From: Microcystis aeruginosa NIES-843 | Lineage (GTDB): Bacteria; Cyanobacteriota; Cyanobacteriia; Cyanobacteriales; Microcystaceae | DNA: 32,000 bases | Reading direction: 5' to 3' | Assembly: GCF_000010625.1 (NCBI RefSeq) | Contig: NC_010296.1 | Span: forward strand, 4,350,001 to 4,382,000 | Shown: piece after piece, positions 1 through 32,000 of the stretch | How positions within the stretch are numbered: the first letter of the stretch is position 1 | How the letters are laid out: each line of letters starts with the position of its first letter | Notes under the pieces: model-generated | Databases searched by the model: none | What the model was told of the DNA's origin: nothing | The model's input: only the letters and a program-made list of their open reading frames with translations | Program-made: the position numbers and the translations under genes

Positions 1-153
1 ATAGATTATACAGAACCGCCTAGTTTACTAGATTTAGTAGATCTGGAATATTATTTAAGTGATTTACTTAAGGTAAAAGCGGATGTTATCAGTAAAAATG
101 GATTAAAAGGAAGAAGGAGAGAAAGAATTTTATCCGAGGTTATTTATGTATGA
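1..153 (+). CDS. nucleotidyltransferase-family protein, C-terminal fragment (MNT-type antitoxin partner of HepT); 5' end lies outside the window
   Basis: Frame is open from base 1: IDYTEPPSLLDLVDLEYYLSDLLKVKADVISKNGLKGRRRERILSEVIYV*, with stop TGA at 151-153. An ATGA overlap joins it to the downstream DUF86/HEPN ORF, the usual MNT-HepT layout. Confidence 0.6.
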   Translation: MDYTEPPSLLDLVDLEYYLSDLLKVKADVISKNGLKGRRRERILSEVIYV

Positions 154-499
154 CGCAACGGGAATTTAGAGATTTCTTGCAAGACATTCTAGAGGCAATT
201 TGTCAACGAGAAAAGATGACTCAGGATCTAAGCTTTGCAGAATTTCCAACTAAGATAGAAATATTTCTTTCGGCAGTAAAATTAATTGAAATAATCGGGG
301 AAGCAGTCAAAAATATTCCTGATGAAGTGAGAGTTAATTATCCCAATATTCCTTGGAAAAACATCGCAGGTATGCGGGATAAATTAGTTCATGACATGAA
401 TATTGGGCAATTGATGAAAAAGTCGTCTGGAAAGTGATTCAAAACAATCTCCCCCAGCTAAAGAGAATCATTATCAGTATCATTGAGAAATTACAATAA
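150..499 (+). pseudogene. HepT-like (DUF86/HEPN) toxin gene, frameshifted
   Basis: The ORF 150-437 carries the HEPN R-x4-H motif (GMRDKLVH), then reads nonsense to a stop. The shifted frame continues HEYWAIDEKVVWKVIQNNLPQLKRIIISIIEKLQ* to TAA 497-499. A tandem CATGA-CATGA at 390-399 explains the shift. Confidence 0.65.
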
Positions 500-521
500 A
501 TTTTCCTTCCTCCTTTAAAAA

Positions 522-549
522 CCCACCTCCCCACTTCCCACTTCCCCAT
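522..549. repeat. C-rich 7-8 nt tandem repeat (CCCCACT type)
   Basis: The units read cccacct ccccact tcccact tccccat. The 18-nt core cccacctccccacttccc recurs at 9653-9672. Confidence 0.7.
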
Positions 550-610
550 TCATAATTATTCCCACTTGCAAGAGTGCCTTTTTGAACCTTTCCCTAAAAA
601 GGTCTTAATT

Positions 611-1510
611 TTAGGGAAATACAGTTAAAGGAATCCATTCGTAGGTGTTGACAATGCCTTGAAAATAATCATTAATAGTTTCTCTGGAATAGGGAACAAC
701 ACCCTCTTCACCAAACCAACGTTCATAAATTGTCACCGCTTGTTGTTGGTCACTAACGATCCCTTCCATGAATTTTAATAGGGTATAATTCACTGTATCG
801 CGCCATTTAGAATCATTTTCGGGTAAAGTACAGGCATAGGATTCGTAGGCGTAGGGATAGGAGGGAACTATGGCTAAATTATTGGGATTTTTAGCGCTTT
901 TCCTTAAACCTTCCAGGGTAATGCCATCACTGGCAAAACCATCAATTTCTCCCGCTTCTAGTTTTTGTAAACCCTCGCCACGATTTTTAACTTTGACCAA
1001 AATAGCGGCGGGTTGTTGAGTTTTAATTACTGCTTCATTAGTAGTATTGGCAATTACTCCAATGCGTCTGCCTGCCAGGCTACCGATGTCATCGAGATTA
1101 CTACCTTTGCGGGTGAGCAATTGAGTACCACCGGCAAAGTAACTAACAGAAAAATCCACTTCATTTTCTCTTTTCCAAGTAAAAGTAGTGGAGCCACATT
1201 CTATATCTATAACCCCTGTTTTCAACTTTTCAAAGCGATTTTGGGGAGTAATCTCAACAATTTTTAACTTAATTGGTTTTCCTAACTTCCGTTCGGTTTC
1301 CTTGCGAATTAACTCTAACATATCAAGGCTGTAACCCACCCACTTGCCCTGGGAGTTGACAAAACCAAAGGGAATAGCATCTTTACGAGCGCCCGCAGTA
1401 ATTACCCCAGTTTTTTGAATGCGATCGAAGATTGCTCCCGCAAGGCTAGAATGGTTACTGGTGAGGGTTAAAGCTACTGTCATCGTCATGACGGCAAGTG
1501 TACGCTTCAT
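611..1510 (-). CDS. polar amino-acid ABC transporter substrate-binding protein (family 3)
   Basis: 299-aa ORF with an N-terminal signal peptide (MKRTLAVMTMTVALTL). The body is typical of type 3 periplasmic binding proteins (VITAGARKDAIPFGF, GYSLDM, IDIECGSTT, IDGFASDG). Confidence 0.85.
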   Translation of the reverse strand: MKRTLAVMTMTVALTLTSNHSSLAGAIFDRIQKTGVITAGARKDAIPFGFVNSQGKWVGYSLDMLELIRKETERKLGKPIKLKIVEITPQNRFEKLKTGVIDIECGSTTFTWKRENEVDFSVSYFAGGTQLLTRKGSNLDDIGSLAGRRIGVIANTTNEAVIKTQQPAAILVKVKNRGEGLQKLEAGEIDGFASDGITLEGLRKSAKNPNNLAIVPSYPYAYESYACTLPENDSKWRDTVNYTLLKFMEGIVSDQQQAVTIYERWFGEEGVVPYSRETINDYFQGIVNTYEWIPLTVFP

Positions 1511-1604
1511 TTTTTTTCCTAATCTGAAAGTGGCTCAAGTCTGGGACTGTTTCAGGAGACTGAGAGTTTCCCAGAGGAAGATTTTTCAGAGGAGATTGCT
1601 GGGG

Positions 1605-1635
1605 ACAAAAAAAGAGGAGAGATGTTACTCTCTCC
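1605..1635 (-). terminator. rho-independent terminator read on the minus strand
   Basis: Perfect 7-bp stem GGAGAGA (1616-1622) / TCTCTCC (1629-1635) with a 6-nt loop. On the minus strand it is followed by TCTTTTTTTGT (complement of 1605-1615). Confidence 0.5.
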
Positions 1636-1836
1636 CCCTTTCAGTTTTTTCGACAGCATTTTAAATTGTTTTTTCAGTTGTCGCTGTCGGGCCGAACCAC
1701 CCTTGCCTTTGTCGTTACGTCCCTGACGGCGGGGGGACTCCCATCGCTTAAGTCGCATAGTTTTTAATTCAAATTTGGTTAGTTATCTGTATTGTAACAG
1801 GGTTAGCGTCAGTTTGGGTTAAGGAAATGAACTGAC

Positions 1837-1858
1837 GGGGTGTAGGGTGTGGGGTGTG
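1837..1858 (+). repeat. GGGGTGT heptamer array, 5' part (split by the intron)
   Basis: GGGGTGT AGGGTGT GGGGTGT G, directly abutting GTGCG at 1859. Confidence 0.8.
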
Positions 1859-2643
1859 GTGCGATTCGTTGGCTAGAAACTAGACAGTAAGACGTTTAGA
1901 GGATTAGCCGCTTGGTAAATGTAGTACCTTGATAACTTTATAACCCTACAGGTGCGGGTTAGTAATAACCTTAGTCCTGTCCTCTAGATGCCTAGAGTGA
2001 CGGCATTTCCTGCTGCTTTAGACTTGGTACATCTGAGGTAGTGAGCGAGGAAAAAAAAGCGGTATCTGATAGCCTAAATCAGAAACCCGTTGAGCCAGAA
2101 CCTATGGATAGCCCTGGGGCGAAGATACGAATTAACCATCGTCAACACCCACGAGCCAAAAGGCTGACAGGCTCGAAACAAAAGTTAACAGAGTTGGGGC
2201 TGATAGCTCATACCACTATCAGTAAGGCATTCCCGTTACTCTGTTGTGGACAGTATCATCCTAAGGGTTCAACCAATGGTTATAGGGAACGAAGTAACCC
2301 TGATTGACTCTGCCCGTTCGGGGCAGTAGGAAACCATCCGCAAGTCAATAGAGGGAGAGGATGTCCTTAAAAGCCAAGGCTTTGAGTAATATCAAAGATA
2401 TGCTGACAAAGGACGGGTAACTAGGAAGTCTAAGCAACAATCAACGGTCATATACGCCCTAAAACCAACAATCTTGTCTGGTGGGGATACAGCCAAGAGG
2501 GTTGAATAGACAAGGAAATAATAATTCCCATTATTATTCTACTAATGACAGTAGCCTAGTTACTCAGGAGCCGGATACGGCGAAAGTCGTAAGTCCGGTT
2601 TTGAAGCAGGGGGTGGGAAGGCGACTTCCTGCTCTACTGTAAC
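1859..2643 (+). mobile_element. ORF-less group II intron (about 785 nt)
   Basis: The 5' end is GTGCG at 1859. A canonical 34-nt domain V lies at 2568-2601. A domain VI hairpin spans 2605-2633, with an unpaired A (2636) 7 nt before a terminal AC. The domain IV position holds only a short hairpin (cttgtct...agacaag) and no reverse-transcriptase ORF. Excising 1859-2643 restores the heptamer phase of the flanking array. Confidence 0.75.
2568..2601 (+). ncRNA. group II intron domain V (catalytic hairpin)
   Basis: GAGCCGGAU-ACGGC-GAAA-GUCGU-AA-GUCCGGUUU. This gives a 9-bp lower stem starting with the AGC triad, a 2-nt bulge on the 3' strand, a 5-bp upper stem and a GAAA tetraloop. Confidence 0.85.
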
Positions 2644-2669
2644 GGGTGTGGGGTTTTACCCATTTTCAG
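2644..2669 (+). repeat. GGGGTGT heptamer array, 3' part, plus conserved GGTTTTACCNATTTT module
   Basis: The sequence is gggtgtggggttttacccattttcag. The reverse complement of 5672-5697 reads tgtagggttttaccgattttgag, so the same array-plus-flank module occurs twice. Confidence 0.7.
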
Positions 2670-3950
<1,281 letters not shown>

Positions 3951-4081
3951 TGTCTTGCCTATTTGGGGTACAAAAGATTTTCTTTATTCCCCTTGACTTT
4001 TAAGACAATCGCTACATTCATCTTATATTTAATTCCACCCACCCACTTAACCAACCTTGTCCACCTAATTAGTATTTTCCT

Positions 4082-4708
4082 ATGCTTAGTCAGCAACTTT
4101 GGCACAGCCATCAAGATCTAGTACAAGCTTGTCTAGAACACCCTTTTGTGCGAGGTATCGCCACAGGAGAGCTTAAACGGGACTGTTTCGCTTTCTATGT
4201 CGGTCAAGATGCTTTTTTTCTGGAATCTTTCGCCCGTGCTTACAGTATCGCCGCCGCTAAAGCTCCCGATTGGCAGGGATTTACTAGCTTTCATCGGTTA
4301 GCGGCAGGGGTATTAAAGGAATTAGAATTACACGAAAATTACGCTTTACAGTGGGGGGTTGACCTGAGAAAGGTTCAGCCCGCTAACGCCACCCGTCGCT
4401 ATCGGGATTTTCTTCTCGCTACCGCTTGGATGGGTGATATCGGTGCGATTGCCGTGGCGATGAGTCCCTGTATGCGTCTTTATGCTTATCTGGGTCAACA
4501 ATTAGCCTTAGAGCCGATTCCTGAGAATCCCTATCAAGCTTGGATTGATAGTTATAGTGGGGATGAATTTGAAGCTTTAGCAAGCCAGTTAGAGGAATTA
4601 GCCGATAAATACACCCTGATGACCGAAAATATCTCTTTATCCTATCGTTATGCCCTTAGTTGTGAACTGGATTTCTTTAGTGCCGCCTACAGCCGGGGCA
4701 AATCTTAA
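4082..4708 (+). CDS. tenA: TenA-family thiaminase II / aminopyrimidine aminohydrolase
   Basis: 208 aa with HPFVRGIATGELKRDCFAFYVGQDAFFLESFARAY, typical of the TenA/THI-4/PqqC fold. Confidence 0.8.
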   Translation: MLSQQLWHSHQDLVQACLEHPFVRGIATGELKRDCFAFYVGQDAFFLESFARAYSIAAAKAPDWQGFTSFHRLAAGVLKELELHENYALQWGVDLRKVQPANATRRYRDFLLATAWMGDIGAIAVAMSPCMRLYAYLGQQLALEPIPENPYQAWIDSYSGDEFEALASQLEELADKYTLMTENISLSYRYALSCELDFFSAAYSRGKS

Positions 4709-4783
4709 AGTTTTCCCGTCATAATGTTAAGAAATATAAATAACGCTAAGATTAAGGTAAGCAAAATCGTCATTATAAGAATA

Positions 4784-5131
4784 ATGTTTCCTTCGCAACC
4801 CACCGAAAACGAACTCCTGAAAACTATATTGGAACCTCTACTAGAGGATTTCACCCATTGGTTTTCCCGTTCCCGTCTCCTCCTCGAATCCGAGAGATTA
4901 TCCTTTCTCAGCGTCGAGGAACAAAACGATTTATTGGCAAGAGTCAAAAACGCCCAACAGGAGGTGGCCACGGCTTATTTACTCTTTAAAACCACAGGTG
5001 GTCAGGTGGGTATCGAGGCCAAGATGTTGTTGCCTTGGCATCAGTTGGTGGCAGAGTGTTGGGGAGTCAGCAGTCGTCGTCGTCGATTACAGGGTTGGGG
5101 AGAATATCAATCTCCTCAAACTGATGCTTAA
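4784..5131 (+). CDS. conserved hypothetical protein
   Basis: The ORF track starts at 4724, but the first 20 codons are AT-rich junk. ATG at 4784 (MFPSQPTENELLKTILEPLLEDFTHWF...) is the more plausible start. Product unknown. Confidence 0.55.
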   Translation: MFPSQPTENELLKTILEPLLEDFTHWFSRSRLLLESERLSFLSVEEQNDLLARVKNAQQEVATAYLLFKTTGGQVGIEAKMLLPWHQLVAECWGVSSRRRRLQGWGEYQSPQTDA

Positions 5132-5230
5132 CCTGAAACTTTTTGGTAAGCTAGAGAGTTGAGCGAATTTTTAGCATAAAGTTTTGGCAATTAGGGAATA
5201 TTCACACATAATTCATGGGAGACTCGGCCA

Positions 5231-5536
5231 ATGTTACATCTGCTCTATATCCTCGCCTTCACAGTTATCGCTTTTTTGACCATTAATAATTTAATTCGGA
5301 GTCTGATTACTGTCAGCATGGATTCCCAGAAACGTCCTGCTAAATCGGCTAATTCCTATAATCCCTACGGTTATCCCATGACTTCCCATCCCGAACTTTT
5401 GGACGAGGCCGGACAACCGATTAATGAACCTCTGTTAGTGATTCGTTCTCTCACTGTCGAAGATGCTCGTCAACAGTTAGATGCCATTTATAATTCTTCT
5501 CCCAGTGCTACCAAAGAGCAAGATGAAGAAATCTAA
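5231..5536 (+). CDS. small membrane-anchored hypothetical protein
   Basis: 101 aa with an N-terminal hydrophobic helix (MLHLLYILAFTVIAFLTINNLI) and an acidic tail. Product unknown. Confidence 0.55.
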   Translation: MLHLLYILAFTVIAFLTINNLIRSLITVSMDSQKRPAKSANSYNPYGYPMTSHPELLDEAGQPINEPLLVIRSLTVEDARQQLDAIYNSSPSATKEQDEEI

Positions 5537-5539
5537 TTG

Positions 5540-5753
5540 GGGTTGGCTGAATAAATCTAAAAATCTTGTTGGGTAAGACTTTGAGACCTTTTTGAAATCC
5601 AAAAGTGCTAGGCAAGAGGGTGATCAGGGGGAAAATTCAGGTGCTTTTTCCCCGAAAATTAGGTAATTGACCTCCTCAAAATCGGTAAAACCCTACACCC
5701 CACACCCCACACCCCACACCCTGCCCCCACCAGCAAACTTTTTCAGCAGACCC
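5540..5753. mobile_element. MITE-like element with IS5-type termini, carrying a heptamer array
   Basis: The left end GGGTTGGCTGAATAAA and right end ACTTTTTCAGCAGACCC resemble the IR of the IS at 28692-30374 (GGGCTTGCTGAAAAAG). It is flanked by a direct TAATTG at 5534-5539 and 5754-5759. Confidence 0.4.
5691..5725. repeat. CCCCACA heptamer array (reverse complement of the GGGGTGT type)
   Basis: ccctaca ccccaca ccccaca ccccaca ccctgcc. Confidence 0.85.
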
Positions 5754-5767
5754 TAATTGGTTCTAGA

Positions 5768-6415
5768 ATGGCGGTTCTTCAAAACAGATATATTTATCTA
5801 CACGGTTTTGCTTCTAGCCCCCAATCAACAAAAGCGCAATTTTTGGCACATTGTTGGCAAAAGAGGGGTTTAGCAATGGAAATTCCCGATCTTAACGGTG
5901 ATGACTTTTCTAGCTTAACTCTCACTCGTCAGATTGTCCAAATCGGCCCATTGATTGAACAATCTCAGTTTCCCGTTACACTGATTGGTTCCAGTTTTGG
6001 CGGTTTAACGGCAGCTTGGCTGGCAGAAACTTATTCTCAGGTGCAAAGGCTCGTTTTATTAGCTCCGGCTTTTAATTTCGGGCCGATTTGGTTGCGACAA
6101 TTGGGAGCAGAAACCCTAGCCAATTGGCAAAAATCTGGGAGTTTATCGGTTTATCACTACGGTTATCGTCGTTCTCTGCCAATTTATTCCAAATTTATCG
6201 AGGATTTAGCTAATTATCCCCAAGAAAAGTTAATCAGGCAGCTCCCCACCCTGATTATTCATGGTCGTGCCGATGAGGTGATTCCCCTAGAAAATAGTCG
6301 CCATTATTGCATAAATCGTCCTTGGGTAAAATTAATCGAATTAGATAGTGATCATGCCCTTACCGATGTTTTGACGAGAATCCGGGCTGAAATACAATTA
6401 TTTATCAATTTTTGA
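5768..6415 (+). CDS. YqiA-like alpha/beta-hydrolase (esterase)
   Basis: 215 aa with YLHGFASSP at the N-terminus, nucleophile elbow GSSFGG, HGRADEVIP and a late DSDHAL. Confidence 0.75.
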   Translation: MAVLQNRYIYLHGFASSPQSTKAQFLAHCWQKRGLAMEIPDLNGDDFSSLTLTRQIVQIGPLIEQSQFPVTLIGSSFGGLTAAWLAETYSQVQRLVLLAPAFNFGPIWLRQLGAETLANWQKSGSLSVYHYGYRRSLPIYSKFIEDLANYPQEKLIRQLPTLIIHGRADEVIPLENSRHYCINRPWVKLIELDSDHALTDVLTRIRAEIQLFINF

Positions 6416-6537
6416 CTGAAAAAGACCCCCCTTCGATCGGAAAAAGGGGGAGTATTTAGTATTTTTGTATCAGATTTTGAGAAGATTTTTCAGCTTCTCA
6501 GTCTCAAGACAAGAGATTTTCTCCTGATATCTTGCCA

Positions 6538-7119
6538 CTACCAAAGTCCGCGGATAGGAGATACACTAGGCTCGGGAGCGGGTTGAGGAGCAACTTCAGT
6601 AAAGGTTCTGGTTTCCGGGGGTAAAGCGGGAAGTCCCCAAGCGGATTCTTTTTGGTTAACTTCTCTTAAAAGTTGCGAGCGAGTAGCGCTGGTGGTGATT
6701 TCCGATTTTAGTTTCAAGCGGGAAACCCAATAGGGATGAGCTTTACCCACATAAACTAATTTGCCATCTACCACCTGCAATAGTACATCGTCACCACCAG
6801 TGGCATCCCCACTAATACGAGCGGTGGTTCCGTCAGCAAAGTCGCCACTGAAAATTTCTTTGCCATCCACTGTTACAGGTCTGATCAATTGGATGGACAT
6901 AATGCCACCCACGGTTCCCCGAACGCGACCTAGTATATAGTCACCGGGGTTGAGTTGCGGCTCACCTCTGTAGGTGTCATGGCCGCGCAGTTGACTGATC
7001 AGGATTTCGTTATTTTCCGGTCCTGCTTGTACGGGTACAGCGCCAACGGTGGTTAGGGCAACTAAACCGGCAAAACCAGCGACAAGGGAAATTTTGTTAA
7101 ACACAATTACCTCAAGCAA
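6538..7119 (-). CDS. secreted hypothetical protein
   Basis: 193-aa ORF with a signal-like N-terminus (ISLVAGFAGLVALTTVGAVPVQA). The start may be TTG at 7119 or GTG at 7104. No recognisable family. Confidence 0.5.
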   Translation of the reverse strand: MLEVIVFNKISLVAGFAGLVALTTVGAVPVQAGPENNEILISQLRGHDTYRGEPQLNPGDYILGRVRGTVGGIMSIQLIRPVTVDGKEIFSGDFADGTTARISGDATGGDDVLLQVVDGKLVYVGKAHPYWVSRLKLKSEITTSATRSQLLREVNQKESAWGLPALPPETRTFTEVAPQPAPEPSVSPIRGLW

Positions 7120-7227
7120 AAAGTTAGTAAATTACTCAGAGACGTTCTAAATTATAACTTAGTTCCCAATTTTGTCTATATTGCGAAATATTTGTTTAAT
7201 AATTTCTCGATCGAGGTGTTGGGGATT

Positions 7228-7260
7228 TCAGTTATCAGTTATCAGTTATCAGTTATCAGA
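7228..7260. repeat. TCAGTTA heptamer tandem repeat (4.7 copies)
   Basis: tcagtta x4 followed by tcaga. Confidence 0.9.
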
Positions 7261-7341
7261 TTGCAGTGTTGAGTAGACAGTGTTAGGGGAAAACTTCGGT
7301 GTCTTCTGGACATCAGGTGAAAAATGTTCACTGTGTTACAT

Positions 7342-9506
7342 CCCACATTCCGCACCCTCAACTGTCACATAATACCAAATTTCTAAATCCATGACAGACA
7401 TCCACGCTCGAATGCTTGCCAAGCCGGTGTTCGTTGTGACGCGAATAAAGAAAAATGGTGTAAGCTGTCCCCCTCCAGAGACTTGAGTAAAAATACCTAG
7501 CTGGTGAAGGTTTTCTCGGTGGCCGCTAGGGGGGTCTTGAGACCCCTAATTATGAAAAAATAGGAATTGTTGGAAAACTGAGGCGAGTGGACTGTTCGAC
7601 CATGAATCAATCAACAGAAATTGAAGTCAAAAATCTAGACCATCTGGGATTAGTAGCCGGAATTATCGATGAAATAGGAATCGTTGAAATTATCAACGAA
7701 CAAGTCTCAATTGAGCGAGGAGAAATTGTCACAGCTGGGCAAGTCGTGAAAGCAATTATCCTGAATGGATTGGGATTTGTCTCCCGAGCCTTGTATTTAT
7801 TTCCTCAATTTTTTGAAGATAAAGCAACCGAACATCTGCTGGGAGAGGGCATCGAACCAAAACACCTGAATGATGATAAAATTGGTCGAGTAATGGACAA
7901 ACTTTATCAACTTAATGTTTCGGTCATTTTCCTACTGATTAGTTTAGCGGCCGTGAAAAAATTTGGTGTAGCAACCGAGAACTCCCATTTAGATTCGACT
8001 TCTCTATCAGTAGAAGGAGAATATAACAAGGAATACCCAACAGTAGAAATCCTGAAATCAGGAGCAGTGGGAGAAGAAATTGAAACCAGACAACAGCCAA
8101 TAAAAATTACCTACGGATACTCCCGCGACCGAAGACCTGACTTAAAACAATTTATGATTGACTTAATCGTAAGTGGGGATGGAGATGTACCTTTATTCCT
8201 GAAAGTAGGGGACGGAAATGAAGCGGACAAAGCGGTTTTTGGTCAAATCGCCCGAGAATTTAAAAAACAAGTTGACTTTGACAGTTTAATAGTCGGCGAT
8301 AGCGCCCTCTATAGCAAAGAGAATTTAAAACTAATGAAAGAAATGCGTTGGTTGTCTCGAGTACCATTAAGCATTAAAGAGGCTCAAGAGTTGGTTGATA
8401 GCATCTCAGAAAAAGAGTTAACCGATTCAGAAATACCGGGTTATTCCTGGCGGGAAACCATCTCTAACTATGGGGGGATAGAACAAAGATGGTTGCTAGT
8501 TGAAAGTCAAGCTAGACAAGAATCAGACTTGAAAAAATTAGAGAAAAAAATCGAGCAGGAAAAGAATTCTGCCCAAGAAAAAATCCGGCAACTATCCCGA
8601 AGAGAATTTGAGAATAGAGCGGTGGCGTTGGCGATAGCCAAAGGATTATCTGACTCCTTAAAATCTCATCAGTTAACGGAGATTAAAGTCAATCTCATTC
8701 CGCCTGAGTCCCAGGGGTCAAAACTCAAATCAAAAGACGATTTACCCTCTCAAAGCTATCAAGTTCAAGCCGAATTAGAGTTGAATTTGACCGCCATTGA
8801 GAGGCTAAAGAAACGAGCAGGACGATTCGTTTTAGCAACTAACGATTTGGAGAAACAACGATTAAGCAGTGAGGATATACTCAAAAAATATAAAGGGCAA
8901 CAAGCTCCGGAAAGAGGATTTTCTTTTCTCAAAGACCCCTGCTTTTTTGCCCACAGTGTCTTTCTCAAATCTCCCCATAGAATCGAGGTCATGGCCATGC
9001 TCATGGGCTTGTGCCTGCTGGTTTATACTATTGGTCAAAGACAACTTCGTTTAAGTTTAAAACAGCAGGAGACGGGACTGAAAAATCCGTTGGGTAAGTT
9101 AACTGACCGACCGACGTTACGCTGGATATTTCAGGGCTTTCAAGGGATTCATCTCGTCCGTATTCAAGACAATCAAAAGATTAGCAACTTAACGGATGAG
9201 AGGCGCAACATTTTGAGATTTTTTCCCAAACCTTGCCAGGAATATTATCTCTTATCTTGACCAGATGGATTGACTTCAAGGGGTGACAAAACAAAGCGAG
9301 CAACTGGAACATCTCCCCCTAGATGTTAAGTCTGATTGCCTAGTCATTCTCAACAAGCACTGTTTATTGAGAATGACCGGGGGAACTCTGAAATTTTCGG
9401 CTTAGTTGCCGGCAGCTTGCCGCCAACTCACTCCTCTAGATAAGTATTTTGACTCGCGCCCCTTCCTCTTTTGAGACGTTGTGACACTTAGGGTGCGGAA
9501 TGTGGG
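7342..9506 (+). mobile_element. IS1634-family (IS4 superfamily) insertion sequence, complete
   Basis: The terminal IRs share a perfect 17-nt core: CCCACATTCCGCACCCT at 7342-7358 and its complement at 9490-9506. The IRs extend to about 27 bp. A 6-bp direct TTACAT lies at 7336-7341 and 9507-9512. Confidence 0.85.
7587..9260 (+). CDS. IS1634-family transposase
   Basis: Intact 557-aa ORF (GTG at 7587, or ATG at 7602). The N-terminus EVKNLDHLGLVAGIIDEIGIVEIINEQV is typical of this family. Confidence 0.85.
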   Translation: MDCSTMNQSTEIEVKNLDHLGLVAGIIDEIGIVEIINEQVSIERGEIVTAGQVVKAIILNGLGFVSRALYLFPQFFEDKATEHLLGEGIEPKHLNDDKIGRVMDKLYQLNVSVIFLLISLAAVKKFGVATENSHLDSTSLSVEGEYNKEYPTVEILKSGAVGEEIETRQQPIKITYGYSRDRRPDLKQFMIDLIVSGDGDVPLFLKVGDGNEADKAVFGQIAREFKKQVDFDSLIVGDSALYSKENLKLMKEMRWLSRVPLSIKEAQELVDSISEKELTDSEIPGYSWRETISNYGGIEQRWLLVESQARQESDLKKLEKKIEQEKNSAQEKIRQLSRREFENRAVALAIAKGLSDSLKSHQLTEIKVNLIPPESQGSKLKSKDDLPSQSYQVQAELELNLTAIERLKKRAGRFVLATNDLEKQRLSSEDILKKYKGQQAPERGFSFLKDPCFFAHSVFLKSPHRIEVMAMLMGLCLLVYTIGQRQLRLSLKQQETGLKNPLGKLTDRPTLRWIFQGFQGIHLVRIQDNQKISNLTDERRNILRFFPKPCQEYYLLS

Positions 9507-9613
9507 TTACATAATGGTTATTAATGCTAGGGACATAAGGCTTATGCCCTTTTTTCGATAAGATAAGCTGATCACCTTAACTCCAATAGAACCAAACTTG
9601 GGAACTTTCTTTT

Positions 9614-9648
9614 CACTGATTACTGTTTACTGTTCACTGCTCACTGAA
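9614..9648. repeat. YACTGNT heptamer tandem repeat (5 copies)
   Basis: cactgat tactgtt tactgtt cactgct cactgaa. Confidence 0.85.
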
Positions 9649-9695
9649 AAATCCCCACCTCCCCACTTCCCCTGAAAACCGGATCAAGCTAGGCT

Positions 9696-11300
9696 TTAAG
9701 ATCGATCGATATTGGTGAATAATTGAGGATCGAGGGTGGGTAGTTCGATATCTTTTTCTGCTGGGGGAGAGGCTAACTGGAAGCGATTGAAGGTTTGTTG
9801 AATGCGATCAAAAATGGTGATTTTTTGCTCGCTATTGTTTTGGGGTTCGGGAATAGGTTCCACTTCTAGCGGAGGCTGAACCCCAGGGGCCGGTTCGTTA
9901 ATCTCTTTTGTCTCCGGTATGGTGGTTAGGGGAGATTCGATCGCTTCGGGGGTTTCCTCGACCTTTTCGATTGTTTCTGTCTCTACTGGTTTTTCTTCCA
10001 CTATTGGGCTTTCTGGCTCAATAACAGGGTTTTCCTCAACTATTGGGCTTTCTGGCTCAATAACAGGGCTTTCTGGCTCAATAACAGGGCTTTCTGGCTC
10101 AATAACAGGGGTTTCCTCAACTATTGGGGTTTCTGGCTCAATAACAGGAGTTTCCTCCTCAATAACGGGGGTTTCCTCAACTATAGGGGTTTCCTCAACT
10201 ATAGGGGTTTCTGGCTCAATAACGGGGGTTTCTTCCTCAACTATGGGAGTTTTTTCCTCCTCAATAACAGGGGTTTCTGGCTCAATAACGGGGGTTTCTT
10301 CCTCTAGACTGGGAATGGTTTTATAGTTGGGATCAACAATGCTACGGGCAATTGTAGGGGATAAATCGCCGCGGACTAATTGACTGAGGCCGTCTTGGTA
10401 AGAGGGATCAAAACTAATCACGCGCACGCTGGTATTAAACTCGTTTTCGATTTTATTTCCCTTACCATCGATGAATTCTAGTTGTACCCAGTTATTGCCC
10501 TTGGCAAAACCCTTGAGATAGATCGGTTCCCAAGTATCAAGCAGAAAACTTTCACCGTTGACAGTGACACGAATGCGCCAATTTTGAAGACTATTATCCC
10601 CGTTGGCAGTATTGGGCAGACGTAGAGAAGCATTACTCAGATAAAAATCGAGCAGGAGCGGTTCTGCACCGTAGATTCCTTGCGGACTACTGTAGGTTAA
10701 TAGGGGTAAGTTATGATCAGGGGCATTTTTGCCTGTTTTTGTCAGAATATGAAAGGTTGTTTCAGCGAAGGCCCCATCATTTTTAAAACTTTCCTGCCAA
10801 GGCCGCAGGGCCAAGACGCGGAGGGTGTGAGTACCGGGGGCAAGATTTTCTAGGATAATCGGTTGCTTGAGGTCGTAGATAGCCGCTGCTGGTTCATTAT
10901 CGACAATTAGGCTCAAGTGGGGTCCTAATTTCAGGGTATCGTCTTGGAAAATTGGCAGCCCCGACACTTGTAGTTTAACTGTCACCTGAGGGTCATCGAA
11001 AACTTGTTCGGCCAGAGGACTGAGAATCGTTACTTGGGGAGCGTAACGATCTAAACTGGCGCGCAGTTCCTGAATTAGGGCCGGGGGGGCAACCTCAGAA
11101 ATGCGGCCCTGGACGACGGGAAGATGAAGGGTTTCGGAAGTGGGGAGATTGGTAGCCGTCAGGCGATCGCCACAGGCGGTTAACAGGGTGGTCAGTAAAC
11201 CGATCACAAGACATATATGAAGGGTTTTGACTGGGATTAATTTATGTAGTAGGGATAGCACGTTCCTCCTAGAGCCAAGGCCAAAATCTATAGAAACCAT
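9696..11300 (-). CDS. putative lipoprotein with an acidic Pro-rich tandem-repeat region
   Basis: 534 aa. It has a lipobox-like LLTAC after a hydrophobic N-terminus, about 330 aa of non-repetitive sequence, and then about 110 aa of E(T/S)P(V/I)(I/V)E(P/E) units. Confidence 0.7.
   Translation of the reverse strand: MVSIDFGLGSRRNVLSLLHKLIPVKTLHICLVIGLLTTLLTACGDRLTATNLPTSETLHLPVVQGRISEVAPPALIQELRASLDRYAPQVTILSPLAEQVFDDPQVTVKLQVSGLPIFQDDTLKLGPHLSLIVDNEPAAAIYDLKQPIILENLAPGTHTLRVLALRPWQESFKNDGAFAETTFHILTKTGKNAPDHNLPLLTYSSPQGIYGAEPLLLDFYLSNASLRLPNTANGDNSLQNWRIRVTVNGESFLLDTWEPIYLKGFAKGNNWVQLEFIDGKGNKIENEFNTSVRVISFDPSYQDGLSQLVRGDLSPTIARSIVDPNYKTIPSLEEETPVIEPETPVIEEEKTPIVEEETPVIEPETPIVEETPIVEETPVIEEETPVIEPETPIVEETPVIEPESPVIEPESPVIEPESPIVEENPVIEPESPIVEEKPVETETIEKVEETPEAIESPLTTIPETKEINEPAPGVQPPLEVEPIPEPQNNSEQKITIFDRIQQTFNRFQLASPPAEKDIELPTLDPQLFTNIDRS
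9965..10305 (-). repeat. in-frame 21/24-nt tandem repeats encoding ETPVIEP units (bounds approximate)
   Basis: Near-identical units such as gggctttctggctcaataaca recur back to back on the plus strand. Confidence 0.8.
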
Positions 11301-11767
11301 TGATTTTTGCTAGAGTCATTGAATGCTCTGGTGTCAGCAAAAGCGCGAGAAGATCAGGTTATGGCCTCAATTTTACAGAATTGTTTGATTGTTTTTTGAG
11401 AATCTATCTATTGAATTTTCTATATGGTCTGGTGAGGGAGAAAAAGGTGAAATCGGCTTCTGGGGCGACAATTAATAAACTTTTGTAAAGAAAAATTACC
11501 GGTCTGACCCTGACTAAGACCGTCCATAGCAGAAAATGTCTCTCCTATCAAGGATTGAGAGAATTTTAATTATTGTTAAGCACAACGAACAGAGGAGAGA
11601 ACAAAGACTTATCATCTACTATTGATGCTTTCGACTGGAATCTCACCCAAGAGGAAAGTCAAGCGACATTAACAAAAGGTGGGTCAGATTTCAACTTGCC
11701 TTTTTTAGGTTAAAAAATCTATCCTCAAATAAAACGCTAAGTCTATTGTCGAGAGAGGAGAATCCTC

Positions 11768-14017
11768 ATGGCACTCCCCCCCAAAGAGGCGGTAGCTAAA
11801 GTGATTGTAGATAAAGACCCAGTACCTACTTCCTTTGAGAAGTGGGGTCAACCGGGGCATTTTGATCGCACTTTAGCCAAAGGACCCAAAACCACCACCT
11901 GGATTTGGAACCTACACGCCAACGTCCACGATTTTGATAGTCAAACCAGCGATCTCGAAGATATTTCTCGGAAAATCTTCAGCGCCCACTTCGGACATCT
12001 CGCCGTTGTCTTCGTTTGGCTTAGTGGAATGTACTTCCACGGCGCGAAATTTTCTAACTATGAAGCTTGGTTAACCAACCCGCTCGCCATCAAACCCAGC
12101 GCCCAAGTGGTCTGGCCGATCGTCGGTCAAGGCATCCTCAACGGCGATGTGGGCGGTGGTTTCCACGGTATTCAGATCACCTCTGGTCTGTTCTACCTCT
12201 GGCGCGCCTCCGGGTTCACCAACAGCTATCAGCTATACTGCACCGCTATCGGTGGTTTAGTTATGGCGGGCCTGATGCTGTTTGCCGGTTGGTTCCATTA
12301 CCACAAAAGCGCACCGAAACTGGAATGGTTCCAAAACGTGGAATCGATGATGAACCACCACTTGGCGGGTTTACTCGGCTTAGGTTCCCTAGGTTGGGCC
12401 GGTCATCAGATTCACGTTTCTTTACCGGTGAACAAACTCCTCGATGCGGGAGTAGCTCCCCAAGACATCCCCTTGCCCCACGAGTTCATCCTTGAACCGA
12501 GCAAGATGGCGGATTTATATCCCAGTTTCGCCCAGGGTTTGACCCCCTTCTTTACCCTTAACTGGGGTGCTTACTCGGATTTCCTCACCTTCAAAGGTGG
12601 CTTGAACCCCGTGACTGGTGGTCTCTGGCTTTCCGATACCGCTCACCATCACTTGGCGATCGCTGTATTATTCATCATTGCTGGTCATATGTACCGTACC
12701 AACTGGGGTATCGGTCACAGCATGAAGGAAATCCTCGAAAACCACAAAGGTCCCTTCACCGGTCAAGGTCACAAAGGACTGTACGAAATCCTGACCACCT
12801 CTTGGCACGCCCAGTTAGCGATTAACCTGGCTCTCTTAGGTTCGCTAACCATCATCGTGGCCCACCATATGTACGCCATGCCGCCCTATCCCTATCAGGC
12901 GACTGACTACGCCACCCAACTATCCTTGTTTACTCACCACACTTGGATCGGTGGCTTCTTAATCGTCGGTGCGGGAGCGCACGGAGCGATCTTCATGGTA
13001 CGGGACTACGATCCGGCCAAAAACGTGGATAACCTGCTCGATCGGGTGATCCGTCATCGCGACGCAATTATCTCCCACCTGAACTGGGTATGTATTTTCC
13101 TCGGCTTCCATAGCTTCGGTTTATACATTCACAACGACACCATGCGGGCTTTTGGTCGTCCCCAAGATATGTTCTCGGATACGGGAATTCAACTACAACC
13201 CATCTTTGCCCAATGGGTACAAAGTCTCCACACCCTAGCCCCCGGCAACACCGCTCCTAACGCTCTCACTACCGCTAGTTATGCTTTCGGTGGCGACGTG
13301 GTAGCAGTGGGTGGCAAAGTGGCCATGATGCCGATCACTCTCGGTACTGCCGATTTCCTCGTGCATCACATCCACGCCTTCACCATCCATGTCACCGTGT
13401 TGATTCTCCTCAAAGGGGTTCTCTACGCTCGCGGTTCCCGTCTGATTCCCGATAAAGCGAATCTCGGTTTCCGTTTCCCCTGCGATGGTCCCGGTCGCGG
13501 CGGTACCTGCCAAGTTTCCGGTTGGGATCACGTCTTCCTCGGCCTGTTCTGGATGTACAACTCCCTCTCGGTCGTAATCTTCCACTTTAGCTGGAAAATG
13601 CAGTCCGATGTCTGGGGAACCGTCGCCCCCGATGGCACTGTCACCCACGTTACCCTCGGTAACTTCGCCCAAAGTGCCATCACCATCAACGGTTGGTTAC
13701 GGGATTTCCTCTGGGCGCAAGCGGCGCAAGTCATTAATTCCTATGGCTCCGCCCTGTCTGCCTACGGAATCATGTTCCTAGCCGGTCACTTCGTCTTCGC
13801 GTTTAGCTTGATGTTCCTGTTCAGTGGTCGCGGCTACTGGCAAGAATTAATCGAGTCGATCGTCTGGGCGCACAACAAGTTAAGAGTTGCCCCCGCTATC
13901 CAACCTCGCGCCCTGAGCATCATTCAAGGTCGTGCCGTTGGTGTGGCTCACTACCTCTTAGGCGGTATTGTCACCACTTGGGCATTCTTCTTGGCCAGAA
14001 GTCTCTCGATTGGCTAA
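11768..14017 (+). CDS. psaA: photosystem I P700 chlorophyll a apoprotein A1
   Basis: 749 aa with the FX-cluster loop [12 protein letters not shown], and [24 protein letters not shown]. Overall it is unmistakably PsaA. Confidence 0.98.
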
Positions 14018-14195
14018 ACTTGCCTATAAGGGCTTGCCAGTCCCCCGGGGATTGGCAAGACTAGGCTGAACCAGCGTCGATTGACCGATACCTCTGTAAG
14101 CGTTTCCTATTACAGTGGGTGAATTTAAAAAAGGAAATAACCAGCACTCGTGTAAGAGCCTCAGTTATTTAGAGAGGAGAATTTCCTAAACAGCT

Positions 14196-16409
14196 ATGGC
14201 AACTAAATTCCCTAAATTTAGCCAAGATCTAGCCCAAGATCCGACCACCCGTCGGATTTGGTACGGGATCGCCACAGCCCACGATTTTGAAAGTCATGAT
14301 GGCATGACGGAAGAGAATCTCTACCAAAAGATTTTCGCGTCGCACTTCGGCCACATTGCAATCATTTTCCTGTGGACTTCCGGTACTATATTCCACGTCG
14401 CTTGGCAAGGTAACTTCGAGCAGTGGATCAAAGATCCCTTAAACATCCGTCCCATCGCCCACGCGATTTGGGATCCCCAGTTCGGTAAAGGCGCTGTGGA
14501 TGCCTTCACCCAAGCTGGCGCTTCTAATCCGGTTAACATCGCCTATTCCGGGGTTTACCACTGGTTCTACACCATCGGTATGACCTCCAACCAAGACCTA
14601 TACCAAGGTGCGGTGTTCCTGCTGATTCTCTCGGCGATTTTCCTCTTTGCTGGCTGGTTACACTTACAACCTAAGTTCCGTCCTAGCCTCGCTTGGTTCA
14701 AAAACGCTGAATCTCGCCTGAACCACCACCTCGCCGCTCTGTTCGGTGTTAGCTCTCTGGCTTGGACCGGACACCTCGTTCACGTTGCTATCCCCGAATC
14801 CCGCGGTCAGCACGTTGGTTGGGACAACTTCCTCTCCACTCCCCCCCACCCGGCGGGTTTACTACCCTTCTTCACCGGTGACTGGGGTGTGTATGCGGAA
14901 AACCCCGATACTGCTAACCACATTTTCGGTACTGCCCAAGGCGCGGGAACTGCGATTCTCACCTTCTTAGGTGGTTTCCATCCCCAAACCGAGTCCCTCT
15001 GGTTAACCGATATGGCTCACCACCACTTGGCGATCGCTGTGATCTTCATTGTGGCTGGTCATATGTACCGCACCAACTGGGGCATCGGTCACAGCATCAA
15101 GGACATCCTCAATGCACACAGACCCCCCAGTGGTAAGTTAGGAGCCGGTCACAAAAATCTTTATGACACGGTTAACAACTCTCTCCACTTCCAACTCGGT
15201 TTGGCCCTGGCTTCTTTAGGCGTGATCACCTCTCTGGTGGCGCAGCATATGTACGCGCTACCCCCTTATGCCTTTATCGCTAAGGACTACACCACCCAAG
15301 CGGCTCTCTATACCCACCACCAATACATCGCTGGTTTCCTAGCGGTGGGTGCTTTCGCCCACGGTGCTATCTTCTTCGTGCGTGACTATGATCCCGAAGC
15401 GAACAAAGATAACGTCCTGGCGCGGATGCTGGAGCATAAAGAAGCGATCATCTCTCACCTAAGCTGGGTTTCCCTTTTCTTAGGTTTCCATACCCTCGGC
15501 CTCTACGTTCATAACGATGTGGTCGTCGCTTTCGGTACTCCCGAAAAACAAATCCTGATCGAACCTGTGTTCGCTCAATTCGTGCAAGCAGCTTCGGGTA
15601 AAACCCTGTACGGCATGAACGTACTGTTGTCTAACCCCGATAGTATCGCTTACACCGCCTATCCTAACTACGGTGATGTTTGGTTGCCCGGTTGGCTAGA
15701 CGCAATCAATAGCGGCACTAACTCCTTATTCTTAACCATCGGTCCTGGCGACTTCCTCGTTCACCATGCGATCGCTCTTGGTTTACACACCACCGTTCTA
15801 ATCTTGGTTAAAGGTGCTTTAGACGCTCGTGGTTCCAAATTAATGCCCGATAAAAAAGACTTCGGGTATTCCTTCCCTTGCGACGGTCCCGGCCGTGGCG
15901 GTACTTGCGACATCTCTGCTTGGGATTCCTTCTACCTAGCCATGTTCTGGATGTTGAACACCCTGGGTTGGTTAACCTTCTACTGGCACTGGAAACACCT
16001 CGGTGTCTGGTCGGGTAACGTGGCTCAGTTTAACGAAAACTCCACCTACCTGATGGGCTGGTTCCGCGATTACCTCTGGGCTAACTCGGCTCAGTTAATC
16101 AACGGTTACAACCCCTACGGTGTTAATAACCTTTCTGTCTGGGCCTGGATGTTCCTCTTTGGACACCTCGTTTGGGCAACCGGTTTCATGTTCCTGATCT
16201 CTTGGCGTGGTTACTGGCAAGAGTTGATCGAAACTATCGTTTGGGCCCACGAACGCACTCCTCTGGCGAACCTCGTTCGTTGGAAAGACAAACCCGTGGC
16301 TCTCTCGATCGTTCAGGCTCGTTTGGTTGGTTTAGCTCACTTCACCGTTGGCTATATCTTCACCTACGCCGCCTTCTTGATCGCTTCCACTGCTGGCAAG
16401 TTCGGCTAA
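14196..16409 (+). CDS. psaB: photosystem I P700 chlorophyll a apoprotein A2
   Basis: 737 aa beginning [35 protein letters not shown], with [18 protein letters not shown]. It sits directly downstream of psaA. Confidence 0.98.
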
Positions 16410-16427
16410 ACCTTGAATTAGGTGACT

Positions 16428-16463
16428 AAAAAACCCCCCGCCCATTGGTGGGGGGTTTTGTTT
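16428..16463 (+). terminator. psaAB rho-independent terminator
   Basis: AAAACCCCCC-gcccattggt-GGGGGGTTTTGTTT, 19 nt after the psaB stop. Confidence 0.8.
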
Positions 16464-16955
16464 ATGATCGATAATAAAAGCGCGGCTCAATCTCAAAAAT
16501 CTATGCAGGTGGAAGAATTAAAACAACTTTATGATCAGGACTTTGTTTTGTGGATTGAGCGAACCACCGAACAAATTCGACGCGGGGAGATTAAAAATTT
16601 AGATTGGGAACATCTTTTAACGGAGATAGAAGATTTGGGGAGAGAACAAAGAAACCAAGTGGAAAGCTATCTAATTCAAACCGTTAAACATTTATTAATG
16701 TATCAGTATTGGCTGACTGAAAAAGGTAATTGTGGCCGGGGATGGGCCGATGAAATCGATAATTTCCGTCTAGAACTAGAAATTTTATTCCAGTCAAAAA
16801 CCCTCTACAATTATGGGGCTTCTAGGCTAGATATTATTTATGATAAAGCCAAGCGATCGGTGATCAAAAAAACTGGTTTATCTGTTGATAGGTTTCCGCA
16901 AGTTTGTCCTTATACCTTTGCAGAAATTATAGATTTTGATTTTTTACCAGTTTAG
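16464..16955 (+). CDS. DUF29 domain protein
   Basis: Contains LYDQDFVLWIERTTEQIRRGEIKNLDWEHLLTEIEDLGREQRNQVESYL...FPQVCPYTFAEII. The track start at 16422 runs through the psaB terminator, so ATG at 16464 or 16503 is preferred. Confidence 0.8.
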   Translation: MIDNKSAAQSQKSMQVEELKQLYDQDFVLWIERTTEQIRRGEIKNLDWEHLLTEIEDLGREQRNQVESYLIQTVKHLLMYQYWLTEKGNCGRGWADEIDNFRLELEILFQSKTLYNYGASRLDIIYDKAKRSVIKKTGLSVDRFPQVCPYTFAEIIDFDFLPV

Positions 16956-17183
16956 AATAGGAGAATTAAAGGAGACCTCCTGTAAAAGTAAGTTATCGAG
17001 GAGCTATCGGTTTAAAATATCTAAAACTTCAGATAAATTTGACGTAATCTTGGGTTTTATCGAGAGTGTATTTGTTTCTTGTTTTTTTCTCCTCCTGTCG
17101 TTCGTCTCCTTACATAAGGGAAGATTTTTGATTTTTGCAGGAGATCTAGGCAAGAAAAAAAATTATCGTTATAATGAAGTTGT

Positions 17184-17306
17184 GGGGAGCATCTCACCTT
17201 TGTAACCCCTAAATCAGGTTTTTATGTCAAGCTATTTTGAAAGCCTTGCTAGAAAACAGTTTTGGGGATAAGTATAGTTACTTACTTGCATAAATGAGAT
17301 GCTCCC
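17184..17306. mobile_element. about 123-bp miniature element with ISKra4-like termini
   Basis: The left end is GGGGAGCATCTCACCTTTGTAA. The right end, reverse-complemented, is GGGAGCATCTCATTTATGCAA. Both match the IRs of the IS at 26412-27676. Confidence 0.6.
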
Positions 17307-17334
17307 AATAGCCAAGTTGTGAGTTGTGGCTTAT

Positions 17335-17520
17335 GGTTCTTCGGTTTGTGCTATGCAATGTCTTTCTCTATAAGGGATGAAACCCTTATAGAGAAAGACA
17401 TTGATGCGATTTTTGTCAATTGTTTTCGATCTAGAACGAACTAATCAATAGAACTCTTGCCAGATAAGGATTTAGTCGATTTATGCCACCCTATTGAACC
17501 ATACCAAGTAACGAAGAACC
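17335..17520 (+). mobile_element. ISL3-derived MITE, copy 1
   Basis: Termini GGTTCTTCGG...ACGAAGAACC, with the 8-bp TSD TGGCTTAT at 17327-17334 and 17521-17528. It is homologous along its length to 25633-25819 and 28189-28375. Confidence 0.85.
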
Positions 17521-17548
17521 TGGCTTATTCTGTCAGCGGTAGAGTATT

Positions 17549-19951
17549 ATGAGTCAAAAATCTTACGAAGTTTTCCAAGCAGTGGAAAATAAAGCTAACC
17601 TTCTAGCGGGTTATTGGGGTGACTTCAAAACGGAGATTATTCGGCATTTGCCTGAATCCTATCATGGTGAAATCCACGAACTTTCTAGTAACCTAGAGAA
17701 AGCTTTAGAAGTGTTAATCAATGAATTGCGCCATCCTACCCTGATTTTAGCGACGACTGGCACGACGAGCAGTGGGAAGAGTACCTTAGTGAATTTCCTC
17801 TGTGGTGCTGATATTGTGCCAACCGCCGTCAGTGAGATGAGTGCAGGAGCAGTTACGATTGAGTATAGCGAAGAAAAGACTTTAATTATTGAAGAAACAC
17901 CTGGAGCTTTGTGGAAATGTGGTGAATGGAAAAATATTAGCGATGAGGAAATTTGTAAACGCTTAGAGGAAGCAATGCTTCGTTATATTGATAATAAAAT
18001 TGATAATAAAAAAGATAAAGCTAACTTAGCTTATCCTAAATTTACTATTTATTATCCTTTCAGACTTTTTAAGGAATATGAGCAAGATTTACCTAAAGGT
18101 GTCAAAGTTAAATTACTAGATTTACCCGGATTATCTTATGTGGGTGATGAAAGCAATATGGAAGTTATTAAACAGTGTCGCGGTGCCTTATGTCTTGTAA
18201 CTTATAATAGCCAAGAAACTGACCCTCAGAGGGTTAAAAGTTTATTATCACAGGTTGTAGAAGAAGTCAAGGAGTTAGGTGGTTCTCCCGAACGAATGTT
18301 ATTTATTCTCAACAAAATTGATGTTTTTAGAGAGGATAAAAATTGGGTAAAGAGTGAAAAGCGTTTTATAGAAAAAACAACCCGAAGTATTAAAAAAGAA
18401 CTCACAGAACAATTAAGAGAATATACCAAAGCGATTGAAAATCTCAAAATTATCAAATTAAGTACGCGACCTGCTTTTTTATCTTTAGAGTTACAAAGTT
18501 CAGATGAAAATAGAAGAATTGAAGCTAGTAAACAAGCTAGGAAACAATGTACTTCTTTAATTGAAGATATACTTGATGAATTACCTGGATCGCCTAGCAA
18601 ATGGTTGAACCATGATCGAACAAGAATTGCTAATACGTTATGGCAAGAATCCTATGCTGAAGAATTTCAACAATATCTAAACCTGCATATTAGCCAAAAT
18701 TTCCCTAAATTAGTTATTCCCCAAGCTATAGAAAGATTTAATGTAGCGGCGGGAAATAGTATTGCACAATGGGCAGTACAAACGACCACGGCAATTCTTA
18801 ACAGTTCGGAAAAAAATTATCAAAAGGAAATAGAAAAAATCTCATGGATTAAATCTTCCTTAAATCAATTTCTGCAAGTGAGTGATGCTAATTTACGAAA
18901 GCCTTTTGAAAAAATTAATCAAAACTGTGAGGAGTATATAAACCAACAAACAGAAGATGATCCCCTTTCTATATTAACAGAAGCTATTACCGATCTTCAA
19001 TTTACTGAGCCTTATAATGAAATTGAAGAAAAATTAGTTCCTCTTTATGATTGGAGAAATGCTTTAGGGAGAGGAGTTGATCAGATTTTAGAAGCAGTAG
19101 CAGAATCCTTAGAAAATGGCAGAGTTACCCTCGATCATCCTAATTTTAAAAAAGCTAATATTGTCAATGTTAACTTGCTAGAGGGTAATCTGAGAAGATT
19201 AATCAAACTGGGCTATAGTCATTATTTCGCCAAAAATGGACAAAATGTGGTGGCAAAAACTCAGGAAGAAAAAGAGAAGCTTAAGCAAACAAATGATGCA
19301 CTTAACGAACTGTCTATTCATCTTAGTCTGATTATAGCGCAAGTGTTGGATAAAATTTCTACCCAAGAGATTCAGCGAATGTATGAAGCGGTAAATGAAT
19401 TATTCATCTGTCATCTTGCTTATTTAGAAAAAGGTTCTAATGAACGCGCTCCTGATATTGTGATTAGATTTCCAGAATCAGAGTTAAACAAAGTTACAGA
19501 TAATCTAAAATTTGATTTTGTTAAGTTTGACTCGGACTTTGAAATTAAAAAAGAAAAATATATTGAAGAATATAGAACTTGGAAACATTGGTTATGGATA
19601 ATTCCCAAAAAGGAAAAACGCTTTAGCGATAATGCAAAAATTCCAAGTATAGGAGAAATTTTAGCCGACTGGAAAAAACAGTTAAAAGAAGTTGAACCTG
19701 AGATGTTAAAGCAAGTAATAGAATGGCTATTAGCACAAATTGACGATTTAAAAAAAAGTGTAGATAAAACTCAAAATGATATTTTTGATCAGTATCGGGA
19801 TAGACTAGAAAAGGCTAGACAGGAGATTACTTTTGATTATGAAAAACAGCAAAATGTGTGGCAACCTATGCAACAAAGAGCGAAAAGATTAGAGGAAGAA
19901 TTTTCTCGACTAGGTAATTTTGAAAAGGAGGCTGATTCCAGTGGTAGTTGA
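17549..19951 (+). CDS. dynamin-like GTPase A (bacterial dynamin-like protein)
   Basis: 800 aa with G1 GTTSSGKST, G3 DLPG and G4 NKID in the first 260 aa. The remaining roughly 540 aa are charged and helix-prone. Confidence 0.8.
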   Translation: MSQKSYEVFQAVENKANLLAGYWGDFKTEIIRHLPESYHGEIHELSSNLEKALEVLINELRHPTLILATTGTTSSGKSTLVNFLCGADIVPTAVSEMSAGAVTIEYSEEKTLIIEETPGALWKCGEWKNISDEEICKRLEEAMLRYIDNKIDNKKDKANLAYPKFTIYYPFRLFKEYEQDLPKGVKVKLLDLPGLSYVGDESNMEVIKQCRGALCLVTYNSQETDPQRVKSLLSQVVEEVKELGGSPERMLFILNKIDVFREDKNWVKSEKRFIEKTTRSIKKELTEQLREYTKAIENLKIIKLSTRPAFLSLELQSSDENRRIEASKQARKQCTSLIEDILDELPGSPSKWLNHDRTRIANTLWQESYAEEFQQYLNLHISQNFPKLVIPQAIERFNVAAGNSIAQWAVQTTTAILNSSEKNYQKEIEKISWIKSSLNQFLQVSDANLRKPFEKINQNCEEYINQQTEDDPLSILTEAITDLQFTEPYNEIEEKLVPLYDWRNALGRGVDQILEAVAESLENGRVTLDHPNFKKANIVNVNLLEGNLRRLIKLGYSHYFAKNGQNVVAKTQEEKEKLKQTNDALNELSIHLSLIIAQVLDKISTQEIQRMYEAVNELFICHLAYLEKGSNERAPDIVIRFPESELNKVTDNLKFDFVKFDSDFEIKKEKYIEEYRTWKHWLWIIPKKEKRFSDNAKIPSIGEILADWKKQLKEVEPEMLKQVIEWLLAQIDDLKKSVDKTQNDIFDQYRDRLEKARQEITFDYEKQQNVWQPMQQRAKRLEEEFSRLGNFEKEADSSGS

Positions 19952-20735
19952 ATACTTTGAAACCAGATATAAGCAAATTTTTGAACAAGTTTTTCCTCAC
20001 ATTAAAAGACAGGAAGTAGGTACTTTAAGTTCTGTCATTTATTTGATTTTAGATACAAGCCAAGCCCAGGAACTTTGTCAAGAATATGGTATTAAAAAAA
20101 ATGCTTCTTTAGATGATGATTTAGATTTATCTGATGATATTATATATACAATTTCTATCAATAAACAAAAACCTGTTAAAGAATCCCCTATCCTTAAAAC
20201 GGGGGGAGAAATTTTTAAAAATGTCTCCAGACCATTTCGCAAATCCCTAGATGATAATGAGGACAAAATGGAATTAATTGTACTCGCTGCTGTTATCTTA
20301 ATCGGAATATATTCTACTCAAAAATTGTTAAGGAAGTCCCACGAACAAAACACACGTCCTCCTGTACCTCCTAGCCAACCTATTCCTACAGCGATTTGTC
20401 TAGCTGTTCCTGCATCAGCAGTTTATGACTTAATTGTAGGAATGCGGATAAATAGAGAGAAAATCATTCAACTAATTGAATCTGCTCCAGAGTTTTTATG
20501 TATTAAAGTAGAAGAAGCAAACAAAAAAATTATAGATACAATTAAGCAAGAAATTTCACCAGACAGTCAACTTAAATTTTATATTAGGATTGACATACCC
20601 AATGGACAAGATATCATTGGTGCAGAAACTAAATATGTTATTAAAAGGGATATACCCAAGGAGACAAAGGGTGAAGTTAAAGATCTAGGTCGCTTGAAAG
20701 ATGCGTCTGTTCTCAGAAAATTCAACCGTATTTAA
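19941..20735 (+). CDS. single-pass membrane protein of unknown function (middle gene of the operon)
   Basis: GTG at 19941 lies 9 nt after AAGGAGG (19925-19931). The track start TTG at 19920 is also in frame. A hydrophobic helix MELIVLAAVILIGIYST (20268-20318) is followed by the Pro-rich TRPPVPPSQPIP. No family recognised. Confidence 0.65.
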   Translation: MVVEYFETRYKQIFEQVFPHIKRQEVGTLSSVIYLILDTSQAQELCQEYGIKKNASLDDDLDLSDDIIYTISINKQKPVKESPILKTGGEIFKNVSRPFRKSLDDNEDKMELIVLAAVILIGIYSTQKLLRKSHEQNTRPPVPPSQPIPTAICLAVPASAVYDLIVGMRINREKIIQLIESAPEFLCIKVEEANKKIIDTIKQEISPDSQLKFYIRIDIPNGQDIIGAETKYVIKRDIPKETKGEVKDLGRLKDASVLRKFNRI

Positions 20736-20747
20736 GGAGTTAATGTA

Positions 20748-23054
20748 ATGGATTGGAAATCGGCCTCATCCTACTATGAAACCCGTCTCAGTGATGTCTT
20801 AAATATCCAACATTTTGCCGTTGACTTAGCCAAACTTCCCCAAGCTGAAGTTCCCTCTAAATTAACAGAAATCCTCCTGCAAGAGGCAATACCTGCTAAC
20901 CGTCAACTCGAAAGACTGAGAAAAAGAGAATTTCGTATTGCTGTGGTTGGCTTAGAAAAGGCAGGAAAAAGTACCTTTATTAACGCATGGTTAGAATGTG
21001 ATTTACTTCCTGCCAAAGGAGGAAGATGTACCTTTACCACCACTCAAATTTATTCCGTTAAAAGCGAATCTGAACAAAGATTAGAAGTGCAAACCCGCAG
21101 CGAAGAACAATTTATTCATCTCCTCAAAGAATTAGAAACCGTTGGCGCAAAAGAAGACTTAAAAACCATTAGAGAAAACGAAATCACTCTACAACAAGTC
21201 AGAAAGGAAGGTAATTTAGTTATTCCTTTTACTCGACTAGAAGACATCCGAGAACAACTAAAAAAATACGTTGCCGATGAAAAATACGCCCATGCAGTCC
21301 TAGAAGCCCGACTTTATACTAATAAACTCGCTCAAGCAGAAGGAATCGTCTTTTATGATGTCCCTGGTTCAGATTCTGGGTTAGCCAAGCACGTTGATGA
21401 AGCCCAACAAATGTTATCCGACTGTGATGCAGTCATCGTGATTCAGCGTTTTCGCAGTATTAGAGAAGCCGAATTAGAAATTATTAAATTTACAGAACAA
21501 GGTGATAAGAATGTCACCATTGCTGATAAATTATTTGTCTTTTTAAGTCATATTGACTCTCTTGGTAGCCCAGAAGCCCTTAAAACTCATATTACAGAAG
21601 CCTCTCAGGATTGGTTAAAACGCGCTAATTTACCGGTTAATCGCATTGTTTCTGGTTCAGCAGGAGCTTATTTAATCTTAAATAATCTGGCGGAAGAACC
21701 TACTCAATTAGAAATCGGACAAGCCAGCAATATTCAAGATAAATTAAAAACTTTAACTGGAATTATAGATGATGAAATGTTAAAAACTCAAGCTACAGGA
21801 ATCCCTGAAATTAAACAAAAAATCTTTAATTATATTAATACTGAGCGAGTGGCAATTCTCAAGAAACGCTGTGAAGCTTCCATTGATAAAATTGTCAGCA
21901 CCTCAGAGGACATTCATCATCTTGTCAGTCAAAGATTTCCCGAAAATCCTGAAGAAGCACAACGCTTTGAAGAAGAAAGAAGAAGAATTGATTTTTCAGA
22001 ATGGTGGCATAGAAAATGGGAACAGATAAAAGCTGATTTACAAAATTTTTATGAAACATCTGTCATTAACAAACCCTTAGAAAAAGTTAATAACGAATCT
22101 TCCAGTAGTCTCGAAAAATTTAAAGAACGCTATAGGCAATTGTTAGCCAGTGAAATGGCAAAATTAAGACAAGAAACTTTAAGAAAAAAAGAAATTATTT
22201 TTGACGCAAATTCTTTTCCAGACTTCGACAAAGTAAGAGCTAATTATGCTTGGCGGGATGACTTGTATGGGGATGTTAGAACATTTTTGGCTGCCCTTGC
22301 TCGACAATTAGCGGCAGAATTAAAAGATGAAGCCTTAAAATTAGTCGATTATATGTCCTCTTTATTATGGGGAAGTTCTCAAGTAAAAGAACGACTTATT
22401 GGTTATTCAGAGCAGGAGTTTTTAACTCGCTTAGAAAATAGTTTATCAGTGTTATTTTTAAGATTTGCTCGTCCCGTTGCTGAAGCATTAATTCGCGGAC
22501 CGGTTAACAGTGATACCCGCAGCCAAATTGTCAAATCCTTAGGGGCTGATGTGGAACTGATTGATAACTATTATCAAGGAGATGAACCTGCTTTTAGGGT
22601 CTTAAAAAAATACGTTAAATATGGTTCTGATTTACTCTTTAACCCTAGTCTTCGTCAACAGGTGTTAGGTGTAACAGAAATTGCCAAAAACGTTATCGGA
22701 ATGACGGTAGATACAGTTATCGATTTAGCCGACCAATTAACCCCACCCAGAGAGGTTGTTACCTTTGAAGTAACTAATGATATTAACGCTTTTGAAGAAT
22801 ATCTACGCAATGGTATTTTTGAAGCTGCAGGATTTGAGTCCTACTGTATTCAAGAATTAAGAGGATTAGTGGATATTTTTCGAGAAAAAGAAGGAACATG
22901 GGCAGGTGTCGCTCAAAACGAATGGTATAAAGAGAATCCTCAGCTTGTAGCAGAATTACCCGCTAATTTGCAATCTCAAGAATTTAATTTAGAAGTTAGT
23001 GAACGACTGAGACAATTAGCAATTGCCTTGAAAAGAAATAGTTCCTCTCAGTAG
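20748..23054 (+). CDS. dynamin-like GTPase B (divergent G4)
   Basis: 768 aa with G1 GLEKAGKST, G3 DVPG, and SHID where NKxD is expected. AAGGAG lies 8 nt upstream of the ATG. Confidence 0.8.
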   Translation: MDWKSASSYYETRLSDVLNIQHFAVDLAKLPQAEVPSKLTEILLQEAIPANRQLERLRKREFRIAVVGLEKAGKSTFINAWLECDLLPAKGGRCTFTTTQIYSVKSESEQRLEVQTRSEEQFIHLLKELETVGAKEDLKTIRENEITLQQVRKEGNLVIPFTRLEDIREQLKKYVADEKYAHAVLEARLYTNKLAQAEGIVFYDVPGSDSGLAKHVDEAQQMLSDCDAVIVIQRFRSIREAELEIIKFTEQGDKNVTIADKLFVFLSHIDSLGSPEALKTHITEASQDWLKRANLPVNRIVSGSAGAYLILNNLAEEPTQLEIGQASNIQDKLKTLTGIIDDEMLKTQATGIPEIKQKIFNYINTERVAILKKRCEASIDKIVSTSEDIHHLVSQRFPENPEEAQRFEEERRRIDFSEWWHRKWEQIKADLQNFYETSVINKPLEKVNNESSSSLEKFKERYRQLLASEMAKLRQETLRKKEIIFDANSFPDFDKVRANYAWRDDLYGDVRTFLAALARQLAAELKDEALKLVDYMSSLLWGSSQVKERLIGYSEQEFLTRLENSLSVLFLRFARPVAEALIRGPVNSDTRSQIVKSLGADVELIDNYYQGDEPAFRVLKKYVKYGSDLLFNPSLRQQVLGVTEIAKNVIGMTVDTVIDLADQLTPPREVVTFEVTNDINAFEEYLRNGIFEAAGFESYCIQELRGLVDIFREKEGTWAGVAQNEWYKENPQLVAELPANLQSQEFNLEVSERLRQLAIALKRNSSSQ

Positions 23055-23968
23055 CGTTAGCTATAGCAAAGCACCGCTATTATTGCGACGATGGCGGTGA
23101 ATTACGGTGATTTGGGGATGTGTATTAAGCTTCGCTAATCTCTACTTATACCTGAACTTTTCTATACATATTATATACCACCATAACCAAAAAACCTTAT
23201 CCATCAATGGATACACCCATTAACTTTTCTGTATGTACCCATGTTTATTATAATATTTTTTAATATAGCAATTTCCATAGTTGTGAGGTACAGAGTCTTA
23301 GGTTTTGAGAATCTGGTCGTCAGGAGTTAAGATTTTGGTGTACCTCATGAGATTGGGAAACGCTATAAACAAGTGGGGAAAGTTTAGGGGAAAATTCCCT
23401 AATCGTAATTCTCCTCGGCAACAATCATGCGTTAGATTTATTCGGGGTTTCCTTAATTTGTACCCAGTAACGGCACATTCAGATACAGCACGGGTTATGG
23501 TCTTTTGTCAAGGGGGAAGTCCAATAATTAAATCTCTACCTTTTAAAATACAAATGGACTATTAAAAGTAAATCCGTAGTCAATTACTCATAACTTCGGT
23601 GGCCGCTCGTAACTGTTAAGGTGATTGTCCAAAGACCATATATAGACGCGGCGGACTGGATTTTGATCACAAATTCTTTGCCAATCATGAATGATAGAAA
23701 GGTCTCCCAGTCCCCTACCTCCCATCGCTTCATCAGGAAACTCTTTTAACCATCCTTGCAGGTCTTCTTTCTTTAGAAAATTAATAGGGGTGAAGGGAGA
23801 TTTTCCTTCAAGAGCTTGTGTTACCTGATTTACAAATTTTTCTGCACAAGTACGTCGCTGATTGCCATCTCCATTTTGGGCAATATGATTGCCAGTTTCC
23901 AGAATGGTCGCCATTGGCAAAAAAAGAGATTCCCCAGCTTTGATTTTCTCTTTTAACTCTTGAAGTAT

Positions 23969-25390
23969 GGCTCTTCGGGAATTGTTATGCAAATAATTAA
24001 CTTAAAATAAAATTCGATGAGAGTGCCTACGCTCAAAAGTAGCTGAAATCCATATAGGGAAGGACTTAAGGCATCAACAGGTTAATACCAAAAGATAGAC
24101 AATCGAGTTAAGATTTGATATAATAGCCAAAAACCAGAGTATTTTACTTATGATACTTGACAAATTTTTGAACCTAGAAGGAACCTGTATTCAAGGCTAT
24201 CGACACCTAGAAAATATCGGTATAGTTTTCCGAATCGAATCGAAAAATAAAAAAGCAACCTGTCCTCGTTGTGGCTTAGAAAGCGATAAACTCCACCAAA
24301 ATCATCGACATTTAGTCAAAGATTTACCAATCTCAGGACAACCAGTGTACCTACAGGTTAATCGTCGTCAATTTAAGTGCGATAATTGTCGAAAACCCTT
24401 TAGCGAAGAGTTAGATTTTGTCGCCAAGAAACGAACCTATACGAAAAGACTAGCCGAGAATATACTCGAACAATTAAAAGAAGGAGATATTTTAAATGTT
24501 AGTCGAATAAATGACGTAACGGAAGAAGAGATTCAAAGAATGATAGAGGACATCGCCGAAGAAATTACAGAGCCAGACCTATCGGAATTAAAAAGACTAG
24601 GAATTGATGAAATCGCTCTAGTCAAAGGACAAAAAAATTACTGTGCGGTTTTAGTAAATTTAGATACGGGAAAACTAATAGCTATTCTAGAGAAGCGAAC
24701 ACAAGAGGAGTTGAGGGAAACGCTTACTGGGTGGGGAAAAGAGGTGTTAGAGCAAATTGAAGAAGTGAGCATAGACCTTTGGTTGCCCTATAAAAATTTG
24801 GTGAAAGAATTGATGCCATCGGCCGAGGTAGTCGCCGATAGATTCCATGTAATGAAACAAATTAATCAAGAGTTAGACGAACAGAGAAGAGCGGAAAAAA
24901 GAGCCGTAGAAGCGCAGAAAAATAAAAAACAGAAAGCGGAAAAAGAAGCGAAGCTAGAAGTTTTAAAGCGAAGTAAATATAGCCTGTTAAAAAATGAAGA
25001 AGATTTAACGGAACCCCAAAAAATTCAACTAGAAGCTATCAAAGAAAAATTCCCAAATTTGAAAAAGATGCAGGAATTAAAGGAAGAATTCAGAAAGATT
25101 TATGAAACCTCAGAGAATCCGACAGAGGGAATGCTATCCATCTCGGAATGGTTGGCAAAATCCTCCAGTGTTTTTACCAAGAGTTGTCAAACAATCCGAA
25201 ACTGGTTTGGAGAAATCATTAGTTATTTTGAGCGAAGGACAACGAATGGGGTGGTCGAGGGAATCAACAATAAACTTAAACTAATAAAACGGAGAGGCTA
25301 TGGCTTGAGAAACTTTCGGAATTTTTGGGTTAGAAGTATGTTATCTTGGCATCTTGTATGTTGATTTAGCATAAAGGGTAACGAAGAGCC
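23969..25390 (+). mobile_element. ISL3-family insertion sequence, complete
   Basis: IRs are GGCTCTTCGGGAATTGTTATGC (left) and GCATAAAGGGTAACGAAGAGCC (right). The 8-bp TSD TGAAGTAT lies at 23961-23968 and 25391-25398. Confidence 0.9.
24150..25364 (+). CDS. ISL3-family transposase
   Basis: Intact 404 aa with an N-terminal zinc finger (CPRCG...CDNC) and a TNGVVEGINNKLKLIKRRGYG tail. Confidence 0.9.
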   Translation: MILDKFLNLEGTCIQGYRHLENIGIVFRIESKNKKATCPRCGLESDKLHQNHRHLVKDLPISGQPVYLQVNRRQFKCDNCRKPFSEELDFVAKKRTYTKRLAENILEQLKEGDILNVSRINDVTEEEIQRMIEDIAEEITEPDLSELKRLGIDEIALVKGQKNYCAVLVNLDTGKLIAILEKRTQEELRETLTGWGKEVLEQIEEVSIDLWLPYKNLVKELMPSAEVVADRFHVMKQINQELDEQRRAEKRAVEAQKNKKQKAEKEAKLEVLKRSKYSLLKNEEDLTEPQKIQLEAIKEKFPNLKKMQELKEEFRKIYETSENPTEGMLSISEWLAKSSSVFTKSCQTIRNWFGEIISYFERRTTNGVVEGINNKLKLIKRRGYGLRNFRNFWVRSMLSWHLVC

Positions 25391-25632
25391 TGAAGTATTA
25401 ACTCAGATTGACTCGCCTTTTGGGGGACATTAAGTATCTCTAAAAAGATCGAGTATCGATTAGACAAATAGCTCCCATCAGGCTACTTCTCCCTGTTTTA
25501 ATTGCTCTAACCAACTTAGCGCGTTTTGTTGACGTTGTTCTGCTGTGGACTTATCCTTTAAGAACTTATCTAATACTTGTTTAGTCATCAACTGACCAAG
25601 AGTTCCCTGCACAATTAATTCGGGGAAACGCT

Positions 25633-25819
25633 GGCTCTTCGGTAATTGTTATGCAATGGACGGGGGTTATAAGGGATGGAACCCTTATATAGAAAGGCGT
25701 TTAGCGATTTTTGTCAATTGTTTTTGATCTAAAGCGAACTCATCAATTAAGTCTTTTGCCAGATAAGGATTTAGTCAATTTATGCCCCCCTATCGAACCA
25801 TACCAAGTAACGAAGAGCC
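25633..25819 (+). mobile_element. ISL3-derived MITE, copy 2
   Basis: Termini GGCTCTTCGGTAATTGTTATGCAA...GTAACGAAGAGCC, with the 8-bp TSD GAAACGCT at 25625-25632 and 25820-25827. Confidence 0.85.
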
Positions 25820-26411
25820 GAAACGCTCTAAATCAGCTAATCGGACAATACGACTAAGCTAAACGGCTTTTACTTCGGATCACCGATATAGACTCCAAAA
25901 GGGTTATAGCTGTTGGATCATGCAGGTTAAGCGCCGTTTAGCTTATCTCCTGCTTGCGGATCTCGGTAACAACAAAGTACATTTCCAATATCACTATCGG
26001 GTAAGTACCTAGGCAAAATTAATTACATACTCGCCTCCAAAATTGTCCAGCACTTTTTTAACGTAAGCGAGGAGGCTCTTTCGGTCTTTATAGGCGCTAA
26101 ATTCAATCCATTCATATTTTAAAAATCTCCATAATATTTCAATTAAATTTAAATGAGGTGAATAAGTGGGCAACCAAAATATTTTCAAGTTTTTCTTTTC
26201 CCATTCCTCAAGTTTCTCCATAAATGCCTCGCTGGTATGAATGGAAGCTTGGTCAATTATTATGACAGTTTTTTTCTGTATATTTTGGCAATATTTATCC
26301 AGAAAATTAATAACTATCTCGCTAGTAACCGTTCCGACCTGTGTCTCATAAAATAATTGATTATCTCGTTTCATTATTCCTAAAATATTTAGTCTTTTAC
26401 CTTCAATTGGT

Positions 26412-27676
26412 GGGGAGCATCTCACTTGTGCAATGAGTATTAATGCTTATAGCCGTCAAAAACTAGAAAATCTCGAACTTTATCACAAAGAGAAATGAGA
26501 TTATAATAGTTATAACTTACGATTCAGAATATATCTCGATGGGAGGAACAATCCAATGTTATCAGAAAATGAAAAAAGAATTCAAGAGTTATCCCGAGAG
26601 TTGGGAGCGTGTCTCTATGAGCAATCCCAAATTAAGAAATTTAATAACTTGGGAGAAATAGAGGAGACGGTCAGAGATTTAATGATTCAGTATGTTAACC
26701 CAGAAATCGGTATTTTTTTATCAAAACAAGTACAGAAGAAACCGCCGGTCGGACGAGAAAAGTGAAAAGTATTTTGGGGGAATTACCAATTACAGAAAAA
26801 CAAGCGAAGAAGTTAGAAGTAAAGCCGAGAACTCAGATGAGTCCAATGTTAGAGAAGAACTGTTTGCTATTAAGTGGCGATGAATCCTATGAGAAATCGG
26901 AGCAGAAAATCAAATCATTGACAGGAATTGCTGTTTCTCACAGTACCCAACAACGCCTCGTACATCGCTATCATTTTGAAGAATTACCGTCTAACCTAGA
27001 AGTCGAAGTCGAAGAAATGAGCATAGATGGCGGTAAGGTACAACTGAGAACTCCCAAGGGAGAAGCCTTAATTTGGCGTGATTATAAAGCAGTGAGTTTT
27101 CATCAACTGGGGGTAGCGGCTTTTTTTCAAGATAACTCGGCTTTATTAGATTTGGTTAATTCTCAAGTTTTGGTTAAACCTTTAATTTGTTTAGGAGATG
27201 GACATGATGGTATCTGGAATTTATTTCGTCAGATAGGAGAGAAACATGAAAGAATTGAAATTTTGGATTGGTATCATTTAATCGAAAACCTCTATAAAGT
27301 TGGCGGGTCATTCCAGCGAATTGAGGAGGTAAAATGTTTTCTATGGAAGGGGGAAGTGGATGCTGCTATCTCTTGTGCGCGAAGGATGGTCAGAGCCTCA
27401 AGTTGAGAATTTTATTACTTATTTGAACAAGCATAAACATCGAATTGTCAATTATGGTTATTTTCAAGAAGAGGGGATTTCCATTGGTTCTGGCTCTGTG
27501 GAATCTCAGGTGAAACAAATTAGTTTTCGTGTTAAAATTGCCGGTGCAAGTTGGAATTCTGGCAATGTACCGCAAGTCCTTCGTCATCGCTGTGCCTATC
27601 TGAATGGTTCTCTTTTTTAACTTTTTTATTTACCTCATTAAGCATAAATGCTTAATGCAAAGGTGAGATGCTCCCC
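26412..27676 (+). mobile_element. ISKra4-like insertion sequence (family tentative) nested in the IS630 gene
   Basis: 21-bp IRs GGGGAGCATCTCACTTGTGCA / GGGGAGCATCTCACCTTTGCA, with the 7-bp TSD AATTGGT at 26405-26411 and 27677-27683. Confidence 0.75.
26556..27620 (+). pseudogene. DDE transposase of the nested IS, in three frames
   Basis: The pieces are 26556-26765, 26762-27406 and 27360-27620. The first shift sits at the T7 run 26713-26719; one extra T would give GIFFIKTSTEETAGRTRKVKSILGELPITEKQ. The second shift lies near 27365-27385. Confidence 0.7.
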
Positions 27677-28188
27677 AATTGGTGGTAACTTTATCGTGGT
27701 TTTTTCTTCTTGCCAAGCGTCAGGAATACAAGGCTTTGAATCCCCTCCCATTTCATCCAAATATCCTATCTCAATCTCTCCTCTTTTTTCCTGTTTTTTT
27801 AGTTCTTCTAAAATAGGTAGTTTGACCTCAAGCTCCCACTCATCAGGGGTTTTGGCGACCCCTCTTCTCACCCTTTTCCACCTCATGTTGATTTTTTTTA
27901 TGAGTCTTTTTATCGTGTCTTTGCTTACGGTTAATTTCCCTTCTTCTACAATTTTTATCTGGATTTTTTTTAAGCTTTTCGGTTCTTCTTTTACCCAGTC
28001 AATAACTTGTTGACCTTGTGCTTCTGTCAATTTAGGTTTTCTCCCTCTTCCTCGACGATTATAAAAACCAATTAGTTTTCTATCTTCCCAGGCCGTCAAC
28101 CAATTATAGATGGTCTTTCTCGTAACTCCAAATATTCCGCTCAATTCTTCTATCGTGGTTCCCTGAAAACTTAAGAGTATACATTTCG

Positions 28189-28375
28189 GGTTCTTCGTTA
28201 CTTGGTATGGTTCGATAGGGGGTCATAAATCGACTAAATCCTTATCTGGTAAGAGACTTAATTGATTAGTTCGCTCTAGATCAAAAATAATTGACAAAAA
28301 TCGCTAAATGCCTTTCTATATAAGGGTTCCATCCCTTATAACCCCCGTCCATTGCATAACAATTACCGAAGAGCC
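28189..28375 (-). mobile_element. ISL3-derived MITE, copy 3 (inverted)
   Basis: The reverse complement is nearly identical to copy 2. It is flanked by ACATTTC(G) at 28182-28189 and 28376-28383. Confidence 0.85.
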
Positions 28376-28691
28376 ACATTTCGCTCGCTCTCTTACTTGA
28401 TGATGTTTACTAGCTCGATAAATTCTCTCTAGCATTTTCTGGCTCTCGGGGTTTAGGTCTCTAATCAATCTCATTGTATTTTCCTGCTGCTTCGTTTTTT
28501 TATGTATTATACTTCTTAATTTTTTATTTGGGTAATTAATTTTGCATGACTACTTACTGCATCTAGTAACGCTGGGTTATGGGAGGTGATCAGTACCCTC
28601 AGTTTTCTTTCTAAGGCGATCTCCCGAATTTGCTTAACTAAATTATCTGCACGACTGGGATGAACACCATTATCGATCTCTTCAATAATTA

Positions 28692-30374
28692 GGGCTTGCT
28701 GAAAAAGCCTGAAATGCCGATAGGAAAAAGGTTTCGACTCAATAAAGTCGAGAAAAAAGGCCCAAAAAAAGGTAAAATACCCTAAAAGCCAGGCACTTTT
28801 TTCATCCAGTACAGATGTATCGTATATCGACAGCAACTCCCTCAGAACCCGAATCATTTGAACTGCCCGAGGAGCGGAAAACTATCAGATGAAAACCGTT
28901 GGGTTATTATGACCAACTTAATTCCCTGGGAAAAATTTGAAGAAGAATACGCAAAAAGCTTTTCCGAAAACAAGGGGGCACCCGCCTTACCATTTAGGAT
29001 AGCATTGGCAGCATTAATTATTCAAGAAAGATTAGGAATAAGCGACAGAGAAACCGTCGAACAAATTAGGGAAACCTCTTACCTACAATACTTTATTGGG
29101 CTAACAAACTATCAAATAGAAGCCCCATTTGATGCCTCAATGATGGTATATTTTCGGAAAAGAATTAAGTTAAACCTCCTCAACAAAATTAACCAAGAAA
29201 TGGTGAAAAAAGGCCGAGAACTTCTCGAGGGCAAAGAATCTGGTGACGGAGCAGAAGAGCGAGGAGAAGAAAGTGAGCGGCCCAATTCAGGAAAATTAAT
29301 ATTAGATGCGACTTGTGCGCCTGCCGATATTAAGTATCCCACAGATTTAGACCTATTAAATCAAGCTCGTCAAGGAACGGAAAAAATCCTAGATTGTCTC
29401 TACAGGGAAGTCAAAGACAAGTTAACTAAGAAACCAAGAACTTCCCGAAAAATAGCGAGAAAAAACTATTTAAAAGTCGCTAAAAAACGTCGTCCCTCTC
29501 AAAAAGAAAGACGGAAAGCCATTGGTCAACAACTGGGATATATTCAAAGAAACTTAGGTTATATAGACCAACTAATTGCATTAGGAGCCTCCTTAACTTG
29601 TTTAAGTAAAAGACAATATAAACTGCTATTAGTCATTGAAGAAGTCTCTCGTCAACAACGGGAGATGTGGTCAGAGAAAAAAACAAAGGTTGACCAGAGA
29701 ATTGTCAGTTTAAGTCAACCTCATGTACGTCCTATTGTGAGAGGCAAAGCCGGAAAACCGACGGAATTTGGGGCAAAGCTCTCGGTGTCTTGTGTGGATA
29801 ATTATGTATTTTTACACCGTTTGTCTTGGGAAAACTTTAATGAATCTCAAGATTTGAAAGCGCAAGTAGAAAACTTTAAAGAGACTTATGGTTGTTAGCC
29901 AGCAATCCGTTCATGTCGATAAAATTTATCGAACCAGAGAAAACTTGGCATGGTGCAAGGAAAGAGGGATAAGATTAAGTGGATTACCCTTGGGAAGACC
30001 ACCGAAGAATCGCAGGGCTGAAATAAAAAAACAAGCTCAAGAGGACGAGAGTTTTCGCAATGCAATAGAAGGGAAATTCGGACAAGCTAAGAGAAGATTT
30101 GGTTTAAATCTGTGCATGACAAAACTACCTGAAACTTCAGAAACGTCCATTGCTCTTACCTTTTTGGTTGTCAATCTTTCCCGACTGCTTCGGCAGTTTT
30201 TTGGGCTTTTTTTGTCTTTCTGGCTTTTTCGGCGAACAAATGAACTAAGATGCCGCCAACGCTTTAACAAAAATTATGTTAAAAGTTATTTTACTCAAGT
30301 AAAACTTATCAGTTGAACGACAAATTATTGGCACTCAATAGCATAATTCTTTGAGCGACTTTTTCAGCAAGCCC
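28692..30374 (+). mobile_element. IS5/IS1182-superfamily insertion sequence
   Basis: Perfect 16-bp IR GGGCTTGCTGAAAAAG, flanked by TAATTA at 28686-28691 and 30375-30380. Confidence 0.8.
28815..30316 (+). pseudogene. IS5/IS1182-type transposase (DUF772-type N-terminus), in three frames
   Basis: ATG at 28815 gives MYRISTATPSEPESFELP, followed by a shift near 28870. The main frame 28858-29898 reads PFRIALAALIIQERLGISDRETVEQIRETSYLQYFIGL. A further shift near 29890 leads to SVHVDKIYRTRENLAWCKERGIRLSG. Confidence 0.75.
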
Positions 30375-31532
30375 TAATTACGAAAGTTCCAGGATTTACA
30401 CTTAGTAGAGTTGCAGCAATCGCTAAAACTCTCAGAGTACCATCGGACAACAAAGGAGCATCTATCTGATGTTCTTTGTTCCCAAAAGACTCTATTAGTT
30501 TCACCATAACATCCTTGCGGTCTGTAATGATAAAGCGAATATCGGTAATATCCTGTTCTGGTAATGAACGAATGAAGTCAAGCAACTTGTTTTTTTGAGT
30601 CTCTCCCTGCTGACAAACTGCGTAAAGAACACTAGAAAGGTTAGAGCCATCTTCTTTAATATCATCATATTTAGCGTAAGCATAATCCCGCATTACTGCT
30701 GGACGAGGATCAAGAAAGACAATATTTCTCAAGGTTTCTCGAATTACTTTAGTAACTGCTGGAATAATTTTTTGTGATTGAGTATGAGTTTGCTGGAACC
30801 GACTGGGAGTTTCCAATTGATAAAAAATGGCTTGTCGGTTAGAGCAAGGTATGTGGGGCTTATTTCCACCTGTCTTAAAATTGTTATACATCACCCTAAT
30901 TTCATCGGTGTGTGAGTTGGGAGCGCATCAATTTTGTAAAGTATTAATTCCTGATCTTTACTAGCTTTACTGACACTTTCTCCGCTGATAATAAGTTGGT
31001 CTGATAATAGCCCAATCTCAATCTCGAAATCAGTCCAACCGTCAGGAGCGTTATCAATGTGTGTTCCCAAGGTAAAATACTGTTTTTCTGCACTGAAAAG
31101 ATCGATCGCTTGTCCACGGGCAATTGCATTACCGCTTTGAATGTTGCGTTCAATGTCATCTAACCTGCTGCCTTTCGCTAACCACGAAAGTAAGCGAATT
31201 GCTTCTAGTGCATTACTTTTTCCTGACGCATTAGCACCGATTAAAAAGGTGATGGGTGCTAGAGCCCGCATTTCTCACAAAAAGTACGATCACCAACCCC
31301 CGAAGCCTTACAAAATCTGGGTTTTGACTGGGTGATCGCCTTGTAGCAAAAACGACAGTGTGTTGTTAGGATTCAACTTAAGCTCATCATCAATTAGACC
31401 TTGAAAAAAGAACAAATTTAAAATGCGTATTTTTAGGTTAATTAGTTGATAAAGTCTCAATTTTAAGTAGAGAATGAAGTCAAAAGCTTGCTATAATTTA
31501 ATCATTAAAACTATTTAAAGTATGTCAAGTTT

Positions 31533-32000
31533 ATGACTCCTAGTTCAGACCAGTCTCGACTCAATCAATTAAATTTTGGAAACCTCAATGGAAGACAAGT
31601 AATCGCTAATTTTGAGGGAGAAAAAATCACCTCAGATGCAGGAATTATTTTGATGGCAGAGTTAGACCAAAAGCTAAAAATAACGGCTCGGTTTGCCGAA
31701 TGTTTTCGAGATTATCGAAATTCATCCTATCTAGATTATTCAGTTCATGAACTACTCGCACAAAGAGTTTATGGGATAGTTTTGGGATATGAGGATGTCA
31801 ATGATCATGATAAATTACGTCATGCTCCAGCTTTAGCAATAGCATTGAAAAAACTAAATTTTATTGACTCAGCCCAAGCAAATTTAGCGGGAAAAAGTAC
31901 AATTAATCGACTAGAATATTGTCCGGAAACAGTCATCAATCAAGAGAACAGTCGTTACCATAAAATCGAGCCTAACCCCAAAGAAATTGAAAAAGCTTTT
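31533..32000 (+). CDS. IS1380-family transposase, N-terminal part (runs off the window)
   Basis: Read directly from the sequence: MTPSSDQSRLNQLNFGNLNGRQVIANFEGEKITSDAGIILMAELDQKLKITARFAECFRDYRNSSYLDYSVHELLAQRVYGIVLGYEDVNDHDKLRH. The frame is open to base 32000. Confidence 0.75.
   Translation, partial: MTPSSDQSRLNQLNFGNLNGRQVIANFEGEKITSDAGIILMAELDQKLKITARFAECFRDYRNSSYLDYSVHELLAQRVYGIVLGYEDVNDHDKLRHAPALAIALKKLNFIDSAQANLAGKSTINRLEYCPETVINQENSRYHKIEPNPKEIEKAF

Follow-up and report, generated by a model that had tools for sequence, protein, structure and literature searches.

The 32,000-nt stretch of Microcystis aeruginosa NIES-843 DNA analysed here (the window) carries on its plus strand, at positions 1859-2643, a genuine group II intron that appears to have been mobile recently and has no reverse transcriptase (RT) of its own. 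The 785-nt element, which runs from GUGCG to AC, is very probably a non-autonomous, ORF-less group IIB intron that is mobilised in trans and guided by its RNA to (GGGGTGT)n arrays by retrohoming. It would belong to the chloroplast-like (CL) lineage, which is defined by the phylogeny of intron-encoded proteins (IEPs), and the window intron encodes no protein. What was observed directly is the anatomy of the ribozyme, its precise ends, its presence or absence at one locus among strains, many near-identical copies in one phase, and the covariation by which the EBS and IBS elements were assigned. The annotation of 1859-2643 draws on Rfam matches, empty sites and near-identical copies, and no RT domain was found in it.

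Ribozyme anatomy and remnants of a reading frame

A sequence-only reading had proposed a group II intron at this position, and both halves of the ribozyme bore this out: Rfam model RF00029 recognised domains V and VI, and domains I-III adopted a covariation-backed fold in common with five ORF-containing relatives. GTGCG begins at 1859, the place given for it before, and the 3' end AC lies at 2642-2643; both ends coincide with the insertion boundaries in natural empty alleles. The scan with RF00029 (Intron_gpII) matched 2566-2643 full-length, at 55.0 bits against a cut-off of 40 (E 2e-8). Domain V had been described as 34 nt long at 2568-2601, where the AGC triad, the AA bulge and the GAAA tetraloop were all present; RF04356, the model for domain V of plastid ndhA/ndhB, also matched it, at 41.7 bits. 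For domain VI, the earlier placement of the branch point was right, since A2636, 7 nt from the terminal AC, was the sole bulged A in the fold of 2606-2640. The stem proposed at 2605-2614 with 2624-2633, however, was slightly off and too short: the RF00029 match and the fold gave a 15-bp hairpin at 2606-2640 with a GCGA loop. The G+C content of the whole window is ~42%, and a scan for promoters and terminators around the intron returned counts at chance level.

The Rfam group-II-D1D4 models did not recognise the remainder of the intron. The best of them, D1D4-2, reached 26.7 bits against a cut-off of 36 and covered 2005-2072 only. As the seven D1D4 models each represent a particular subclass, this miss does not outweigh a fold obtained by comparison with relatives. 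In a search of a plasmid collection, the first ~90 nt of the intron resembled introns on Nostocales plasmids. One of these, L140, is an RT-encoding intron of 2426 nt on a Tolypothrix PCC 7601 plasmid, and homologues of its protein yielded four further full-length introns (L155 from Nostoc KVJ20, L157, L159 and L161). Window positions 1859-2460 were aligned with the regions upstream of the ORF in these five introns, and the alignment was folded with RNAalifold. The consensus for domains I-III contained 129 pairs, 62 of which showed compensatory changes among the six introns, compared with 23 in shuffled alignments and 8-18 when the partners were slid. Paired cells made up 92.7% in the consensus fold, 81% in shuffles and 31-43% with slid partners, and none of 500 shuffles scored as high on any fold measure.

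According to the consensus and the pair counts, domain I spans 1865-2293 and is closed by UUCGUU (1865-1870) with AACGAA (2288-2293). Domain II (2298-2356) comprises helices 21-23, in which 7 pairs have compensatory changes, and domain III (2363-2414) comprises helices 24-26, in which 9 pairs do. What follows is a domain IV stub at approximately 2415-2563, delimited by alignment to the relatives and bearing IEP remnants at both ends. At ~2454-2493 is what is left of the first ~14 codons of the IEP; by alignment to the start of the L140 ORF, the ATG has become ACG and an in-frame TAA is present. This N-terminal remnant aligns with MSKTLSNQMVEWNS of L140, and the similarity is moderate. From ~2535 into domain V, a remnant of the IEP C-terminus was found by alignment to the region before domain V in L155 and L159. 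The ORFs of some relatives run through domain V, and the stub aligns with their last codons: the C-terminus of protein P0069 reads ...SLITEEPDEVKVSRPVLK and that of the window ...SSLVTQEPDTAKVVSPVLK, and the C-terminal remnant aligns with ...SLITEEPDEVKV of P0069, again a moderate similarity. Since ORF remnants persist at both ends of the stub, the intron is taken to have originated by internal deletion of an RT gene, in which an RT-encoding ancestor intron would have lost nearly the entire domain IV ORF. The earlier statement that no RT ORF is present agrees with our search. The ORFs at 2041-2307 and 2481-2642 had no Pfam match, and no RT was encoded anywhere in the 32,000-nt window.

Guide sequences, insertion sites and empty alleles

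EBS1, CAUACC at 2209-2214, occupies the terminal loop of a hairpin at 2199-2223 (+), whose stem (helix 20) shows compensatory changes and whose loop covaries with exon positions -6 to -1. It pairs at 6/6 positions with IBS1, GGTGTG at 1853-1858. The same loop columns in the five relatives are complementary to their own, quite different exons, and over the six introns the cognate pairings averaged 5.5/6 compared with 2.3/6 for non-cognate ones. EBS2, ACACCC at 2145-2150 (+), likewise pairs at 6/6 positions with IBS2, GGGTGT at 1845-1850 (exon -14 to -9), which is kept at every insertion site; the homologous loop covaries with these exon positions in the six introns (cognate mean 5.3/6, non-cognate 2.6/6). 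As the target is periodic, an alternative EBS2 register, CCCAC with -10 to -6, was possible, and ACACCC at -14 to -9 was preferred because its column and exon positions match those in L161 and L155. EBS3 is C2251, in a 3-nt internal loop of domain I, and its partner is the 3'-exon base at +1. The EBS3 pairs in the six introns are C-G, C-G, U-A, U-A, U-A and G-C, which is 6/6 Watson-Crick with three types of pair. Because EBS3 is separate, in a domain I internal loop, and is accompanied by EBS1/EBS2 pairing, the intron was assigned to class IIB.

Taken together, EBS2, EBS1 and EBS3 pair with GGGUGU-NN-GGUGUG|G, that is, two heptamer units and one base. A two-unit target accounts for three features: insertion in a constant phase, the requirement for two units upstream, and the tolerance of A or G at the unpaired position -8. 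This position does alternate between A and G among sites, as expected. At three sites the base at -1 is A and forms a C-A mismatch with EBS1.

The exons in the window are the two parts of one array. Upstream stands GGGGTGT AGGGTGT GGGGTGT G (1837-1858); the intron ends ...CTACTGTAAC at 2643 and is followed by GGGTGT GGGGTTT (2644-2656), in which G2644 is IBS3. The base at +1 is G at all sites. It had been noted that the flanks join as GGGGTGT AGGGTGT GGGGTGT G|GGGTGT GGGGTTT, and natural alleles without the intron proved identical at the junction. To find such alleles, we used the exact sequence of a neighbouring substrate-binding protein (611-1510, minus strand), which retrieved ten contigs. 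Seven of these (L121-L127), from other Microcystis assemblies and metagenomes and with flanks 99.4-100% identical, join 1858 directly to 2644, and the boundaries are thereby fixed. Because one G is shared, 1859-2643 and 1860-2644 are equivalent. The empty allele is exactly the predicted ligated-exon sequence, with the heptamer phase unbroken, and it is the majority state at the window locus (7 contigs vs 2).

Another short contig from a different sample, L134, combines the left junction of the window with the right flank of a different intron-bearing locus, and is probably an assembly chimera across the intron repeat. L121-L127 are also without the 1303-bp IS110-family element that, in the window, follows the intron after 67 nt. 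Since the flanks are tandem repeats, an in-phase slippage deletion is conceivable, and an empty allele could in principle come from such a deletion instead of representing the state before insertion. The direction of the polymorphism is read from the majority status of the empty state and from the near-identity of the copies.

Copies elsewhere in Microcystis were found by looking up the exact 88-aa mini-ORF of the intron, by scanning metagenomes with its first 36 nt and by looking up mini-ORF variants. Proteins identical or nearly identical to the intron mini-ORFs occurred in M. aeruginosa (a MAG and PCC 9443) and in M. viridis NIES-102. Judged by unique flanks, the copies occupy at least 12 other sites, including sites in the complete genome of M. 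viridis NIES-102 and in M. aeruginosa PCC 9443. Counting the window, the intron has inserted independently at 13 or more sites in several Microcystis genomes, always in GGGGTGT-type arrays and always in one phase. Intact copies measure 784-785 nt and match the window copy at 98.6-100% identity. All insertions are on the G-rich strand, and each junction has the form GGGTGT-R-GGGTGT-R|intron|GGG(T/A)G. The number of heptamer units per site ranges from 2 to 11 upstream, never fewer than two, and from 0 to 7 downstream. A preference for the 3' end of an array was suggested by a single 11-unit array and was ruled out by the unit counts over all sites. These same-phase sites, and the complementarity of EBS1, EBS2 and EBS3 to two units and the next G, uphold the proposal that the heptamer array is the homing site.

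Some arrays hold more than one copy. A single array on the NIES-102 chromosome (L149) holds two copies with exactly 21 nt, or three units, between them, and L153 shows the same arrangement. In L150, a short-read assembly, two copies appear to stand head to tail without a spacer, which is possible if the second intron takes G1 of the first as its +1 base. Other copies are damaged: those in L143 and L146 are interrupted by a transposase-bearing insert and that in L142 by an ISL3 element, copy A of NIES-102 (L149) carries an 87-bp insert and an IS4-like element, and the L148 copy has internal deletions and is 94-96% identical.

The window itself contains seven two-unit heptamer matches, compared with 0.12 expected from shuffles, and Tandem Repeats Finder detected the array upstream of the intron as well as another with the same unit at 5690-5721 on the opposite strand. 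This second array, already recognised as unoccupied and of the same family, was located by repeat and pair-match searches at 5688-5722 (-), is empty and offers three in-phase target positions. It lies within a MITE-like repeat of ~216 bp (5536-5751), which is polymorphic at this locus, being absent in L121 and present in L122-L124. Paralogues of the repeat elsewhere are 82-86% identical. In L144, L150 and L152 the intron has inserted into the array of one such paralogue, and in PCC 9443 it sits in a related context. As the intron sits in arrays of MITE-like repeats, a second mobile element has distributed part of its homing sites. Arrays of (GGGGTGT)n are already known as a special trait of Microcystis, and NIES-843, which contains a (GGGGTGT)58 tract, is an outlier for predicted G-quadruplex sequences (PMC6539912).

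Beyond Microcystis, the plasmid collection contained only distant Nostocales relatives of the intron and no copies, and the only near matches of the window among plasmids were Microcystis repeats. No viral contig matched the exact domain V or the 5' end of the family. In the genome collection, a degenerate and over-broad domain V pattern gave no close relative among the 120 matches listed.

Mobility and alternative explanations

Three points are inferred: that the intron splices, that it moves by retrohoming, and that there is a helper protein and which one it is. Splicing with the branch at A2636 would leave ligated exons reading GGGGTGTG|GGGTGT. The excised intron RNA, together with an RT/maturase supplied in trans by another intron, would then reverse-splice into DNA. 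The RNA would choose sites of the form 5'-GGGUGU-NN-GGUGUG|G-3', which pair with EBS2 ACACCC, EBS1 CAUACC and EBS3 C. Such a target would be provided by two consecutive units of (GGGGTGT)n, a repeat that is abundant and intergenic in Microcystis. With a two-unit target, any array that has at least two upstream units would offer one or several in-phase and harmless homing sites.

The helper was sought in several places. Neither the window nor ~258 kb of Microcystis DNA searched by tblastn contained a helper RT, nor did one turn up among proteins sharing the domain IV-VI frame; a peptide read through domains IV-VI matched only intron-internal mini-ORFs in the protein database. The search for a full-length, RT-encoding copy, one of the checks proposed for this element, gave none with the same 36-nt 5' end in the metagenome collection; the exact 36-nt end occurred in seven contigs, all ORF-less or IS-disrupted. 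Filamentous cyanobacteria supplied every one of the best 120 homologues of the Tolypothrix IEP, and no Microcystis RT was among the best 40 plasmid matches listed. On the other hand, M. aeruginosa NIES-843 is reported to have seven group II RTs, of which six share 97-99% identity and carry an endonuclease domain (PMC8934634). Candidate helpers therefore exist, and none is linked to the window intron.

The failure of these searches to detect a parent or a helper, in the metagenome 5'-end scan, in the ~258 kb and among proteins in the domain IV-VI frame, fits a stranded family that was recently active and whose cognate RT has been lost from Microcystis. The present copies would then be splicing-competent or inert passengers, and the empty alleles would partly be slippage deletions. 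In keeping with such a family, several copies are being destroyed by IS or MITE insertions or by internal deletions (L142, L143, L148 and copy A of L149), and the flanking direct repeats permit in-phase deletion. However, the majority of copies are undamaged and share 98.6-100% identity from strain to strain, the empty allele has the exact spliced-exon sequence and is the majority (7 contigs vs 2), and several nearly identical, endonuclease-bearing group II RTs have been reported from Microcystis (PMC8934634). We regard this explanation as quite improbable.

It is also conceivable that the intron is a dead relic whose copies have spread as DNA, either by array recombination or gene conversion or by hitch-hiking in the MITE-like repeat. 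The arrays are prone to recombination (at one locus the upstream array varies from 2 to 11 units among strains), several occupied arrays lie inside the dispersed ~216-bp repeat, and the searches of the window, the ~258 kb and the domain IV-VI frame detected no helper RT. Nevertheless, we consider such passive spread very improbable: the inserted segment is always exactly the RNA-defined GUGCG...AC with nothing extra, many sites, among them the window, L131, L133 and L147, have unrelated flanks outside the array, the EBS/IBS match is that predicted by RNA-guided insertion, and the pair of copies separated by 21 nt within a single array agrees with repeated homing. In addition, the MITE paralogues are only 82-86% identical whereas the introns are 98.6-100% identical, indicating that the intron is younger than its MITE carriers.

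RNA-guided retrohoming in trans stands as the preferred explanation, and a broader, speculative extension of it, which we think rather unlikely, is that of a layered system. In such a system, a DNA transposon-derived repeat would seed sites that the ORF-less intron colonises in phase, and the use of the quadruplex-prone strand may be no coincidence. G-rich arrays that are at times single-stranded or structured may ease reverse splicing, and a cognate helper with an endonuclease could then be less strictly required. If this were true, the family would be the first bacterial microsatellite-specialised retroelement and a prokaryotic counterpart of telomere-repeat-specific retrotransposons. In the literature searched, to which subscription journals mostly did not belong, we found no paper describing group II introns that target a heptamer or other short tandem repeat, a microsatellite or a G-quadruplex.

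Wider meaning and comparison with known systems

Group II introns are thought to persist in bacteria by using sites where insertion is harmless. Guides tuned to a 7-nt repeat would turn one specificity into hundreds of intergenic targets, several of them in each array. The family may serve as a natural test system for how retrohoming depends on the number of targets, the phase of the repeat and the structure of the DNA, in which G-quadruplexes are predicted, and for studying how an ORF-less intron finds its helper. The insertions can be used as polymorphic markers among Microcystis bloom strains, and the intron copies break short-read assemblies, as in the L134 chimera. As it is compact, at 785 nt, and its target code is known, the IIB ribozyme might also be developed into a gene-targeting tool for Microcystis, which is hard to manipulate. 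The relevance is mainly to specialists in mobile introns and to Microcystis genomics.

The five introns of Nostocales and other filamentous cyanobacteria (L140, L155, L157, L159 and L161) have the 5' end GTGCGATTCGTTRGCTAGAAAC in common with the window intron, and share its domain I-III fold and the positions of EBS1, EBS2 and EBS3. Nucleotide identity to the window intron is ~72-80% and patchy. Unlike it, they are 2.4-2.5 kb long and encode proteins with RT, maturase and HNH domains (RT-X-HNH), and their exons are unrelated and non-repetitive.

The use of a repeated and harmless motif as a homing site has parallels in group IIC introns, which insert at terminator or attC stem-loops, and in RmInt1, which inserts in ISRm2011-2; as in the Microcystis family, such homing sites allow multiplication without damage to genes. 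However, IIC introns, whose ribozyme is smaller and of another kind, find their sites by a DNA structure together with a short EBS1, whereas the window intron has full-length EBS2, EBS1 and EBS3. The target of RmInt1 is an insertion sequence, and that of the window intron is a 7-nt tandem repeat. The insect non-LTR retrotransposons TRAS and SART insert in telomeric TTAGG arrays at a fixed phase. They resemble the window intron as retroelements on a short G-rich tandem repeat with fixed phase, and this is an analogy only: a protein endonuclease chooses their site, RNA guides would choose that of the intron, and the mechanisms are unrelated.

ORF-less mobile group II introns are already known in cyanobacteria, and the mechanism proposed here is the standard one. 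The closest functional precedent appears to be the ORF-less TeI3 family of Thermosynechococcus elongatus, which belongs to CL/IIB1 and is mobilised in trans. We chose this analogue because the proteins of the relatives are closest to TeI4h of Thermosynechococcus, their best solved match (PDB 6ME0, E 5e-110), and TeI4h is of the CL/IIB1 lineage (PMC2882425). In T. elongatus, 17 ORF-less TeI3 introns arose from one ORF deletion, proliferated and were mobilised by the RTs of sister introns (PMC2882425). The helper of TeI3 is known and its mobility was shown experimentally by Mohr, Ghanem and Lambowitz in 2010 (PMC2882425), while for the Microcystis family a helper and mobility are both proposed from sequence. 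Both are cyanobacterial IIB introns with a deletion of the domain IV ORF that left N- and C-terminal remnants, and the window intron, like TeI3, is presumably mobilised by the RT of another intron. The two differ in their targets: TeI3 and TeI4 insert in unique sequences or in other introns, whereas the Microcystis family occupies a tandem repeat that offers many sites per genome and several positions in each array.

Elements flanking and resembling the intron site

The (GGGGTGT)n array in which the group II intron is inserted has a counterpart within a MITE-like dispersed repeat of ~216 bp (window 5536-5751, minus strand), where it lies close to one end. The imperfect terminal inverted repeats of this element are GGTCTGCTGAA and GGTTGGCTGAA, and CCAATTAG is found on either side of it. 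At the same locus in L121, one of the contigs from other Microcystis strains, the MITE-like repeat is absent and CCAATCAG is present once; in three further contigs (L122-L124), the repeat is in place. Paralogues with 82-86% identity were found in L141, L142, L125, L145, and L144.

An IS110-family element of 1303 bp (window 2711-4013) lies 67 nt 3' of the intron, and the alleles that lack the intron also lack this element. Both of its ends are bordered by the dinucleotide CT (2709-2710 and 4012-4013). A frameshift divides the transposase of the element into a DEDD domain (2958-3659) and Transposase_20 (3439-3894), and the left end of the element comprises 247 nt of non-coding sequence. The guide (bridge) RNA of IS110 elements is encoded in the non-coding left end. 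The 42 nt directly 5' of the insertion point (2669-2710) share 97.6% identity with part of a plasmid of Kovacikia minuta, a cyanobacterium other than Microcystis (H15, a match in the plasmid sequence search). This segment may be a small conserved repeat that is used as an IS110 target.

Paired intron copies and a probable chimera in other contigs

Two intron copies can share one array. On the chromosome of M. viridis NIES-102 (AP019314.1), an array at 3730-6838 of L149 carries two introns with 21 nt between them. The copy on the upstream side is interrupted twice: at intron nt 171 by an 87-bp insert whose inverted ends (AGCTTAGACGCA) match perfectly over 12 bp, and near nt 246-262 by an IS4-like element. 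In L150, a short-read metagenome contig, two copies are arranged head to tail with 0 nt between them (106-1673; ...GTAAC|GTGCG...). This arrangement could be an artefact of assembly, or a second intron may really have homed to the 5' junction of the copy already present.

In another contig, L134 (from ERZ9422254), a left intron junction of the window type is fused to a right flank of the type seen at the different intron-bearing site in L144 and L150 (3231-3376). This contig is probably a chimera produced by the 785-nt repeat, which calls for caution with Microcystis metagenome bins.

Other repeats and heptamer arrays in the window

Three copies of a second dispersed repeat family (17334-17520, 25632-25819, and 28189-28376), in direct and inverted orientation, are situated close to ISL3 and other transposase genes; they share 91-95% identity with one another and 85-88% with sequences of Microcystis plasmids. 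Within an ORF of 534 aa (9696-11300, minus strand) that had no match in Pfam, there is a long imperfect tandem repeat (9991-10304) with periods of 21, 39, and 60.

Heptamers are also repeated elsewhere in the window, as TTCACTG (five units, 9612-9646) and TCAGTTA (4.6 units, 7228-7267). The intron sites in two further contigs, L135 and L151, are flanked by similar arrays, CTGATCA and CTGATAA. The TCAGTTA array is the complement of the TAACTGA repeats, which have been reported from Beggiatoaceae and a few cyanobacteria, Microcystis among them (PMC4679880).

Follow-up and report, generated by a model that had tools for sequence, protein, structure and literature searches.

Gene organisation of the locus

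The window analysed here is a 32,000-nucleotide stretch of the forward strand of Microcystis aeruginosa NIES-843 (contig NC_010296.1, positions 4,350,001 to 4,382,000), and all positions below are counted from its first letter. Between 17549 and 23054 it holds three translationally coupled genes on the plus strand, two for dynamin-like proteins (DLPs) and, between them, one for a predicted membrane protein:

17549-19951, plus strand: ORF1, 800 aa, BAG04582.1 (tag MAE_47600 inferred), dynamin-like protein A (DLP-A)
19925-19943, plus strand: ORF2 start signal, AAGGAGG at 19925-31, 9-nt spacer, GTG at 19941; translational coupling
19941-20735, plus strand: ORF2, 264 aa from the GTG, MAE_47610, predicted single-pass membrane protein
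20734-20750, plus strand: ORF3 start signal, AAGGAG at 20734-39, 8-nt spacer, ATG at 20748
20748-23054, plus strand: ORF3, 768 aa, BAG04584.1 (tag MAE_47620 inferred), dynamin-like protein B (DLP-B)

A preliminary description of this DNA had placed three plus-strand reading frames here with next to no spacing, each of the downstream two behind its own ribosome-binding motif (AAGGAGG and AAGGAG), with the GTG of ORF2 overlapping the stop of ORF1 by 11 nt and a gap of 12 nt from the ORF2 stop to the ORF3 start; all of this was confirmed. The GTG is further backed by the N-termini of orthologues, and the mechanically delimited reading frame of ORF2 begins at TTG 19920. In the original record MAE_47610 is mis-annotated as a protein of 155 aa; the conserved gene encodes 264.

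The arrangement recurs well beyond this strain. Among informative loci drawn from species-representative genomes, the trio is complete and in order in 51 of 55, across cyanobacterial orders, and it is also found at one planctomycete locus. In orthologous loci the gap between ORF1 and ORF2 has a median of 13 nt, and that between ORF2 and ORF3 measures 9-20 nt in 44 of 47. With the same order and spacing recurring in this way the trio is not a product of chance, and the earlier view of a single, conserved and tightly coupled unit holds. There is no conserved fourth gene, the largest flanking family being present at 8 of 80 loci. Gene linkage of this kind suggests that the products of ORF1, ORF2 and ORF3 may interact physically.

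Two divergent dynamin-like GTPases

Both large proteins had been read as dynamin-type GTPases from their motifs, and both pass the Pfam Dynamin_N profile, ORF1 with 52.3 bits (aa 68-256) and ORF3 with 55.4 bits (aa 64-254) against a cut-off of 27. The motif coordinates given earlier also check out, and together with a G4 position in ORF3 and an aromatic cluster in ORF1 the features are as follows:

17759-17785, plus strand: ORF1 G1/P-loop GTTSSGKST, aa 71-79, invariant in 45 family members
18119-18130, plus strand: ORF1 G3 DLPG, aa 191-194
18311-18322, plus strand: ORF1 G4 NKID, aa 255-258
19511-19606, plus strand: ORF1 aromatic cluster, aa 655-686 (F655, F660, F664, W/Y671, W681, L682, W683), conserved
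20949-20975, plus strand: ORF3 G1 GLEKAGKST, aa 68-76
21357-21368, plus strand: ORF3 G3 DVPG, aa 204-207
21546-21557, plus strand: ORF3 G4 position SHID, I269 and D270 invariant

In the ORF1 family alignment D191, P193 and G194 of G3 and N255, I257 and D258 of G4 are invariant. The ORF3 family is invariant at G1, the G2-region threonines, G3 and the G4 aspartate, and its G4 reads S-H/R-I-D as against N/T-K-x-D.

The AF2 model of ORF1 (pLDDT 82.7, pTM 0.81) has a long helical neck and trunk, and its best Foldseek match is the Nostoc BDLP (2j69, E 1.3e-10), with 2j69/2j68 at the top and mitofusin-1/2, IniA, SynDLP, Cj-DLP1/2 and LeoA further down. ORF1 is thus predicted to adopt a full BDLP/mitofusin-class fold, which lends the dynamin assignment structural support. 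For ORF3 a similar neck and trunk (stalk) may be assumed from its length and family; its profile finds SynDLP (5e-6, best) and Nostoc BDLP (8e-4) among solved structures, in the G domain. Between its two longest helices ORF1 has a predicted beta-hairpin, with strands at 666-675 and 687-698; the aromatic cluster overlaps it and is a candidate membrane-binding 'paddle' at the tip of the trunk.

A recent duplication as the origin of the two DLPs was considered and rejected: hhalign of the family profiles aligns the P-loop only, with a probability of 11%, which makes the two a heterotypic pair. Some relatives of ORF1 (P0017, 1281 aa) carry their own G domain twice and are not ORF1-ORF3 fusions. 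The pair may hydrolyse GTP and bind and remodel membranes, and the aromatic cluster of ORF1 is a hint of membrane binding. GTP-driven remodelling is nevertheless not to be assumed for every bacterial DLP, since according to one review LeoA showed no GTPase activity and fusion by DynA is nucleotide-independent (PMC9950537).

The predicted membrane protein between them

Neither large protein was expected to have a transmembrane segment and the middle one was, and hydropathy bears this out: ORF1 and ORF3 peak at about 1.1 (KD19) with no strongly hydrophobic segment, and ORF2 reaches 2.02 at aa 112-130. In the AF2 model of ORF2 a single confident transmembrane (TM) helix, present in 46 of 53 orthologues, separates two confident domains:

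aa 1-72, plus strand: ORF2 N-domain, helical, variable
20256-20342, plus strand: ORF2 TM helix, about aa 106-134, predicted
20382-20732, plus strand: ORF2 C-domain, aa 148-264, conserved, alpha/beta, including the invariant strand AICLAVPAS

A two-TM hairpin anchor, suggested by the KD plot, was discarded, the second stretch (AICLAVPAS) being the invariant beta-strand of the model. The net charge flanking the helix is -9 on the N side and +94 on the C side, so by the positive-inside rule the C-domain would be cytoplasmic and the acidic N-domain would lie in the periplasm or thylakoid lumen. This N-out topology, inferred from a charge statistic, has two points against it: an N-terminus of ~105 residues without a signal peptide is unusual for that orientation, and two cysteines of the C-domain, ~90% conserved, could fit an extracytoplasmic C-domain instead.

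ORF2 stands apart from known proteins. Foldseek gave only noise, whether against the PDB (lowest E 0.03) or BFVD (lowest E 0.1), nothing significant was found in Pfam, NCBIfam or PADLOC, and no relatives are detectable outside the cassette. Among the best 150 of 200 profile matches, family members range from fragments to 364 aa and none is fused to a DLP.

A strain-variable island slot in Microcystis

The cassette lies downstream of psaAB, in a region rich in mobile elements:

16430-16459, plus strand: intrinsic-terminator-like hairpin, 13-bp stem and T tail, 3' of psaB
16973-23524, unstranded: variable island slot, absent in trio-less Microcystis strains
17185-17306: second small inverted-repeat element
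17335-17520, unstranded: MITE-like element, 21-nt terminal inverted repeats, perfect 21-nt palindrome at 17356-17403
23588-23992, minus strand: right flank remnant, PDC-M07B-type gene, truncated at ~23968
24150-25364: ISL3 transposase gene, full-length Pfam coverage, apparently intact
28516-28857 and 30364-31271, minus strand: pieces of a PDC-M07A-type AAA_15/AAA_21 ATPase gene, split by IS
28858-30316: IS transposase ORFs splitting the ATPase gene

The terminator after psaB parts the psaAB transcript from a DUF29 gene and the cassette. Homology stops at ~16972 and restarts at ~23525, and the slot so delimited contains two MITE-like elements, one of which (17335-17520) ends 28 nt before the ATG of ORF1, the trio and a 3' spacer of ~470 bp. 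To the right, the homology of 23588-23992 to intact copies breaks at ~23968, beside the ISL3 element. This gene had been called PIN-like, a label that did not survive: it has no Pfam match, and its counterpart in locus L089 scores as PDC-M07B, the broken AAA ATPase being the PDC-M07A partner of the remnant.

Other aspects of the setting described earlier stand in part. The neighbours said to be broken include the PDC-M07B remnant and the ATPase gene, which are, and the ISL3 transposase, which looks intact. The G+C content is indeed low across the trio (0.32-0.37, against 0.51-0.55 in psaAB), but the entire 17-32 kb is AT-rich (0.32-0.40) and not the trio alone. Nor is being intact among broken neighbours special to the cassette, given that in M. 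viridis NIES-102 ORF2 is split by a MITE of the same family as the element upstream of ORF1 and that several other lineages hold decayed copies of the trio.

Ten Microcystis contexts have identical PsaB, and the trio was found in 2 of them. In the remaining ones the slot is taken by HEC-02, MNT/HEPN or NB-ARC genes, beside the PDC-M07 pair (HEC-02 A/B 480-497 bits; PDC-M07A 710 and PDC-M07B 196 bits), and the same island in other strains holds NB-ARC/TPR, HicA, GmrSD and HmaC genes. In this genus the trio thus occupies a slot whose content changes from strain to strain and which known or candidate defence genes also fill and adjoin; it is an accessory unit, carried optionally by a defence-type island. 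Beyond Microcystis the setting is mixed, with Uma2, some restriction-modification and AAA genes and plain housekeeping genes too. ORF3 was found on no plasmid or phage, the sole matches there being ~25% identical and in Bacillus.

Allelic mosaicism

Within Microcystis the three genes differ sharply in their conservation. Identity is 96-98% for ORF3, 56-80% for ORF1 and 37-95% for ORF2, against 98.5% for the flanking DNA, and dN/dS is 0.05-0.16, 0.2-0.35 and 0.4-0.9, respectively (0.65-0.87 for ORF2 in the closest comparison; a value of 3.96 comes from a 42-codon segment too small to trust). ORF3 is the slow-evolving member of the pair and ORF1 the variable, mosaic one. Divergent allele blocks have a dS of 1.0-1.7, against 0.04 for psaB, and this saturation points to old alleles imported by recombination; in-situ positive selection, considered as the source of within-genus divergence, is unsupported for the same reason. 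The mosaic alleles flag ORF1 beyond residue 120 and ORF2 as variable surfaces.

Comparison with known dynamin-like systems

Heterotypic DLP pairs encoded in one operon include Campylobacter Cj-DLP1/Cj-DLP2, Nostoc BDLP1/BDLP2 ('Tandem A/B'), Mycobacterium IniA/IniC and Streptomyces DynA/DynB. There is precedent for operonic DLP pairs forming heterotypic membrane-tethering complexes (PMC6104087, PMC4159319). Like them, the trio has two divergent full-length DLPs side by side in one operon, the predicted fold of ORF1 is that of BDLP1, IniA and Cj-DLP1/2, and a heterotypic membrane-binding complex would be expected (PMC6104087). Unlike them, it has a conserved, separate bitopic membrane protein between the DLP genes, and its DLPs are unassignable by sequence, PDB matches covering the P-loop/G domain only (E 1e-2 to 5e-6). 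The family probably falls in the unclassified 'cBDLP' group of Jilly et al. 2018 (PMC5827413). The 'HSR1' clade of that study includes a plasmid-tagged gene of Anabaena sp. 90, and the lack of a plasmid match hints that ORF3 belongs to another clade, provided that the collection searched includes the Anabaena sp. 90 plasmid.

A module like Eleos (LeoABC of E. coli ETEC), a system catalogued as anti-phage, had been among the candidates proposed. Eleos too is a multi-gene dynamin-like locus with its membrane anchor on a separate small gene, LeoC ending in a hydrophobic anchor (PMC4159319), but LeoC and LeoB are halves of one split DLP, LeoC carrying the P-loop half, whereas ORF2 is without GTPase sequence. 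None of the three proteins matches the LeoA model of PADLOC-DB v2 at E <= 1; the LeoBC model matches ORF1 weakly and partially (31.5 bits, E 2.5e-8, profile positions 50-395 of 601) and ORF3 at 11 bits (E 0.035), as weakly as expected for any DLP. In structure LeoA (4aur) resembles the ORF1 model only remotely, coming 44th among its matches (E 1.7e-5), after BDLP, mitofusin and IniA. With no LeoA profile match and weak, partial LeoBC matches, the trio is not a member of Eleos.

B. subtilis DynA, for which membrane fusion and repair and a delay of phage-induced lysis are reported, likewise has two DLP modules acting together, and the G domain of ORF3 matches the NCBIfam DynA model in the region of its second module (1.3e-12). 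DynA is, unlike the trio, one fused polypeptide with no separate membrane partner, and membership (NF052648) was rejected, with ORF3 at 46.4 bits against a cut-off of 1600 and the DLPs on separate genes. SynDLP (Slr0869, Synechocystis) is also cyanobacterial and resembles the ORF1 model in structure; it differs in having no TM partner, its similarity to ORF3 is limited to the G domain, and it belongs to the KGK clade, in which a small KGK-domain gene and not a second DLP typically follows (PMC5827413). Mitofusin, Fzo1 and FZL share the BDLP-class fold of ORF1, and their TM helices hold a tethering GTPase at the membrane; there the TM lies within the DLP chain, whereas in the trio a gene of its own encodes the putative anchor and neither DLP has a TM segment. 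RdcA/RdcB membership was likewise rejected, the NCBIfam CrfC score being 20 bits against a cut-off of 1146 and ORF2 being predicted to span the membrane and without a Pfam family.

As in the preliminary description, a DLP/TM protein/DLP trio was not recognised: the literature searched contains no description of one and no match to its locus tags or accession. The trio is a variant of the operonic bacterial dynamin pair, in which the pair is of a known kind and the dedicated membrane partner is previously undescribed.

Function and alternative explanations

We consider it reasonably probable that the trio is a self-contained, horizontally exchanged cassette whose heterotypic DLP pair and ORF2 protect or repair membranes. 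The three proteins would be produced together and form one complex at the membrane, with ORF2 as anchor or adaptor, its conserved C-domain on the cytoplasmic side alongside the conserved DLP-B and its acidic, variable N-domain facing the periplasm or thylakoid lumen. DLP-A would provide a second membrane contact through its aromatic trunk tip, and binding and hydrolysis of GTP by the pair would tether, reshape or reseal the membrane, as proposed for Cj-DLP1/2 and DynA. The role would then be to guard or repair cytoplasmic or thylakoid membranes when the envelope has been damaged, by phage among other causes, rather than housekeeping. Membrane remodelling is the likely mechanism; a role in defence is plausible but unproven. 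A conserved trio in a strain-variable slot for defence genes is a good candidate for either membrane repair or phage defence.

That the trio was selected for defence against phage, as a dedicated system functionally like Eleos or DynA, is a possibility that we take seriously without thinking it probable. Infection or envelope attack would be sensed by the variable outward domain of ORF2 or by the part of ORF1 that varies, and the DLP pair would block phage entry or delay lysis by reshaping or sealing the membrane; in mechanism this overlaps the protection and repair outlined above. The slot speaks for it, being common to the HEC-02 candidate and MNT/HEPN with the PDC-M07 candidate pair directly adjoining and the NB-ARC/TPR, HicA, GmrSD and HmaC genes in the same island elsewhere, as do the patchy distribution among strains with identical PsaB, the frequent decay of copies, the deep mosaicism confined to ORF1 and ORF2, the dN/dS of ORF2 and the weak LeoBC match of ORF1. 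Dynamin-type systems are moreover accepted as defence (bioRxiv 10.1101/2022.12.12.520048; PMC11265339), and DynA is reported to curb phage spread (cited in PMC9950537). Yet PADLOC v2 detects the trio as no known or candidate system, the HEC and PDC neighbours are themselves candidates only, and neighbourhoods outside Microcystis are mixed. The divergent blocks are recombined old alleles with high dS, ORF1 has a dN/dS of 0.2-0.35, and ORF3 has no phage or plasmid copy.

Somewhat more speculatively, and in our estimate unlikely, the trio could be a dynamin-based immune or envelope-surveillance system in which the fast-evolving, outward N-domain of the bitopic ORF2 and the variable part of DLP-A detect an extracytoplasmic event such as phage adsorption, injection or attack by lysis proteins and relay it across the membrane to DLP-B, the conserved cytoplasmic motor, which would seal or remodel the membrane. 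If true, this would be a transmembrane-signalled dynamin defence, kept as alternative alleles in bloom-forming Microcystis.

A GTP-sensing signalling module that regulates another membrane protein and does not itself remodel membrane, like E. coli RdcA/RdcB (YjdA/YjcZ), has a precedent in that a DLP and a ~33-kDa partner in one operon act there on a membrane domain (PMC6510439), and the N-terminus of ORF3 weakly matches NCBIfam CrfC/YjdA (1.7e-4, far below the cut-off); we judge it very improbable, as RdcB is soluble and ORF2 a predicted membrane-spanning protein, the trio always pairs two full-length DLPs, no conserved target gene lies nearby, and the predicted fold and aromatic tip of ORF1 fit membrane-binding BDLPs. 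Least credible of all is a housekeeping role in building thylakoid or photosystem I membranes, linked to psaAB. In its favour, all Microcystis carriers examined have the cassette on the psaB strand, 1.1 kb downstream of that gene, and reviews suggest thylakoid dynamics as a role for cyanobacterial DLPs (PMC5827413, PMC9950537). Presence and absence largely refute it: a functional link to psaAB is ruled out by the strong terminator 3' of psaB and by the 8 of 10 contexts that have the same PsaB and no trio, the trio lies far from psaAB in other genera such as Calothrix with no conserved flanking family, and G+C content and the load of IS and MITEs mark the region as accessory DNA.

Implications

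Bacterial DLPs mostly occur in operonic pairs. A cyanobacterial genome may encode up to eight of them, and to our knowledge Nostoc BDLP1 and SynDLP alone have been studied in this phylum. The trio offers a compact system of three genes with clear limits and an obligate membrane partner that lacks fold relatives, in a genus where strains with and without it have isogenic flanks. It allows one to ask how soluble paired DLPs come to a membrane and whether machines of the dynamin type serve cyanobacteria generally in defence against phage or envelope stress, with a bearing on the ecology of Microcystis blooms and their cyanophages.

A probable new form of dynamin-like pair

Most bacterial genes for dynamin-like proteins (DLPs) are side-by-side operonic pairs whose products act as heterotypic complexes, among them Cj-DLP1/2, IniA/C, Nostoc BDLP1/2, Streptomyces DynA/B, LeoA/LeoBC and the fused DynA (PMC6104087, PMC4159319). 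The cassette at 17549-23054 (+) shares with these the paired DLPs, but differs in what is predicted to be a dedicated bitopic membrane partner. The preliminary description had recognised no published trio of this kind, and in none of the six clades listed by a survey of cyanobacterial DLPs (PMC5827413) does the description place a gene for a membrane protein between the DLP genes of a pair. Set against the known pairs and these clades, the locus is best read as a new form of operonic DLP pair that would have acquired such a partner. Its three genes lie where they had first been placed, with the same overlap and gap and with every GTPase motif correctly located:

17549-19951 (+): ORF1 (DLP-A), 800 aa, BAG04582, tag MAE_47600 inferred from accession order
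19941-20735 (+): ORF2, membrane protein, 264 aa from GTG, BAG04583 = MAE_47610
20748-23054 (+): ORF3 (DLP-B), 768 aa, BAG04584, tag MAE_47620, likewise from accession order

The GTG of ORF2, preceded by AAGGAGG at 19925-31, opens an 11-nt overlap with the end of ORF1, and the ATG of ORF3 follows AAGGAG at 20734-39 after a gap of 12 nt. ORF2 measures 155 aa in the original NIES-843 and NIES-102 records (BAG04583.1 / WP_012267279.1); the conserved frame is the 264-aa one from the GTG at 19941, and RefSeq also holds a 264-aa protein (WP_041804243.1). The AT-richness reported relative to psaAB is real (GC 0.32-0.37 in the trio vs 0.51-0.55), but it extends over the entire 17-32 kb and is not peculiar to the trio.

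The two large proteins

Pfam Dynamin_N scores of 52.3 bits for ORF1 and 55.4 for ORF3 (cut-off 27) bear out the proposal that both are dynamin-type GTPases, and G-motif residues are invariant in both family alignments; at the G4 position ORF3 has S-H/R-I-D, in which I269 and D270 never vary. The suggested kinship with Eleos or DynA fared less well: PADLOC returned no LeoA match and weak LeoBC matches (31.5 and 11 bits), and no NCBIfam model reached its cut-off (DynA 46 bits vs 1600, CrfC 20 vs 1146). By the tests available, the trio would lie outside both systems.

PDB sequence matches of the two proteins were limited to P-loop or G-domain stretches; as a profile, ORF3 reached SynDLP (5e-6) and Nostoc BDLP (8e-4), and ORF1 an IRG-type N-terminus (4e-5) and Nostoc BDLP (0.019). 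Structure prediction, proposed in the preliminary description as a check, gave ORF1 a BDLP-class fold: the AlphaFold2 model, built from 45 homologues, was confident (pLDDT 82.7, pTM 0.81), and Foldseek ranked Nostoc BDLP first (E 1.3e-10), then mitofusin-1/2, IniA, SynDLP and Cj-DLP1/2, with LeoA lower. On this ranking the prediction for ORF1 is a complete protein of the BDLP/mitofusin class. In the model a beta-hairpin sits between its two longest helices, overlapped by a conserved aromatic cluster at aa 655-686 (W683 in 39 of 45 sequences), and hairpin and cluster are plausibly the equivalent of the BDLP paddle. The stalk architecture of ORF3 is assumed. Recent duplication of one protein into the other is ruled out, since the two family profiles align at the P-loop only; ORF1 and ORF3 would thus be a heterotypic pair.

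Some ORF1 relatives, P0017 and P0018 (1279-1281 aa) and P0034 (Dolichospermum circinale, partial), carry a tandem duplication of the N-terminal ~470 residues, whole G domain included, a double-GTPase form that resembles DynA but differs in its origin by self-duplication.

The membrane protein

As first described, strong hydrophobicity is confined to the middle protein of the three. No Pfam or NCBIfam family matches ORF2, PADLOC gives nothing meaningful for it, and Foldseek finds no match in PDB or BFVD for its AlphaFold2 model (pLDDT 76.8). The model comprises:

aa 1-72: small helical N-domain
between N-domain and TM helix: disordered linker
~aa 106-134: single TM helix, confident
between TM helix and C-domain: second linker, Pro/Gln-rich
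aa 148-264: alpha/beta C-domain, confident

A second TM segment, suggested by another stretch in the hydropathy plot, was rejected, as AICLAVPAS is an invariant beta-strand. Over 46 orthologues with a clear TM, the net charge flanking the helix is -9 N-terminally and +94 C-terminally, and by the positive-inside rule the conserved C-domain would be cytoplasmic and the acidic, variable N-domain would face outward; such an orientation is unusual for an N-terminus of ~105 residues, and ORF2 may instead be inserted the other way round. A profile search run exhaustively over 1.84 billion representatives found only 200 relatives; among the best 150 of these, full-length proteins span ~250-316 aa, the longest has 364 aa, and fusions to a large protein are absent.

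Conservation, possible transfer and decay

When each GTDB species was scanned through a single genome, ORF1 relatives occurred in at least 119 species, almost all of them cyanobacteria and spread over many orders (Microcystis, Crocosphaera, Geminocystis, Spirulina, Microcoleus, Planktothrix, Trichodesmium, Moorena, Nostocales, Pseudanabaena, Chamaesiphon, Leptolyngbya), with a few distant matches beyond the phylum, among them a planctomycete locus (Urbifossiella) bearing all three genes. Where ORF1 was complete and the DNA downstream long enough (55 loci), ORF3 was kept in 51, the gap from ORF2 stop to ORF3 start was 9-20 nt in 44 of 47, and that between ORF1 and ORF2 had a median of 13 nt. 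Conservation does not extend to any further neighbour gene (even the largest flanking family is limited to 8 of 80 loci), and searches of plasmids and phages found no ORF3 copy. The three proteins are conserved to very different degrees: in Nostocales, typical identity to those of the window is ~70% for ORF3, 57% for ORF1 and 30% for ORF2.

The cassette of Crocosphaera sp. XPORK-15E (L009, 4847-10319) matches the Microcystis copy at 84% DNA identity (proteins: ORF1 81%, ORF3 87%), which looks above expectation between genera and suggests inter-genus transfer. A distant variant in a Pseudomonadota MAG (L083, 9830-15055) pairs an 802-aa ORF1-like gene with an ORF2-sized gene (267 aa), followed, in place of a full ORF3, by a 335-aa Dynamin_N GTPase and a gene of the LRAT/NlpC-P60 family (lipid acyltransferase/phospholipase-type).

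Decay is also seen. Trichodesmium has a frameshifted ORF1 and has lost ORF3; two Nostocales lack ORF3 through loss as well; ~2 kb of extra DNA interrupts ORF3 in Crocosphaera watsonii WH 8501; and in M. viridis NIES-102 a ~188-bp MITE splits ORF2 (homology break at window ~20070-20077). The same family, marked by terminal inverted repeats of 21 nt and by a perfect palindrome in its interior (CAATGTCTTTCTCTATAAGGG...), recurs in the window:

17335-17520: MITE, ending 28 nt before the ORF1 start, which may carry or disrupt the cassette promoter
25632-25819: MITE
near 28310: MITE

Mosaic alleles

Within Microcystis, identity is 96-98% for ORF3, 56-80% for ORF1 and 37-95% for ORF2. Divergence changes in blocks: a conserved one at ORF1 aa 1-120 is followed at aa 121-400 by a second allele common to all three other strains compared, and in M. 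ichthyoblabe aa 401-800 together with ORF2 exist as yet another form, the third, which is deeply divergent. With dS of 1.0-1.7 vs 0.04 in psaB, the divergent blocks would be old alleles imported by recombination, and rapid local evolution is not supported as their source. The dN/dS ratio is 0.05-0.16 for ORF3, 0.2-0.35 for ORF1 and 0.4-0.9 for ORF2. Among 40-residue blocks of ORF1, aa 321-360 (18509-18628) varies most whichever sequences are compared (20-48% identity, even to close relatives); it lies directly C-terminal to the G domain as a helix plus loop in the model, and coincides with a stretch unalignable as DNA between Microcystis alleles (18487-18618).

A defence-type island

Every Microcystis carrier examined has the trio directly 3' of psaA-psaB-DUF29, in flanking DNA 98.5% identical. 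A strong terminator follows psaB, and a functional link to photosystem I is therefore unlikely. Nor is this the universal core locus that the preliminary description had named as counting against its proposal: just 2 of 10 distinct contexts anchored on the exact PsaB protein carry the trio, and homology to trio-less strains stops at ~16972 and restarts at ~23525. In those strains the slot is filled by the candidate defence pair HEC-02 A/B (480-497 bits), by MNT/HEPN pairs and VMAP-type HTH genes and, in one, by an NB-ARC/TPR protein, with GmrSD, HicA and HmaC genes elsewhere nearby in the island. Its right flank is conserved as the candidate PDC-M07A/B pair (710 and 196 bits), which other Microcystis strains have intact (e.g. 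locus L089, 18757-20489) and which is IS-interrupted here:

23588-23992 (-): PDC-M07B-type remnant, PADLOC candidate
28516-28857 and 30364-31271 (-): pieces of PDC-M07A (AAA_15/AAA_21 ATPase), PADLOC candidate

The broken AAA ATPase noted earlier is thus PDC-M07A, while the supposed PIN-like gene is of PDC-M07B type. In Microcystis, the trio is accessory cargo of a defence-type island. Outside the genus its nearest flanking genes are mixed: Uma2 nuclease-like (10 of 124), some R-M, 'mad', AAA_21 and ordinary metabolic genes.

The region 3' of psaAB-DUF29 is a hypervariable Microcystis island, whose alternative cargos include HEC-02 A/B, MNT/HepT pairs, HTH_VMAP-M9 genes, the NB-ARC/TPR STAND protein and HicA/DUF433. 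GmrSD lies further downstream. The sites concerned in other contexts are:

L093, L095, L098: ~13.1-18.8 kb
L090: 13102-15426
L097: 20784-22214
L091: 1112-4504, with an HmaC-type ATPase upstream of psaA

Directly upstream of psaA, a 534-aa ORF (9696-11300, -) has no Pfam match and recurs in all Microcystis contexts examined at 440-534 aa. Further upstream, an Rfam match to RF00029 (2566-2643, +; 55 bits, gathering score 40) precedes ORFs at 2958-3894; match and ORFs together probably represent a group II intron and the maturase/RT gene belonging to it.

Implications

The trio would likely act as a membrane-anchored, GTP-regulated tethering or remodelling complex, and would probably serve to protect or repair membranes when the envelope is attacked. 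Because of island context, presence/absence polymorphism and allelic mosaicism, anti-phage defence is a serious possibility, and the trio a candidate for it. The hypervariable Microcystis island that holds it can be mined for more candidate systems.
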